Shown here in pieces: positions 1-64,000 of a stretch of DNA of 64,000 nucleotides. The stretch's first letter is position 1; the number at the start of each line of letters is the position of its first letter. The stretch is from assembly GCA_965219445.1 (NCBI GenBank), contig CBDCNQ010000004.1, positions 1,024,001 through 1,088,000 on the forward strand. The letters run 5' to 3'. The notes below the pieces were generated by a model. It was not told the origin of the DNA. It worked only from the letters and a program-made list of their open reading frames with translations, and did not search any database. The position numbers and the translations under genes were made by a program. Source of the DNA: Longimicrobiales bacterium (GTDB lineage Bacteria; Gemmatimonadota; Gemmatimonadetes; Longimicrobiales; Gaopeijiaceae).

Positions 1-1395
1 ATGCAGTTTCGGACCGACCCTCGGTGGTCTTCGCTTACACGATCAAGGGCTGGCGCTTACCGATCGAGGGGCATCCCGGGAACCACTCCGCGCTACTGAC
101 CCAGGATCAATGGGAACAGCTTTCCATCGAACTCGGCGTCGATGCCGCGGACCCCTGGGCGATGTTCGATCCCGAATCGGACGAAGGTCGACTCTGCCAC
201 GGCGTGGCGAGGCTGCTGGAACGTGATCCGGTTCCACCCAGCACTGTGCCAGATATCCCCACAGAGCTCGGGCGGAGTCATACGGCAACGGCTTCCACTC
301 AAGGTGCCTTCGGCCGCTTCCTCAACGACCTGAGTCGGGAAGTCCCCCAGGTCGCCCGGCATGTCGTCACGGTGAGCCCCGATGTGGCATCGTCGACCAA
401 TTTTGGGGGGCTGGATCAACCGCGTCGGGATTTGGAACATGCGCGAACGGCGTGACTGGTTTGCAGACGACTCCGGGACCTTGGTACATTGGCGGGAGGG
501 AGAACAAGGTCAGCACATCGAGCTCGGGATCGCGGAGGGGAATCTCGTCGGGCTTCTGGGTGAGCTGGGCTTGACCTGGGTGAGAGACGGTCAGCCGCTG
601 CTGCCGATCGGAACGTTGTACGACCCGTTCGTGAATCGAGCTTTGGAGCCCTGGTCGTTTGGAATCTATGCGGGAGGACAGTCGATTCTGGTGGGCACGC
701 CGTCCGGAGTGACGCTCGCTCCCGAGGGGGGCGCCCACCAGTCGATCATCACCCCTTCGGTCGGCCTTGAGCAGCCAGGATGCGTGGCCTGGGAACCTGC
801 ATTCGGGCAAGACCTAGAGTGGAGCCTGCTGCATGCGCTTTCGGAGCTTGGGCGTCCGAGTGGCACGTCAGCGTACTTCAGGCTCTCGACTCGTCCGATC
901 GATCAGCGCCTCGCTCAGCTCCCCGAAGACGAGGGACTCAGGGAGGCTCGCCGCAGAGCGGTGTTGGCCGGGGGCTATAGGCTTCGGGCCGCGGCAAGAG
1001 GTCCGGATGTCACGTTGGTCGGGGTCGGTGCCATCATGCCCGATGTATGCGGAGCCGCTGATGAGCTCGAGCAGTCGGGACTGGCCGTGGATGTCCTCTG
1101 CCTGTCGTCGCCGGATCTCATATTCCGGGCCCTTCAGGCGAGACAGGGGCTTGCGACGGGCGGGTACGGAGTGCTCGACGAGCTCTTCCCGCCGGACAGG
1201 ACCGCTCCTCTCGTGACCGTGCTCGACGGCCACCCACACACTCTGACGTTCCTGAGTGCGATACGTGCGGTCCCGGTTGCCTCACTGGGAGTGAGTGATT
1301 TCGGACAGTCCGGTGACATTCAGGATCTATATCGACACTTCGGCATCGACGCCGACACGATCGTCGGCGCTGCTTTCGACGTCATCCAGGGTTGA
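1..1395 (+). CDS. Transketolase / pyruvate dehydrogenase E1-like protein, C-terminal part. It starts before the window and has an apparent +1 frameshift at about 401-411.
   Basis: Motifs AYTIKG, VSPDVASSTN..GGWIN, HIELGIAEGN, GTLYDPF, EGGAHQS and FGQSG. ORFs 24..455 and 382..1395 join at the homopolymer TTTTGGGGGG. Confidence 0.75.
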
Positions 1396-1446
1396 GGAGG
1401 GTTGCCGTCTAGCCCCTCACCCACCGGGCCTTCGCGCCGGCACCTC

Positions 1447-1538
1447 TGGGTCGGGATGTTCGGATCCGCACCGTAGGCCGTCAGAATGCGCATGGCCGGG
1501 ACGTCGGTGGCGTAGGCGGCCCTCCAGAAAGGCGTCGC
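1447..1538 (-). pseudogene. Short relic of an ankyrin-repeat gene paralogous to 6485..8278
   Basis: Translates ATPFWRAAYATDVPAMRILTAYGADPNIPT, versus ATPFWRAAYALDIDAMKLLVAYGADPDVPT in the intact ankyrin protein. Confidence 0.7.
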
Positions 1539-1579
1539 CTGTCGGGAAGCCCTCTCGGAGCGCGGCCCACTCACCGGCG

Positions 1580-2368
1580 CTAATGCGACATCAACTCCCT
1601 GATCTGACGAAGCCCGGCGTCCACCTTCATCTGGATGCCCACGCGGCCGTATGCGACCGACGCCTTCGTCGGGTCGCCGGTAACGCCGGCCCCCTCGAAG
1701 CCGCCGGACGGCGCCAGTTTCTCCGTGCGGATGTGCTTCGCCTTCACGTACAGCAGTTGTGAGGTGTCGGGCATTCCGGCGTGGCGGCCGATGTCCTCCG
1801 ACGTGTGGCCTTGCTCCAGTAGCCACTCAGGAAAGCCATGACCAGAGTAGTAGTCACCGGCGAAGTGGACGCGGGCCTCGCGCTCCGACCATTCCTCGTT
1901 CAGCATCGCCGCGACGGTCTCCATCCCGTTCTGGTTCCCACCGCTGTCGCCGATGAAGACGACGTCGGTGAAGCCGCCGGCCGCGAGGCTCCGTGCGGTA
2001 TACTCGAGCAATTTCATGTAGTGCTCGTTGGGGAGCGTGATGGTTCCGGCGCGCTGCCGGTTCCCCTCCGTTTGTTCGACAGTTCCCTCGGGCACGTACG
2101 TCACGATCGGCGCAACGAGCGCGTTTCCGAGCGCCCGCGCGATCCGTTCAGCGGTCTCAGTCACGATGAATTTGTGCTTACCCAGCACCATGTGTGGACC
2201 GTTCTGCTCGGTCCCAGCCGTCGCGACGATGATCGTAGTGGTCCCGGCGTCGATCTTGTCGGCCACCTCCATCCAGGTCAGCTCATCGAGGAAGACGGTG
2301 TTGGGGGTCTGGGCGGAGGCGGGTGCTGCCAGGAGGAGGGCAGCGAGCGAGAGAGTGAGCGTCTTCAT
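1580..2368 (-). CDS. Creatininase family protein with signal peptide
   Basis: Start MKTLTLSLAALLLAAPASAQ; motifs ELTW, GTEQNGPH, GDSGGN and HAGMPDTS. Confidence 0.85.
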   Translation of the reverse strand: MKTLTLSLAALLLAAPASAQTPNTVFLDELTWMEVADKIDAGTTTIIVATAGTEQNGPHMVLGKHKFIVTETAERIARALGNALVAPIVTYVPEGTVEQTEGNRQRAGTITLPNEHYMKLLEYTARSLAAGGFTDVVFIGDSGGNQNGMETVAAMLNEEWSEREARVHFAGDYYSGHGFPEWLLEQGHTSEDIGRHAGMPDTSQLLYVKAKHIRTEKLAPSGGFEGAGVTGDPTKASVAYGRVGIQMKVDAGLRQIRELMSH

Positions 2369-2532
2369 GGGAGCCTCCGCGTGATGCAGTCTGTGCCAGT
2401 AGGAGCGGATGGTCCAAGCTAAGCTGGTCAGACGACCTCTGCCACTGTACTGTGTTAGAGAGACTTCGGCGGGTCGGCACACACTTGTGTCTGCTGCGAG
2501 CACGATCACACCGGCGCGGATTCTAGGCACGG

Positions 2533-5061
2533 ATGAACTACGTTGTCTCGGCTATGTTGGTCGCGGGCCTCCTCATGGTCACGCTGGCCCCCGGCACGGG
2601 TCAGGGGGGCGGCAGCGGAGCGCCCGGAAGTGGCGCGACGCTCTGGGCCCCGGCGGCGCCCCTAGCTGGGTCCCCGGCGGGCTCGCTGGTAGGGCCCTCG
2701 AGCGCGACTCTGGTGGTTCCCTCCAGCGCGACTTCCGACGACATCGTGCAGCAGTACTGCGTGCGCTGCCACAACGACCGCATGCTCCGTGGCAACCTCT
2801 CGCTCGAGGACTTCACACTGGACGCGGCGGAAGAAACCGGTGACGTCGCGGAGAGTATGATCCGGAAGCTGCGTGCAGACATGATGCCGCCGCCGGGTGA
2901 GCGGCGGCCGTCGGGTGACTCGTTGCTCGTTCTCGTGGAGTCCCTCGAAGCGCACATGGACGAAGCAGCGGCCGCGAACCCGAATCCCGGCGGGCGAACG
3001 TTCCAGCGCCTCAACCGCGCCGAATACGAACGTTCCATCTACGACGTGCTCGGTCTACAGGTCGATGCCGGCGACTATCTTCCGCTCGACACCAAGAGCG
3101 CCAACTTCGACAACATCGCCGACGTGCAGATGGCGTCGCCGACGTTGCTCGACGCATACGTCAACGCCGCGGTGGAAATCAGTCGCCTAGCGGTCGGAAA
3201 CGCGGACGCGACCGCAAGCGAGACACAGTACCGGATTCCACGCTGGATGTCCCAGACCGAACGCGTCGACGGCGCGCCGTTCGGCACCCGGGGCGGTACA
3301 TCCGTCGTGCACAACTTCCCCGCCGACGGTGAGTACGTCTTCCGGGTCTCGTTCCACCACGAGACCGACGGTGAGGTCGTCGGCAATGGGCGTTCCGCTC
3401 TCCAGACCGCCGACGCGTGGGAAGAGATCGAGATCTCGATCGATGGTGAACGGGTCGCGCTGCTCGAGATGGACCGATGGATGCACGTCTCCGACCCGGG
3501 TGGCGCCGAGATGAAGACGGAGCCCATCTTGGTGGCGGGAGGCGCACGGCGGGTGACGGCCGCGTTCATCAAGCGCGCGGACGGGCCCGTACAGGACCTG
3601 ATTTCACCCCACGACTGGTCGCTTGCCAGCACCGCGGTCGCGGGAAGGTACGGCGTGAATCAGCTACCGCACATGCGCGATCTGGTGATCAGAGGACCGG
3701 TCACGACGGTCGGTGTCTCCGACACGCCGGTTCGGAAGGGGATCTTCACGTGCACGCCAGCCTCGCCGAGTGAGGCGCGTCCCTGCGCGGACCAGATCAT
3801 CTCGAGGCTGGGCGAGCAGGCGTTCCGCCGTCCGCTCAGCGAAAACGACCGGGCAGGGCTGATGTCGTTCTATGACGACGGGGCGGCGGACGGTGATTTC
3901 GAGCTCGGAGTGCGCACGGCGCTCGAAGCGATGCTCGCGAGCCCGCGCTTCGTCTTCCGCTTCGAGCAGCCTCCCGGAGACATCGCCACAGGACAGGTGT
4001 ACCGCATCAGCGGATTCGCACTGGCGTCGCGCCTGTCGTACTTCCTGTGGGCCGCACCTCCGGACGCCGAGTTGCGGCAGCTGGCCTCGAACGGATCTCT
4101 CTTGGACGATCGCGTCCTCGAAATGCAGGTTCTACGCATGCTTGCCGACGCGAAGGCCGACGCGCTCGGGCCGCGCTTCGCCGGCCAGTGGCTCCGCCTC
4201 CAGGACCTCGACAGGGTACACCCGGACGTGCGCCTGCAGCCGGACTTTCATCAGCAGCTCGCGGACGCCATGCGGCATGAGACCGAGCTCTTCTTCAATA
4301 GCTTGGTGCGAGACGATCGCAGCGTGCTCGACCTGTACGCTGCGGACTACACCTTCGTGAACGAGCGCTTGGCCAAGCACTACGGGATCGCCGGCGTCAG
4401 TGGCGAGGAGTTCCGGCGGGTCACGTACTCCGACGACACGCGACGGGGTGTGTTGGGGCACGCCAGCATCCTCACGTTGACCTCCCACGCCGGGCGCACG
4501 TCTCCGGTGTTGAGGGGGAAGTGGGTGATGGAGGTACTCTTGGGTAGTCCGCCACCCCCCCCTCCCCCAGGTGTTCCGGATCTCGAAGAGGTCGAGGACG
4601 TTGCCGATGGTCGGATGCTCACGACCCGCGAGCGCATGGAACAGCACCGCGCAAACCCGACGTGCAATTCCTGCCATCGCGTCATAGATCCCATCGGCCT
4701 CGCGCTCGACAACTTCGGAGTCACGGGCAAGTGGCGGACCCGCGAGAGCGGCAACCCACTGGATACGCGCGGAGAGCTATACGACGGGACGCCCATTGCG
4801 GGCCCAGCCGACCTGCGACGGGCCCTGCTGAACCGTCCGATCCCGCTCATTCGGACCTTCACGGAGAACCTTCTCGCCTACGCGCTAGGGCGCCGAGTCG
4901 AACACTTCGATCAGCCCACGGTACGTGCGATCGCTCGGGCCGCAGAAGCGGACGGGTATCGGATGTCGGCGTTCATCCTGGGCGTAGTGAAGAGCGATGC
5001 CTTCCGGATGCAAAACGCCAACGCAGTCGCGCAGCAGCGCGCACAGGACCAGCAGCCATGA
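2533..5061 (+). CDS. DUF1592/DUF1588/DUF1587/DUF1585-type (PSD) protein with c-type heme motifs
   Basis: CVRCH and CNSCH; RLNRAEY, LASRLSYFLW, RFAGQWL and RTSPVLRGKWV motifs; upstream of a DUF1552 gene. Confidence 0.85.
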   Translation: MNYVVSAMLVAGLLMVTLAPGTGQGGGSGAPGSGATLWAPAAPLAGSPAGSLVGPSSATLVVPSSATSDDIVQQYCVRCHNDRMLRGNLSLEDFTLDAAEETGDVAESMIRKLRADMMPPPGERRPSGDSLLVLVESLEAHMDEAAAANPNPGGRTFQRLNRAEYERSIYDVLGLQVDAGDYLPLDTKSANFDNIADVQMASPTLLDAYVNAAVEISRLAVGNADATASETQYRIPRWMSQTERVDGAPFGTRGGTSVVHNFPADGEYVFRVSFHHETDGEVVGNGRSALQTADAWEEIEISIDGERVALLEMDRWMHVSDPGGAEMKTEPILVAGGARRVTAAFIKRADGPVQDLISPHDWSLASTAVAGRYGVNQLPHMRDLVIRGPVTTVGVSDTPVRKGIFTCTPASPSEARPCADQIISRLGEQAFRRPLSENDRAGLMSFYDDGAADGDFELGVRTALEAMLASPRFVFRFEQPPGDIATGQVYRISGFALASRLSYFLWAAPPDAELRQLASNGSLLDDRVLEMQVLRMLADAKADALGPRFAGQWLRLQDLDRVHPDVRLQPDFHQQLADAMRHETELFFNSLVRDDRSVLDLYAADYTFVNERLAKHYGIAGVSGEEFRRVTYSDDTRRGVLGHASILTLTSHAGRTSPVLRGKWVMEVLLGSPPPPPPPGVPDLEEVEDVADGRMLTTRERMEQHRANPTCNSCHRVIDPIGLALDNFGVTGKWRTRESGNPLDTRGELYDGTPIAGPADLRRALLNRPIPLIRTFTENLLAYALGRRVEHFDQPTVRAIARAAEADGYRMSAFILGVVKSDAFRMQNANAVAQQRAQDQQP

Positions 5062-5082
5062 ACTCGAAGGGAGACGGATAAC

Positions 5083-6477
5083 ATGCGATTCATCACCGGA
5101 AAGCAGATTCCCCGGCGCACGTTCCTTCGGGGCGCGAGCGCGTCGGTAGCGTTGCCGTTCCTCGACGCGATGGTGCCGGCCGGGCGGGTGTGGTCCAGGG
5201 CGCCGCGCGTGGACGACCCGACCCGTCTGATCGCGATCGAAATCGTGCACGGCGCGGCGGGCTGCAACAAGTGGGGCGCCACGCAAAACCTGTGGTCGCC
5301 GGCCGCGGCGGGGCGGGAATTCGATCTCTCCCCGACTGCGCTGCTGCCGCTGGAGCCGTACCGGGACTACTTGACGATCATCAGCAATACCGATGTAGGA
5401 AACGCTGAGGCGGCACAGGCCGAGGAGATCGGGGGCGATCACTTTCGGTCCAGCGCGGTCTACCTGACCCAGTCGCACCCGAAGCAGACCGAGAGCTCGG
5501 ACGTCTCCGTCGGCACCTCGTTAGACCAGATCTACGCCCAGCGTTTTGGGCAGAACACACCGATCCCGTCCATGCAGCTGTGCATAGAGAACGTCGATCA
5601 AGCGGGTGGCTGCGCGTATGGCTACGCGTGCGTCTACACCGACACGATCAGCTGGGCCTCGCCCACGGAGCCGCTCCCGATGATTCGCGACCCCCGGGTT
5701 GCGTTCGATCAGCTTTTCGGGGCCGGCGGGAGCGCGGAAGAGCGCGCCGCACGTAGGCAGACGAGCCAGAGCATCCTCGACTGGATCGCCGAAGACCTCT
5801 CGGCGCTCAAACGGTCACTCGGACCGAATGACACGGTGCGCCTCGATCGGTATCTCGACAACATCCGGGAGCTCGAGCGACGTATTCAGAGTGTCGAGGC
5901 CCGGAACCAAACGGGGGAGGCTCGCGAGCTGCCGGGGGCTCCGGCAGGTGTGCCGGACTCCTTCAGCGAGCACGTGAAGCTGATGTTCGACCTGCAGGCG
6001 CTCGCGTTCGCCTCCGACATGACGCGTGTGTTCTCGTTGAAGCTGGGGCGCGACGCGTCGTCGCGCGTCTATCCGGAGAGCGGGACGGAAACTCCGTTCC
6101 ACCCCGCGTCGCACCATGGTGGCCAGGAGGACCGGGTGCTCAACTTCGCCCAAATTAACAAGTACCACGTCAGCCTGCTGCCATACCTCATGGACCGGCT
6201 GAGGGAGATCCAGGAAGGCGATACCCACCTACTGGACAAGACGATGATCCTGTATGGCTCCCCGATGGCCGACCCCAACCTGCACAATCACCGCCGCTGT
6301 CCGTTGATCGTGCTCGGCGGCGCGAATGGGCAACTCGAGGGGAACCTGCACGTGAAGGCTGCCGATGGAACACCGATGGCCAACGCGATGCTCACCCTGA
6401 TGCACAAGCTGGGGCTCGAGGACGTGACCGGGTTCGGAGACAACACCGGGGCGCTCGCGCTCTCGGCGTCGGGATGA
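5083..6477 (+). CDS. DUF1552 domain protein with Tat-like N-terminus
   Basis: PRRTFLRG...LPFLDAM N-terminus; SLDQ, TISW, IRELERRI and ASHH motifs; typical partner of DUF1592 genes. Confidence 0.85.
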   Translation: MRFITGKQIPRRTFLRGASASVALPFLDAMVPAGRVWSRAPRVDDPTRLIAIEIVHGAAGCNKWGATQNLWSPAAAGREFDLSPTALLPLEPYRDYLTIISNTDVGNAEAAQAEEIGGDHFRSSAVYLTQSHPKQTESSDVSVGTSLDQIYAQRFGQNTPIPSMQLCIENVDQAGGCAYGYACVYTDTISWASPTEPLPMIRDPRVAFDQLFGAGGSAEERAARRQTSQSILDWIAEDLSALKRSLGPNDTVRLDRYLDNIRELERRIQSVEARNQTGEARELPGAPAGVPDSFSEHVKLMFDLQALAFASDMTRVFSLKLGRDASSRVYPESGTETPFHPASHHGGQEDRVLNFAQINKYHVSLLPYLMDRLREIQEGDTHLLDKTMILYGSPMADPNLHNHRRCPLIVLGGANGQLEGNLHVKAADGTPMANAMLTLMHKLGLEDVTGFGDNTGALALSASG

Positions 6478-6484
6478 GGGGCCG

Positions 6485-8278
6485 ATGATGCATCAGGCAC
6501 AGTGCGGTAGGCGATCTCACTACAAGGTTTTAGGCGTGTCGGTATGTGCGCTTCTGACCTGGGCCGCGGCCCCGCCCGATGCACCGGTCGCTGAAGCCGC
6601 GATGAGGGGGGACGCAGCCGAGGTTCGCGCCTTGATCGAGGCGGGCGCGGACGTGAATGCGGCGCTCGGAGACGGCATGACCGCACTGCACTGGTCCGCC
6701 GAGCGCGGAGACAGCGATGTCGCCTCACTGTTGCTGTCGGCCGGCGCTCAGGTGGAGTCGACCACCCGCCTCGGCGCGTACCGTCCGCTGCATCTCGCCG
6801 CCAAGGGCGGTCACACGTCAGTCGTCCGCGAGCTCCTGCAGGCCGGCGCCTTTCCCAGTCCGGGCACCACGACCGGTGTCGTCACGCCACTCCACTTGGC
6901 AGCTGCGTCCGGAAGCGGCTCCTCGGTGGCCGTGCTGATCGAGTACGGTGCCGACGTGGATCGGGGCGAGACGGCCTGGGGGCAAACCCCGCTGATGTTC
7001 GCCGCGGCCGCGGGCCGGGTCCAAGCGATCCGTGCGTTGCTGGACGGTGGCGCCGACGCCGACTTGAGGGCCCACGTGCTCGACATGCCAACAAGGGACG
7101 CCGACGACGGGGAAGACCAGGCCGAGCGGCGGGAGCGAATGAGGGCTCCAGAGCGTGATGAGCCCCCGACACCGCAGGCGAACGCTACCGAGCGCTCGGG
7201 ACAAGCGCCGGCCGCGGGGAGCGCTCCTGCCGGGGGCGTCGATGTCAACGAAGCCCAGCGGGATCCCGTGCCGCAACCGCTGTCGCACGCGCAGCTCATG
7301 GGTGGGTACGGTGGTCTGAGTGCGCTCCTATTGGCGGTTCGAGAGGGGTATTCCGGAGCCGCGATGGCGTTGCTCGAGGGCGGAGCCGACATCGATCGGG
7401 TGAGCGCCGGGGACCACACGAGTCCGCTCGTGATGGCGATCCTCAACGGCCACTTCGACTTGGCCATGGAGCTCTTCGAGCAGGGCGCCGATCCCAGGAT
7501 CGCGAGTGACGCGGGCGCGACACCTCTGTACGTCGCGCTCAACACACACTGGATCCCGAAGTCCAGGCACCCCCAGCCTACAGACCGGCTGCAGCAGGAT
7601 GTCACTTACCTCGACCTGATGCTGGCCTTCCTGGAAGCCGGGGTAGACCCCAACGTGCAACTCACAAAGCAGCTCTGGTTCACGACGTTCGGGGACGACT
7701 ACCTGAGGGTCGACCGTACGGGTGCGACGCCGTTTTGGCGCGCGGCGTACGCTCTGGACATCGACGCCATGAAGCTTCTGGTCGCGTACGGTGCCGATCC
7801 GGACGTGCCGACCGTGAAGACGCCCGAACGCCGTTTCGGCAGGGGAGCGGGCCAGGGCGGGACTGATGAAGATGCGTCCGGGCTGCCCCCCGTTCCGATC
7901 GGCGGCCCGGGCGCGTGGCCGATCCATGCGGCGTCGGGCGTCGGGTACGGAGAGGGCTACGCGGCAAACATCCACCGTCATGCGCCGAATGGCTGGCTTC
8001 CCGCCGTGAAGTACCTCGTCGAGGAGTTCGATGCGGATGTGAACGCACGGGATCTGAACGGATACACACCGCTGCACCATGCCGCGGCGCGCGGAGACGA
8101 TCAGCTGATCCGCTACCTCGTCGAACGAGGTGCGGACGTTAGCGTGGTGAGTCGGAAGGGTCAGACCACGGTGGACATGGCAAACGGTCCGGTGCAGCGC
8201 ATCACACCATTCCCCTCGACCATCGCCTTGCTCGAGGGGCTCGGCGCGAAGAACAACCACAATTGCGTGGGCTGCTAG
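6485..8278 (+). CDS. Secreted ankyrin-repeat protein
   Basis: Multiple GxTALH/TPLH/TPL ankyrin repeats with GADVN turns. Confidence 0.9.
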   Translation: MMHQAQCGRRSHYKVLGVSVCALLTWAAAPPDAPVAEAAMRGDAAEVRALIEAGADVNAALGDGMTALHWSAERGDSDVASLLLSAGAQVESTTRLGAYRPLHLAAKGGHTSVVRELLQAGAFPSPGTTTGVVTPLHLAAASGSGSSVAVLIEYGADVDRGETAWGQTPLMFAAAAGRVQAIRALLDGGADADLRAHVLDMPTRDADDGEDQAERRERMRAPERDEPPTPQANATERSGQAPAAGSAPAGGVDVNEAQRDPVPQPLSHAQLMGGYGGLSALLLAVREGYSGAAMALLEGGADIDRVSAGDHTSPLVMAILNGHFDLAMELFEQGADPRIASDAGATPLYVALNTHWIPKSRHPQPTDRLQQDVTYLDLMLAFLEAGVDPNVQLTKQLWFTTFGDDYLRVDRTGATPFWRAAYALDIDAMKLLVAYGADPDVPTVKTPERRFGRGAGQGGTDEDASGLPPVPIGGPGAWPIHAASGVGYGEGYAANIHRHAPNGWLPAVKYLVEEFDADVNARDLNGYTPLHHAAARGDDQLIRYLVERGADVSVVSRKGQTTVDMANGPVQRITPFPSTIALLEGLGAKNNHNCVGC

Positions 8279-8512
8279 GGAGCTCCCAGCTATCTGAAGC
8301 CCAAAGCCTCCCAGGAATCCGAGGCCGCATCGCCTGCTCATGTAAGGGGTCTTGGGAGCCCGGTCGGCCCGTCCATATGCTCTCAGTGCCGATTTGGCCC
8401 GTCGAGCTGGCCATTTTGTTCATCTCAGATCCACCCAGTCCGCCTACCTAGGGACTCCCGGCCAGTGAGCCGGGTGGGTCTCGAGGAACCGCGAGTGTCA
8501 CCGCGCGATTAG

Positions 8513-8941
8513 ATGGATATGAGAACTAGACCCAGTGTCATCCTGATCAGGGAATGGGAGGAGCAACTGTCGGGCAGCGGTTGCTGTGGACGAGTGGAAG
8601 GCGACTTCCTGACACGCGAAGGAGAGCCCGCCTTTCGGGAGCGTCGGGCGTGCATGGAGGCGATGGCGCCCTTGTCCCGGAGGTTGAGAGAGAGATTCGG
8701 CGACGGGATCGAGCTTCAGGTCCTGGATCCGCGGAATCCGGCCTTGATATTCCTCCTGATCAGGGACTTCTGGGCCTTTCGCGTGGGGCTTGTTGAAGCC
8801 CTGAAGACGACCGGGAGGCTCCCGATCCAGGCCGTGGTCGTGAACGGTCGGCTGGTATCACGAGGGGAGTGGCCGGATCCGCTGGAGGTGGTTCAGATTC
8901 TCGAGGAGGCGATCTCCGCGGGCGCCCTCCAACCCGCCTGA
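8513..8941 (+). CDS. Hypothetical protein with a GSGCCGR motif, possibly thioredoxin-like
   Basis: 142-aa ORF with plausible composition; ends in AVVVNGRLVSRGEWP, reminiscent of thioredoxin-fold C-termini. Confidence 0.55.
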   Translation: MDMRTRPSVILIREWEEQLSGSGCCGRVEGDFLTREGEPAFRERRACMEAMAPLSRRLRERFGDGIELQVLDPRNPALIFLLIRDFWAFRVGLVEALKTTGRLPIQAVVVNGRLVSRGEWPDPLEVVQILEEAISAGALQPA

Positions 8942-8987
8942 GACACGTCTTCGTGGAAGGCGTGGTGAATCGTCGGCTAGCTTGCGG

Positions 8988-9015
8988 TCGAACCCCGAAC
9001 CTACAGACTAAGAGT
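8988..9015 (-). other. Degenerate tRNA-Lys 3' fragment (old att site)
   Basis: 26/28 identical to 18262-18289 and in the same orientation. Confidence 0.55.
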
Positions 9016-9208
9016 TTGGTGGCAGTATATACGCAGAGCGCCCTTGAGGTCGCCTAAGTTACTGCGAGTTAGGGCGTTAGGGGGTCGGTTGTTATCTCGA
9101 GTGCCGCTGAGATTCGGTCCGTTTCGGGGAATTTGGGGTCCCGGTTGGGGTCCCAAGACCGTCTCAAGCGATCAGTGTCGGCCCACTCGACCGCATCAGG
9201 CCTGGCGC

Positions 9209-9237
9209 TTGACACAGTAGGGTCCGGGTGGGATGAT
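9209..9237 (+). promoter_or_regulatory. Putative sigma70 promoter
   Basis: TTGACA-17 nt-GATGAT upstream of the second creatininase gene. Confidence 0.4.
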
Positions 9238-9387
9238 CTCATGGTGGTCCATCTCGACCCATTGCCCGATGGAATCGGGTGGTGGCACCCAGGAGGAATC
9301 TCATGGAGCCGCGATCGACCGGCGGCCCCTGTACAGATCAACTCATTCATCCACCACACTGCCCGTTGCCCTGCGAAGGAGCGTTTC

Positions 9388-10227
9388 ATGAGACTATCGT
9401 CAAGCGTCGCGCTTGCTCTGCTGCTCAGCCTCGGACCGGCGACAGCGGCGGCGCAGGCGCGCCGCATCGATGTGAGCGAGATGCCGCGGCCGATCGAAGC
9501 CGCGGATAATGTGTGGATCGAAGAGCTCACGATGCTGGAGGTCCGGGATGCGCTCCGGGGGGGAAGGACCACCGCCTTGATCTTAACCGGCGGGATCGAG
9601 GAGAATGGTCCCTACTCGACGACAGGGAAGCACAATCATGTTCTCCGAGTGATGGGCGAAGCCATCGCCCGTCAGCTGGGTGACGCCCTCGTCGCCCCCA
9701 TCGTCACGTTGGAACCCGGCGATCCGGAGAATGCCCGTTCTCCCGGAACTGTATTCCTGTCCCGGGGAACGTACGTGGGAGTGCTCCGCGACATGGCGAT
9801 CAGCCTGAAGGCTCAGGGGTTCCGCCACATCGCCTTGATGGGCGACAGCGGCGGTAACCAGGCTCCCATGCGCGAAGTAGCGGAGGCGCTGAGTAACGAG
9901 TGGCGGGGTGAACCCACAAGAATCCACTTCATCCCGGAGTACTACAACTACGACGACGTGTTGACCTATCAGAGCGAGGTGCTCGGGGTGGACGAGGACC
10001 CCTACTTAGACGGTCTTCATGACCACTACTACATTACCTCGATAGTGATGAACGCCGATCCGAGGCACGCTCGCCTGGAGCAGCGGATCACGGCGCAAGA
10101 GGCCTCGATCAACGGTTTCAGCATCGTGCCGGTCGAGAAGACCATCGCGCATGGCCGGAAGCTGATCGATTTCCGCACCGACGCCACGGTTACTGCGATC
10201 CGGGATGCCATCACAGAAGCCAGATAG
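9388..10227 (+). CDS. Creatininase family protein with signal peptide (second copy)
   Basis: AAGGAG RBS before MRLSSSVALALL; motifs EELT, GGIEENGPY, GKHN and GDSGGNQ. Confidence 0.85.
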   Translation: MRLSSSVALALLLSLGPATAAAQARRIDVSEMPRPIEAADNVWIEELTMLEVRDALRGGRTTALILTGGIEENGPYSTTGKHNHVLRVMGEAIARQLGDALVAPIVTLEPGDPENARSPGTVFLSRGTYVGVLRDMAISLKAQGFRHIALMGDSGGNQAPMREVAEALSNEWRGEPTRIHFIPEYYNYDDVLTYQSEVLGVDEDPYLDGLHDHYYITSIVMNADPRHARLEQRITAQEASINGFSIVPVEKTIAHGRKLIDFRTDATVTAIRDAITEAR

Positions 10228-10447
10228 ACCCCGGACGGGGAGAGCCGTCGGAGTGACTATCGACCCTCTATGGTTGAGCTGACCCACTGAAAGGGGCGAG
10301 GTCGCGGGTGGGGATCCGATGGTCCCCTTTTCCCCCGTCCAGACACCCGGAGTTCCCCTAGGATCCGCTGAGTCCCCACCAGGCAACCCGAGTTTTTGGG
10401 GTCCGACTTGGGGTACCAAAGCCACCTTTTCGCCCCTACCCCACCGA

Positions 10448-12347
10448 ATCGGGATAGGGGAGGACCGGCGTTCCCGGTCCTTCCCCTCCCACACCACCAG
10501 GCATGCGGGTCCGCACCTGGCGGTTCGGTGAGTTGAGGTCAGTACGGCGTGAGCCGGGGCACACCCAGCTCGTCGAAGTACGCCCCCGGCAAGGCCGTGT
10601 GCAGGGCGTGGTGCGCAGCCACGTGCCACCAGCTTCGCGCGAACCGAGCAGCTCGCCAGGCGAGGTTCTCGCTCACACCGCGAGCCCTCAACTCCCGGTA
10701 CGCTGTCCTTCCTCGTTTCCACTGGCGTAATTGCAATGTACGCAGCCGGCGGTGGATCCATTGGTCCAGGTCTCGGAAAACCCCCGGTGTGTCCGCTAAG
10801 CCGAAGTATGCCTTCCACCCCAGCACGTAGCTCCGTAGCTCTTCCGCCACCTGTTGCAGGCTCCGCCCGCCGCTCCGGCTTGTAATCTGCCGGACTCGCT
10901 CTTTGAACTTCGTCAGGGCCTTCTTGCTGACCCGGCGCTTCACGACCTTCCCTGCCGCTACCCAGAAGCTGTAGCCCAGGAACTGTCGATCCCACACTCG
11001 CGCCACCGCGCTCTTTTCCTCGTTGACCTGAAGCCGAAGTTTCCCGTACAGGTGCCTCAGCGCCTGCATCACACGTTCTCCTGCCCGCCTCGACCGCACG
11101 TATACATTGCAGTCATCGGCGTACCGGACAAACGCGTGTCCGCGTAGCTCCAACTCCTGGTCCACTTCGTCCAGGAGCACGTTCGCCAGCAACGGCGACA
11201 ACGGTCCGCCCTGAGGCGTCCCCATGTGCCGCTCCATCACCACCCCGTTCGCCATGACTCCGGCTTCCAGGTAGCGACGGAGGATCCGCAGCATCGCCTT
11301 ATCCTCGATCCGCTTTGCCAGCCGCCCCATCAGCACGTCGTGGTTCACCCGGTCGAAAAACTTCTCCAGGTCCACATCCACCACCCATCGTCTCCCTTCC
11401 TGGATGTAGTGCTGCGCTTCGCGCACCGCATCGTGTGCTCGGCGCCCAGGCCGGAAGCCGTGGCTGTGCCGACTGAACGTCGGGTCGAACCTCGGTTGCA
11501 TCACCTGCAGGATGGCTTGTTGGATGAACCGGTCCAGCACGGTCGGAATCCCCAACTCCCGGACCCCTCCCCCACTCTTCGGTATCTCCTGCCTTCGTAC
11601 CGGCTTCGGTTGGTAGGTCCCCGCCAGCAACCGCTGTCGGATCTCCCCCCAGTGCCTGCGCAAGTACTCTGGCAGCTCCTCCACGCTCATCCCGTCGATG
11701 CCCGGACTGCCCTTATTCTGCCGCACGCGTTTCAACGCTCCTACGAGGTTGGCACGCCCGACCACCTCCTGCATCAGGAGATGCTCGCTTCCTGAGCGCT
11801 CGTCTCCATGGGCCACCGTTCCGGCTTCGCCACTCCCCTCTACCTTCGGGGCTTCACCCCTATCCTCCAGTGGGAGCCCCAGTTGCCTGGACTCCTGGCG
11901 CATGGCCTTGCCGAGGTCCACGGTCGTCACGCTCTCCTCTCCGTTCGGCCCTTCGTCCGACAAAGCTGGGTCCAAGCGCATCATGCACTTCGTCGGCCTA
12001 CTATGGCCTCTGCTGACTTCTCGCTCCGCCGGCAGGCCCAACAGCGCAGTGCCGGCGTCACCCTTTCAGGCGTCAGGCGAGACCTCCCCGGGTAAGAACG
12101 ATGACCTTCCCCGCACAATCGCCGGATCTACGCCGCTTCCCCTTGGTCGCAGGAGCTTCGCGGTCAGTGGTCCGCTCGCCCCGGTCCGCAGCGCCTCGTA
12201 TCCGGTTCCTGTTCGTCGACTCACGGGTTCGTTTCACGCTTCGTTCAGCGTACGCCTCACGACGAACGCCTTGCGCTTCCCTTCGGTCCCTGCGACCAGG
12301 TTCCGGGAGGACTTTCACCTCCAAGTCATCGCCCATGCCGGGCCCAC
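10448..12347 (-). mobile_element. Group II intron, class IIC, full length with intron-encoded protein
   Basis: 5' end GTGGGCCCGGCATGGGCG. The 3' end has DV GAACCGCCAGGTGCGGACCCGCATGCCTGGTGGTGT (CGC triad) and DVI ending CCTATCCCGAT. An RT ORF lies inside. Confidence 0.9.
10539..11903 (-). CDS. ltrA: Group II intron reverse transcriptase/maturase without endonuclease domain; start approximate
   Basis: NKGSPGIDG, LGIPTVLDR, DLEKFFD, GTPQGGPLSPLL, RYADD, FLGY and GWKAYF (domain X) motifs. Confidence 0.95.
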   Translation of the reverse strand: MRQESRQLGLPLEDRGEAPKVEGSGEAGTVAHGDERSGSEHLLMQEVVGRANLVGALKRVRQNKGSPGIDGMSVEELPEYLRRHWGEIRQRLLAGTYQPKPVRRQEIPKSGGGVRELGIPTVLDRFIQQAILQVMQPRFDPTFSRHSHGFRPGRRAHDAVREAQHYIQEGRRWVVDVDLEKFFDRVNHDVLMGRLAKRIEDKAMLRILRRYLEAGVMANGVVMERHMGTPQGGPLSPLLANVLLDEVDQELELRGHAFVRYADDCNVYVRSRRAGERVMQALRHLYGKLRLQVNEEKSAVARVWDRQFLGYSFWVAAGKVVKRRVSKKALTKFKERVRQITSRSGGRSLQQVAEELRSYVLGWKAYFGLADTPGVFRDLDQWIHRRLRTLQLRQWKRGRTAYRELRARGVSENLAWRAARFARSWWHVAAHHALHTALPGAYFDELGVPRLTPY

Positions 12348-12407
12348 CACAGGTCTGGTGGCTGCGGCGGGCTAGAGCCTACTGCAACGTCGTGCGCGTC
12401 GGCTAGA

Positions 12408-15107
12408 TCAGCTGACCCGCTTCTCCTCGCGCGCCTCGCGCACCGCCTCCAGCACGCGCGCCGCCACGTCGCGCTCTTCGCGGAGCGCAGTGATCAGAGC
12501 CTCGGCCTCCTTCGCTTGGAACGACAGCTGCCCCGCTTTCTCGAGCACCGCGTCCACCACCGCCTTCTGGCTGTGGACCGTCTCGAGACTGCCCTGGATG
12601 TCGTTGAGGAGCGTGTCCAGTCGCGCCATGCGCTCCTCGGCGTCGCCGATCTCCATCTTTTTCTTGTCGACTGCAAGCGCGAGCTCGTCTACACGAGCCG
12701 CTCGTTCGAGGACATCGTCGAGCACGGCCCGAGAACGCTGGATTTCCTGGCGCGCGTCTGTGATGCTCCTCACGTCGCTCACCGTGCCCTCCACCGCGCT
12801 GAATAACTGATCCAGCTCTCCACGCACTGCGTCCACTCCTTCCTGCCGTGTGGCCAGGTTCTGGAGCGTTTGCTCCAGACTCTGCTCGGCCGCCGAAAAG
12901 CCAGCAAGCTTCTCCTCGAACTGGGTGATGCGCTTTTCCGCGAAGCGCAGGTTGCCCACCCTGCCCTCGACCTGGTCAGCCAGCTCTGCCATGAGGGAGG
13001 CCTGTTCGCCCGCCGCAGCAGCCGCATGGGACACGCGCAGCTCCTGTTCCTCCAGATCCCGGATCCCTTTCGAGAGGTCCTTGTGCAGGGCGGTGGCACG
13101 CCCCAGATCGGCCATCGCGCTCTGTAGAGCCTTCTCGCGCGTCTCCAGCTCCTGACCTACGGCCTCGATCTTGACCCCGAGCGACTCCACGTCGGCCGCA
13201 CGGAGGCTGGCTGACCTAACCGTCGCATCGACCTCCTGGATCCGGTCCTCCGTGCCTTCCACGCGCTTCGCCAAAGCGTCAAAACGCCTCTCCACCTGTC
13301 CAGCTTCTTCGGCGCGTTGGGCCACCTGCTTGAAACGACGGTCGGCATCATCGAGTCGGTCGTTCAGCCCGCGAGCGTGTTCCTCGAGTTCGGTCATGGC
13401 AGCCCCACGCGATTCCATCACGCTCATGCGCTCGTCCAGGCTATTCGACAGCATGCCGAGGTCGTCCAACCTCTCTTCCACGGACGTCAGCAAGCGCTTG
13501 CGCTCTTCGATCAGGTCATTGCGCGCAGCGAGATCATCCAACGCCGTGCGCGTCTCGTCGATGCGCGCGACGTCAAGGTCCATGTCCGCGACCTGAGTCC
13601 TCAACTCATCGAGTTGGGTCTGCGTTTGGGTCAGCCAGGAGCGGGTGTCCGCTTGTGCGGCGTGACTCCGCTCCACCTCGGCGCGGGCTTCCTTGAGCTG
13701 TTCCAGCGTATCGTTGACCCCGTCGTGCGCCTTGCTCAGCTCGACGATGTCGGCTGCCATCCTGTCCAGGGACGGTTGCGAGTCCTCTAGGCTCTGAACC
13801 CGCTCTCGCACCCGCGCAGCGGACGCCTCGGCCCGCTCCAAAACGGAACGCATGGCGTGTGCGCGCTCCGCCTGCTCGTCCACCCGTCCAATGTCTGTCA
13901 TGAGGGTGGCCAGCCGTGCGGTCAACTCATCCGCCCGCGCCGTGGCCCCAGCCATATCGCGAGTGGCCTTCTCCATGTCTGAGCGCCGGCCCTCGAACTC
14001 TCCCAGTGTGCTCCTCAGGCTGAGGACCTGTGTGTTCACCGTATCCAGGCCACTACGCTCCATCTCGAAGCGTTGGAGCCCGGCGTCGATTTCGTCACGA
14101 ATTTCGCCCAGCCGCTTCTCCAGACCCCTGCCCTCCCGGGCCACGTTCTCTTCGCGCGTCCTCAGGGTGCCTAGCTGCTCCTCCACCCGTTGCACCAGCT
14201 CCTGTACTCCGAGAATTCGCTTCTGCGTCTTCTGGATCACCTTGGAATCCTCGGTGACCTTCTTGAGCTTCTTGTCCACGTCCCACACGAGATCGTCCAG
14301 GCGGGCGGCTTGGGCCGCCGCCCGGTCAACGACTTCGCGCTGCTCCTCGAGAGACCCGGTCTTGCGGCTGACGTGCTCGGCAAGCGCATTAAGGTTCTGA
14401 AGCTGCTGCTCCACCCGGGACGCCACCTCCCCTACCTTGGTAACCTTGGAGGTTGCAGCCTCCATCCGGGCCAGCCGCGCGGAAGCCTCCTCCACCTCGC
14501 GTCCCAGACGCTGCGATAGCGAGCGTAGCTCCTCGAGCTCGCCCTGCTCCACCGCCTGCCCCTTCCGCAGCGTCTCCTGGGCCTCCTCTACCTCGTGGAG
14601 ACCTTCCCGCACGTCCTTGAGCCGCTCGCCCACCTCTTCCGACTTTTCCTTGAGCTGGTCCACCGTGCCCGCCGGCCCGGCCAACCCCTCCACGTCGGCG
14701 CGCACCTTGCGCGCCTCCTTGAGGGCAGCCTTGATCCCGGTAATCTCCCCTTCGAAAGACCCCATCTCTTCGCGTATCTGAGCGAGTCCCTCCCCAGCCT
14801 CGCCCTGGCCTTGCTCCAGCTCAGCCGCGCAGTCACGAGCTCGGGCAACCTCGTCAGAAAGCTCGGAGACGCTGTCAGCGCGGCTCTCAGCCGATGCTAG
14901 CGCCTCGCCGAACTCCTCTTGGCGCCTCGCCACATCGACGAGCTGCTTGTCCACCTTGCTCATGGACTTGGCGGCGCCGCGCACCCGCTTGAGGACAACC
15001 TCGAGCTCCGCCTTCTCCTCTTTTACTTCACCCAGCAGTTCCTGGAGTGCAAGCGGAAGCTCGGCGACAGATGGGCGGAACGATTTCCGGATACCGAACA
15101 GGGCCAT
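12408..15107 (-). CDS. Long coiled-coil protein (899 aa) of unknown function
   Basis: Heptad-rich, E/L/R/A-rich sequence along nearly its whole length; no Walker A or SMC head visible. Confidence 0.75.
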   Translation of the reverse strand: MALFGIRKSFRPSVAELPLALQELLGEVKEEKAELEVVLKRVRGAAKSMSKVDKQLVDVARRQEEFGEALASAESRADSVSELSDEVARARDCAAELEQGQGEAGEGLAQIREEMGSFEGEITGIKAALKEARKVRADVEGLAGPAGTVDQLKEKSEEVGERLKDVREGLHEVEEAQETLRKGQAVEQGELEELRSLSQRLGREVEEASARLARMEAATSKVTKVGEVASRVEQQLQNLNALAEHVSRKTGSLEEQREVVDRAAAQAARLDDLVWDVDKKLKKVTEDSKVIQKTQKRILGVQELVQRVEEQLGTLRTREENVAREGRGLEKRLGEIRDEIDAGLQRFEMERSGLDTVNTQVLSLRSTLGEFEGRRSDMEKATRDMAGATARADELTARLATLMTDIGRVDEQAERAHAMRSVLERAEASAARVRERVQSLEDSQPSLDRMAADIVELSKAHDGVNDTLEQLKEARAEVERSHAAQADTRSWLTQTQTQLDELRTQVADMDLDVARIDETRTALDDLAARNDLIEERKRLLTSVEERLDDLGMLSNSLDERMSVMESRGAAMTELEEHARGLNDRLDDADRRFKQVAQRAEEAGQVERRFDALAKRVEGTEDRIQEVDATVRSASLRAADVESLGVKIEAVGQELETREKALQSAMADLGRATALHKDLSKGIRDLEEQELRVSHAAAAAGEQASLMAELADQVEGRVGNLRFAEKRITQFEEKLAGFSAAEQSLEQTLQNLATRQEGVDAVRGELDQLFSAVEGTVSDVRSITDARQEIQRSRAVLDDVLERAARVDELALAVDKKKMEIGDAEERMARLDTLLNDIQGSLETVHSQKAVVDAVLEKAGQLSFQAKEAEALITALREERDVAARVLEAVREAREEKRVS

Positions 15108-15225
15108 GTGAGACCATCCTGCTGGGGGAACGGGACGTTGAGGGGACGTTCAAACTCGGCTGCTGAGGCCGCTGCGTCAACGAAAACGTGTTTTTCGGGG
15201 GGCGTGCCGGAGCACTCCGGTCGCG

Positions 15226-16027
15226 TTGTGGCTAGAGAATCAGCGCCAACGGCACCAGGACCACCGGAGGATCGCCGTCAACGACGAGCGCGGACGGCCC
15301 GTCAGGGACAACGAAGGCAAGCGCGTCTACCGCTACGAGCGCCTGCCCACGCCTGTCGTCCGGCAGTACACCGTCTTCAACGCCGAGCAGGCCGACGGGC
15401 TGCCGGCCCGGCCCACTCCCGCCGCCGAGCCGCTCTGGAAGGTCCACCAGAACGCCGAGAGGGTGCTGGAAGACAGCGGGGTCCCCGTCCGTCACGTGGC
15501 CGGCGACCGGGCGTTCTACAACCTGAACCGCGACGAGATCGTGCTGCACCGAGCGCGGACAGTTCCCCCCCGCAAACCACTACTACCAGACCGCGCTCCA
15601 CGAGCTGGGGCATAGCAGCGGCCATCCCGAGCGGATGAACCGCGCCACGCTCACCCAAGGGATCGGCGACGGGTTCGGCTCACCGGCCTATGCGAAGGAG
15701 GAGCTCCGCGCGGAGATCAGCGCCATGATGACCGGCGAGCGCGTGGGCGTCGGCCACGACCCGAGCCGGGGGGCCGCCTACGTCGAGGGCTGGGTCGCGG
15801 CCCTAGAGGAGGACCCCCGGGAGATCCGCCGAGCCGCGGCCGACGCACAGAAGATCTCCGACTTCGTGCCGGCCCGCAGCCGCGAGCGCCAGGCCGAACG
15901 GGAGCCGGTAGCCGTGGCCGTCACCCGCGCTCCCCGACCCGCAGCACGCCGCAAGGCCGGAGCTCCCGCTGCCGGTCCCCAAACGGAACTTCAGCCCCAG
16001 CCGCTGAGGCCAAGGACGGAGCCCTAG
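15226..16027 (+). pseudogene. ardC: ArdC-like antirestriction protein (ssDNA-binding plus zincin-like domain), 5'-truncated and frameshifted
   Basis: YTVFNAEQ and DRAFYN..DEIVL, then in a shifted frame YYQTALHELGH..GHPERMNR, FGSPAYAKEELRAE and AAYVEGW. Confidence 0.75.
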
Positions 16028-16030
16028 GAG

Positions 16031-16918
16031 ATGTTCGACCGCACGATCGGATCGGACCCGCGTACCGCCGCGCCGCAAAGCCGCGCTACCTACCGCATGC
16101 GGGACGGCCATCGCCGAGAACACGACGCGCGCAAGGACGCCGGGTCCATCTCCTTCCGCGACCGCTCCGAGCGGGCGCTCGCCGACGTGGGCATCTACCG
16201 TTGCGTCTCGTTCCGGGACCTCCCCGAGGCTCACTTCGGCGGCCATCCCTACACCACGCGGCGGGCGGTGAACGCCTGGACCCGCGAGGGGCTCGCCAAC
16301 GAGTCCACGGCCACCGGACCAAAGGGCAATCCGTTCAAGATCCTGACCCTCACCCGGAGCGGTGTGGTTGCCGCACGCAAACTGGCCTCCGGCCGGGGGC
16401 TGGATCCCGGACAGGAGATCCGTACCGCTCGCCTCAGGCGCTCCGAAGTCGCGCACGACACTGCCGTCTACCGGGCCTGCGGCCGCGAACGCCAACGCCT
16501 GCTCGAGCAGGGGGCCACCGTCCGCCGTGTGCGTCTCGACGGCGAGTTCAAGAGCGCCGTCGCACGCAAGAGCGAGTCCGCGCGTGCGAAAGACGGCCGC
16601 CGGGCTGCCGACGCCGAGCGGCACCGCGTGGCCGAGGCGCTCGGCTTGCCGATCGATGCCCAAGGCCGCGTGCTCTACCCGGATGCGCAGATCGAGTACA
16701 CCGACGCCGACGGGCGCACCGGCCGTGTCAACATCGAGGTCGCATCGGGCAACTACCGGGCTCGCTCCATACGTGCCAAGGTGGCCGCCGGGTTCCGGAT
16801 GCACGCCAACGGACCGGCCGCCGCGCGCCTGCTCCGCTCACTCGGCGTGGGCGACGGCGGAGATCGCTCCTCCCTGCGAGGGCCGACCGAGCGGGATCCG
16901 GCCGCGCTCGAGCTCTGA
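16031..16918 (+). CDS. ICE/plasmid protein, possibly replication-relaxation family (winged helix plus PD-(D/E)xK-like C-terminus)
   Basis: GGAG RBS; HD motif, YPDAQIEY and NIEV motif; lies among conjugative-element remnants. Confidence 0.5.
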   Translation: MFDRTIGSDPRTAAPQSRATYRMRDGHRREHDARKDAGSISFRDRSERALADVGIYRCVSFRDLPEAHFGGHPYTTRRAVNAWTREGLANESTATGPKGNPFKILTLTRSGVVAARKLASGRGLDPGQEIRTARLRRSEVAHDTAVYRACGRERQRLLEQGATVRRVRLDGEFKSAVARKSESARAKDGRRAADAERHRVAEALGLPIDAQGRVLYPDAQIEYTDADGRTGRVNIEVASGNYRARSIRAKVAAGFRMHANGPAAARLLRSLGVGDGGDRSSLRGPTERDPAALEL

Positions 16919-16937
16919 CCCCCCGGAGGATCCAGCG

Positions 16938-17253
16938 ATGCAGCCCTGGAGAATCAGCGTAGGCCTCAGCGCCGCACTTGTCGGCTCAGGCCTCCTCCTC
17001 GGCGGATCCCGCCTCGAGTACCTCGCGCCGTTCTGGCCCGTGATCCTCGCCGAGCACGGCATCCCGATCGTCCTGCACTCGGCGCTGGTGCTCGGCGCCG
17101 TCGCGGCCGCCCTCTACGCCGTCGCACGCGCCGCCGGGCTCGCCGACCTCGGCGGCCCGCGTCGATCTCCTCGAGCGCTCCGTACGGCGAGGCGAGGGCG
17201 ATCCCGAACTCACCGACGCGTTACGCAGGGACGCCGAGGGCGACTGGGAGTGA
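16938..17253 (+). pseudogene. Small membrane protein, frameshifted near 17155
   Basis: GGAGG RBS and hydrophobic helices; continues in another frame as ...DALRRDAEGDWE*. Confidence 0.4.
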
Positions 17254-17306
17254 ACACGGCACTCGGGTCGGCCGCGAATCGTTCGTCGAGACCCGGAAAT
17301 GCGCAC

Positions 17307-17698
17307 ATGATCGACCGAACATCTATCGAGATCCTGCCCGCGGACTGGCGCACGCGGGCCAAGACCCTGCGCCGCTACGGGGGCAAGACACCGGCCGTAG
17401 CCCTCGAGGCCTGCGCGGCGGAGCTCGAAACTGCCCTGCGCCAGAGAGACGACACGATTCTGACGCTGACAGAGGCAGCTGTGGGGAAAGCTGCTACTCC
17501 GCCGCTCACCTGGGACGCCTGGTGCGCGAGGGCAGGGTCCCAAACGCCGGAAGGCCCGGCACACCCAGGATCGCTCGAGGGGACCTCCCCCATGAGGCCG
17601 GGGCGCTGGCCGAGTCTCGTCTGGCGGCGAAGCCTTCCCTGCGCGAGGTTTCCACCGGGCAGATCGTGCAGTGCATCATCGAGGAGGGTATCGGATGA
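17307..17698 (+). pseudogene. Excisionase-like HTH protein, frameshifted at about 17485
   Basis: LTLTEAA..ESCYSAAHLGRLVREGRVP pattern typical of Xis/MerR-like HTH; directly precedes an integrase N-terminal relic. Confidence 0.5.
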
Positions 17699-17920
17699 TG
17701 GCACAAAACGCAGTCGCACGAGCTACAGCGCCGGCGAGCGGAGCCGGAACCGGGTGCTGGTCTTTCCAGACCCCAGGACCGGTCTCATCCAGATCGAGTG
17801 GCGGGAAGGCGGACGGAGGCTTGCCAAGTCGCTCGGGCATCGCGACTGGGACCGGGCCAAGAGGCAGGCGGACGCAGTCGCTGCCAGTGCGTACGCTCCT
17901 CGGCCTGCTGCCAGGCCCCA
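17695..17920 (+). pseudogene. Probable integrase N-terminal fragment
   Basis: IEWREGGRRLAKSLGHRDWDRAKRQA resembles integrase N-terminal beta-sheet domains; ends abruptly. Confidence 0.4.
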
Positions 17921-18120
17921 CCCCTGCCCCTGCTCGTATCCTTCCGCCCACTTCGAGAGGCGCAGCTTGCTCTTGCTCAACTCCGCCGCTTTCCCGCTCT
18001 CCGCGTCGACCCGGTTCACGATCACGTGCACGTGCGGGTGTCCGCCCCGGTGCGCCACGATCAGCGCCTGGTGCTTCTGCAGCCCCAGCGCTTTCAGGCT
18101 CTCCGTCGCTTGCCCGGGCT
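17920..18120 (-). pseudogene. Relaxase/mobilisation nuclease fragment (MOBP-like)
   Basis: LKALGLQKHQALIVAHRGGHPHVHVIVNRV, containing the HUH 3-His motif. Confidence 0.75.
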
Positions 18121-18246
18121 CAACTCTGCCGCTCCGGCGCCATCCTTGGCCCAGTTACAGGCACATGGACGCCACAACAAATAGCCTCGCCCTACACTAC
18201 CATCGAATTAGCAGTTAAGTACCTGTTGTTTATGCACTTACTGCAG

Positions 18247-18292
18247 TGCCCCGCCAGGGACTCGAACCCCGAACCTACTGATTAAGAGTCAG
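18247..18292 (-). other. 3' half of tRNA-Lys(CTT), att-site duplication
   Basis: Minus strand reads CTGA-CTCTTAA-TCAG anticodon arm, GGTTCGAGTCC T-arm and a 3' acceptor strand. There is no 5' half. It lies adjacent to an integrase. Confidence 0.8.
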
Positions 18293-18419
18293 GGAATTCG
18301 ATGGTCTCACCACGTTTCACTGAATCCCAGATTGGTTCATAAATCCGCCAGATCACTGGGATTCAGCCACATAATCGCGTACCATAGAGTGTCAGGGCGT
18401 CCTGCTATATCCCGCGCCA

Positions 18420-18463
18420 TTTGGACGCCATTTGGACGCCATTTGGACGCCATTTGGACGCCA
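18420..18463 (+). repeat. Four perfect tandem copies of 11-bp TTTGGACGCCA, probable integrase arm-type sites
   Basis: Directly visible between the tRNA fragment and the integrase start. Confidence 0.85.
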
Positions 18464-18535
18464 AGGGATTTTCGCGACTTAGATTGCCGTATCGTTGTGA
18501 TCCGCTTGGCTACTGAGAGCATCCGGGACAAGACC

Positions 18536-19708
18536 ATGCCGACGCAGAATCTGACTGACCGACTCCTCCGGAGTATCTCCACCAAAGCCACGAAGCGCGC
18601 CGAATACCACGACCGGGCGCTTCCGGACTTTGGCGTGCGGGTAAGCGAGAGCGGACGCTGTTCCTACTTCGTACGCTACCGCACCCACCGGGGCGAGCGG
18701 CGCTGGAAGACCCTCGGGACGCATCCGATTCTGCCGCTGGCCGATGCCCGCAAGCTGGCCCGAGCGACGCTCGTGGAGGTAGCCAAGGGCCGCGACCCAG
18801 TCCTTGAGGAGCGTATGCGGCGTGAGGCGGAAACGGTCGAGGACTTCGCCCAGGTCTATTTGGACCGGTACGCGAAGATTGCCAAGCGGAGCTGGAAGGA
18901 GGACCATCGGCAGCTCAACCGAGACGTGCTTCCAATCATCGGACGTCTGCCGGTTGCTGAGGTTCGGCGGCAAGATCTGATTAGGATCATCGACCGCGTG
19001 GCCGACCGAGGGGCGGGCGTCCAGGCTAATCGGACGGCTGCTCTGCTTTCCAAGTTCTTCGCATTCGCGCGGGACCGCGGTCTGATTGAGTTATCCCCCG
19101 CGCAAGCTCTTCCCCGCGCCATACCGGAGACACCGCGCGACCGCGTACTCGGTGCCGACGAAATCCGGAAGGTGTGGGGTGCCCTGGAACCTGAACGGCC
19201 AAGTGTGGCTTCCTCCCTTCGCCTTGTACTCCTCACCGCCCAGAGGCCGGGCGAAGTGCTTGGAATGCGACGCGGCGACCTCGACGGCATGTGGTGGACG
19301 CTACGCTCAAGCGCGACCAAGTCCGGGCGTACGCACCGAGTTCCGATTTCGCCGGTCGCCCAAGAGGTACTGGACGTTGCCCTGTCCGCCTCGGCGGAAA
19401 AGCAGCCGGCCATCTACGTGTTCCCCAGCCCGCGTGGCAGTGGCCCGGTCCGGTGGCTGTCCCACGCCAGCGCCCGGGTACGCAAGCGGATCCCCGACGT
19501 GCCGCACTGGACCCCGCACGATCTGAGACGCACGGCTGCGACGCATATGGCTCAACTCGGCGTCTCCCGGTTCATCATCGGCCGGATTTTGAATCATGTA
19601 GACCCGAGTGTTACGTCGGTCTACGAACGACACGACTACGCTGCGGAAAAGGCCCAAGCCCTTGGAGCTTGGGGTGAGCGCGTCGGAGAGATCCTTGCGG
19701 CTGACTAA
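18536..19708 (+). CDS. Tyrosine recombinase/integrase with N-terminal arm-binding domain
   Basis: Catalytic residues in TAQRPGE, TKSGRTH, HDLRRT, ILNH and VY; the N-terminal FGVRV...LGTHP..LADAR is P4-like. Confidence 0.92.
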   Translation: MPTQNLTDRLLRSISTKATKRAEYHDRALPDFGVRVSESGRCSYFVRYRTHRGERRWKTLGTHPILPLADARKLARATLVEVAKGRDPVLEERMRREAETVEDFAQVYLDRYAKIAKRSWKEDHRQLNRDVLPIIGRLPVAEVRRQDLIRIIDRVADRGAGVQANRTAALLSKFFAFARDRGLIELSPAQALPRAIPETPRDRVLGADEIRKVWGALEPERPSVASSLRLVLLTAQRPGEVLGMRRGDLDGMWWTLRSSATKSGRTHRVPISPVAQEVLDVALSASAEKQPAIYVFPSPRGSGPVRWLSHASARVRKRIPDVPHWTPHDLRRTAATHMAQLGVSRFIIGRILNHVDPSVTSVYERHDYAAEKAQALGAWGERVGEILAAD

Positions 19709-19751
19709 GGTGTTCGAGGCAGCGCAAGGCCAAATTGCGTAACCCGACGCA

Positions 19752-20378
19752 GTGGAGGCTGAATGGGAGGCCCGTGAGCCCGAGGTCAGCGGGGTTCGCC
19801 TTGAACTGGACCAGTCGGCGACCGCGGGATCCCTCAGGGTCCGGATCCTTTCTCACACCGTAGGTGGGCTGCGGCATTACGGGGCGGTGGTGACTCCGGA
19901 AGGTGCTGAGCTCGGCTCCCTTCCCGTTGTCCTCTTTACTCACGGTGAGGATGACGGGGTGGCGGTCGAGCTGACGTTTCTGCTGACTCCCATCCTTCAG
20001 GCCCAGGGTCTGAGCGTGCCTTCGTCGTACCGTCCTATCGGTCGGAACCCCTCCGACTCGGGAACCAGGTGTTCCCGTCCGAGGGTCCCGCCAGTCCCTG
20101 GGACTGGGACGTCGACGATACCATGTCCCTTCTCTCTGTCGCGTTCGAGCACGTGCCGGAACTGGATGAGGAGAGGGTAGCGATCCTGGAGTCCAGTCGG
20201 GGAGGCGCGGTAGCTCTCCTCGCCGCCGTGCGCGATCGGAGGATCGATGCCGTCGTCGAGTTCTTCGGCCCGACCGACTTTTTCGGTGAGTATGCACATG
20301 AGATCTTCGAGGAGGCGCTCGAAGGCGAGCTCCGCAATCTTCCCGGTCTCGAGTACTTCAACGAGACCGTCATCCGGC
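19752..20378 (+). pseudogene. Alpha/beta hydrolase (S9-like) relic, frameshifted and truncated
   Basis: LPVVLFTHG, then ERVAILESSRGGAVALL and FGPTDF in a second frame. Confidence 0.6.
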
Positions 20379-20384
20379 CCGGTC

Positions 20385-20490
20385 GCACACGTCCCCGGTT
20401 CCCCACGGCCCTGGGCTGTCCATCCGGTCCCCGGTGCTACCTCCGTCCGTTAGAGACTCTCACTCCAGACGCAGGGCATGCCTGGCACAC
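20385..20490 (-). mobile_element. 5' fragment of a group IIC intron
   Basis: Starts GTGTGCCAGG immediately after a hairpin; closely similar to the 5' end of the intron at 23471..24154. Confidence 0.7.
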
Positions 20491-20532
20491 CAACTAGGAG
20501 GGCCCGACCTTGCGGCCGGGCCCTCCTAGTTG
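20491..20532 (-). terminator. Hairpin terminator, the intron target site
   Basis: CAACTAGGAGGGCCC / GGGCCCTCCTAGTTG 15-bp perfect stem downstream of the surface-protein relic. Confidence 0.8.
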
Positions 20533-20555
20533 GGACTGTACAGTTCAGTTAGAGA

Positions 20556-21010
20556 TCACTTTTAAATCACGACCGAAACTGCCGGCGCGGACAGGGCTGC
20601 GCCCTTGTTGTCCTTCACGCCGAAGGCAACGATATGCCCATCGTACTCACCCTTGCTACCCACCGCATCCGCGAGCGCGGACTCGCTGATGGTCATCGCG
20701 TAGATCTACTTGCGCGAGTCGTTATCAGTGGTAGCATCATCGGTATCGAGATTGGCGTCGAAGTCTTGCGCACCGGCCGCAGAGCCATCCACTGAGCCGA
20801 TGTACTTGAGCACTGTCTCGTCGGTGTCATCATCACCATCGATGTCGAACGTCCCGGTGGTAGCGTAGAAGTCGATACGCGTTAGAGGGTTATCCCTGAG
20901 GCCCTCGCGGCCAACCACTTCCTCAACTTCTTCGACCGTTTCGTCAACATCCGTGGTTTGGGGGTCGTCTTCTACTGCGGTTACCCCCACAACCGGCATC
21001 ACAAAGAAGC
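20556..21010 (-). pseudogene. C-terminal relic of a surface lipoprotein paralogous to 24232..27231, cut by IS256, with internal stops
   Basis: EGLRDNPLTRIDFYA...LKYIGSVDGSAAG versus EGLASNPVSRVDFYA...LKLIASVNGNTAG; in-frame TAG at 20706. Confidence 0.75.
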
Positions 21011-21526
21011 GAGGTTGGGTCAATAGGTGTGTAAACGTATCAGGCGGCGTTTTTCCGCTGTTGGGTTGAGACGGGCTTTCCGTCTTCGAACTTCCTTCCT
21101 TCAAACACGTCCTTGAGGAGGTGAGGAGCGTCGAGCCTTCGGAACCGCTTCTCGGCCACCAAGAGCAACTTCCAGATCAGCGCCGTAGCGCTCTCCACCC
21201 GCTTGAATCGCTTCACCGCCGTCGTCCTGAGCCGTAGCGCAGCGAACGGGCTCTCGACCACGTTCGTCGTGCCTAGATGCTTCCAGTGATCCTCGGGGAA
21301 GTCGTAGAACGCCACCATCCGCTCCCAGTCGTCCTCGAGTACGTCCACCGCCTTCGGATACCACGGTCTGTAGCGCCTGGCGAACACTTCGCGGGCCTTC
21401 ACAGCCTCGGCCCGGCTCGGTGCGTAGACCACGGCCCTGAGAAGATCCTTCGCCTCGCTCTGCTCCCGCTGCGGCAGCCGGTCCAGCACGTTCCTCATCT
21501 TGTGGTTCCAGCACCGTTGACCTGAC
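21011..21526 (-). mobile_element. IS256-family element, 3' fragment with terminal IR
   Basis: QRCWNHKMRN and TTNVVES motifs; terminal GAGGTTGGGTCAATAGGTGTGTAAA. Confidence 0.8.
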
Positions 21527-22225
21527 TGACCTGCCCCCAAGAGCGGTACCACATCCTATGTTAGTCCCAGCACCTGTGGAGGGCCGTTAAGGACGGGCAT
21601 CCTCAGGAACCAGGGCGACGGCTTAATCGCCTCAGGGGCCGGGGGAAAGCCGCCGCAGGCGCTGTGGGGTCGGATGGTATTGTACTCGCGCCTCCATTGC
21701 TCGACCAGCACGGCCGCCTGCGCCAACGAATAGAAGATCTCCCCGTTCAACAGCTCGTCCCTGAGCTTGCCGTTGAAGCTCTCGTTGTAGCCGTTCTCCC
21801 ACGGGCTGCCCGGCTCGATAAAGAGCGTCTCGGCGCCCACGCGCCCCAACCACCGCCGCACGAACTTCGCGGTGAACTCCGGTCTCCGGTCCGTTGTCCG
21901 ACCTCAGATACTCGGGAGGCCCGTGTCGGACGAACAGATCGGCCAGCACCTCGAGCACGTCGTGCGAGCGGATCTTGCGAGCCACCACGATCGCCAGGCA
22001 CTCCCTCGTGTGCTCGTCCAGCACTGTCAGCAGCTTCAGCGCACGCCCGTCGTGCGTCCTCGAGGCCACGAAGTCGTACGACCAGACGTGGCCCCGATAC
22101 AGCGGCCTCAGCCGGATGCACGATCCGTCGTTGAGCCACAGCCGACCTCGCTTCGGCTGCCGCTCCGGCACCTTCAGCCCCTCCTGCCTCCAGATCCGCT
22201 CCACCCGCTTGTGGTTCACCGGCGA
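21527..22225 (-). mobile_element. IS3-family element, OrfB 3' part with frameshift at about 21885 and its right IR
   Basis: VNHKRVERIW, WSYDFV, LRSDNGPE, PGSPWENGYNESFNGKLRDELLN and YNTIRPHS; IR ends ...GGGGGCAGGTCA. Confidence 0.9.
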
Positions 22226-22245
22226 TTGACCGGTAGCATTTTCGA

Positions 22246-23262
22246 TCACATATCCGGTGCGATCGTCTCGCCGTTCCAGTTCTCTGGGAACGGCTGGTAC
22301 TCGGTAAACGGGTAGGTGCGCTGGTGCAGTGGACGTCCGCCATCCCGGATAGGCATGGCAGCAGGAGTGGTGCAGCATTCGATGAAGTCCCAGATAGCGT
22401 CTACACGCATACCGAAATTTAGGCTACCCACGCCAATACGCACGAGATCTCCATCGGTATCGGTTACCCTGGCTTCTATGCCCGCATAGTTAATGGCGAT
22501 TACCCATCCGTATTGGTCGAACACCGGGCTGCCGCTAGTGCCTCCCGTGGTATTGAAGTTGTATTGCACCTCGACATATTCGGCGTCCCCTGACCCTTGG
22601 ATCCTGAGGGCGCTGATAGTGCCATCCTTGAATGTGGCGTTGACCGTGTTATCAGCATCTCCTCCCGTGAACTGCAGCTCACCGGGGAATCCCAAAGTCG
22701 CTACGGGCTGCCCTATACGGAGGCCATCCACCTGTTCACGAGGAATGAGTGACAGGACCTCTTCTTCTCCGGATAGATTGTCATCGAGGAAGAATACCCC
22801 GACATCGGGAGTGTCACCGACGGCCTCTGTAGAGTCATAGGCAGGATGGATTAAACCTGGATCAGGTATCACGTACGCGTCCTGACCCCCGAGCATGCTA
22901 CCCGACCTAAAGGCAACGCCCTCTGGGTTTCTGTCGGACAAAATGTCAAGTCGCTCCTCCAGCCCCTGTACGACATGGGCATTGGTCCAGAGGGCATTGG
23001 GGTACTCGGCATTGAATCCGGTGCCGATCACCGATAGGCGACGCGATCCACTAGGGTGATCGAACAATACTCCTATACCAAACACGCCAGCCTCGAGGTT
23101 CTCACTCTCAACAACCTCACCCCAGTCAAACGGCTCGCCCGTCTCTCCTTGGGGCCCCTGTGGCCCCCCTGGCCCCTGTGGACCCGTAGGTCCGATCGGA
23201 CCCTCGCAACTGACCGTGAGTAGTGCTACTAAGACAAAGAGGGCTACGCGGGGCATCGTCAA
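22246..23262 (-). CDS. Trypsin-like serine protease lipoprotein with a short collagen-like repeat
   Basis: Lipobox LTVSC, GPTGPQGPGGPQGPQGETG, TNAHVV, PDVG and GTSGSP catalytic motifs. Confidence 0.85.
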   Translation of the reverse strand: MTMPRVALFVLVALLTVSCEGPIGPTGPQGPGGPQGPQGETGEPFDWGEVVESENLEAGVFGIGVLFDHPSGSRRLSVIGTGFNAEYPNALWTNAHVVQGLEERLDILSDRNPEGVAFRSGSMLGGQDAYVIPDPGLIHPAYDSTEAVGDTPDVGVFFLDDNLSGEEEVLSLIPREQVDGLRIGQPVATLGFPGELQFTGGDADNTVNATFKDGTISALRIQGSGDAEYVEVQYNFNTTGGTSGSPVFDQYGWVIAINYAGIEARVTDTDGDLVRIGVGSLNFGMRVDAIWDFIECCTTPAAMPIRDGGRPLHQRTYPFTEYQPFPENWNGETIAPDM

Positions 23263-23310
23263 TCTCCTAAACGTCGATCACAAAGGCGGCGGGGCATTCG
23301 TCAGCGGAAT

Positions 23311-23336
23311 TGACCTGCCCCCAAGAGTGGTACCAC
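23311..23336. mobile_element. Solo IS3 terminal inverted repeat
   Basis: TGACCTGCCCCCAAGAGTGGTACCAC, 25/26 identical to 21527-21552. Confidence 0.75.
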
Positions 23337-23470
23337 AGACCCGGGTCGACCTCGAGCAGATGATCAGAATCATCTCGGTGCTGTTCTACGGGTTTCGACT
23401 GGGCGGCCGGGACGACCTGGACGAGATCGCGGCCGCGATCGCTGCGGTGGTGTTGGAACTCCCGCCTGAA

Positions 23471-24154
23471 ATCGGATAGGAGGGGGACTCGCGCCCCCCC
23501 GTCCCCCCACACCACCGGATGTACGGGTCTCGTATCCGGCGGTTCCCCTCAGCTTTGTAGCGCCAAGTACCTCAGCGCCAGGGCTCGATTCCCCTCCGAC
23601 GCCGACAGCGCTTGCCGCTCCCCTGTGGGCGCAAATCGGCTTCCGGCCTCTCCGCCTCCCAAGGGGCGCACCGCGGCCCTCTCCCCGAACAGCGAGAGCT
23701 GGTCCGTCATGCCTTCCCGCGGCTCCGCGACCACCGAGTCATCCGGGTCTGCTCCCTACACCAAGAAGTTCAGCCCTTCCCAGCACGTACCGCGCCGGTA
23801 CTTTGGCGTCTGCTGCCTCCTCCGTGCCTATCCATCGTCATCGCTGACGCTGTAGTCCGGATCAACCGGACAGGCCCAGAGGCCTCCCAGGGTAAGCCCT
23901 GTCTCTTTCCCGCAGTCCCCGCCGGATTTACCCCCGCCGCGTCCGGGTAGCTTTCGGGCGTCACCGTCCGATGCCGCCTCACCCCGCGGTCATGGGCCTT
24001 GTATCCGATTCCTGTTCGTCGGGGCCGCGTTTCGCCTCCGGCTTCCTTCAGATCCTGCCTCACGACGGGTACCCTTGCCCTCGGCTATCCGGTTCGGTGC
24101 TACCTCCGTCCGTTGGAGACTCTCACTCCAGACACAGGCCATCACCTGGCACGC
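23471..24154 (-). mobile_element. ORF-less (RT-deleted) group IIC intron, about 684 nt
   Basis: 5' GCGTGCCAGG follows a terminator. DI motif GACGAACAGGAATCGGATA is shared with the full intron. It has a DIII/GAAGGGCTGAAC junction, DV GAACCGCCGGATACG..., a 3' CCTATCCGAT, and only a 53-codon fused ORF relic. Confidence 0.85.
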
Positions 24155-24155
24155 C

Positions 24156-24191
24156 AAAAGGAAGGGCCCGGCCATGTGGCCGGACCCTTCC
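24156..24191 (-). terminator. Rho-independent terminator of the surface lipoprotein gene, the intron target site
   Basis: GGAAGGGTCCGGCCAC/ATGGCCGGGCCCTTCC hairpin followed by TTTT on the minus strand. Confidence 0.8.
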
Positions 24192-24231
24192 AAGTCCCCT
24201 CAGGAGAAACTTCCTCTAGCGACTGACTCTG

Positions 24232-27231
24232 CTACTCTTCAACCGTGATTTGGAACGGTTCCGAATACACGCCTACGCCAGCGCTATTCACAGCCACGGC
24301 AATGATATAACCAGTCGTGAAATCACCGCTCCCCCCAACAGCTTCCAGGAAGGCGTCCGTGCTGATGTCGATGCCGTAGACGTATGTGCGCACACCAGCA
24401 TCGTCTGCCGAACCGGCAGTATTACCATTCACCGAAGCGATGAGCTTGAGTGCATCCGAGCCAACACCATAGGCGACCGGAGGTATCCTGTCGGCGGCAC
24501 CCTCGGCGCTACTGACCTTTCTTAAAGCGACCGCAGCGTAGAAGTCCACGCGCGACACCGGGTTACTCGCAAGCCCTTCCACGCCCGGCACCTCGGCGGC
24601 AAACTCGATGTTGTTGGCGTCATCCGCCTCGACTGCTTCGACTGCCTTCGAGAACGCATTCGTTCCTGCAAGCTCTGCCCTGAGCTCGACCACGCCGTCA
24701 TCTTCTACGGTCTCGTCGACCGTGAAGGTTTGGAAGACCTTGTCGTAGGCGGGGGCATCGTCCATTTCCTGATCCTCAAAGGAAATGTTTGTGGCAGCGG
24801 TCCGAATAAGGAACCCGTCGTTGTCAAGAGCAAGAGGACCTAGGGCACCTTCGGCCAGCTCGTTGCTGCTTCCAGCCTGGTCAACGGCGACAACCCCTAT
24901 CGACAGGAGTTCCATAACGGTCGTCGGACTGGTGACACTATGCAGACCTCGGAGGATCTGCACCGTGAGGGGTGGTGATGTAAGGTGACTTTGTGTCAGA
25001 GCGGCGTTGTAGTCGTCGACCGCCACACCACCCTCTCTCGGCAGAACTAGGCCGCGATTACCAATCACAGCACCAGTACCAAGGTTGAGGTCCTGATTAT
25101 CCTCAGCAAACCTCATTTCCGCCCAGTACTTGGCGATCGAGAGATTGTCCGTCACGGTAACGGTGAGAGGGTAGGAGCCTTTGTCATAGGCGCCAACGAT
25201 CACGCCCACATTCGGGGGCTCGTTGTCATTAACGGCCGTTCTCACGCGCTGCTCAGAGCGATTGCCGGCCTTATCCCGCACCTCCGCCGTAAAGGTGTAG
25301 TAGCCGTCATCGGTGTCAGCAGCGACAAGGCCGCTCGTCGTAGCTAGAGGATCGTTGAAGTCAAGTCCCCCAGCGAGCTCGCACACTCCTGATACTGACT
25401 CCTCCCCAGCCGCGCCGCCCACGTCGGGGTCGTCGCCGCAAATCATCTTGCCATCCGTACCTCGGACTTCGACCTTCGCAAGCACGGGATCTGAGTGCAG
25501 ACCGGACTTGCCTGTGGACCCGCCTGCGTCCGCCACCTGCACCTGGAACTCTTTCAGACTGGTGCCATCTTCCCTCGCACTAGAGGCCGAGAATTCGATC
25601 GTCGGCGCTGTCACATCCAAACCGGCCCGGATACCTGCGGGTATGTCCCCCCGGGCATCGGCTATGTCATCATCGTTCTCAGCGTCCTCAGCCATCTTGA
25701 GCACATCAACAGCTGCCTGGTAAGCTGCGTCAGTCACGCAGGGCTTCCCGGCTGACGGCAGCTTCGACTCGTTACCGAGCAGGTCCACAGCAGTAGCGAT
25801 TACGCATGCGGCGTTCTTCTTCGTGGCCGCTGTGGGGAAGGCATTAGCAGTAGCCTCACGAGCGCCGTCGACAATAGACGGAGTGGTGGACGAGAACCTC
25901 AGCTGCGGAGCGTACCCACCGACACCCTCTTTGTCTTCGTTATAGACAAGCCACCCATCCTCATTTCTGCTTGAGTGATACTTGTCCAGGAAGTCCACGT
26001 CCCGGTTGACCCAGCCATCCTCACGATCGTTGGGGTTGACTTTGAAGTACGGTGCGTCTGGGCCTTCATAATCCAGGTAAAGCGGGAACACGTCATCGTT
26101 CAGAATATCTACCTCTGCATCCGCAATGACGAATACAGGGGAGTCTCCGGCCGGGTCAGTAACGACTTCATCAATTACAGTCGCAGCCGTGTTGCTTGTT
26201 GCATCGCATTCCGGAGTAAACGTGACTGAAGTTTCGGAAGTTTCGGTGGCAGCATCGGCGCCACAGAATGCGAGAAGCGTCACCGAAACCGAAGCAGCGC
26301 TGCCCCCCGAGTACAGGATCGGCAAAGCGGTCATCTCAAGCGCGGCCTCCGGGCCACCGTACCACCTCTGGCCCGTCTCCGAGTTCATCGCGCCTTCACC
26401 GAGACCACTCACGGTCACCTGCACGCCATCGTCATTGCCGAATTCGCGAGGATGGGATCCCGACTCGATGGGCTCGTCACTACTCGCAACCATGAGCTTT
26501 GCCGAGATCATGCGCTCACCGTTCATGTAGGTCGGCTCACCTGTGACCTCATCGTACTCGGCCGAATTAAACGACAGGACGAAGGGGTGTACGGCCTGCT
26601 GCGCCGCCCGTTCGCCATCCTCGCCCTCCGGGGCCGCCGCCACCACCGAGGCACCGTCAAAAGACCGGATTTCGGCCACAACCCCGTCCACGAGCACGGA
26701 CAACTTCCTGAGCATCTGGTCGCCGAGCTCGACACTGAGCGTGACGCTTACCCTGCGGCTCAGGACCTCGTCGTCCTCGTCGTCCTTGTCACTGTTCTTG
26801 ATCGAGGCAATGAACAGCAAGGCACGCTCAGCCATGTCCTCGAGTATCGTGAGCCCAGCGGCCGTGTTGACGGTCGCGCCACCCTTCGTCACGGCGGCGG
26901 TAATCGTCACTCCGCCTGCCGCGACAGCCGTTGCCGCGCAGCCCGCTGAGGTCATAATCACTGTCGCCTTGCTCGGATCCGACGAGGCACAGGTCCAGCT
27001 AGCCGCCTCGCCCGCCACCCCACCCGATACGCTGACGGCGAAGACAACGGTACCTCCCACCCCGATCGTTTGTGAAGCAGGAGCCATCGTGACCACGACC
27101 GGCGGCGGCGGCGGCGTCGGCGGCACCGGCGGCGCGACCGGCGCGACCGGGTCGTCATCGTCACCACAACTGGCCACGCCTATAGTGAGCGCGAGTAATG
27201 CGACACCTGCGAACCGAACAAACTTCTTCAT
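24232..27231 (-). CDS. Large acidic surface lipoprotein with Pro-rich linker and Ig-like domains (S-layer/adhesin-like)
   Basis: MKKFVRF...GVASC lipobox, PVAPVAPPVPPTPPPPP, a Big_2-like segment (W.CASSDPSKATV) and D..APT/AEVRDKAGN Ig-like motifs. Confidence 0.8.
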   Translation of the reverse strand: MKKFVRFAGVALLALTIGVASCGDDDDPVAPVAPPVPPTPPPPPVVVTMAPASQTIGVGGTVVFAVSVSGGVAGEAASWTCASSDPSKATVIMTSAGCAATAVAAGGVTITAAVTKGGATVNTAAGLTILEDMAERALLFIASIKNSDKDDEDDEVLSRRVSVTLSVELGDQMLRKLSVLVDGVVAEIRSFDGASVVAAAPEGEDGERAAQQAVHPFVLSFNSAEYDEVTGEPTYMNGERMISAKLMVASSDEPIESGSHPREFGNDDGVQVTVSGLGEGAMNSETGQRWYGGPEAALEMTALPILYSGGSAASVSVTLLAFCGADAATETSETSVTFTPECDATSNTAATVIDEVVTDPAGDSPVFVIADAEVDILNDDVFPLYLDYEGPDAPYFKVNPNDREDGWVNRDVDFLDKYHSSRNEDGWLVYNEDKEGVGGYAPQLRFSSTTPSIVDGAREATANAFPTAATKKNAACVIATAVDLLGNESKLPSAGKPCVTDAAYQAAVDVLKMAEDAENDDDIADARGDIPAGIRAGLDVTAPTIEFSASSAREDGTSLKEFQVQVADAGGSTGKSGLHSDPVLAKVEVRGTDGKMICGDDPDVGGAAGEESVSGVCELAGGLDFNDPLATTSGLVAADTDDGYYTFTAEVRDKAGNRSEQRVRTAVNDNEPPNVGVIVGAYDKGSYPLTVTVTDNLSIAKYWAEMRFAEDNQDLNLGTGAVIGNRGLVLPREGGVAVDDYNAALTQSHLTSPPLTVQILRGLHSVTSPTTVMELLSIGVVAVDQAGSSNELAEGALGPLALDNDGFLIRTAATNISFEDQEMDDAPAYDKVFQTFTVDETVEDDGVVELRAELAGTNAFSKAVEAVEADDANNIEFAAEVPGVEGLASNPVSRVDFYAAVALRKVSSAEGAADRIPPVAYGVGSDALKLIASVNGNTAGSADDAGVRTYVYGIDISTDAFLEAVGGSGDFTTGYIIAVAVNSAGVGVYSEPFQITVEE

Positions 27232-27466
27232 GGCCCTTCTCCCTATCTGGATGAAAAACGCGCTCGACACGAGATCTAAAATGCGCTCGACCCTCTTTCT
27301 TTTCAAGGGTGCGTGATGGCACAGCTTACCGCCAACACCCGGAAGTGCGCAAGAGGCGAGGGGGAGCGGGAAACCAGCCGCCAGGGTCGGAGGCTTTTTT
27401 CGGGAACACCTTTCGCCATGTGACGGGGCCGGGCAGCTCGGCCCATTTCACGTCGGATCCCATCTC

Positions 27467-27514
27467 TTCATGCCATGAAACCTGTTTCCATTCATGCCAT
27501 GAAACCTGTTTCCA
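27467..27514. repeat. Perfect 24-bp tandem duplication TTCATGCCATGAAACCTGTTTCCA
   Basis: Directly visible; a 12-bp duplication TCCTTATACAGC is nearby at 27555-27578. Confidence 0.9.
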
Positions 27515-27881
27515 TCGGCTCCACTGTGCCGTTACTGTGCCCAGATTGATCCTTTCCTTATACAGCTCCTTATACAGCGGCGTCCAAAACGTTGTGCCGA
27601 TCGACGGAGCCATCCGGCTTTCTCAAGCGGCTGATGATGTCCCAAACCCTGTGGGCGATCGTCCCGGGGGTAGGCTCTGTGACGTTATTCCGCGTGACTC
27701 TCACCCCCAGATTCCTCGCCCGGATCTCCTCACCCCTCTCAATCCTCTCCATCATCAGACGAACGAGCTCAGGATGGGAGTCCCCACCACAGAGGGTGAG
27801 CATTACCGCCAGCCACCGTTCAAACCGGAGCCCATCGTCGTCATCGCCTTGGATGGTGAGCTTGATGGGATCTCTTGCCAT
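27490..27881 (-). pseudogene. Small phage/ICE-type hypothetical protein, disrupted near 27570
   Basis: PTPGTIAHRVWDII..RHNVLDAAV continues in another frame as INLGTVTAQWSRWK. Confidence 0.4.
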
Positions 27882-28417
27882 CAGAGTTTTAGAACCCCCC
27901 CGGGGGAGCAGGGGGGGACGCGACGGGCCCTGGGGGGGTGTAGAAGCGGCGTAGTGGTAGACGGTTGATTTTCACTGCTCCCTCACCCCGCGAATATCTC
28001 CAGTCAGGAACGCCGATCATAGGGCCATCGGCCCTCCGCAAGTCCCGCCCGAAGCATTCGACGTGACAGGGCGCTAGGTCGCCGCCGCCGGGGCAGCGGA
28101 TTTGGCTTGCCGTTCAACATGGGCTCGGCTCCGGGCTACGGCGAAGCCCCTAGCGGCTAGATAGGGGGCCAGTTCGGCGGTAGACCCGGGAGAAGCGGAC
28201 CTCCCCAAGATGCACCGCCAGCATAAGCCGAGCGGACCCGACCCCCCCAGGCAACCGGAAGACCCGGCCCGGCTCGCCGCAGCGACCTTCGGTCGCGCTT
28301 TCGACTCCCTCGGCTTGGGAGACATCACACACCCCTTTCTCGCTGGACCCCATCCTCGTTGCCAATCTACTGTCCAGTGAAATCAGGGGCGCTTCCGATT
28401 GGCACGGCTCCTGACCC

Positions 28418-29134
28418 TCACAGTCGCCTTGCGACCCAGACGGCTCGTCCGACGATGCGGATTTCATCGACGAGGCGTTCGTAGCTGTCGTACTCGGGGT
28501 TGGCCGACTTGATCACCACCCTGGGCGGTTCGGAGTGGGGCACATGCTCGATCCGCTTGGTGACGAGTCCCATTCCGTCCCAGATCACGAAGATGCCCGG
28601 CGGGACCGGGACCTGCCGGCTCACGTCGATCAGGATCCGGTCGCCGCTCGAGAAGAGCGGCTCCATCGAGTCCCCGTCGACAGTGATCATCCGCAGATCC
28701 TCTGGCCTGGCCTGGAATTCATGGCGGATGAGGGGATCGGCGAGAAGCCACGTCGCCTTGGTCTGCTCCACCTCTTCGTTCCAGGCCCCCGGGCCCGCCG
28801 CCGCGCGGACGTCGATCTCGGGCACCGCGCTGTAGCCCATCGGAACGGCGCGCGGGTCGGCCGAGGGCGGCTGTGGACGTGCTTCCCCACTCGGGGGCCG
28901 GCCGTGCTTGATCTCTTCTGGGCTGCAGCCCAGGTGCTTCGCCAAGGCCTCGCGGTCGTCCTCGGCCAGGACACGGGGCGTGCCCCGGTGGATGAACTGG
29001 TGCAGGTAGGCCGCGTTTCGTCCGATGGCGAGCGACGCCATCCGCAGGTTCGAGCGATTCTCCGCAATCAGCCCGAGGATCCGCTGGCGAACCGGGTCCA
29101 TCGCCGTGTCGTCGTATCTCGTTGCCCGTCCCAT
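28418..29134 (-). CDS. CI/LexA-like repressor (HTH plus S24 peptidase)
   Basis: N-terminal HTH; AAAG cleavage-site motif, VDGDSMEP and KRI catalytic motifs, SANPEY. Confidence 0.9.
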   Translation of the reverse strand: MGRATRYDDTAMDPVRQRILGLIAENRSNLRMASLAIGRNAAYLHQFIHRGTPRVLAEDDREALAKHLGCSPEEIKHGRPPSGEARPQPPSADPRAVPMGYSAVPEIDVRAAAGPGAWNEEVEQTKATWLLADPLIRHEFQARPEDLRMITVDGDSMEPLFSSGDRILIDVSRQVPVPPGIFVIWDGMGLVTKRIEHVPHSEPPRVVIKSANPEYDSYERLVDEIRIVGRAVWVARRL

Positions 29135-29137
29135 ATG

Positions 29138-29425
29138 GTGGGATATTACCTACTATATGTCGCCGGCACAACAGGACACCCCGACTCGGGGACGGCGAAC
29201 GTAGGAATCACCCCGTAGCTCCTCGGCTCGACTGGTAGCACCCTCCGGGCGGGCTTCCGGCTAGAGCGGGCCGCCCACACGGCTGAATCCATCTCGATCA
29301 AGGCTTGCAGAGCGTCGAGCGGGTGTTCCGGGACCCGCTCGAGGCCACGCTGGCGGAGCGTCGCCGGACCCCCATTTCCGTATCTCGTTGCTCCGCAAGC
29401 ACGTGGGAAATGTCCTATTTCCTAC
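29138..29425. promoter_or_regulatory. Putative operator sites of a divergent CI/Cro-like switch
   Basis: Related imperfect palindromes GTGGGATATTACCTAC (29138) and GTGGGAAATGTCCTATTTCCTAC (29403), and a half-site GTAGGAA (29201). Confidence 0.45.
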
Positions 29426-29466
29426 CGACTTGCGTAATTTGCCAACAGGGTATCTGGTGCACTGGT

Positions 29467-29736
29467 ATGGAGAGCCTGACGAAGCAGTTCGAGGAGCGGA
29501 TTGCGGAGTTCCTTCGGCGCACGCAGCTGACGCCGTCGGAGTTCGGTGAGCGGGCGATCGGCGACCGGAAGTTCTGTGGAGACTTGCGGCGCGGCCGTTC
29601 GCCGAGGTTGGCGACCGTGGACCGGGTTATGGCGTTCATGGAGGCCTACGAGGGGGCTGCGCACGGGGCTCGCGGTTCAACCAGCAGGGAGAGCCTCGGC
29701 GATTCTTCCTCGACAGCAGGAGAGACGGAGCGATGA
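29467..29736 (+). CDS. Cro-like small DNA-binding protein
   Basis: IAEFL...PSEFG..AIGD.KF..DLRRGRSPRLATVDRV; divergent from the CI-like gene. Confidence 0.65.
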   Translation: MESLTKQFEERIAEFLRRTQLTPSEFGERAIGDRKFCGDLRRGRSPRLATVDRVMAFMEAYEGAAHGARGSTSRESLGDSSSTAGETER

Positions 29737-29960
29737 CACGAGCGGTCGAGCCGGGCAGGGACACCCCCGCCCGCATCATTCGGTTTCACCAAGTGCAAGC
29801 CCGCACGGGGCTGTCGCGGAGCACGATCTATCGGCGACTGGCCGGGGGCAGCTTCCCCCGGCCGCTATCGCTGGGCGCACGTGCGGTCGGCTGGATCGAG
29901 TCGGAGGTGGATGAGTGGATCCGCCAGCGGATCGCGGCGAGCCGCGGCGAGGCCGAGTGA
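29733..29960 (+). CDS. alpA: AlpA family transcriptional regulator
   Basis: VQARTGLSRSTIYR...FPRPLSLGARAVGWIESEVDEWI. Confidence 0.9.
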   Translation: MTRAVEPGRDTPARIIRFHQVQARTGLSRSTIYRRLAGGSFPRPLSLGARAVGWIESEVDEWIRQRIAASRGEAE

Positions 29961-29993
29961 TCGGCGCATTCAATGGAGACTAAGGAGCAGACG

Positions 29994-30281
29994 ATGCAAC
30001 GTTTCATAAGGACGGTACGAGCGGCTGCGTGGGCCGCGCTGTGGATGCTCATGCCCGGTCAGCTCTGGGCGCAGGGGACGAGCCCGTGGGTGGAGGCGGT
30101 CAATGAGCTCCAGGCGCAGTTCACGGGTCCGATCGCGAGGGGGCTGTCGCTGATCGCGATCGTGGTGGGCGGGCTGATGTTCGCGTTCGGTGAGGGCGGT
30201 AGCAAGCGGACGCTGGCCGGGATCATCTTCGGTCTCGGGATGGCGATGGGCGCGGCGAACTTCCTGGCGTGGCTCTTCTGA
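29994..30281 (+). CDS. TrbC/VirB2 family conjugative pilin
   Basis: Signal peptide, PW..L..FTGPIARGLSLIAIVVGGLMFAFGEGG. Confidence 0.85.
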   Translation: MQRFIRTVRAAAWAALWMLMPGQLWAQGTSPWVEAVNELQAQFTGPIARGLSLIAIVVGGLMFAFGEGGSKRTLAGIIFGLGMAMGAANFLAWLF

Positions 30282-30583
30282 TGAGGGGCCTGAGGCGCTG
30301 GGCCGGCTATGCGGCGTTGAACCGTCCGCTGACGATTCTGGGGGTCGAGCGTAGGGGGTTCCTCCTCGTCGCGACGCTCGGGCTCGCGATGTGGAACGCG
30401 ACGGCTTCGCTGGTGACGGGCGGCGTGGTGTTCGCGGTCGGCTTTGGGGCCGGATGGCTGGCCGGCCGCAAAGACCCGGACATGCTTGGCGTGCTCCGCG
30501 CCGGGACGCGTTATCCGGCCCGTTTCGACCCGGGCAAGTGGGCCGAAGAGCCGTGGCATCTCGTGATCCGGAGCGGGCGATGA
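30281..30583 (+). CDS. VirB3-like T4SS membrane protein
   Basis: LNRPLTILGVER, two TM segments and KDP motif; translationally coupled to the pilin. Confidence 0.75.
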   Translation: MRGLRRWAGYAALNRPLTILGVERRGFLLVATLGLAMWNATASLVTGGVVFAVGFGAGWLAGRKDPDMLGVLRAGTRYPARFDPGKWAEEPWHLVIRSGR

Positions 30584-31218
30584 GGATCTCCGCGGAGCTC
30601 CGGGACCACGAGGCGGCCGGCTCACTGGCCGAGGAGCTGCCCTACTGGGGCTGGCTCGAGGACGGCCGCACGTGCCTGACCCGCTCGGGCGAGCTGATCG
30701 CGGCCGGACGGCTAGCGCCTGCGGTGGTCGACGGGCGTTCGCCCGAGCAGATCGACCGCGTGCTGGGCCGCTGGCAGCGGTTGCTCTCGGGTTTGGACGC
30801 TGACACGCGCCTCTACTTCTATATGCTCCGCCGCCCGGCCTCGCCCGAGGCTGCTGACGACGAGGGTTCCGGCATCGTAGCGGTGTCGCAGCGTAAGCGC
30901 GGCGCGTTTCTCTCGCGCCGCGTGCAGCGGCTCGGGGCCTACCTGGTCTGGTCGCACGATCCCCGGCTCCGGGCGGTCGCCGACGGGCCAACATCGGGAA
31001 GAGCCTCCCGTCTCAGGCAGTGGTGGCAGCGCCACCGGGCGAGCGCGCCCACCTACCTCGGTTCCGAGATCGAGGCCGCCGCCGCCCGCTTTCGCGCGAC
31101 GGTGGACGCGGGCCGTGCACTCGTGGAGGAGCACACGCCGATCGAGATGCTCGAGCCCGCCGAAGCCTCGCGGCTTCTCTCCGAGCTGATCAACCGTCTG
31201 TCGAGAGTCGAACCCTGA
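30580..31218 (+). pseudogene. VirB4/TrbE-like ATPase, N-terminal fragment only
   Basis: LPYWGWLED...LTRSGELIA; follows VirB3 and lacks the ATPase domain. Confidence 0.7.
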
Positions 31219-32930
31219 AGGAGTCGACGTCGGGGAACGGTCGGACGTAGACTTCCGCCCGACCCGTCTCGTTAGAGGTGTACGCAAGCCAGCGCCCGTC
31301 CGACGACAGAGCCGGGTCTTGCTCCGCAAACTCGGCGGTCGCAACGAGCGGTATCGTGACGCTATCCACGCCCGGCCGGAAGCCCACGATGTCGCGTTCG
31401 CCTATTACCGATGCGTTCGCAAGTGTGCGGAATACCATCCATTCGCCGTCTTCCCTCCACTGGCCCTGGTAGAGGCTGCGTTGATCGTCGAGCAACAGCT
31501 CCGGCGCTCCTGTCCCGTCAGCACGCCTCTGCCATACATCGTAGTTTCCTCCCGACTCACTCTTGACGTAGGTCACGAACTGACCATCGGGGGCCCAAAC
31601 GGGGTACCTCTCAGCCCTGTCATCGAACGTCAGCCGCTCGAGCGGACCGTCGGGCAGCTGTTTGATCCAGATGTCTACGTTTCCGTCAACCTGCCTCGGG
31701 AAAGCCACCTGCGCTCCGTCCGGTGAGAGGCCCCATCCGTAGTTCGCACTGGGGGTTTCGAACCGCCAGCCCGGTTCGACAGGGGCCGCATCTCCCGAGC
31801 GCGTCACCCAGACTAACTCTGTGGTCGTCCCCGTCACGCCCCCGGCCGAATAGATCAGCGTCCCGCTCTCTGACACCGCATAAGTCACCAGGCCACTTGT
31901 GGCATTGACCGTGAGATCCCCGGCCACCGGCACCGGGGGGCCGGTAAGCTCTGCCGTGCCGGGGTCGATGGGGGCGGCCATGAGGGCACCGTCCGGTGTT
32001 CCGAAAAGCAGGTGCCCCGTCGAAGCGTAGCGTGGGTTGTTTCCTAAAGTGAGGAGTCTTCTCTCGTGAGTGTCGAGGTCGATAGCCCAGATCTCGGCAT
32101 CCTCACCGGTCACGGAATACCACACCTGGAACACCCCCATCCTCCCGCCGGGAAGGACCCTGAGATTGCCGTGTATCGTTTCGGGTCCTAGAAGCTCGGT
32201 AACGATCTCGACCGCCTCGCTACCTCCGCCCGTGGCTGGAATTCGGCCGAGCCCTCGCCCGCCGTTGAAATACAAAGTCCCGTCGGTAGCCCAATCTGTG
32301 ACCATGTAGACTTGATTGAGCAGCGTCCGGCTCGCGCCACCTTCTGGCGCCACCACTCGTAATGGAGCGGGAAATCCAGCAACGAAAGCTACTTCTCCCC
32401 CGTCAGGCGACCGAGCGAACGTTACCGCACCTTCGGTTCCACGAATGGGTGCTGCATCGAGGTCGGCCCACCGCCGAGTCCACAACTGTGAGCCCTGGCC
32501 TGACTCGCCCGGTCCCACGTACACCAACACGGAGCCGTCCGTCGTGAACTCCATCATGGTCCCTGTCGGACCCTGCCGCTCCTCGAAGAGCAACGCGAAT
32601 CGGGTGACCGGCGTGGGAGGCTGGGGGCGGAAGAACGACCAGGCCGCGAAGACACTGGCCAGAACAGCGACTCCGGTGAGCGTCAAGAAACGGGGGGGGC
32701 GGGTGGTCCGACGGGTCTCGAGGGTTTTCAGCGGCGGGAAGTGCGGCAGCGGCGCGTCGAGGAGCTGAAACAGCCGATGGGGCTCACTCAGGTCCTTGAG
32801 GCGATGCTCCCCGAGATCGAGGACCCCGAAGCCGGTGTCGTCTTCCTCGATGAGGCCATGCGTCGTGTGCGAAAGGAGAACCTGGCCGCCGTGCGCTGCC
32901 GCGCAGATGCGTGCCCCGCGGTGGACACCT
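31190..32930 (-). pseudogene. Chimeric relic: adenylate/guanylate cyclase C-terminal fragment, TM segment and TolB-like (PD40) propeller, truncated
   Basis: VHRGARICAAAHGGQVLLS...LGEHRLKDL, then SPDG/WAPDG repeats; ends mid-propeller at the VirB4 junction. Confidence 0.65.
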
Positions 32931-32988
32931 CGAGCTACAGCATATAGTGCACGACTGCTGAGCTGATACCGGATATAGGGTGGCTCCC

Positions 32989-33149
32989 TTGACAACTCGA
33001 GAACGCTGCGTAGCTTAGGGCGCGTAGCTATGGAGCTACAGAGCGAAGCGAGCGAAACGGCGTTTTGACAGCCCGGCCGCAACACGTTGGAGGTGGGGAA
33101 CTCGATGTCGGTGAGATCCTCACTGCAAGGCGTGCGGCCGGGTTTTTTT
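32989..33149 (+). promoter_or_regulatory. Putative promoter and terminator-like long hairpin leader upstream of the amine oxidase
   Basis: TTGACA-16-TAGCTT; stem CCCGGCCGCA/TGCGGCCGGG followed by T7. Confidence 0.5.
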
Positions 33150-33243
33150 CCCGACCTCCCTCTGGCTCCTCTACCACCTCCCGCCCTACTTTGTCCTCCG
33201 GCCCCGAGTGCCCTTAAAGCTCCCATCCATATTGGAGGTTCCG

Positions 33244-35190
33244 GTGCGACGCTTAAGCCTCTTGCTGCTCCTTGTCCTGCCCCTTCCCGCCCTCGCTCAG
33301 GAACCCACCCACCCGCTCGACGAGCTCACCGCCACTGAGCACTGGGCACTCTACGAGACCCTCCGCGCACACGACGGCGTCGAGGAGGAGGTCGAGTTTC
33401 TCTATGCCGGGCTGAACGAGCCGCCCAAGGCCGAGATCCTGGCTTGGCGGCCCGGCCGGCCGTTCGGCAGACAGGCGCGGGTACATCTGGTCCAGTCCCA
33501 CACGGGCTACGAGGCCGTGGTGGACGTGGCCAACCGCACCGTCCTCGAGTTTCGCGAGGTCACCGACCGTCAGTACATGCGGGGGCCCATGGACCGGCGC
33601 GCCCTGAGCGAGCTCAAGGAGCACCCGGACATGGTGGCCGCCTTCGAGGCTCGGGGAATCACGGACCTGAGCAAGGTGCGGTGCAGCGTCGGTTCCGACG
33701 CCTACTTCGATACGGAAGAAGAGCGCGGCCGGAGGGTGGGCCGGGCTCGGTGCACGAACCAGGTGGGACGGGTGTCCGGCCTGGGCGTTCCCATCGAAAA
33801 CCTCGTCGCCATCGTGGACCAGCAAAGCGGCGATGTGCTCCGGATCATCGATGATGGCCCCACCGGCGCCGCCGCGCCCTCCATCGGAGAGCACCACCCC
33901 GAGGCACTGGGGCCGGCCCGCAAGCCGCTACCCCCCATGATCATCTCCCAGCCCGAGGGACCCGGCTACGAGCTCGACGGCCATGAGGTGAGCTGGGAGG
34001 GCTGGCGCTTCCACTTCCGGGTGGACCAGCGCCGGGGCCTCGTGCTTTCGCGGGTGGGTCATCAGGAGGGTGACGAGTTCCGGTCGGTGCTCTACCAGGC
34101 ATCCCTTTCCGAGCTGTTCGTCCCCTACCAAGACCCCGCGGAGCCCTGGAATCACCAGGCCTACTATGACCTCGGCTCGTATCCCTCGAGCTTCGGCGGC
34201 GTGGCAAGCGCCATGGAGCCCGGACGGGACTGTCCGGCCCACGCTACCTTCTTCGACACATGGGTCGTGCAGCCCGATGGGGCGCCGAGGGAACGACAGC
34301 GCGTGGCCTGCCTGTACGAACGGCCCGGAGCCGAGCCGGCATGGCGCCACACCCGCGACGGTGGCGTGGTGGAGAGCCGCGCCCGCCGTGACTTGGTCCT
34401 TCGCATGATCATGGGAGCGGGGAACTACGACTACCTCTTCGACTGGGTCTTCATGCAGTCTGGTGTAATCCGTGTGAACCTGGCTGCCACGGGAATCGAC
34501 CAGATGAAGTCCGTGAGAGCCAAGAACGCCACAGAGGATACGGGCAATTCCGACGGTCGCTACGGGCGGTTCGTGGCTCCCCACCTGGTGGCCGTGAACC
34601 ATAGCCACGTCTTCAACTTCAGGTTCGACTTCGACATCGATGGGCGGGACAACAGCCTGGTCGTGGACCGTCTCGTCACCGAGCGCCAAGGCAACGACAA
34701 CCCCCGGCGCAGCGTCTGGCGGGTCGAAAGCGAGGTTGCCAAGCGCGAAATAGACGCCAAGCGCACGGCCTTGCTGACGGCTCCGGAACGCTGGCGGGTG
34801 GTGAACTCATCTCGGATCGGTCCCACCGGCTACCCCAGCGGCTACATGGTCGAGGGACACGGGATCATGAGCCTCCTGAGCCAGGACGATTACCTGCAGC
34901 AGCGCGCCGGGTTCACCGAACACACGCTCTGGGCCACCCAAATGAACCCACGGGAGCTCTTCGCGGCCGGTGACTACCCCACCAATGGTGCCGCTGGTCA
35001 GGGACTTCCTAAGTGGACCGAGGCCAATCGGGACATCGAGAACACCGACATCGTGCTCTGGTACACGACCGGCTTCCATCACGTGGCCCGTCCGGAGGAT
35101 TGGCCGATCCTTCCGCTGGAGCTTCACGGCTTCAATCTCATCCCAGCAGGGTTCTTCGACCGAAATCCGGCCATCGATCTGCCGCGGTGA
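33244..35190 (+). CDS. tynA: Copper-containing (TPQ) primary amine oxidase, secreted
   Basis: GGAGG RBS plus GTG start and signal peptide; HPLD.L, ELFVPY, GNYDY (TPQ), NHSH, and FHH..RPEDWP copper ligands. Confidence 0.9.
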   Translation: MRRLSLLLLLVLPLPALAQEPTHPLDELTATEHWALYETLRAHDGVEEEVEFLYAGLNEPPKAEILAWRPGRPFGRQARVHLVQSHTGYEAVVDVANRTVLEFREVTDRQYMRGPMDRRALSELKEHPDMVAAFEARGITDLSKVRCSVGSDAYFDTEEERGRRVGRARCTNQVGRVSGLGVPIENLVAIVDQQSGDVLRIIDDGPTGAAAPSIGEHHPEALGPARKPLPPMIISQPEGPGYELDGHEVSWEGWRFHFRVDQRRGLVLSRVGHQEGDEFRSVLYQASLSELFVPYQDPAEPWNHQAYYDLGSYPSSFGGVASAMEPGRDCPAHATFFDTWVVQPDGAPRERQRVACLYERPGAEPAWRHTRDGGVVESRARRDLVLRMIMGAGNYDYLFDWVFMQSGVIRVNLAATGIDQMKSVRAKNATEDTGNSDGRYGRFVAPHLVAVNHSHVFNFRFDFDIDGRDNSLVVDRLVTERQGNDNPRRSVWRVESEVAKREIDAKRTALLTAPERWRVVNSSRIGPTGYPSGYMVEGHGIMSLLSQDDYLQQRAGFTEHTLWATQMNPRELFAAGDYPTNGAAGQGLPKWTEANRDIENTDIVLWYTTGFHHVARPEDWPILPLELHGFNLIPAGFFDRNPAIDLPR

Positions 35191-35303
35191 TCTCGAGCGG
35201 GCCCAGGGCGCCTCTACAGCCGACCCTTGGCCCTGGTGCGTCTCGCATGAAGGCGCCGCGATGTCCTCGCCGACAGCGCGGGACTCATCGCTGGGGAGCG
35301 GGC

Positions 35304-35522
35304 TCAGGTAATGAGGATGGCGAGAAACCTGGCGCCCGTCTCTGCTGTGGTGGCGAGGACATTAATAGCCCCGTACAGAAGGGTACCGAGTATCAAGAGC
35401 CCGATGAGCGGGTGACGCTGGAGGAATCTCTGAGCGGGTTTCTTCGTTCTGCACCACGGGCAAGCATCTGCTCTGGGACTCACCATGTGACCGCAATCGC
35501 GGCACGGCTTCAAGCTCGCCAT
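35304..35522 (-). CDS. Small zinc-ribbon membrane protein
   Basis: CRDCGHMVSPRADACPWC followed by a hydrophobic helix. Confidence 0.55.
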   Translation of the reverse strand: MASLKPCRDCGHMVSPRADACPWCRTKKPAQRFLQRHPLIGLLILGTLLYGAINVLATTAETGARFLAILIT

Positions 35523-35912
35523 GCGTCTCCCCCCCTCGTCCACGGCATCGGGCTCGACACTGCTTTCTGCATGCCGAATTCGGGTCCAGTCACGGAAAAA
35601 TGTGTTTCTCATTGCAAAGTAGGTGACGGTTCTCATTTCGACAACCGAGCGAGCCCCTCTATCCCACAGACGTAGCTATACTACTCGGTTCTCGAGGATA
35701 CTGTTGATGCGATAACCCACGTTTTCCCGGTCAGTGCCGGCTTTGAGTAACGGAAACATATGCTTCCTTCCTCGCCGGCGGCCGTTCCCCACCTGCCTCA
35801 CAGTCGCACTGACCATCGGCGAGTACTGGCGTCCGCTCGTGCGACATCCCACGTTGAATCGCCGCACGATCTGACGCGGCATGGGCGAGCCACCCACGAA
35901 GAGGAGGCTATC

Positions 35913-36269
35913 ATGTCGACGACGCGATCGTTTCTGCTTTTGGGCCTCCTTGCAGTACTTCCCGTTTGCGCATCCGCGCAGGAGATCGGGCCGGCGCGTG
36001 GCAGCCTTGTGATCAGCGGTGGTGGCGAAACAACGAGCCACATCAGGGAGCGGTTCATCGAGCTGGCCGGCGGCCCCGACGCTCCGATCGTGGTCGTTCC
36101 CACGTCCGGCCGGGATGACGAGAGATACAACGCGTCTTGCCCGTGCCTACAACGCTTTCGGGATGCCGGCGCGCGGAATCTGACGGTGCTGCACACGTGG
36201 GATCGGAACGTAGCCAACACGAACGCGTTCGTGGAGCCGCTACGCCAGGCACGCGGAGTTTGGTTGTAG
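35913..36269 (+). pseudogene. Cyanophycinase (peptidase S51) N-terminal fragment
   Basis: GSLVISGGG, FIELAGG..APIVVVPT and ARGVW; stops before the GTSAG catalytic motif. Confidence 0.75.
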
Positions 36270-36329
36270 GGCCCCATCCTCCGAAGCCGCGGAAACCGCC
36301 GTCCAGTCAAGCCAGAGGAGGCCGAACTG

Positions 36330-37682
36330 ATGTCGCAGAACCTGGAGCTAAATCGCAGAGCGTTCCTCAAGAGTGCGGGAGTGACAGCGGTCCTTGGCGC
36401 CGTCGGTACGAAATCCGCGTCGGCGATCCAGGCGAGCAATCTACCGGCCGCGCCGCCCTATCCCACGTACGACTTCGATGAGGTCTTCGACCGCGTCGGC
36501 ACCGACTGCAGCAAGTGGGACAGCCCCATCGCGACTTTCGGGGAGGATATCGAGGTCGCGATGGGGATCGCGGACATGGACTTCCGAGTGGCCCCGTGCG
36601 TCACCAGGGCCCTTGCTGAGCGCTGCGCGCACGAGAATTGGGGCTATCTGAGGAGGCCTGAGTCGTACGTCCAATCGATCGTGGACTGGAACAAGCGACG
36701 GTACGGTCTGGACATCGACCCCGAAACCGTCGTTTTGAACACCGGCGTCCATGCGGGCCTCATCGCCGGACTGCAGACGTTCTCGCCTCCCGGATCCCGG
36801 GTACTTCTGACCGCTCCAGTCTACAGTGGGTTCTACAGTGATCTCCGCTTCACCAGGACCGTGCCCGAAGATAGTCCCATGAGGCTCGTCGACGGGCGCT
36901 ACTCGATAGACTTCGAAGACTTCGAGCGCCGGGCCAGTCGCACCAACGTGTTTATCCTCTGCAATCCACAGAACCCGACGGGCAACCTGTGGTCTGCGGA
37001 GGACATGACGCAGATGGGAGAAATCTGCCTCGAGCACCGCGTCGTCATGCTCGTCGACGAGATTCATTGCGATTTCGTCAGAAGCGACGAGCAGTACATA
37101 CCGTTCGCGAGTCTGCCCAATAGGGAGATCGTGAACAACAGCATCACGTTCAAGTCGGCGAGCAAGTCGTTCAGTCTATCGGGCATGAAGGCCGCTTGGT
37201 ACTTCTCGACCAACCGAGACTACGTCGAGAGGGTGACGGCGAACACGAGAGCGGACTTGAATACGCTCGGCATGGTCGCGACCCGGGCCGCCCTGACCGA
37301 AGGGGACGAGTGGCTGGACGAGTCGCTCGTGTACCTCGACGGCAACCACGACTTCGCCGAGACCTACATCAGGGACCACATGCCGCTCGTGAAGTACCGG
37401 AAGGCCCAAGGAACGTACCTGGCCTGGCTGGACGTCAGTGAGGTCGTCGAGAGGATCGGCGCCGAGCGGACGGCTACCGAAGAGAATGCGATCTCGGAAA
37501 CAGAAGTGACGCCTGAGAGGATCGTTCAGCGGTGGTTCGCCGAGAACGCGAGGGTCTACCTGAATCCCGGATCGTCCTACGGCACCGGGGGTGCGGGACA
37601 CATGCGCATGAATCTCGCGACCACCCGAGGGCTCGTAGAACGGGCCCTCGAGAATATGGCGAGTGCGCTAGCGGAGGCGTAG
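36330..37682 (+). CDS. MalY/PatB-like PLP-dependent enzyme (class I/II) with Tat signal
   Basis: NRRAFLK; IADMDF, LCNPQNPTG, DEIH and SASKSF motifs. Confidence 0.85.
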   Translation: MSQNLELNRRAFLKSAGVTAVLGAVGTKSASAIQASNLPAAPPYPTYDFDEVFDRVGTDCSKWDSPIATFGEDIEVAMGIADMDFRVAPCVTRALAERCAHENWGYLRRPESYVQSIVDWNKRRYGLDIDPETVVLNTGVHAGLIAGLQTFSPPGSRVLLTAPVYSGFYSDLRFTRTVPEDSPMRLVDGRYSIDFEDFERRASRTNVFILCNPQNPTGNLWSAEDMTQMGEICLEHRVVMLVDEIHCDFVRSDEQYIPFASLPNREIVNNSITFKSASKSFSLSGMKAAWYFSTNRDYVERVTANTRADLNTLGMVATRAALTEGDEWLDESLVYLDGNHDFAETYIRDHMPLVKYRKAQGTYLAWLDVSEVVERIGAERTATEENAISETEVTPERIVQRWFAENARVYLNPGSSYGTGGAGHMRMNLATTRGLVERALENMASALAEA

Positions 37683-37687
37683 GACGC

Positions 37688-37722
37688 TACCGCCCGGCGG
37701 CTGGGTACACCGCCGGGCGGTA
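37688..37722. terminator. Hairpin between convergent genes
   Basis: 13-bp perfect stem TACCGCCCGGCGG/CCGCCGGGCGGTA. Confidence 0.7.
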
Positions 37723-37755
37723 ATGAAGAGCCGTCGAGGTCCTCAGGTCAATACG

Positions 37756-38904
37756 TTACGCCAATACCTTCCGGAACACCTGGACCGCCATCTCCATCTC
37801 CTCCATCGTCCCGAGCGAAATCCGGGAGTACGTGTGCTCCAGGGGCGGAAAGTCCCTGCCTACGCGCACCTTCTGTGCCAGGCACGCGTCGCGGAACTCG
37901 CTCGCCGGACGCCCGAGGTCCAGAAAGATGTGGTTGGTGTGGCTGGCGGGTGTCTCGAACCCCATGTCCCGGAACGCCGCGAGCGTGAACTCGCGAACCC
38001 GGGCGTTCTCCTCGCGTTCCTCATCGATATGTCCCGTATCCGTGAGCGACGCGATCGAGGCGGCGGCGGAAAGCGTGTTCACGCTACCGAGACCCCACGC
38101 CGAACGGATCGCACTGAGGGTCTCGAGTTGGCCGATCGCGTAACCGACCCTCAGACCCGCCATCCCATGTGCCTTCGACATGGACCGGGTGACAAAGACG
38201 CTCGAAAACTCCTGTGTCAACGGAGCCGCGGTCCTGACCGCCGGGTCAGACGCATAGTCGATATACGCCTCGTCGAGCAGGATCTTCGTGTCGGGTGATG
38301 CCCGCATCACCCGTCGGACAAAGTCCTCCACATCAGCCGCCTTGTGCACCGTCCCGGTCGGATTGTTCGGGTTGCAGAAGAACACCATGCCCGCCCCGGG
38401 CGCGGCCGCTACCATCGCATCGATATCCAGTCCCAGCGAGCCGTCGACGGGGATAAACTTGATCGGCGCGCCGATCCGGCTCGCCGTCGCGTCGGGCCTG
38501 CCATAGCTCGGCGCCCCGGTGACCAGCGGCTTGGTCGCCGAACAGAAGGCGCGGGTCGCTCCCTCGAGGAGGGGACCCGAGCCCGTAGACACGATGACAT
38601 TCTCGTCCTCGACGTGGTACTTCTCGGCGATCGTCGTTACCAGCTCGTTCGTGTGGTCGGGCGGATAGCCCCGCCCCGCCCTGAACGAGATCGTTTCGTG
38701 CAGCGCCTGCATCGCATTCGGGCCAGGTCCCCGGGCGTTCTCATTGGAGCTGATCCGGAGGATGCCGTCGTCATAGGGCATCTGCTCCACCTCGGGCTCG
38801 AACTCCTCCGCCTCCAGGCCACGGCCGATGATGAGCGAGCTGGAAAGGACTCCGGCCGTACCCATGCCGACCGTTTGAGCGAACCCGCGACGTGTCAACG
38901 ACAT
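37756..38904 (-). CDS. HisC-like PLP aminotransferase with Tat signal
   Basis: TRRGFAQ; ISSNEN, CNPNNPTGT, DEAY and RSMSKAHGMAGLRVGY. Confidence 0.88.
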   Translation of the reverse strand: MSLTRRGFAQTVGMGTAGVLSSSLIIGRGLEAEEFEPEVEQMPYDDGILRISSNENARGPGPNAMQALHETISFRAGRGYPPDHTNELVTTIAEKYHVEDENVIVSTGSGPLLEGATRAFCSATKPLVTGAPSYGRPDATASRIGAPIKFIPVDGSLGLDIDAMVAAAPGAGMVFFCNPNNPTGTVHKAADVEDFVRRVMRASPDTKILLDEAYIDYASDPAVRTAAPLTQEFSSVFVTRSMSKAHGMAGLRVGYAIGQLETLSAIRSAWGLGSVNTLSAAASIASLTDTGHIDEEREENARVREFTLAAFRDMGFETPASHTNHIFLDLGRPASEFRDACLAQKVRVGRDFPPLEHTYSRISLGTMEEMEMAVQVFRKVLA

Positions 38905-39035
38905 GACATCCTCCCTGCACCGGCTAAGCCGGCACGCTGAAAGAACGGACTGACTCGCGCCGCATCATAACGCCATTGAGGCGCGAAATCCAAGTACGGT
39001 TGGTACGGAGATGAGCTCCGACCGGCTCTACCCAA

Positions 39036-41198
39036 TCACGGCAACGCGTACGCCACAAGCGAGCCCGGAAAGTCCGTTCGGAAGCTACCGATCTGCACGA
39101 CGACGTACTGCTTGCCTTCGTGCATGTAGGTCATCATCCCGTACTGGCCGGGGGCCGGAAGATCGACGCTCCCCAGGATCTCGCCGGTCCGCTTGTCGCG
39201 GGCATGGAGCTCCAGCGGAGCGTCGGGGTCATACTGCGCTTCGCCTTGACTGAGCGCCCTGGTCTGGACCAGGAGATCGCCCGCGACCATCTGGATCGAC
39301 CAGCCGACTCCCCCCGAATTGGGAACGTCCACGCCCGCCAGAAGCGGGTGGTTCCTGATCCGCTCGGGAGTCTCGCCGACCGGCAACGACCAGATGCGCC
39401 TGCCCATGTTCATCTGGAAAGCCGTGAGCTGGTTGTCCATGGGCTTGTAGAGCCGCAGGCCCTCGATCGTCGGCAGCCCCCCGCCGCTGCCGGGTAACCA
39501 CGCTGATACTGTGGTGCCCGTGGTGGGAGTACTGTTGGGGGTAGCGCCGCCATCACCAGGTACGGCATAGGCCGTGACCTCCCTGTCCTCCCCGCCCGTG
39601 GGCTCCATGAACCCGGGGGCGTTGCAGCCCCGTCTGTGCGACGCGTACATCATTCCCGTGGTGGGATCCGCGACCGGAGGGTGGGGAATGACGTTCCCCC
39701 CCGCTGTGCAGCCGACGTTGTTGACGAAGTCGTTGTCGTGGTCGAAGGGAAGAGGCGGCACGTAGAGACCCCCGATCTGGTACTGACTCAGCATGATCTG
39801 CGCCTGCGCCTTCAGATCCGGCGTGTAGTCGATGACGAACTCTTCGGTCAGCCCGCTCAATATGATCGGGTCGACAGGTTCCGGCAGCGTCGGGTAGGGC
39901 TGCGTGGCCGCCGTATAGTTTCCGGGGACTTGGGTCTGAATGACCGGACGCTCCTCGATGGGCCAGATGGGCTCGCCGGTCTCCCGGTTGAACGCGAATA
40001 CGAGGCCCTGCTTCGTGTTCTGGATGACCGCGGGGATCTCCTCTCCGTCCACCGTCAGATCCATCAGAATGGGCGCCGCCGGAAGGTCGTAGTTCCACTG
40101 GTCGCTGTGGTGGATCTGGAAGTGCCACCTCCGCTCGCCCGTCTGGACGTCCAACGCGAGGAGGCTGCCGCCGAAGAGGTTGTGCCCCGGCCGATGGCCC
40201 GCATAAGTCTGGACCGTCGAGGCGTTCGTCACGAAGTACACGAGCCCCAGCTCCGGGTCGGCGGACGCGGGAGCCCATGACGACAGGTCGCCCGACCACT
40301 GCCAGGCGTCGTTCTCCCACGTCTCGTGGCCGAACTCCCCGGGCCGGGGAATGATGTGGAACTTCCAGAGGAACTCTCCGGTTCTGGCGTCGAACCCCAT
40401 GATGTCGCCCGGGATGTTTTCGACCCGGGTCTGGCCGTAGCTGGGCTGGTGGCCCACGAGGACCACGACCACCCCGTTCACCACGATCGGCGGCGCCGAG
40501 GCGGTGACCATGCCGAGCTCCCTCGGGACCCCGTAATCGGGGTCGTATGGTCCTTCGTCCCAGCGCTCCCACGGGCCCCAGCCCTCCAGGAGCTGCTGGA
40601 CCAGGTCGACGACCCCGGTCTGTGAGAAATCATCGAGCGGTACGGGTGCCCCCCAGTCCTCCAGGGGCCGGCCCGTCTTGGCGTCGAGCGCCCAAAGGAA
40701 AAAGCCGGGGGTCGTGATATAGATCACTCCGCGGCCGTCCACCTCACCGTACGCGACCCCCTTCCCATAAGACCGCCTCGGAGAACGCAAGAATCTGGTG
40801 GTCTCTGGCTCCCGAAAGACCCAGAGCGTCTCGCCCGTGGCGGGATCGATCGCCACCACCTGCCGGCGCGGAGTGGCCACCGTGTAGAGCATCCCGTCGA
40901 CGTAGATCGGGGTGGAGCGGGCAAAGTAGTCGATGTTGGGGCCGAAGTTGTCGCCCCGCCAGATCCACTGCACCTCGAGGTCCTCAAAGTTGTTGGCGTT
41001 GATTTGGCTCAGGGGCGAGGAGCGGGTGTGCCCGGCATCGCCACCCAGATAGCGCCATTCACCGTTCTCGGTCCCTGTCAAGCGCTGGGCGAAGGCGCTC
41101 GCCGCCGCTGTCATCAAGACTGCGAACCCGAGGCCGAGGCAAGACACCAGAGTCCGCGTTCGGAAGGGTCGAAGCTCAACTTTCATCATGTTCGTCAT
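39036..41198 (-). CDS. PQQ-dependent dehydrogenase (quinoprotein glucose dehydrogenase-like)
   Basis: EWRYLGGDAGHTRSSPL.QIN, repeated W-docking motifs, HHSDQWNYD and MTYMHEGKQYVV. Confidence 0.88.
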   Translation of the reverse strand: MTNMMKVELRPFRTRTLVSCLGLGFAVLMTAAASAFAQRLTGTENGEWRYLGGDAGHTRSSPLSQINANNFEDLEVQWIWRGDNFGPNIDYFARSTPIYVDGMLYTVATPRRQVVAIDPATGETLWVFREPETTRFLRSPRRSYGKGVAYGEVDGRGVIYITTPGFFLWALDAKTGRPLEDWGAPVPLDDFSQTGVVDLVQQLLEGWGPWERWDEGPYDPDYGVPRELGMVTASAPPIVVNGVVVVLVGHQPSYGQTRVENIPGDIMGFDARTGEFLWKFHIIPRPGEFGHETWENDAWQWSGDLSSWAPASADPELGLVYFVTNASTVQTYAGHRPGHNLFGGSLLALDVQTGERRWHFQIHHSDQWNYDLPAAPILMDLTVDGEEIPAVIQNTKQGLVFAFNRETGEPIWPIEERPVIQTQVPGNYTAATQPYPTLPEPVDPIILSGLTEEFVIDYTPDLKAQAQIMLSQYQIGGLYVPPLPFDHDNDFVNNVGCTAGGNVIPHPPVADPTTGMMYASHRRGCNAPGFMEPTGGEDREVTAYAVPGDGGATPNSTPTTGTTVSAWLPGSGGGLPTIEGLRLYKPMDNQLTAFQMNMGRRIWSLPVGETPERIRNHPLLAGVDVPNSGGVGWSIQMVAGDLLVQTRALSQGEAQYDPDAPLELHARDKRTGEILGSVDLPAPGQYGMMTYMHEGKQYVVVQIGSFRTDFPGSLVAYALP

Positions 41199-41282
41199 CC
41201 CTCATTCCTCCCTGATTCCTCGCCTCAATGGAGCAGAGTCGTAACCCTTATGGAGTTGCGACCGATGGAACCGTCCTCTCAA

Positions 41283-42413
41283 TCACGGGTTGGAGTCATT
41301 CGATCCCTGCGCCTCCATTCTCTCCTCATAACGCGCGCCGCTCAGAACGCCGGCCATACTGTAGTTCCCCTCGTGGCAGGCGTACTCGTAGAGCATGTCG
41401 TCGAACTTATTGAGCGGGACCTCTCCTCCCCAGGCTTGAGTGTACATCGTCGGATCCTCAACGGTGAATTCGTAAAGGATCGTCTCTTCGTCGACCCGAG
41501 TGAAGCGTTCGGTCACCCTCATGTGCTCCGAGGGGGGGACTCCCTGGAGAGCCTGTTGTGGATTGAGGTTCGTCGTCTCGACCACGAGTGCGTCGCCCTC
41601 CCACCGAGCCCAAGAGTCACCGAACCACGGGCGTATGTGTGTGGGCAGCCGCGGCCCGTCACCGATCCGGATAATCCGCGCGTCGTGGATCATCTCGACC
41701 ATAATCATCACGTGATCCGCCGTCTGTACGATCGTGAAGTTGCCGTTGTAGGAGGTTTTGGGGACCATGGGGGGTCCGGCAGGGTTGGACGAGGAACTGT
41801 TAATGATGCAGCGTTCGCCGAGTGGTCTCAGCTCCGGGTGGTCGTAGAGGCCAAATTGGGCCCGGAGGTCCTCGTACTCCTGGACCTGCCGCTCGCCCTC
41901 CGGCGTGAGGGCCGGACGGCGCCCATTCGCCGGATGGGTGATAAGAGAGGTTCTGGGCTCGCCATCGACGATCGCTACCCGCGAGCCCCGATCCCAATAG
42001 ACCTCGCTGTACTCCGCGCCACTCAGTCGACGCTCATTACTCAGAGACGCATCCCCTTGGTTGTCCTCCCTTCCGCACTCGACCGTCCCTGGGTTAGCGG
42101 GGCAATCTCCTGATGGCTGCTCCATCTCCTCCACTTCCGCCCATGTGAACACCGGACCCCTACCCTCTTCCCGCTCGAATGGAGTGAGCGTCATGTTCGT
42201 CCAGTTCCCCTGAAGGTCCGGATGGCCGTCGGGTGTCCTGGGGACTTCCCACTTCCCAGTGTCGGAGGCTCTGTTCTGCGCCGCCGCGGTCGTGACGACG
42301 CCAGGTGCTGAGGTTGCACAGAGAACGGCAAAAAACAGAGCCGAGTAACGCAACATCACTTCTTGGCCTCGGCCACCAAGCCCTCGATCACCCACCGCAA
42401 TACGATTGCTCAT
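41283..42413 (-). CDS. Secreted hypothetical protein with YEYACHEGN motif, tandem paralog A
   Basis: GGAGG RBS; PRTPDGHPDLQGNW, WEGDALVVETTN, VTERFTR and YEYACHEGNY. Confidence 0.8.
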   Translation of the reverse strand: MSNRIAVGDRGLGGRGQEVMLRYSALFFAVLCATSAPGVVTTAAAQNRASDTGKWEVPRTPDGHPDLQGNWTNMTLTPFEREEGRGPVFTWAEVEEMEQPSGDCPANPGTVECGREDNQGDASLSNERRLSGAEYSEVYWDRGSRVAIVDGEPRTSLITHPANGRRPALTPEGERQVQEYEDLRAQFGLYDHPELRPLGERCIINSSSSNPAGPPMVPKTSYNGNFTIVQTADHVMIMVEMIHDARIIRIGDGPRLPTHIRPWFGDSWARWEGDALVVETTNLNPQQALQGVPPSEHMRVTERFTRVDEETILYEFTVEDPTMYTQAWGGEVPLNKFDDMLYEYACHEGNYSMAGVLSGARYEERMEAQGSNDSNP

Positions 42414-42487
42414 TTCGACCTCCGTCTCCAGCGTGAATCCACGACTCTGACCAGCACTCTTATCAAATAGCCCTCTGAAGCTGTCTC

Positions 42488-43612
42488 TCAGTCACGGTTG
42501 TCGTCACTCGATCCCTGCGCTTCCATTTTCTCCTGGTAACGCGCACCGCTCAGAACGCCGGCCAGACTGTAGTTGCCCTCGTGGCAGGCGTACTCGTAGA
42601 GCTGGGCGTCCAGCTTCCTGATCGGGATCTCTCCGCCCCAAGCTTCGGTGTACAGCGTCGGATCCTCCACGGTGAACTCGTAAAGGATCGTCTCTTCGTC
42701 GACACGGGTGAAGCGCTCGGTCACCTTCATGTCCTCCGAGGGCGAGACTCCCCGGAGACGCTGTTGTGGATTGATGTTCGTGGTCTCGACTACGAGCGCG
42801 TCGCCCTCCCACCGACCCCAGGAGTTGCCGAAGTACGGACGGATGCTCTTGGGCATCGGGGTGGGCTCACCAAGCCGGATAAGCCGCGCGTCGTGAACCA
42901 TCTCCGACATGATCATCACGTGATCGGCCGTCTGTACGATGATGTAGTTGGAGTTGTACGCTCCGACAGGGATCATGGGGGGGCCGGAAGGGGAGCCGAA
43001 AAGGATGCAGCGCTCGGCGAATGGTCTCAGCTCCGGGTGGTCGTATAAGCCAAATTGGTCCCTGAAGTCCTCGTACTCCTGGACCCGCCGCTCACCCTCC
43101 GGCGTGAGGGCCGGACGGCGCCCATTCGTCGGATGGGTGACCAGAGAGGTTCTGGGCTCGCCATCGACGATCGCTACCCGCGAGCCCCGTTCCCAATAGA
43201 CCTCGTTGTACTCCGCGCCACTCAGTCGACGCTCATTACTCAGAGACTCATCCCGTTGGTTGTCTGCCCTTCCGCACGCGACGGTCCCTGGGTTAGCCGG
43301 GCACCCATCTCCTGGCCGTTCGATCTCCTCGACTTCCTCCCACGTGAACACCGGACCCTTACCCTCTTCCCGCTCGAACGGAGTGAGCGTCGAGTTCGTC
43401 CAGTTCCCCTGAAGGTCCGGATGGCCGTCGGGTGTCCTCGGGACCTCCCATTTTCCGGCGTTGGAGGCTCTGTTCTGCGCCGCCGCGGTCGAGACGACGC
43501 CGGGCGCTGCGGTCAGACAGAGAACGGCTAGAAGTAGAGCGGAGTAACGCGACATCACTTCACGGCCTCGACCACCAAGGCTTCGATCACCCACCGCAAT
43601 ACGATCGCTCAT
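42488..43612 (-). CDS. Secreted hypothetical protein with YEYACHEGN motif, tandem paralog B
   Basis: Highly similar to paralog A at DNA and protein level. Confidence 0.8.
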   Translation of the reverse strand: MSDRIAVGDRSLGGRGREVMSRYSALLLAVLCLTAAPGVVSTAAAQNRASNAGKWEVPRTPDGHPDLQGNWTNSTLTPFEREEGKGPVFTWEEVEEIERPGDGCPANPGTVACGRADNQRDESLSNERRLSGAEYNEVYWERGSRVAIVDGEPRTSLVTHPTNGRRPALTPEGERRVQEYEDFRDQFGLYDHPELRPFAERCILFGSPSGPPMIPVGAYNSNYIIVQTADHVMIMSEMVHDARLIRLGEPTPMPKSIRPYFGNSWGRWEGDALVVETTNINPQQRLRGVSPSEDMKVTERFTRVDEETILYEFTVEDPTLYTEAWGGEIPIRKLDAQLYEYACHEGNYSLAGVLSGARYQEKMEAQGSSDDNRD

Positions 43613-43944
43613 TTCAACCTCCGTTCCCGCGTGATCCACGACTCTGACCGGCACTCGTATCCAATAGCCCGCTGACGGCCTTATCAAATGGCCCTCTGAC
43701 CTGTGGGGATAACGTGAGGGGCAGAACCGAAGCGGTCAATATATGGGGCCCCACGGCCTGACATATGGGGCGCTAAGGCCTGACATGTTTTCGCAACTGA
43801 TGTGGCGCCACGTCCGCTAGCCGTCTTTCGGGTCAGACGCCCACCGCCTAAGGTTCTGGCTCTGCTGAGCAGCGGTTCTCGAACGAGAGGGAGGGAGAGA
43901 TCTCCGACAAAGTCGCGACTTTCGACAATGGGAGGACGGTCTCT

Positions 43945-46161
43945 GTGCTGTTCACCGCGGCCGTCTTCGTGGCGGCGGCGCTGCTCTTCGTCGTGCAGCC
44001 GATGGTGGGCAAGATGGTGCTCCCCCGTGCGGGGGGGGCTCCTCAGGTGTGGAACACTTCCTTGCTTTTCTTCCAGACGGCTCTGCTGGCGGGCTACCTG
44101 TACGCGCACGTCAGTGTCAGATGGCTCGGCGTGCAGCGCCAGGCGCTCCTCCACGTGGCTGTCCTCGCGCTCCCGCTGCTCGTCCTGCCGATCGCGCTCC
44201 CCGATACGTATCCGGCCGAGGGAGCTCGATTGTCACCCTGGGTCCTGGGCGTTCTCACCGTCGCCGTCGGGGCCCCCGTCTTCGTGCTCGCCGCAGCAAG
44301 CCCCCTTCTCCAGCGCTGGCTCGCGTCAACGACGCACGAGGATGCAGGGGATCCGTACTACCTTTACGCCAGCAGCAACGCGGGAAGCCTGGCGGGCCTC
44401 CTCGCCTACCCCTTGCTTCTCGAGCCTTTCCTCTCCGGTAGCGACCAATCGCGGCTGTGGGCGTTCGGCTACGCAGGGTTCGTCGGGCTCGCGCTCCTGT
44501 GTGTCTTTACGGCGCTGTACTCCGCGCGCATGCGACCCGAGGCCCTCACGTCGCCGCTTCGCGAATCGAGTCCAGTCGAGGGTGCGAGACGAGTCGACGG
44601 TGCCGTCACGTCGCAAGACCGCCTTTTCTGGGTAGCGTGTGCGGCCGTCCCGTCGGCCCTGCTGCTCGGCGTGACTCAGTATTTGACGAGCCAGATCGCA
44701 CCGGTATCACTCTTATGGGTTCTCCCGCTAGCGGTGTACCTCGGAACCTTCATCGCCGCTTTCTCGCGACGCGAGGTCGTGGCCGTGTCATGGTCTTCCC
44801 GTGTCCTGCCGATCCTCACCATCGTGATGACCGTTGTCCTGGCTCTGCGGATCGACCGCCCGGCTTGGGCCATCACCCTCCTCCACCTCGCCGTGCTCGC
44901 GTCGGCCGGAATCCTGTGTCACCGACGTCTCGCAGAACGCCGACCGCCCACGACCCATCTCACGGAGTACTACCTCCTCATCACCACCGGCGGCGTCCTC
45001 GGCGGCGTCTTCAGTGCCCTCCTGGCTCCGTACCTGTTCAACTTTCTGGCGGAGTATCCGATCGCCATCGTGCTGGCTTGTCTCTTCCGGCTGCCGATCT
45101 CCGCGAAAAAGCGGGAGGTGGGCGTGAGCCGCTTCCTCTACAGGGGGCGGAAGCTGGACGTCCTCCTTCCGGGGGCGCTCGCCCTTTACATGCTCACTCT
45201 AGCGTCCTTCATCGAGTGGTTGCCAGCCAGCGTGACCGCGATTTTTCTAGTGGTCGTGCCTGGAGCCGTCTGTTTCACCTTTTCCCCGCGTCCCATGCGC
45301 TTCGTTCTCGGCCTCTCGGTCCTCCTCGCATCGGCCGAGTCTGGTCGGATGTACGGAGGGAACCTTCTCCACGGTGAGCGCACTTTCTTCGGGATCTACC
45401 GCGTCTCCCATGACGTCTCGAGTCAGGTCAATATCCTGTCCCACGGATCGACCATTCACGGTGTCCAAAGCGTAGATCCCGCCCGGGCTCGTGAGCCCCT
45501 CGCCTACTATCACCCTACCGGACCGGCGGGTAACGTCATGCTCGCGACGGCCGGGCAACCAGAAAAGCGCAATGTAGCGCTCGTGGGCGCCGGCACGGGG
45601 GCACTCGCGGTGCTTGCAGGTCCCCACCAGTCCGTGACGCTGTACGAAATCGATCCGGCCGTCGTAAGGATCGCGGAGGAGTCAGAGTATTTTACCTATC
45701 TGTTCAATTCACGCGCCTCCATCGAGACAGTGGTCGGCGACGGGCGCCTCGCCTTGTCCCGGAGTACACGACGCTTCGACCTCATCGTGCTGGACGCGTT
45801 CTCATCCGGAACGATCCCCCTTCACCTTCTCACGCGCGAGGCGCTCCTCTTGTATTTGGATCGGCTCACGCCCGGTGGAGTGCTTCTCTTCCACATCTCC
45901 AATCCCTATCTGGAGCTCGCGCCTGCTCTCGGAGCACACGCCCGTGACCTCGGGCTGGCCGCGTTCGAGTGGGCAGATGAGAGAGGGGAAGCGGACCTCG
46001 AGCGGGGGATCTTCGGATCACACTGGGTGCTTATCGCGCGGACCATGGAGGACCTGACATACCTACCGACCGCGGGGTGGCGGCCACTCGACACGCCACC
46101 CGTTACCCGCGCGTGGACCGACGACTTCTCCAACCTTCTGTCGGTGCAGGTGTGGAATTGA
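43945..46161 (+). CDS. Fused membrane protein / spermidine synthase-like SAM-dependent methyltransferase
   Basis: Many TM helices; LYASSNAGS, VGAGTG, YEIDP, GDGR, VLDAFSS and WTDDFSNL. Confidence 0.88.
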   Translation: MLFTAAVFVAAALLFVVQPMVGKMVLPRAGGAPQVWNTSLLFFQTALLAGYLYAHVSVRWLGVQRQALLHVAVLALPLLVLPIALPDTYPAEGARLSPWVLGVLTVAVGAPVFVLAAASPLLQRWLASTTHEDAGDPYYLYASSNAGSLAGLLAYPLLLEPFLSGSDQSRLWAFGYAGFVGLALLCVFTALYSARMRPEALTSPLRESSPVEGARRVDGAVTSQDRLFWVACAAVPSALLLGVTQYLTSQIAPVSLLWVLPLAVYLGTFIAAFSRREVVAVSWSSRVLPILTIVMTVVLALRIDRPAWAITLLHLAVLASAGILCHRRLAERRPPTTHLTEYYLLITTGGVLGGVFSALLAPYLFNFLAEYPIAIVLACLFRLPISAKKREVGVSRFLYRGRKLDVLLPGALALYMLTLASFIEWLPASVTAIFLVVVPGAVCFTFSPRPMRFVLGLSVLLASAESGRMYGGNLLHGERTFFGIYRVSHDVSSQVNILSHGSTIHGVQSVDPARAREPLAYYHPTGPAGNVMLATAGQPEKRNVALVGAGTGALAVLAGPHQSVTLYEIDPAVVRIAEESEYFTYLFNSRASIETVVGDGRLALSRSTRRFDLIVLDAFSSGTIPLHLLTREALLLYLDRLTPGGVLLFHISNPYLELAPALGAHARDLGLAAFEWADERGEADLERGIFGSHWVLIARTMEDLTYLPTAGWRPLDTPPVTRAWTDDFSNLLSVQVWN

Positions 46162-46301
46162 TCATCGGTGACTTTCACCCTCAAAGCCGTAGTCGCACCC
46201 GCCGTTATTCCAAACAGCAATGGCCGGAGGCGACATTCGCCTCCGGCCACGTCGAGCCCGCTGGTGCATCTAGCTTGGGAGCTGGTCTATCCAGCTTGAG
46301 A

Positions 46302-46347
46302 GTTAGGTACCGAGCGTTTCGAAGGTTAGGTACCGAGCGTTTCGAAG
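46302..46347. repeat. Perfect 23-bp tandem duplication GTTAGGTACCGAGCGTTTCGAAG
   Basis: Directly visible. Confidence 0.9.
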
Positions 46348-46369
46348 GTTGGCGCGTCCAGCCCGCAGA

Positions 46370-46529
46370 CCGTCCCACCATCCTGAGAGTCGAGGGACTC
46401 GTTGTCATGCTCGGCGCCGTGGCGGCCTTTCAGGCATTGGACGGGTCCTGGGGCTTCTTCGACCGCGCCCTGGGCTACGGGCTGAAAGACGTCTCCGGCT
46501 TTAAGAACACGCATCTTCATCGTGTATGA
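46370..46529 (+). pseudogene. DUF4260-family relic with internal deletion
   Basis: N-terminal LRVEGL...GSWGF is fused directly to C-terminal FDRALGYGLK..GFKNTHL. Confidence 0.6.
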
Positions 46530-46666
46530 GCCCTGGAGGGCCGGGGGGCCGGGCTAGCTGACAAGCGATTGCTACTGTCACATACAGCACGAGGGTCGCG
46601 CGCTGCGCACGCGGAGGGCAAATTGGTCACGCGTCGAAGGGTCGAAGCTCAGTGAAGGAGGGCTGT

Positions 46667-47596
46667 ATGCGGTTCGCCGTGGTCGGCACAGGCGGTGTGG
46701 GCGGGTACTTCGGGGGGCAGCTCGCTCGGGCCGGCCACGAGGTACACTTCATCGCGCGCGGTCCGCACCTTGCCGCCATCCGGGAGCACGGCCTCCGCGT
46801 CGACAGCATCGGGGGAGACTTCGTGGTCAATCCGGTGGACGCGACTGATGATTCCGCTGCCGTGGGCCATGTCGATACCATTATCGTTGCCGTGAAGACA
46901 TGGCAACTCGCGGAGGCCGCAGGGCAAGCCCGGTCCCTCGTAGGCAGCGAAACTGTCGTGCTCCCATTGCTCAACGGTGTCGACGCATCCAACGAACAGA
47001 TCGATATACTCGGCCAGGATCACGTACTCGGTGGCGTTTGCCGGATCGCGGCGGAGATCGCTGAGCCGGGTCGCATCCGTCACAGTGCGATAGAGCCTTC
47101 CATCATGTTTGGTGAGCTTGACAATTGACAGAGCGCCCGAGCGGTGGCACTTTTGGGCGCCTTGGTCGACGGGGGAATTCAGGCCGAGATCGCGCCGGAC
47201 ATCAACGTCGCGCTTTGGGAGAAGTTCATGTTGATCGCCACATGGAGTGGCATTGGCGCTGTGACCCGAGCTCCGGTCGGCGCTTGGCGTGCATCGCCCG
47301 GCTCGCGCTCGATGGCGGAAGCATGCCTTCGCGAGATTCTAGAGCTGGCCCACGCGCGCGAAGTACCCATGCCGAACGATCACGTCGTGACAATGTTGAA
47401 GGTCATCGACGGCGTCCCCCCCGAAAGCATGGCCTCCATGCAGCGAGACATCATGTCCGGGCGCCCCTCGGAGCTCGAGGCTCAAAACGGGGCAGTGCTT
47501 CGGCTCGGCGCCGCGGCAGGCGTGGCCACCCCGACGCATTCGTTCATCTACCACAGCCTGCTTCCTCAAGAGGACGTGGCCCGTAGCAATTTGTGA
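46667..47596 (+). pseudogene. panE: 2-dehydropantoate 2-reductase with an in-frame TGA at 47126-47128
   Basis: GTGGVGG, VAVK, LLNG, LWEKF, SMQRD and PSELE; both ORF halves share one frame. Confidence 0.85.
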
Positions 47597-47618
47597 TGAA
47601 GGCGGTCGATAGGGTGGT

Positions 47619-48143
47619 ATGATGAGAACCATCGTGTCGTTAATCGAAGGCGAGTTCCACCGCTACAAGGCCCTTGGCGAGGGCGCCCTGGATCAGATGA
47701 CGCCCGAGCAACTCGTGGAGGGCTCCACGGTGACCAATTCGATAGCGACGCTCATCTGGCACGTCTCCGGCAACCTCGAATCGCGGTTCACGGACTTCCT
47801 CACATCTGACGGTGAAAAGCCCTGGCGTGACCGGGAGTCAGAATTCGAAGCTAGAAGTGCGTCGCCCGTCGAGATCCGGGAGAAATGGGACAGAGGCTGG
47901 GGCGTGCTGCTCACTACGTTGAGTGAGCTTCAGGATACCGACCTCTCGAGAATGGTCACGATTCGGGGGGTTGAGTCGAGGGTGGACGAGGCCCTTTTCC
48001 GATCGCTCGCGCACACGAGCTACCACGTCGGGCAGATCGTGTTCGCCGCGAAACGTTTTCTCGGAGAGTCGTGGAGATACCTCAGTATCCCGCCTGGGGG
48101 CTCCGCGGCTTCGCGTTTCCCTAGAACGAAAACAGGTACGTGA
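47619..48143 (+). CDS. DUF1572/DinB-like protein
   Basis: NSIA..HVSGNL.SRFTDFLTSDGEKPWRDR..EF, HTSYHVGQIV and YLSIP. Confidence 0.8.
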   Translation: MMRTIVSLIEGEFHRYKALGEGALDQMTPEQLVEGSTVTNSIATLIWHVSGNLESRFTDFLTSDGEKPWRDRESEFEARSASPVEIREKWDRGWGVLLTTLSELQDTDLSRMVTIRGVESRVDEALFRSLAHTSYHVGQIVFAAKRFLGESWRYLSIPPGGSAASRFPRTKTGT

Positions 48144-50397
48144 CCTTCAGGAGGAGCTGCCGATCGCGGAACTCCTCTATGAAAGGATCCAAGGCGATGG
48201 GAGTATCGCGACGCACTTCGTCGTAGACGACGTAGATGTCGCTTCCGGGTCGGAAGATGTAGCGGAGCCTCGCGCTCGTGCTCCACTGCTCGGACAAGGA
48301 ATTGTACTGCGTGAGGCTCCGGAGCGAGACAGTCGGCGAGAAGGCATAGTCGATCTGGAGCGATGCGATGTCGGCTTTGAACGCGCCGTTCGGTATTTCC
48401 ACGTCGTTGCGCGATACGCTCGCGGACGTGGCGAGCTGGTCGGTCACCCGGAGGCCGGCTGTCACCCTCAGGTCCGTCCGGTTCCCGTCGTAGAACGTTT
48501 GTGGCGAATAGCTGAGGCGGTAGAAGAACTGGCGCGAAGGATCGCTGCGGAACGAGAAGCTCCAGGAGTGGAACCGGTACTTCCCGGGGTCGATTGCCAC
48601 TCCTCCGACGCTGAACGGATTGTCGATCCGCTCGAAGACGCGATTGTGGGTGACGGTGAAGTTGGCACCGTTGTCGAAATTCGTGCCCACCATGTTGTGG
48701 AACTCGCGCGTCATGAGACGACCAGTCTGGTCGGTGATGTTGACCACGTTCCACATCGGATCCATCATCCGGATGCCCCACTTCCCGGGTCTCGGGTTGA
48801 ACTCGAGGTGGAGCTTGCTTCTACGCATATCCACTCGAGGCACGAACCCCACTTCCGGATTGAAGTTTTCTCCCAGGTCCGTGTACTCGGTGTAAACCCG
48901 CCATGACTGGTCGAGCCACCCCGCCCGGAGGTGGGCCCCAAAATCTCCCCCGGATATGCCACGTGTCGAGGTGCCCGCGATGAACCCGTCAACCGTGAGA
49001 GCCGACGTGAGCGCGAGGTTCATGTCGGCGGCATACGTCCGATTGAAGTGTCCCCCGGAATTGGCTTGCTTGTTGATGACGATCCCCCCGATCTGGGATC
49101 GTCCCAATACGTCCCTGCCGTAGCGAGCGACAAAAAAATTCTCCCCCGGCTGCCCGAACGCGTCGTCGGTTTGGAGATCCATGACCGCGATGTTGTTCCC
49201 GCCCACTTTGCCCGTAACGCGGCCGCCACCAAGAATGGGGATGCTCGCGCCGCTTTCGTTGAGGCCGATCCGCCGGCTGAAGAAGAGGTCCGCGATGCGC
49301 CCGAGGGTATTAGGCGTGCCGACGGCGAACTGGCCCGAGTTCTCGAGGAAGAAGTCCCTTTTTTCCGGAAAAAAAAGAGGGAAGCGGGTCAGATTCACCT
49401 GCTCGTTGTCCACCTCGGCCTGCGCGAAATCCGTGTTGACAGTGACGTCGAGGTTCAGGCTCGCGGTCAGGCCGTACTTGACGTCGAGTCCGATGTCGCC
49501 GTCGGTCGAGTTGTCTGCGTTCCCCGCGTCCAACGTTCTCCGCCCTCCGCCCGTGACGAACGGCTTGACGCGAAGGTCGAGCCCGCTGTCGAGCGATCCC
49601 AAGTCCCTCAGGCTCCCCGCGAGGCTGACTCGGGTCAAGCTGAAGGCGCGAGGGATCGGTGCCCAGAACACCTGCTCGTTCTTGCGGCGAATGTTGCGCA
49701 TGAAGTTGATCCCCCAGGACTGGGGATCTGCGTCCGGGAACCTGAGCGTGACCATCGGGATCTCGATCTCCGCCACCCACTGGTCCGACGCCCGCGTCGT
49801 GGCGACGGACCAGACGCCGTCCCAGTCCCGGTTGATGGCGTTGGCGGTGGCCCGGCGATCGCGCCCGCCCTCGTCGAACACTTGCTGGTCGAGCTTCGCC
49901 CCCAGTGGCGTGACGACGAACATGTAGGCGGACCGTAGGTCCATGAACGTGTCGAGGATGATCTGGAAATTGTCCTCGTCCAGGATTCGGTCAGCGTCCC
50001 GCCTCATTTCGGTGGCGACCACACCCTCCGGGTCCGAGTCGAAGGCGCGGACGCCGAGAAAGAGGCTGCTCCCATCGTACAGCACCCGCACCTCGGTCCT
50101 TTCGCTCGCTGGTGCGCCCTCGTCGGGCTCCTGCTGGGTGAAGTCGTCGATGAGGGCAGCGGACTCCCAGAGCGCCTCATCCAACACTCCGTCGATCTGT
50201 GGGCGCTGCTCTACCTTCACCGCGTTGACTTGGTATTCCTCCCAGCTCTCTTGGGCCCGGGCCGGGGGTGCCGCGACGAGCGCGACGATGAGCGGGAGTG
50301 CGAGTGCCACAGTGAGGCCCTGCCGCGACGGACGTCGCTTCGGTGGAAAGGGCACGGGCGCCACGCGTTGCTCGAGTGTCGAGAGAACCTGCATCAA
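48121..50397 (-). CDS. Outer-membrane protein with N-terminal CBM9-like domain (DUF5916-like)
   Basis: PQIDGVLDE..W, NTDFAQAEVD..VNLTRFPLFFPEKRDFFLE, FFSRRIG and C-terminal Phe. Confidence 0.8.
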   Translation of the reverse strand: MMQVLSTLEQRVAPVPFPPKRRPSRQGLTVALALPLIVALVAAPPARAQESWEEYQVNAVKVEQRPQIDGVLDEALWESAALIDDFTQQEPDEGAPASERTEVRVLYDGSSLFLGVRAFDSDPEGVVATEMRRDADRILDEDNFQIILDTFMDLRSAYMFVVTPLGAKLDQQVFDEGGRDRRATANAINRDWDGVWSVATTRASDQWVAEIEIPMVTLRFPDADPQSWGINFMRNIRRKNEQVFWAPIPRAFSLTRVSLAGSLRDLGSLDSGLDLRVKPFVTGGGRRTLDAGNADNSTDGDIGLDVKYGLTASLNLDVTVNTDFAQAEVDNEQVNLTRFPLFFPEKRDFFLENSGQFAVGTPNTLGRIADLFFSRRIGLNESGASIPILGGGRVTGKVGGNNIAVMDLQTDDAFGQPGENFFVARYGRDVLGRSQIGGIVINKQANSGGHFNRTYAADMNLALTSALTVDGFIAGTSTRGISGGDFGAHLRAGWLDQSWRVYTEYTDLGENFNPEVGFVPRVDMRRSKLHLEFNPRPGKWGIRMMDPMWNVVNITDQTGRLMTREFHNMVGTNFDNGANFTVTHNRVFERIDNPFSVGGVAIDPGKYRFHSWSFSFRSDPSRQFFYRLSYSPQTFYDGNRTDLRVTAGLRVTDQLATSASVSRNDVEIPNGAFKADIASLQIDYAFSPTVSLRSLTQYNSLSEQWSTSARLRYIFRPGSDIYVVYDEVRRDTPIALDPFIEEFRDRQLLLKVTYLFSF

Positions 50398-50645
50398 GCG
50401 TAGCGGCCTTCGAGGGCGGCATTAAGATGGGCGACGGCATGAGACATGGCAGACAAGATGTCTGTGATCCGTACGAGGCGGCAAGGATCTCCCCCCTCGA
50501 AGCCTCGATCGGCGAGTCTCACGTGATGCCGAATCAGAAGGCAATGGACCGCCGAATGGCTCGAATTCGATCAACTGCGGTACGAATCCTGCGGCAGATG
50601 TCATAGACGACGGTAGCACTCACTCGGAGTGGAGGCGCGACGACC

Positions 50646-51284
50646 GTGTTTGACAAGACGACCAAAGACCGGGAAGTGACCGGACGGGCGCGGAAGACCG
50701 CGGAGACAGGGGAGAGCATCTTCTCGGTAATCTCGAGGGACATGCACATCGACGGAAACTGTGAGACAGACGGCCAGTTACGAATAGAGGGGAAGATCTC
50801 GGGCAATATCACCGCCCACGCCGTCGAGTTGGTGGCGTCAGGCTCGGTAGACGGAGACGTCGTTGCAGCCGAAGAAGCCGAATCAGACCAGACCTTCATT
50901 ATCAGCGGCCTGGTCACCGGCGCCGTCCACGCGGCTAAGGTCGAAGTACGGCTGGGCGGCAAGGTGCACGGCGGAGTCGTCGCGGACGAGGCCGTCATCC
51001 ACGGTCAAGTGCACGGCGGAGTCGTCGCGGACGAGGCCGTCATCCACGGTCAAGTGCACGGCGGAGTTCTCGCGCGGAACCGGCTGGCCCTCGAGGAGAC
51101 GGCCGAGGTCGAGGGCGATGTCCACGCCCGTCGACTCGCGCTCAAAGAAGGGGGACAGGTGAACGGCAATATCAGCATGGGAGAGCGCGCGGACCTCGAG
51201 TCCTCGGCTAAAAAGCCTGCGCCTGTCCCAGATCCGGTCGAGGATGAGGACGAGGTCCTCGTTTCGGCGGGACCCCGCACATAG
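50646..51284 (+). CDS. Bactofilin (polymer-forming cytoskeletal protein)
   Basis: SVIS..MHIDG...LRIEG.ISGNI, repeated G.V.G.V beta-helix rungs and EGGQVNG. Confidence 0.85.
   Translation: MFDKTTKDREVTGRARKTAETGESIFSVISRDMHIDGNCETDGQLRIEGKISGNITAHAVELVASGSVDGDVVAAEEAESDQTFIISGLVTGAVHAAKVEVRLGGKVHGGVVADEAVIHGQVHGGVVADEAVIHGQVHGGVLARNRLALEETAEVEGDVHARRLALKEGGQVNGNISMGERADLESSAKKPAPVPDPVEDEDEVLVSAGPRT
50964..51067 (+). repeat. Perfect in-frame 45-bp tandem duplication (VHGGVVADEAVIHGQ)
   Basis: Two full copies plus a 14-bp partial copy. Confidence 0.9.
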
Positions 51285-51356
51285 AGCCGACGGGCGTGCC
51301 CGCAGGCCGACCCTCGGGATTACGCCGAGCCTTGGGACTACATGGTCACTCCATGA

Positions 51357-51391
51357 CCGTACGTACGTTCCTGTCGCAAACGTACGTACGG
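51357..51391. terminator. Hairpin between convergent genes
   Basis: 13-bp stem CCGTACGTACGTT/AACGTACGTACGG. Confidence 0.6.
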
Positions 51392-51417
51392 CCCACCGAG
51401 GAGTGTAACGTACGAAC

Positions 51418-52470
51418 CTACGGACGCACCCGTATGTACTTTCGGAGCTGCCGCGGCCGAGGTTCCCCTCCGTACATGTTACCCTCACGATCCACCGCGA
51501 TGAACTCCGCCCCGTTCCCTGACGTGTCGCGGGGATCCGCCCAGGGGAAGCGGATGAACTCCGTCACCCAACCCGTCTCGATCTCCCCGATCCGAATCCC
51601 CATTTCCCAGCCCGGGTTCTGCACGTCGTCGGATTCGGAGTCCGCCACGTAGATCTGCCCGTTGTTGTCGAAGGCGATTCCGCTGGGGCGCCCGAACTGG
51701 GTCCAGGTCGCGATGTGATTCCCCTGCTGGTCGAAGATCTGAATGCGGCTGTTGCTCCGATCTCCCACGAAGACCCGCCCGCTCGCGTCGATGTCGATGG
51801 CGTGGAGCGTACGGAACTCGCCCGGGCCGTACCCGGTCTGTCCCCAGGACATGAGGAATTCCCCCCGGCGGTTGAACTTTACCACACGGTTGTTGCCGGT
51901 ATTGCCGTGGCCATCCGCGACGAAGATATCCCCGTTTTGGGCAATGGCGACGTCGCTCGGGGACGTAAAGTGATCCGTGCCACCCCCCTCCTCTCCGCCC
52001 GTACCCAGCGTCATGAGCACATCGCCGGTTGGGCTGAACTTGATGACCTGGTGGCCCCGCTTGTCACCTGCGGGAATATTCCCCGAGCTCACGCCGTCCG
52101 TGACCCACACATTGCCATCAGAATCTACGTCGATGCCGTGCGGCCAGATGAACATCCCGCCTCCGAAGCTCTCCACCACGTTGCCGTCGGGATCGAATTT
52201 GATGGCCACGTCCAGATCGGAGTCGCGGCACTCGGTCCCGAACCTGTCGCCCCCCGCATCGCAGCGGACGACCGCCCAGATATGCCTTCCATCCGGATCG
52301 ACGGTAGCCTTGCCCACGGCCCCCATCTCTCTTCCACCCGGCAGCTTCGCCCAGCCGTCAACGATCGCGTACGCATTCGAGGAGTTCTGAGCGACGGCCT
52401 GTTCGGTCGAAGCAATCAGAGCGATGGCGAGCAACGTGGCAAGCCACACAACGGATCTGGGAATCGACAT
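51418..52470 (-). CDS. Secreted NHL-repeat protein (PAL-like beta propeller)
   Basis: WPHGIDVD.DGNVWVTD, PSDVA...IFVADG and VGDRSNSRIQIFD. Confidence 0.85.
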   Translation of the reverse strand: MSIPRSVVWLATLLAIALIASTEQAVAQNSSNAYAIVDGWAKLPGGREMGAVGKATVDPDGRHIWAVVRCDAGGDRFGTECRDSDLDVAIKFDPDGNVVESFGGGMFIWPHGIDVDSDGNVWVTDGVSSGNIPAGDKRGHQVIKFSPTGDVLMTLGTGGEEGGGTDHFTSPSDVAIAQNGDIFVADGHGNTGNNRVVKFNRRGEFLMSWGQTGYGPGEFRTLHAIDIDASGRVFVGDRSNSRIQIFDQQGNHIATWTQFGRPSGIAFDNNGQIYVADSESDDVQNPGWEMGIRIGEIETGWVTEFIRFPWADPRDTSGNGAEFIAVDREGNMYGGEPRPRQLRKYIRVRP

Positions 52471-52680
52471 GATGTCACCTCACTTCGGCGGGGTCCAAGA
52501 GACCCTGGTCAAGGAGCGTTTACGCGCGTCAGCATCACGCGTGCGCAAAAGAGAAGCCCCGCAGGACTCCTCGCTAGGGGGGAACCGTACGCGTCGGGGT
52601 TTTCCGGGGCAAGGGGTGGAAGAGGTTGTCCGGATTGGGGGCCTCGATCACCTTTCTTGCATCAGGTGATCAGGGCGCGA

Positions 52681-53289
52681 TCACGCTTCGCGACCACCAC
52701 TCTTGCTACCTGGTGACGTGGGGTTCGGCGGCGGCGGAGGTTCATTTCGCAAATCGTATATCCAGGGCCGCCTGTTCCGATCGTGGTTCCGAAACGCCAC
52801 AACATTCTCACTGTGCTGACTTAGTTCATCCAGGTCGCTCAAACCCTGTAACAGCTTGGTGCGCGCACGAGCATCTATGCTGAAGGAAATGGGGTCCATA
52901 CCTGGGACCTCGATCACCTCCCTTTCCAGGTCGACCGTCACTTCCACCCCGGGATTCGCCCCGACTCGGTCGGATATCTCCTTGATCACCTCTTCGCCCA
53001 GAGTCACCGGCAACATGCCGAAGGTCAAGCAGCTGCTGTAAAACGCCGTTCCGAAGTCGGGCGCGATAACCGCTCGAATGCCATAGGCCATGAGCCGGAA
53101 AACCTCAGACTCCGGCACTGCGCCGGTGCCGAAGCTCTCGCCAGCGAGCAGGATCGAAGCATCGTCGTAAGGCTCCTGATCGAGGCCGAAGTCCCCGTCT
53201 TCCGAGCCGTCCGGTAGAAGCGGCGCCGCTGTGCCGGTATGCCGCACAAAGCGTGGACCACTTCCTCCTGGGACCATCGGTAACTTCAC
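52681..53289 (-). CDS. LeuD-like (aconitase swivel domain) small subunit 1, with N-terminal internal deletion
   Basis: GGAGG RBS plus GTG; ASILLAGESFGTG, GIRAVIAPDFG and VDLEREVI; lacks the segment between AAPL and PDGSE. Confidence 0.7.
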   Translation of the reverse strand: MKLPMVPGGSGPRFVRHTGTAAPLLPDGSEDGDFGLDQEPYDDASILLAGESFGTGAVPESEVFRLMAYGIRAVIAPDFGTAFYSSCLTFGMLPVTLGEEVIKEISDRVGANPGVEVTVDLEREVIEVPGMDPISFSIDARARTKLLQGLSDLDELSQHSENVVAFRNHDRNRRPWIYDLRNEPPPPPNPTSPGSKSGGREA

Positions 53290-53353
53290 ACCGGTCCTCC
53301 TTGCGTCAGCGCCGAACGTCGACGACGAGCGCCTCCGGCGGGCTCGAATACTC

Positions 53354-53383
53354 ATTCTGGCGGGGGTAACGAGCAGCTGTCAA
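53354..53383 (-). promoter_or_regulatory. Putative sigma70 promoter, duplicated at 59491-59520
   Basis: TTGACA-18-CAGAAT on the minus strand. Confidence 0.55.
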
Positions 53384-53388
53384 GATAG

Positions 53389-53970
53389 TCAGTGGGGTTC
53401 CGGCCTTTCATCGTTTATTGGCCGGGGAGAGGCGATCGCCTCTCCCAAGAGACGATCGATCGTGCCGTCGGACAGGAGCTCGGGGTGAAGCGAGTGAGCC
53501 AGGCGGGCTCGGATCTCCATTCGGAGCTCCCGGGTGTTCTCGTCCGGCCTTCCCTGCTCCTTCAGTTGCTCGAACACGTCGACGACGGTCTCGGAAAGCA
53601 GCGTCTGTGCCCTCTCAAGCGACACGTCCCCGTCCACGGTGGGTTGCCTTCGCCCTTTCAGCACCCGGAGGTGCCTGTCGAACTCATAGCCCCCTTCGTC
53701 GAGGGTCGTCTCGACCGCTTGAGCGGTCTGTCGAACGGTCGTAAGCCGTTCCAACACCGTGTCGAGCGCGCTTCCCGCCTCGTCATCCTCGGCCGGCACC
53801 TCCTTGGACGCCCACCAGGATGCGATCCGACGAAGCTCGGCGATTCGCGCATCGATCTCCTCCGAGGTTCCCCACCGGAGCAAGAAGGCGTGGTGCTCCC
53901 GCAGGGTGGCGCCCACGTCTTGCACGCCGGCCGCTGCGCCTTGCTCCGCCTCATCGTTTCGGCGTGTCAT
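53389..53970 (-). CDS. Hypothetical protein
   Basis: 193-aa ORF with GGGGAG RBS and host-like codon pattern. Confidence 0.55.
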   Translation of the reverse strand: MTRRNDEAEQGAAAGVQDVGATLREHHAFLLRWGTSEEIDARIAELRRIASWWASKEVPAEDDEAGSALDTVLERLTTVRQTAQAVETTLDEGGYEFDRHLRVLKGRRQPTVDGDVSLERAQTLLSETVVDVFEQLKEQGRPDENTRELRMEIRARLAHSLHPELLSDGTIDRLLGEAIASPRPINDERPEPH

Positions 53971-54257
53971 CTCCCCTTTTCCTCCACCTCTGCCATCATC
54001 GACCGCCCCAACTTCCCGAGGGCGTCGGGCCTCCCGTCAAGCATGTATCTGTCGGTCGGCACCGGCAACCCCAACTGGGGCCGCCCCCGATCCCGAAAGG
54101 GGCGCGGTGCTGCCTTCGACGAGCACTCCGAAATCCTCGAAAGAGCCCGGCTGGCTCGCTTGTCCCCCCGAAGGGCCCTCAGTACCTTGTCGCTACCCAT
54201 GGGCTTCAGATCTTCCATCCGTCGCCCTCGCGACCCCGAGATCATCCGTCCGGCTCC

Positions 54258-56159
54258 ATGAAGCACTCCTACCGCATCGTACTCGGCGTCTGCGCGCTGC
54301 TCGCGGTCGGCGCGGGGCTTCTTTGGAGCCCAGACGTGGACGAGGACCTGAGGGAGAACCTTCCGGAGCAGACGATGGGGGAAGGGTTCACGACCTCGGT
54401 CACGTGCCAAACGTGCCATCCGGCTCAGTACGACGCCTGGCACCGTTCCTACCATCGGACCATGACCCAGGCGGTTACGCCTTCCACGGTGCTGGGAACG
54501 TTCGACGACGTCGTCCTCGAGGACCGCGGCTACCGGTGGCGCCTCGAGCGCCGGGGCGACGAGTTCTGGGTCGAGATGCCGGACCCGCTCTGGTTCAATC
54601 AACCACCGGGGTTCATGCAGCGTTGGCCCGAGAGCCCACCGCGCTTCGAGGCCCGGGTGGTGATGACCACTGGCTCCCACCACATGCAGAACTACTGGAT
54701 ACGCCGACCGGAGGAGGCCGAAGGCCCTCTCGGGCCCGACAATGGCGCACTCGTCCAGGTCCCATGGGTCTGGCTGATTCCCGAGGGGAGATGGATCCCC
54801 AACCAGGATTCGTTTCTCAGGCCATCGAGCTCCTCCGTCCAGGGAGCGACACCCTGGAACGGTACCTGCTCCCAGTGCCACTCGGTAGGGACCGAGCCTC
54901 GGGCTCTGGAGTACCTCGGCCGCTTTGACACCCGGACGGTGGAGCTGGGCATCGCGTGCGAGGCCTGCCACGGTCCGGCCGAGGAGCACGTCCGTTTCTA
55001 TCAGTCGCCGGTGAGGCGTTATCTCCGGTATTTTCGCCAGTGGCAGGATCCGGACGCCCGCGATCCGACCATCGTCAACCCCGAGAAGCTCGAGCCCCGC
55101 CGCTCCGTGGAGACGTGCGCTCAATGCCACAGTTTCGGAGAGTGGACGGATCAGCAGGCGTACGGGAGGAATGGGGTGCCGTTCCGAGCCGGAGACGAAC
55201 TGGACGAGTACAGGTCCGTGTTCCGCTACACGGATGACCCCGAAGATCCGCTACTGCCGGAGATGCTAGGGAGCGATCCCCTCGCCCTAGAGGGCAATTT
55301 CTGGCCCGACGGAACGATTCGGGTGGCGGGTCGGGAGTACAACGGCCTCCTCGAAGACGCCCATCTCCAAGCGAGCGAGCTGACGTGCCTTTCGTGCCAT
55401 TCGATGCACGAGTACGAGGCCCCGGACACCCAGCTCGATCCCGAGGTGGCTGGAGACCGATCGTGCCTGAACTGCCACGCGGACTTCGCCGACCAGATCT
55501 CGGAGCACACCCGACACCTTCCCGAGTCTTCGGGCAGCGAGTGCATGAACTGTCACATGCCACACACCACGTACGGCCTCTTTTCAGCCATGCGGAGCCA
55601 CCGGATCGACAATCCTAGCGTTCAGGTCTCGGTGGAGAGCGGGCGTCCCAACGCGTGCAACCTCTGTCACCTCGACCAGACTCTGGAGTGGTCGAGTCGG
55701 TATCTGACGGAGTGGTACGGCCAGCCCCTTGTGGAGCTGGACGAGGACGAGCGATCCATCGCCGCCTCAATCCTCTGGACTCTGAAGGGTAATGCGGCCC
55801 AGCGCACGATCCTCGCCTGGCACCTGGGCTGGGACGCGGCTCGGGAGGCGTCGGGCGGTACCTGGATGGCCGCGTATCTAGCGCAGCTCCTCACGGATTC
55901 GTATTCGGCGACCCGGCAGGTGGCCTATCGATCGATCGTCGAACTCCCCGGGTTCGAAGCGTTCGAATACGATTATGTGGCCCTCCGTTCGGAGCTCGAG
56001 GAAAAGGCTACCGAGGCAACGGAGCGCTGGCTCGGATTCGGCGGGCCGGATCAGGCCAGGCCTCATCTTCTCATCGCCGCAAACAGCGAGATCGACGTCT
56101 CCGAGTGGCTCCGACTACTCGCGGAGCGGGACCAGCGGCCCCTGGCAATCATCGAATGA
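54258..56159 (+). CDS. Octaheme cytochrome c with N-terminal membrane anchor
   Basis: Eight CxxCH motifs: CQTCH, CSQCH, CEACH, CAQCH, CLSCH, CLNCH, CMNCH and CNLCH. Confidence 0.88.
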   Translation: MKHSYRIVLGVCALLAVGAGLLWSPDVDEDLRENLPEQTMGEGFTTSVTCQTCHPAQYDAWHRSYHRTMTQAVTPSTVLGTFDDVVLEDRGYRWRLERRGDEFWVEMPDPLWFNQPPGFMQRWPESPPRFEARVVMTTGSHHMQNYWIRRPEEAEGPLGPDNGALVQVPWVWLIPEGRWIPNQDSFLRPSSSSVQGATPWNGTCSQCHSVGTEPRALEYLGRFDTRTVELGIACEACHGPAEEHVRFYQSPVRRYLRYFRQWQDPDARDPTIVNPEKLEPRRSVETCAQCHSFGEWTDQQAYGRNGVPFRAGDELDEYRSVFRYTDDPEDPLLPEMLGSDPLALEGNFWPDGTIRVAGREYNGLLEDAHLQASELTCLSCHSMHEYEAPDTQLDPEVAGDRSCLNCHADFADQISEHTRHLPESSGSECMNCHMPHTTYGLFSAMRSHRIDNPSVQVSVESGRPNACNLCHLDQTLEWSSRYLTEWYGQPLVELDEDERSIAASILWTLKGNAAQRTILAWHLGWDAAREASGGTWMAAYLAQLLTDSYSATRQVAYRSIVELPGFEAFEYDYVALRSELEEKATEATERWLGFGGPDQARPHLLIAANSEIDVSEWLRLLAERDQRPLAIIE

Positions 56160-56208
56160 GCGGCCGGCCCGGTGACCCGCAGGACAGGCAAAAGGCCGTT
56201 GAAGTGCC

Positions 56209-56919
56209 TCAGGGAGGATCTCGGTCACCACGAGTGTCATAGATCCAAGGCCGTAGGATCCGATCTTTGCTCCTCATCTCCGCCGCACTGTCGCTGTGCT
56301 GAAGCCGTTCATCCAGGGTGACGTCCGAGCCCCGAAGCAGATTCACGCGCCGTCTGGAGTCAATCTGGAAGGGAATGGGCCCCATACCCGGGCGCTCGAT
56401 CGCCTGTCTCACGAGGTCGACCGTCATTTCCACTTCTGGATTCGCCCTGACCCCGTCAGCGATCCTTCCGACCACCTCTTCGCCGAGAGTCACCGGCAAC
56501 AGACCGTAGTCAAAGCAGTCATCATAGAACACCGTTCCGAAGCTGGGCGCGATGACCGCTCGCATGCCGCACTGCATGAGCCGGATGACCGCAAACGCCT
56601 GTAGGCTGCCACGGCCGAAGTCCCGACCAGCGAGCAGGATCGAAGCATCGCGATAAGGCTCTTGATTGAGGACGAAATTCGGATCTTCCGATCCGTCGGG
56701 TCGATATCGGAAGCCATGAAAGGCGTGTTGCCCGGCCCATGAACCGTCGTGGGTGTGCGGCTCGAGCTCTGCCGCGCCTGGGTCTATATGCACGGCGTGA
56801 AGGTCGTGAAGCTCGGGGCCCACTGGGGCGATGTACTCGCCTTCGATGTCGCGTTGCAGGAAAGGCGCCGCGATGCCGGTATGCCGCACGAACTGGGGGG
56901 CGGTTCGAAAGATGGTCAC
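56209..56919 (-). CDS. LeuD-like small subunit 2
   Basis: FVRHTGIAAPF, FVLNQEPY, ILLAGRDFGRGS and VIAPSFGTVFY. Confidence 0.8.
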   Translation of the reverse strand: MTIFRTAPQFVRHTGIAAPFLQRDIEGEYIAPVGPELHDLHAVHIDPGAAELEPHTHDGSWAGQHAFHGFRYRPDGSEDPNFVLNQEPYRDASILLAGRDFGRGSLQAFAVIRLMQCGMRAVIAPSFGTVFYDDCFDYGLLPVTLGEEVVGRIADGVRANPEVEMTVDLVRQAIERPGMGPIPFQIDSRRRVNLLRGSDVTLDERLQHSDSAAEMRSKDRILRPWIYDTRGDRDPP

Positions 56920-56973
56920 GACTCCTCGAGCGTTTCCTCCGGGAGCGAACTCCGGCTACTACCTTGGCACGAC

Positions 56974-56990
56974 TGACAGTTTGCTGTCAA
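56974..56990 (-). promoter_or_regulatory. Palindrome TGACAG-N4-CTGTCA overlapping a TTGACA -35 box
   Basis: Visible about 55 bp upstream of LeuD-like 2. Confidence 0.45.
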
Positions 56991-57042
56991 TTCAGCCTCC
57001 CGAGCCGGGCAAGGTAGGCGAGCTGCTGGCTCATCCCACGCG

Positions 57043-57075
57043 AAGAAAAGAAGAGGGGCCCCCAGGGGCCCCTCT
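57043..57075 (-). terminator. Rho-independent terminator after LeuD-like 3
   Basis: AGAGGGGCCC/GGGCCCCTCT stem with a T-rich tail on the minus strand. Confidence 0.7.
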
Positions 57076-57102
57076 CGCTGCCCAGCACCGTTCCCTCAGG
57101 CC

Positions 57103-57789
57103 TCAGCGGCCAGCGCTACGATAATCATAGACCCAGGGACGCTCTCTCTCGTCCTCCGCTCTCTTCGTCCTGGCCGCCGGCAGGTGTGGATTGATTTCTT
57201 CCAGGTCGTCGATAGCGGTCAACAGCTTGTTGCGCGTTCTGGCTTCGGTCTGGAAGGGAATGGGCTCCACGCCGGGCATCTCGATCACCTGCCTTTCCAG
57301 ATCCACCGCCATCGGTATTCCCGGGTTTGCCCGGACCCAGTCCGCGATCCTATCGACCGTCGGCCTGGGAAGCTGCACCGTCAACACGCCGTACTGCATC
57401 GCGTTGGTCAAGAAGATCGGTCCGAAGCTTTGGCCGATGTATACTCGTACTCCCCACGCTGCCAGGGGCCGCGTGATCGCGCCCGAGCGCGAGCTGCCAG
57501 TGCCATAATTCAGACCAACGATCATGATCGAGGCACTGCGATACTGCTCTTGATTGAAAACGAAGTCCGGCCTTTCCGATCCGTCAGCAAAGTACCGGAT
57601 GTTGGCGAAGGCGAGCTCGGACGGGGTATCTATACCCACGCCGGCGAGGCCAGTCGCTGCACCCCCCGGACTGGAGACGTCCGTGCTCACGTTGTTAAAC
57701 ATGAAGGGTGCCGCCAAGCCGACGTGCCGTACGAAGCGTTGGCCTCCTCTTCGCGGACCTGTCTGCTGGTTAGCTTGTTGCATAGTCAT
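57103..57789 (-). CDS. LeuD-like small subunit 3
   Basis: NVSTD, NYGTGSSRS, SFGPIF..N and VDLERQVI; directly downstream of the large subunit. Confidence 0.82.
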   Translation of the reverse strand: MTMQQANQQTGPRRGGQRFVRHVGLAAPFMFNNVSTDVSSPGGAATGLAGVGIDTPSELAFANIRYFADGSERPDFVFNQEQYRSASIMIVGLNYGTGSSRSGAITRPLAAWGVRVYIGQSFGPIFLTNAMQYGVLTVQLPRPTVDRIADWVRANPGIPMAVDLERQVIEMPGVEPIPFQTEARTRNKLLTAIDDLEEINPHLPAARTKRAEDERERPWVYDYRSAGR

Positions 57790-57809
57790 TTCCTCTACAG
57801 GCCTCTCCT

Positions 57810-59306
57810 CTACAGGTAGGTTCGCACGTCGGCGACGTAACCGGCGATGGCCGAAGCGGCTACCGTGCTCGTGCTGGCCAGAATGGTGTTGGTGCCTCCG
57901 CCCTGGCGACCGATGTAGTTGCGATTGGAGTTCGACACGCAGCGGTTACCCCGCGTTACATAGTCGCCGTTCGAGCCGTAGCACTTCGAGCAGCTGGGCT
58001 CACGCCACTCCCATCCCGCCTCCCTGAAGATGCGGTCCAGGCCCTCCGCCTCTGCCTGACGCTTGACTGGCTGTGACCCTGGAACGACCCACGCGGACTG
58101 GATGTTCGATGCGACCCGGCGTCCGCGGACCACTTCGGCCGCGGCGCGAATATCACTGATTCGATTCTCGGCGCAGGATCCGATGAACACTTCGTCGATC
58201 GGCGTTCCCAGAATGGGCTCACCCGGGGTGAGGCGGCTGTACTCAATGGCCTGCCGCAACGTCGCCCGCTTCTCCGCGGGCGCATCGTCGGGATCGGGAA
58301 TCCGGTCGTTGATCCCTATGGCGTGCTCGGGATTGATGCCCCACGTGACCTGCGGCTCCACCCCAGTCATGTCGATCGTCTCTTCCCGGTCGAACACCGC
58401 AGCCTCGTCGGTGGGCAGGCCTCGCCAGAACCTCACGGCCTGATCCCAGTAGCGGTCCGCGGGGGCGAACTCCCGGCCCGCCAACCACTCGAACGTCGTG
58501 TCGTCGGGACCCACCATTCCCGTCAGAGAAGCCATCTCTATGGCGAGATTGCAGATCGTGAACCGGGCCTCCTGCGGAAGGGCCCGCACGACGGGACCGG
58601 CGTACTCCACCGCGTAGCCGGAGCCCGAGTCCGTACCGAGCTGGGAGATGATACGAAGGATGATATCCTTCGATCTGAGCCCGGGGCCGAGCCTGCCCAC
58701 GACGTTGACCCGCATGGTCATCGGACGGAGCCGGATGACGGTCCCCGTGCGGAGAATGTTGGTTGAGCTTTCACCTCCCCAGGAGATCAAGCCCATCGCC
58801 CCGTGCGTGCAGGTGTGGCTGTCGCCGGCACAGAGCACCATGCCCGGCTGGCTCAACCCGGTCTCGGGGCCGATGATGTGCTGGATGCCGTGTCTGGGAT
58901 CGAACTGGCCGAACGTGTTGAAGCCCAACTCCCTCATCAACTCGGCATGCTCCTCGTACGCCTGCCAGCCCCTACCCAGCGAGCGGTCCGTATACCTGTT
59001 CGGTGACGTGGAAACCCCATGGTCGGGCACGGAAAAGAAGATCTCGGGATTCGCGACCTCGACACCCTCCGCGCGCAGATCCAACACCTGATCGGGACTA
59101 CCACCGATACACCGGTCGACCTGGAGCAGATCGGTGCGGCCGCCGAGGTTAGTCACCACGTGCGCATCCCAGATCCTGTCGAACAGGGTCGTCGCCACTT
59201 GCTGGCGTTCTCGTGACGCTGACTGACCGTCGCGATCCGCGAAGGGATTGGTCGACACCGCGAACCCTGCCCCTACAGACGTCTTGATGAAGTTCCTTCT
59301 TTTCAT
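57810..59306 (-). CDS. LeuC-like aconitase-family [4Fe-4S] large subunit with Tat-like N-terminus
   Basis: TLFDRIWDAH, PDH, GIQHI, GDSHTCTHGA, FIGSC, PSCSKC and SNRNYIGRQG; N-terminal KRRNFIK. Confidence 0.88.
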   Translation of the reverse strand: MKRRNFIKTSVGAGFAVSTNPFADRDGQSASRERQQVATTLFDRIWDAHVVTNLGGRTDLLQVDRCIGGSPDQVLDLRAEGVEVANPEIFFSVPDHGVSTSPNRYTDRSLGRGWQAYEEHAELMRELGFNTFGQFDPRHGIQHIIGPETGLSQPGMVLCAGDSHTCTHGAMGLISWGGESSTNILRTGTVIRLRPMTMRVNVVGRLGPGLRSKDIILRIISQLGTDSGSGYAVEYAGPVVRALPQEARFTICNLAIEMASLTGMVGPDDTTFEWLAGREFAPADRYWDQAVRFWRGLPTDEAAVFDREETIDMTGVEPQVTWGINPEHAIGINDRIPDPDDAPAEKRATLRQAIEYSRLTPGEPILGTPIDEVFIGSCAENRISDIRAAAEVVRGRRVASNIQSAWVVPGSQPVKRQAEAEGLDRIFREAGWEWREPSCSKCYGSNGDYVTRGNRCVSNSNRNYIGRQGGGTNTILASTSTVAASAIAGYVADVRTYL

Positions 59307-59389
59307 GACGTTTCCCTCCTCAAAAGCCTCTTTAGATCGCGATCATGCTTCTCGACCACCGCTCTTGCCACCTTGAGCCAGGTCGTTCA

Positions 59390-59520
59390 TACCCTGTTAA
59401 TAGCTTGTTGCGCTGTCTGAGATCCATCGTGAAGGAAATAGACTCCATGCCGGGGCGCTCGATCACCTTGCGCAGCGGGCTCCGCAACTCATTCTGGCGG
59501 GGGTAAGCACCCGCTGTCAA
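59390..59520 (-). pseudogene. Fourth LeuD-like relic with its duplicated promoter
   Basis: KVIERPGMESISFTMDLRQRNKLLTG matches the LeuD-like C-termini; the upstream 70 bp is similar to 53341-53410. Confidence 0.65.
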
Positions 59521-59751
59521 GATGACCCGATGGGGTTCCAGCCCTTCCTCCCTTTGGGACTGGGTTACCCCGGGGGTACGAGAGCGAGAGCCCTTTGGCC
59601 CTTGCCGGATCTAAGGCCGTTCCCTACCGTCCGTGCAACTTCAAAACGCTGAGATCGGGGAGGCTCGGCCCGTCCCCCACCTCTCCCAAGAGGCGTTCGC
59701 CCACAAGAGGTTATCGCCCACTCAGCTCCAACTCGAGATCCCAGGGTTAAA

Positions 59752-60768
59752 GTGTCGATATCCATTGAAGCAGCAGGATCCACCGAAACAGCAGGATTCC
59801 AACTCCTCAGAGAGGTGGAAGAATCCGTCGACCGGAGAGTCGTCGGACAGAAAGACACCCTGAAAGGGCTTCTGATCGCGTTCCTCACCGGTGGACACGT
59901 CCTTCTGGAGGGGTTCCCCGGAGTGGCGAAAACTCTGCTCGTCCGATCTCTCGCCGGGGCCCTACACACCTCATTCGGACGGATTCAATTCACGCCAGAT
60001 CTCCTTCCCGGGGACGTGGTGGGGGCCCCGGTCTATCATCAAGCGACGGGCGAGTTCGTCGTCCACAAGGGACCGGTGTTCACAAATCTGTTGCTGGCTG
60101 ACGAAATCAACCGGGCCCCGCCGAAGGTTCAGTCCGCCCTCCTGGAAGCGATGGAGGAGGGGAATGTCACGATCGACGGGACGACGTACGCCCTTCCGCA
60201 CCCTTTTTTCGTTCTCGCCACCCAGAATCCAATCGAACAGCACGGCACGTATATGCTCGCCGAAGCCCAGATCGATCGGTTTATGATGAAGCTGCGAATG
60301 GGTTATCCCGAGCGGGAGCAGGAACGGGAGATCATCGAGCGCATCGCCCTGAGCCCGGCCGAATCACCCGACGCCCCGGCCACCGACATGAGTGATCATG
60401 GGACTCGGGGCGCGTCACAGATCCTGGAGGCTCGGGCCGAACTCGACGGCGTGAACGTCGACCAGAAGATCCAGGAGTACGTCGTTGATCTGGTGTTCGC
60501 GACCCGGGATCCTGCTGACGCGGGTCTGTCGGACTTCGTGCCCTTACTCGAGTTCGGCGGTTCACCGCGGGCCTCCATCTTTCTAACCCGGGCAGCGCGG
60601 GCGCACGCATATCTCGCGGGTAGGGACTTCGTGCTCCCCGACGACGTGAAGGGTGTGGCTCACCCCGTCCTCCGGCATCGCCTGCGGACGACCTACGAGG
60701 CGGACGCTCAAGGAATCGACCCCGACGAGCTGATCGACCGGCTCCTGGCCGCGGTGCCTGCGCCCTAG
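59752..60768 (+). CDS. moxR: MoxR-family AAA+ ATPase
   Basis: GHVLLEGFPGVAKT, RIQFTPDLLPGD, LADEINRA, ATQNPIE and DRF. Confidence 0.93.
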   Translation: MSISIEAAGSTETAGFQLLREVEESVDRRVVGQKDTLKGLLIAFLTGGHVLLEGFPGVAKTLLVRSLAGALHTSFGRIQFTPDLLPGDVVGAPVYHQATGEFVVHKGPVFTNLLLADEINRAPPKVQSALLEAMEEGNVTIDGTTYALPHPFFVLATQNPIEQHGTYMLAEAQIDRFMMKLRMGYPEREQEREIIERIALSPAESPDAPATDMSDHGTRGASQILEARAELDGVNVDQKIQEYVVDLVFATRDPADAGLSDFVPLLEFGGSPRASIFLTRAARAHAYLAGRDFVLPDDVKGVAHPVLRHRLRTTYEADAQGIDPDELIDRLLAAVPAP

Positions 60769-61070
60769 GAGGGTGATCGGAAAGGGGGGCGGGTCGCGCA
60801 CAGGGCGCTTGTGCGCGTTCAGACAAGGAACGACGACGAGGCGTAGCAGAGCTACTCCGAGGAGGAGAGACGCAGGATCAACCGCACAACCGCCCTGTGC
60901 CCACAACCATGTGGAGCATGATCTTACACGTTGATGGGTTGCTGTGGCACGACCCCATCTCCGTTGTTGGAGCTCCTAGCCGTAGCGAATGCTATGGCGT
61001 CGTTGCTCCGCCTCGGAGCTAGGGCCGTGGCATCCGCAACGCGGCCCACCCCCCTTTCCGATCACCCTCC
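60768..61070. ncRNA. Candidate highly structured RNA or non-autonomous element filling the moxR-DUF58 gap
   Basis: 31-bp terminal inverted repeat (29/31 Watson-Crick), an internal 17-bp stem and several small hairpins. Confidence 0.6.
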
Positions 61071-62042
61071 ATGCCTCTTGGGAACCCGACGCGGATGTTG
61101 AGAAGCCTGCCGAGGCGTGCTCTTCGGCTGCTGGCGCGCCCTGCGCGCGACCTTCCGTCCCCGGAGCCGCTCCGGGAAGTTCGGCGGCTCGATCTGCGCA
61201 CCCGTGGATTCGTGGACTCACTCTACGTCGGTGAGTACGATTCCATCTTTCTCGGTCAGGGCATGGAATTTTCGCACGTTCGAGCCTACCAGCCCGGCGA
61301 GGACGTCCGCATGATCGATTGGAGGGTCACGGCGCGGGCCGGCACGCCTTTCGTTCGCCAGTTCATCGAGGAGCGCGACCTCCACGTCGTACTCCTCGTG
61401 GACGTCTCGGGGTCGGCCAGATTCGGTCCCGGGGAGAAGAGTCCGCAAGAGGTGGCGGCGGAGATCACTGCCGCGCTGGCCTTCGCAGCGACTCGGCACA
61501 ACGACCGAGTTTCCCTCGTACTCGTGAGTGATCGAGTCGAGCACTTCGTTCCCATAGGATCGGGGCGCAGGCATGTCTTTCGTCTGCTGACCGAACTGAT
61601 CACCCACACTCCGCAAGGGCGGGGCACCGACCTGAGCGTCGGGCTGAACCGGCTCGGCGATACCCTCCTTGGCCGGGCCACGATCTTCCTCATCAGTGAC
61701 TTCATTCAGAGCAACGCCGACGCGTCCTTGCGTAACGCGTTGATGAGGGTGGGATCCGTGCACGATCTGGTAGCGGTCCGGCTTTTGACAGCGGCCACGC
61801 TGGAGCTACCCGACGTAGGATGGGTCGAGATGAACGATCCCGAGAGTGGTCGCAGGATCATGTTCGACAGTGGGCAGCGGAAGGTACGGGAGGAGTACGA
61901 TCGTAGCGCCCTCCGAGCTCAGGCGGACACGGCGGCCCTCATTGGCGAGGTCGGGGCCGAGCTGCTCGACGTCGACACCGCTTCCGATCCGCTTGCCGCT
62001 CTCACCCGCTTCTTCCGAATGCGTGGGGGCAGGCCCCGATGA
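61071..62042 (+). CDS. DUF58 domain protein
   Basis: GMEFSHVRAYQPGEDVRMIDWRVTAR, VDVSGS and LISDF; follows moxR. Confidence 0.9.
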   Translation: MPLGNPTRMLRSLPRRALRLLARPARDLPSPEPLREVRRLDLRTRGFVDSLYVGEYDSIFLGQGMEFSHVRAYQPGEDVRMIDWRVTARAGTPFVRQFIEERDLHVVLLVDVSGSARFGPGEKSPQEVAAEITAALAFAATRHNDRVSLVLVSDRVEHFVPIGSGRRHVFRLLTELITHTPQGRGTDLSVGLNRLGDTLLGRATIFLISDFIQSNADASLRNALMRVGSVHDLVAVRLLTAATLELPDVGWVEMNDPESGRRIMFDSGQRKVREEYDRSALRAQADTAALIGEVGAELLDVDTASDPLAALTRFFRMRGGRPR

Positions 62043-63046
62043 GCTCCACGCTAGCGAAGGCCGCGATTCTCTTCGCCTTACACGCGACCGTGGCTACGGG
62101 CGGGGCTCAAGCACAGTCCCTGGACCTACCCTCTGAGGCCCGACTCGTCGGGTTCACGGTGGAGCCCGACGCGCCGGAGTTCGGGCACGCGTTTGACCTC
62201 CGAATCACCCTCAGGATCGGACCGGGGGTTGTCGCGTTCCTTCCGGATACGCTGGATCCGGGGGACGCCTCGGCCAGCGCAGGGACGGGGGATTGGAGTG
62301 AGACGTCCGGCCCAGCCGACTCGGTGGATATCCTGGCGCGTTATCCGGTCATGGCGTTCCTGAGCGGTCCCGTGGAGCTGCCGTGGCTGGAGCTATGGAC
62401 TCGGCCTGCAGGGGTTGGCGAAGTGGGCGGTGCGAGGCCGATGAGTGACTTGGCGGGTACCAGTTTCAGCGACGAATTCCAACCAACCCTGATTTCGGTC
62501 GGGGCCACCGAGATCACTCCGCTCGCGGAGATGGCCGAGGCGACCGGCGATCTCTTCCCCCGGCCGGCAGCGGATGTGCTCGGTGGCGAGTGGAGCATTT
62601 GGATGCTCTCGGCGGTCGCTACCGCCATCGCCGGTGCGAGTTTGGCCTGGCTCCTCATCGCCCGGCGTCGGCTGGCGAGTCGAGGCGACGCCGAACTGAA
62701 CGGGCGAGATCGTTCTCCGCGAGGTGAGGCGCTTCGTGAGCTCGATCGGATCCGGGGTCTGGGTTGGCTTACCGAGGGCCGGATGGTCGAGTTCTACGAC
62801 GCTTCGACAGGCGTGCTCCGTCGGTTCTCGGAGCAGGAGGAGGCGGATTGGGGTCTCGCCCTGACGAGCAGCGAATTGCTGGTGAGGCTCCAGGGCCGTT
62901 GGGGTTCCAGCTCCGTAGAGAATCTCGGTTCGACAATATCGGTAGCCGAGCGGGTGAAGTTTGGAGGGCATCACTCAGAGGTCGAAATCGCTGAAGGCCA
63001 CTGGATGACGATTCGTGACTGGATCGAGGGGATGGCGCAAGATTGA
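62039..63046 (+). CDS. Membrane-anchored hypothetical protein of the MoxR/Bat operon
   Basis: Signal peptide, TM segment, ALRELDR...FY, and LTS.EL and VKF motifs; coupled to both neighbours. Confidence 0.7.
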   Translation: MSSTLAKAAILFALHATVATGGAQAQSLDLPSEARLVGFTVEPDAPEFGHAFDLRITLRIGPGVVAFLPDTLDPGDASASAGTGDWSETSGPADSVDILARYPVMAFLSGPVELPWLELWTRPAGVGEVGGARPMSDLAGTSFSDEFQPTLISVGATEITPLAEMAEATGDLFPRPAADVLGGEWSIWMLSAVATAIAGASLAWLLIARRRLASRGDAELNGRDRSPRGEALRELDRIRGLGWLTEGRMVEFYDASTGVLRRFSEQEEADWGLALTSSELLVRLQGRWGSSSVENLGSTISVAERVKFGGHHSEVEIAEGHWMTIRDWIEGMAQD

Positions 63047-64000
63047 TGCGGATCGAATTCGCTCGCCCCGAATTTCTCTATCTCCTCTTGCTCCTCCCCC
63101 TGTGGGGCCTACTCGTTTGGCCGAGAACGGGGCGAGGCCTCCTGTACACGCATGGGGATCCCGGGCAGGGACCGACACGGTGGCCTGGCCTGCGATCGGT
63201 CCTGATCCGCATCGTACCACCGACCCTGAGAGCGGCGTCTTTGGCGTGTTTGGTGGTGGCACTCTCGGGGCCCGATCGAGTCGAAACAGTCGAGGAGTTT
63301 GCCCCACAGGGAATAGGTCTGGGGTTGGTCGTCGACCTCTCCAGCTCGATGTTGGCCTCGGACATGGGCGAAGGAGTCAGTCGGATTGCCATGGCCCGAG
63401 AGGAGGCCGTTCGCTTCGCCCGAGGGCGTCCCTACGATGAGATGAGCCTGATCGGCTTCGGGATGGAGGCCGTCACGAGGGTTCCAGCTACCACGGATCC
63501 GGAATTGGTGGCTCAGGGTGTCGAGTCGCTGGAGGTACAGCTCGTTCGCGACGGCACCAATATTTCGGGCGCCGTCCTGACGACCATCTCGCGGCTCCTC
63601 GAGTCGGATCGCGAACCGAGGGTCGTGGTGCTCCTGACGGATGGCGCCCATAACGGCATCGAGTTGCCTCCCCTTGCGACGGCCCGTGCTGCAGCAGCCC
63701 TGGGCGTCCGGATCCATTCCATCAGCATTCTCTCTCCGGAAGACGCACCTCTCGCTCCCGGTGCGACGATGAGGCGGCGAGGCGGCGTGGAGCCGGATTC
63801 GGATAGGGAGACCGTGCTCCAGGGCCTGGCGGGCCTGACCGGCGGACGGTACTTCCACGCGTCGAATCCCGTTGCGTTGGATTCGATCTACCGTGTGATC
63901 GACCAGATCGAGCCACAGGTCCAGCGGCTCGCCGAGCGGGACGTGTCTCACCCCGTCCGCCACTGGTTTTTTCTCTTGGGCTTGAGCCTGTTGGCGGCGC
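63046..64000 (+). CDS. BatA-like von Willebrand factor A protein, running off the window end
   Basis: ATG overlaps the upstream TGA; MRIEFARPEFLYLLLLLPL, MIDAS VDLSSSM, GTNI, LLTDG and TGGRYF. Confidence 0.85.
   Translation, partial: MRIEFARPEFLYLLLLLPLWGLLVWPRTGRGLLYTHGDPGQGPTRWPGLRSVLIRIVPPTLRAASLACLVVALSGPDRVETVEEFAPQGIGLGLVVDLSSSMLASDMGEGVSRIAMAREEAVRFARGRPYDEMSLIGFGMEAVTRVPATTDPELVAQGVESLEVQLVRDGTNISGAVLTTISRLLESDREPRVVVLLTDGAHNGIELPPLATARAAAALGVRIHSISILSPEDAPLAPGATMRRRGGVEPDSDRETVLQGLAGLTGGRYFHASNPVALDSIYRVIDQIEPQVQRLAERDVSHPVRHWFFLLGLSLLAA

Follow-up and report, generated by a model that had tools for sequence, protein, structure and literature searches.

The moxR–DUF58 junction and its fold

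The moxR gene of this Longimicrobiales genome is followed by a 303-nt sequence closed by a long stem, the base of which touches the moxR stop codon on one side and an ATG of the DUF58 gene on the other. The question raised by this locus is whether such a structure acts in the transcript that joins the two genes, or whether it is inserted DNA whose contact with both codons is incidental. The first-pass annotation had described a structured insertion matching no known RNA family, and had offered three options for it: a non-autonomous mobile element, an intervening or self-excising RNA, or a cis-regulator. A structured insertion outside Rfam is indeed present, and the first of the three options is the correct one: the 303-base fold represents a single copy of a family of small, non-coding mobile DNAs (MITEs) of uncultured Gemmatimonadota. 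Features of the locus are listed below; positions are those of the window, i.e. the whole stretch of 64,000 nt that was analysed.

59752–60768, plus strand: moxR AAA ATPase gene (open reading frame; Pfam AAA_3, E 4e-63, and AAA_lid_2)
60765–60768, no strand: CTAG target site, left copy intact (empty allele CCCTAGGCCTC in G006 and run X1)
60768–61070, plus strand: whole 303-nt element, two-module form, type-B ends
60768–60789, plus strand: left terminal inverted repeat, type B (IS1182 clade with GATCGGAAAG ends; 15/18 identity to an IS end)
60790–60798, plus strand: inner closing stem, common to end types A and B (conserved C·A at 60790 and U·G at 60794)
60799–60899, plus strand: left module, a 17-bp stem with compensatory pairs around the zipper hairpin
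60832–60867, plus strand: conserved G·A-zipper hairpin (covariance model R1, E 1e-16)
60900–60938, plus strand: middle hairpin, the region varying most among copies
60953–61021, minus strand: right module, a degenerate zipper-hairpin homologue on the opposite strand (model R1, E 0.003)
61040–61070, minus strand: right arm of the closing stem (right type-B repeat, 61049–61070)
61071–61072, no strand: altered right target copy, AT instead of the TAG of a clean duplication
61080–61084, plus strand: GGGAA motif, putatively a ribosome-binding site for the ATG at 61095 (GGGAG in G006)
61095–62042, plus strand: DUF58/VWA gene from its likely start (Pfam DUF58, E 6e-67)

Both long helices were found as first described. 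The closing stem (60768–60798 with 61040–61070) contains 29 Watson–Crick pairs, one G-U pair (60794) and one C-A mismatch (60790); it begins on the G of the moxR TAG at 60768, the first base of the element, and finishes just before the ATG at 61071. The second stem (60799–60815 with 60883–60899) is paired at 16 of 17 positions. Seven shorter hairpins had also been named, and the paired words of all seven are present, but CGTTC/GAACG, CCACA/TGTGG and CTCC/GGAG are absent from both the MFE fold and the family consensus fold and represent alternatives. The description of the element as fully folded, with almost no sequence unpaired, was overstated: 27% is unpaired in the MFE fold, and much of that fraction consists of conserved tandem G·A mismatches.

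The MFE of the element is −178.3 kcal/mol (z −10.5), a value not equalled by any of 100 shuffled controls. The minus strand gives −177.2 (z −9.4) and beats all 100 of its shuffles, and the interior minus the terminal stem gives z −4.5. The internal helices covary among copies: in the left-module stem of 47 copies, U-A occurs 31 times and G-C 11 times at one pair, and U-A 43 times and C-G four times at another. The fold is real. No Rfam 15 family, ribozymes and introns included, reached its threshold or gathering score (best E 2.8), and a scan of this copy with 12 related loci returned no family either, the best hit being a weak miRNA-hairpin match far below the cut-off.

It is apparent that the element does not code for protein, as it contains just overlapping shadow reading frames, none of them confined to it; no terminator-like or sigma-70-like site was found in it. 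A length of 303 nt, a 31-bp closing stem, terminal inverted repeats and the lack of coding sequence are features of MITEs. The likeness of the 3′ arm to the 16S rRNA tail was also borne out, the tail of this genome being GATCACCTCC, one C shorter than the arm. This anti-Shine–Dalgarno-like arm is no more than an IS1182-type end.

A dispersed family at CTAG sites

A BLAST search of the source genome (G000), as had been proposed, yielded 38 clusters, of which 22 were taken as two-ended copies. Matches were found in 22 of the 41 genomes searched, and in 11 of 11 in the genus. A further 63 copies were fetched from relatives and four of these, which had no recognisable end, were dropped, giving a working set of 81 two-ended copies (22 from G000 and 59 from relatives); since the copies are related, counts drawn from this set are not counts of independent events. 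Exactly 303 nt is the length of 45 of the 81, and 147 of 148 ends retain the terminal G/C, as fits the boundaries first assigned. A near-identical copy of the genus element was also seen on a short contig of an archaeal bin (L238), which is probably mis-binned.

Dispersed copies are accompanied by filled and empty orthologous sites, as in other MITE families. In the sister species G006, whose flanks are 93% identical, the orthologous junction reads CCCTAGGCCTC, with neither the element nor the ATG. The same empty allele is carried by a contig from run X1 (13 differences in 997 bases, approximately 1.3%), which skips 60769–61072, or 304 nt, while the filled right junction is present in run X4; the insertion is thus polymorphic among close strains. 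Insertion sites are not conserved between species. In the seven same-site pairs from different species, the two copies are not each other’s closest (ranks 4–32 of 80), and one such pair differs both in end type and in orientation.

These empty alleles bear directly on the proposal that the element folds out of the mRNA and restores translational coupling. Precise removal would, by arithmetic, leave a TAATG overlap of stop and start codons, but the real empty allele has no ATG, and because the orthologous site lacks TAATG the coupling idea fails; moreover, this is the only one of the 81 copies with an ATG straight behind the element end. The reading as a self-excising or intervening RNA draws on the closing stem, which spans stop to ATG in this copy, and on one 211-nt contig from RNA run X15 that skips most of the element. 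The joint in that contig, from 60788 to 61091, is not at the stem base, however; it has 4-base microhomology, was seen in one contig at a depth of 2.7 and belongs to a diverged relative. As no ribozyme family is matched either, self-excision is regarded as extremely improbable. The X15 contig retains just the left type-B arm, fused shortly upstream of the ATG at 61095, and represents either an independent insertion that was later deleted or a reverse-transcription artefact.

That the stem touches the ATG is accidental and peculiar to this copy. The altered right target copy created the in-frame ATG at 61071, which the empty allele lacks. A second in-frame ATG, at 61095, is present in both filled and empty alleles, with a GGGA(A/G) motif 11 bases upstream, and from these sequences the DUF58 gene probably starts at 61095 rather than at 61071. 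Solo type-B left arms were observed a few bases upstream of likely start codons at four other loci (L134, L136, L145 and L147), where the GGAGG-like 5′ end of the arm might be used as a ribosome-binding site.

The moxR stop overlap likewise is a by-product, in this case of CTAG targeting. Of all tetramers in the genome, CTAG is the most strongly under-represented (observed/expected 0.70), and approximately 403 predicted genes end in it; landings on TAG stops are explained by CTAG targeting together with this supply of genes, and a TAG is formed at the left end in 29 of 81 copies. Where an ATG or stop codon touches a stem of this kind, the contact is usually a side effect of CTAG targeting; start-codon calls are affected by this, here that of DUF58.

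The claim that no target duplication exists was not confirmed: the left flank is a CTAG site, and its right copy is altered here. Duplications are poor across the family: CTA stands on both sides in 5 of 74 copies and flanks one end or both in 31 of 74, and the three bases outside the ends depart from CTA at 46% of positions, compared with a divergence of 5% in the core. Flanks overlap by 1–3 bases at 9 of 13 well-anchored empty sites, a count that leaves out 33 weakly anchored, 7 filled and 6 unmatched sites. At moxR the net insertion is +304 rather than +305, and the right junction is not clean though the copy looks recent. Target duplications are described as waning over time (PMC10969869). 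The poor duplications and the non-clean junction of a recent-looking copy count against movement by an IS transposase, the explanation preferred below.

Terminal repeats shared with several IS families

Most copies have the same inner 261 bases as the copy at moxR but another 21-base terminal repeat, termed type A; the copy at moxR is of type B. Among the 81 copies, 64 are A/A and 17 are B/B, with no mixed copy. Type B is scattered over the core tree, with 11 changes, and a single type-B clade is rejected (p-AU 0.0007). This scatter, and the finding that same-site copies are not closest to each other, suggest conversion among copies and re-use of sites.

The left type-B end is identical to the end of IS locus L269 at 15 of 18 positions, compared with 11 of 18 for the best other clade, and none of 500 shuffles did as well. 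Type-B-like ends are carried by full-length DUF772 transposase elements at L109, L119 and L266–L272, a clade represented in two genomes of the family and at seven metagenome loci. Type-A ends match full-length DUF772 transposase elements of the family (L099, L100 and L115; L098 is decayed). CTAG flanks are also common to these two IS1182 clades, which come from related genomes and metagenomes. The NCBIfam IS1182 model was the top model for the four transposases scanned, three of which scored at or over its cut-off; the transposase clades matching type A and type B are 30% identical over 108 aa. A third, distantly related IS1182 clade is present in G007.

When 33 element ends were compared with 21 IS ends, a small and hand-picked set, 24 matched one of them better than shuffles did (p<0.01) and nine matched none. 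The families matched were IS630 (12 ends), IS1182 (11 ends, in clades of 7, 3 and 1) and IS5 (one end), with up to 17 of 18 positions identical to a real IS end; the end at L216 agrees with that of IS630 locus L365 in 20 of 21 bases. Ends held in common with autonomous IS elements are a further MITE feature. The ends of the IS families themselves share some register (5–13 of 18), which could guide in-register swaps. In 2 of 12 IS loci checked, the IS sits directly on the element’s flanking CTAG, as a decayed IS1182-like element in L129 (1263–1300) and as an IS630 in L365; this is the geometry needed for end capture.

The interior is unrelated to the IS body, the zipper model and pattern having no match in 25 IS loci. 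Since the interior is not IS-homologous and the same core carries the ends of other families, the element is not a deletion derivative of one IS. Searches of plasmid, phage and viral-contig collections gave no match to it and, like the 25 IS loci, revealed no autonomous element carrying the zipper.

The transposase of the IS1182 clade matched by its ends is likely to move this copy in trans, as the end sequences suggest. The 12 genus genomes yielded no transposase of the matching clades; the IS1182 family model gave none in G000, G005 and G006, and no match over the cut-off in five genomes. That no cognate transposase was found in the genus, yet strains 1.3% apart differ in the insertion, counts against the explanation given below. 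Resident elements were considered as movers. An intact-looking IS5 with CTAG flanks and its own ends is present in the source genome (L001:1267–2469, on G000:C5), with numerous related IS5-type copies in G007, but its ends differ, and it is at most a candidate mover, as is the IS630 of G000. A 3-kb span between facing type-B ends (C4:252160–255244) and nine other spans contained, on reading of the sequence, ordinary-looking genes and no recognisable transposase. Viral scans for IS630-type ends gave two and zero matches, with no transposase within reach.

Changes in the two arms are frequently mirror images of one another. Over the outermost 21 bp, a set of 76 copies shows mirrored changes in 56 cases and one-sided changes in 36; type A has 16 distinct mirrored variants, seven of which were seen once. 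Equalisation of the two inner mismatches was seen in 16 of 140 cells, compared with 5 changes in 980 cells at the paired positions next to them. In bacteria, inverted repeats are corrected by template switching (PMC5941160), and such copying could account for the mirrored and equalised arms, as could selection on pairing. Copying cannot have produced the wobble-for-wobble swaps (U·G 12 and G·U 11 of 35) or the invariant G·A steps.

The explanation preferred here, with a probability of roughly 0.7, is that the element is moved by the transposases of visiting IS elements, and that its history has involved end capture with subsequent copying of arms, conversion between copies and a filter on orientation. 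The core would be an independent passenger, not derived from the IS bodies whose ends it carries. An IS would land on the element’s flanking CTAG, and an in-register switch or a deletion would replace one arm; arm-to-arm copying in the folded single strand would then rewrite the second arm, and conversion between dispersed copies would reshuffle cores among end types. The fold would most likely be kept because a folded single strand with a fixed length from end to hairpin helps in moving or re-ending the element.

The usual picture of a bacterial MITE is of a shortened copy of a single IS that depends on the transposase of that IS. MITEPsy1, which is paired with ISPsy2 in Pseudomonas syringae and belongs to the MITEs moved by IS5-superfamily transposases, resembles the present element in being non-coding and multi-copy, with IS-like inverted repeats, a CTAG target and filled and empty sites, but is described as tied to one IS in its host, with clean 4-nt duplications (PMC3189936). 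In the present family, by contrast, a single core bears ends from several IS families, searches of the host genus did not turn up the matching IS, insertion junctions are ragged and no IS was seen to contain the core. IS1182 itself (NCBIfam NF033551) shares the end sequence and CTAG flanks, and the element differs from it in having no transposase and an unrelated interior; ISPse1, of the IS1182 family, is reported to have 16-bp repeats and a 4-bp duplication (PMC3281130). The element works like an IS5-superfamily MITE. A literature search, with subscription papers outside its scope, listed no paper that deals with the family, describes a G·A zipper for any bacterial MITE or reports the swapping of ends between IS families; the MITE catalogue supplements of PMC11602168 may contain these sequences unremarked. 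What sets the family apart is one structured core of fixed length, with the ends of three IS families and a non-canonical hairpin found across phyla, which is still present in genomes that yielded no matching transposase. End-swapping, if true, would explain how such elements outlive their helpers and would offer a direct test of paired-end co-evolution.

The G·A zipper, its fixed distance and orientation

The zipper motif has three tandem G·A steps, single C-G spacers and a TAGC-loop-GCTA cap, and is retained in distant matches. Its position relative to the ends is nearly constant. From TAGC to the left terminal G is 76 bases in 64 of the 74 copies (of 81) that have the motif, and on the opposite strand the distance to the right end is 76 in 71 of 80. 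The 300-nt form has one zipper hairpin per strand, each 76 nt from its end, and the form of approximately 165 nt has a single central hairpin about 75 nt from both ends, which serves both. Short forms are mostly 160–172 nt long, while their stem sequences differ widely across phyla.

A pattern scan of GTDB genomes gave at least 105 stretches, 80 of which were fetched. The matches listed are mostly from Gemmatimonadota, with others from Sandaracinaceae, Deltaproteobacteria and Xanthomonadales, so that Myxococcota are included. The pattern fixes the motif, and conservation of the motif among its matches is therefore by construction; the positions it leaves free, on the other hand, covary among the matches listed, with 41 cells changed on both sides (0/500 shuffles) and U·G/G·U swaps. 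The distance is not set by the pattern either, and the terminal G lies 62–64 bases from the zipper in 29 of the 34 measurable matches among those listed, the exceptions being four at 81–87, with extra inserted sequence, and one with a mis-set end. The covariance model matches 16 of 121 genomes of the phylum; of 28 new loci examined, nine were measurable, and eight of these have a distance of 75–76. Zipper-type cores occur 74–76 bases from IS630-, IS1182- or IS5-type ends across phyla. It is possible, although this is put forward tentatively, that all belong to a cross-phylum class of non-coding mobile DNA defined less by its ends than by its structure, a zipper approximately 75 bases from CTAG, which gains IS630, IS5 or IS1182 ends by arm copying and is either a hitch-hiker that passes from one transposase to another by exchanging both ends together or the substrate of a hypothetical single-strand mobilising enzyme.

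A cut-and-paste transposase needs neither a fixed 75-nt distance nor an internal hairpin, and this counts against the preferred explanation. An alternative is that the zipper itself is the mobility signal, with a hypothetical enzyme binding the hairpin in folded single-stranded DNA and cutting about 75 nt away at CTAG in the manner of REPINs. The arms would then need just complementarity, and IS elements landing at the rare CTAG would supply IS-like ends at the right distance. The placement of one hairpin per strand in the 300-nt form and of a shared central hairpin in the short form, the constant length of most short forms despite their variable stems, the unclean junctions and the lack of a cognate transposase in the genus are all in keeping with such an enzyme. 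So is an array in G079 (L408:268–1147), where five 171-nt zipper units with IS1182-like ends lie head to tail, with CTAG/CTAA at the outer ends alone; further zipper arrays were observed in the same genome.

REPINs and their RAYT enzymes, as described in PMC3116915 and PMC3733652, provide a parallel: two inverted homologous units, conserved spacing and pairing, compensatory changes, tandem arrays and a plausible single-strand fold are common to both systems, and REPINs likewise conserve spacer length and pairing rather than sequence (PMC3116915). In the present element, however, GTAG forms part of the apical stem and is replaced by ATAG in some copies, with no free 5′ GTAG or CGTC tag next to a 20–40-bp palindrome as in REPs, and its ends are repeats of DDE-type IS elements with a CTAG target. 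The RAYT (Y1 HUH) gene was sought with two models (PF01797 and NF047646) in five genomes, 91–99% complete, and was found in none, controls being positive. Ends with up to 17 of 18 positions identical to real IS ends are unexpected for free arms, and, as reported above, no autonomous zipper-carrying element was seen. The element is accordingly not a REPIN, and an enzyme that reads the zipper is considered unlikely.

Orientation was determined for the 81 copies, 15 of which were uncalled and nine of which, in divergent or convergent gaps, were left out. In the co-directional gaps that remained, the 300-nt form is sense to transcription in 53 cases and antisense in four (nominal p 6e-12, from copies that are related to one another). 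On 150 test flanks the strand caller made 128 calls, all 128 of them correct when set against the gene predictions made for this analysis. In G000, remnants included, the ratio is 20:3. Outside the genus it is 13:4 among the pattern matches listed and 7 sense to 8 antisense, mostly short forms, among the model matches; the long forms there are sense in 5:0 (pattern, matches listed) and 3:0 (model), or 8:0 together. The contrast between 8:0 for long forms and the mixed 7:8 places the bias with the two-module form and not with the zipper, the shorter forms being little biased or unbiased, and the 7:8 ratio rejects a universal sense bias. A replication-strand bias was rejected as well: many G000 copies are on the minus strand, as are most genes, and orientation follows the neighbouring genes.

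This bias lends some support to the suggestion that the fold matters in the transcript, where copies might be kept mainly for processing, stabilisation or insulation of the operon mRNA, with selection acting on the RNA fold. The 53 sense copies in 57 co-directional gaps, the 20:3 ratio in G000, the 5:0 and 3:0 long forms outside the genus and the G-U-tolerant changes on the plus strand all agree with an effect of this kind, and orientation-dependent effects on mRNA are described for ERIC (PMC2229807). It is opposed by the 7:8 ratio among the phylum’s model matches and by the lack of conserved sites, the same-site pairs ranking 4–32 of 80. Element sequence was found in RNA runs X15 and X17, as a small share of words and in contigs from which strand, level and excision are not readable; in two RNA runs the depth of element relative to flank, again from contigs only, is similar in magnitude to that in two DNA runs, no more than copy number alone gives. 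Maintenance mainly for an RNA-level effect therefore appears improbable. Under the preferred explanation, the sense bias of the 300-nt form likely arose once copies had inserted, through filtering, with reversed copies doing more harm within operons.

Other repeat families show part of this combination of features. ERIC/IRU, NEMIS, RPE and bcr1 (PMC2229807, PMC3184786, PMC10969869) are described as having long stable folds in intergenic positions beside stop codons, with co-transcription likely; compensatory changes in bcr1 and orientation effects of ERIC are further likenesses. They are mostly A+T-rich and lineage-restricted in these accounts, and the parts of them drawn on here contain no cross-phylum G·A zipper, fixed distance from end to hairpin or exchanged end types.

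Several observations of lesser bearing were also made. Hairpins of approximately 20–30 bases with GGG(C/T/G)ACC tails are inserted at several core helix junctions, in both orientations and with the fold preserved, in the manner of nested passengers (L012, L011, L148, L153, L154 and others). Reverse transcriptase was examined as a factor common to carriers and rejected, being present in three of five genomes. The source genome has 13 reverse transcriptase frames of 508 aa with near-equal scores, and Rfam identifies two group II intron regions on the minus strand of the window (11948–12266 and 23773–24069), with a reverse transcriptase at 10968–11585. Closer to moxR, at 56209–59306 on the minus strand, are one large and two small open reading frames that we take to resemble subunits of isopropylmalate isomerase or aconitase, and adjoining these is a multi-CxxCH protein at 53820–56159.
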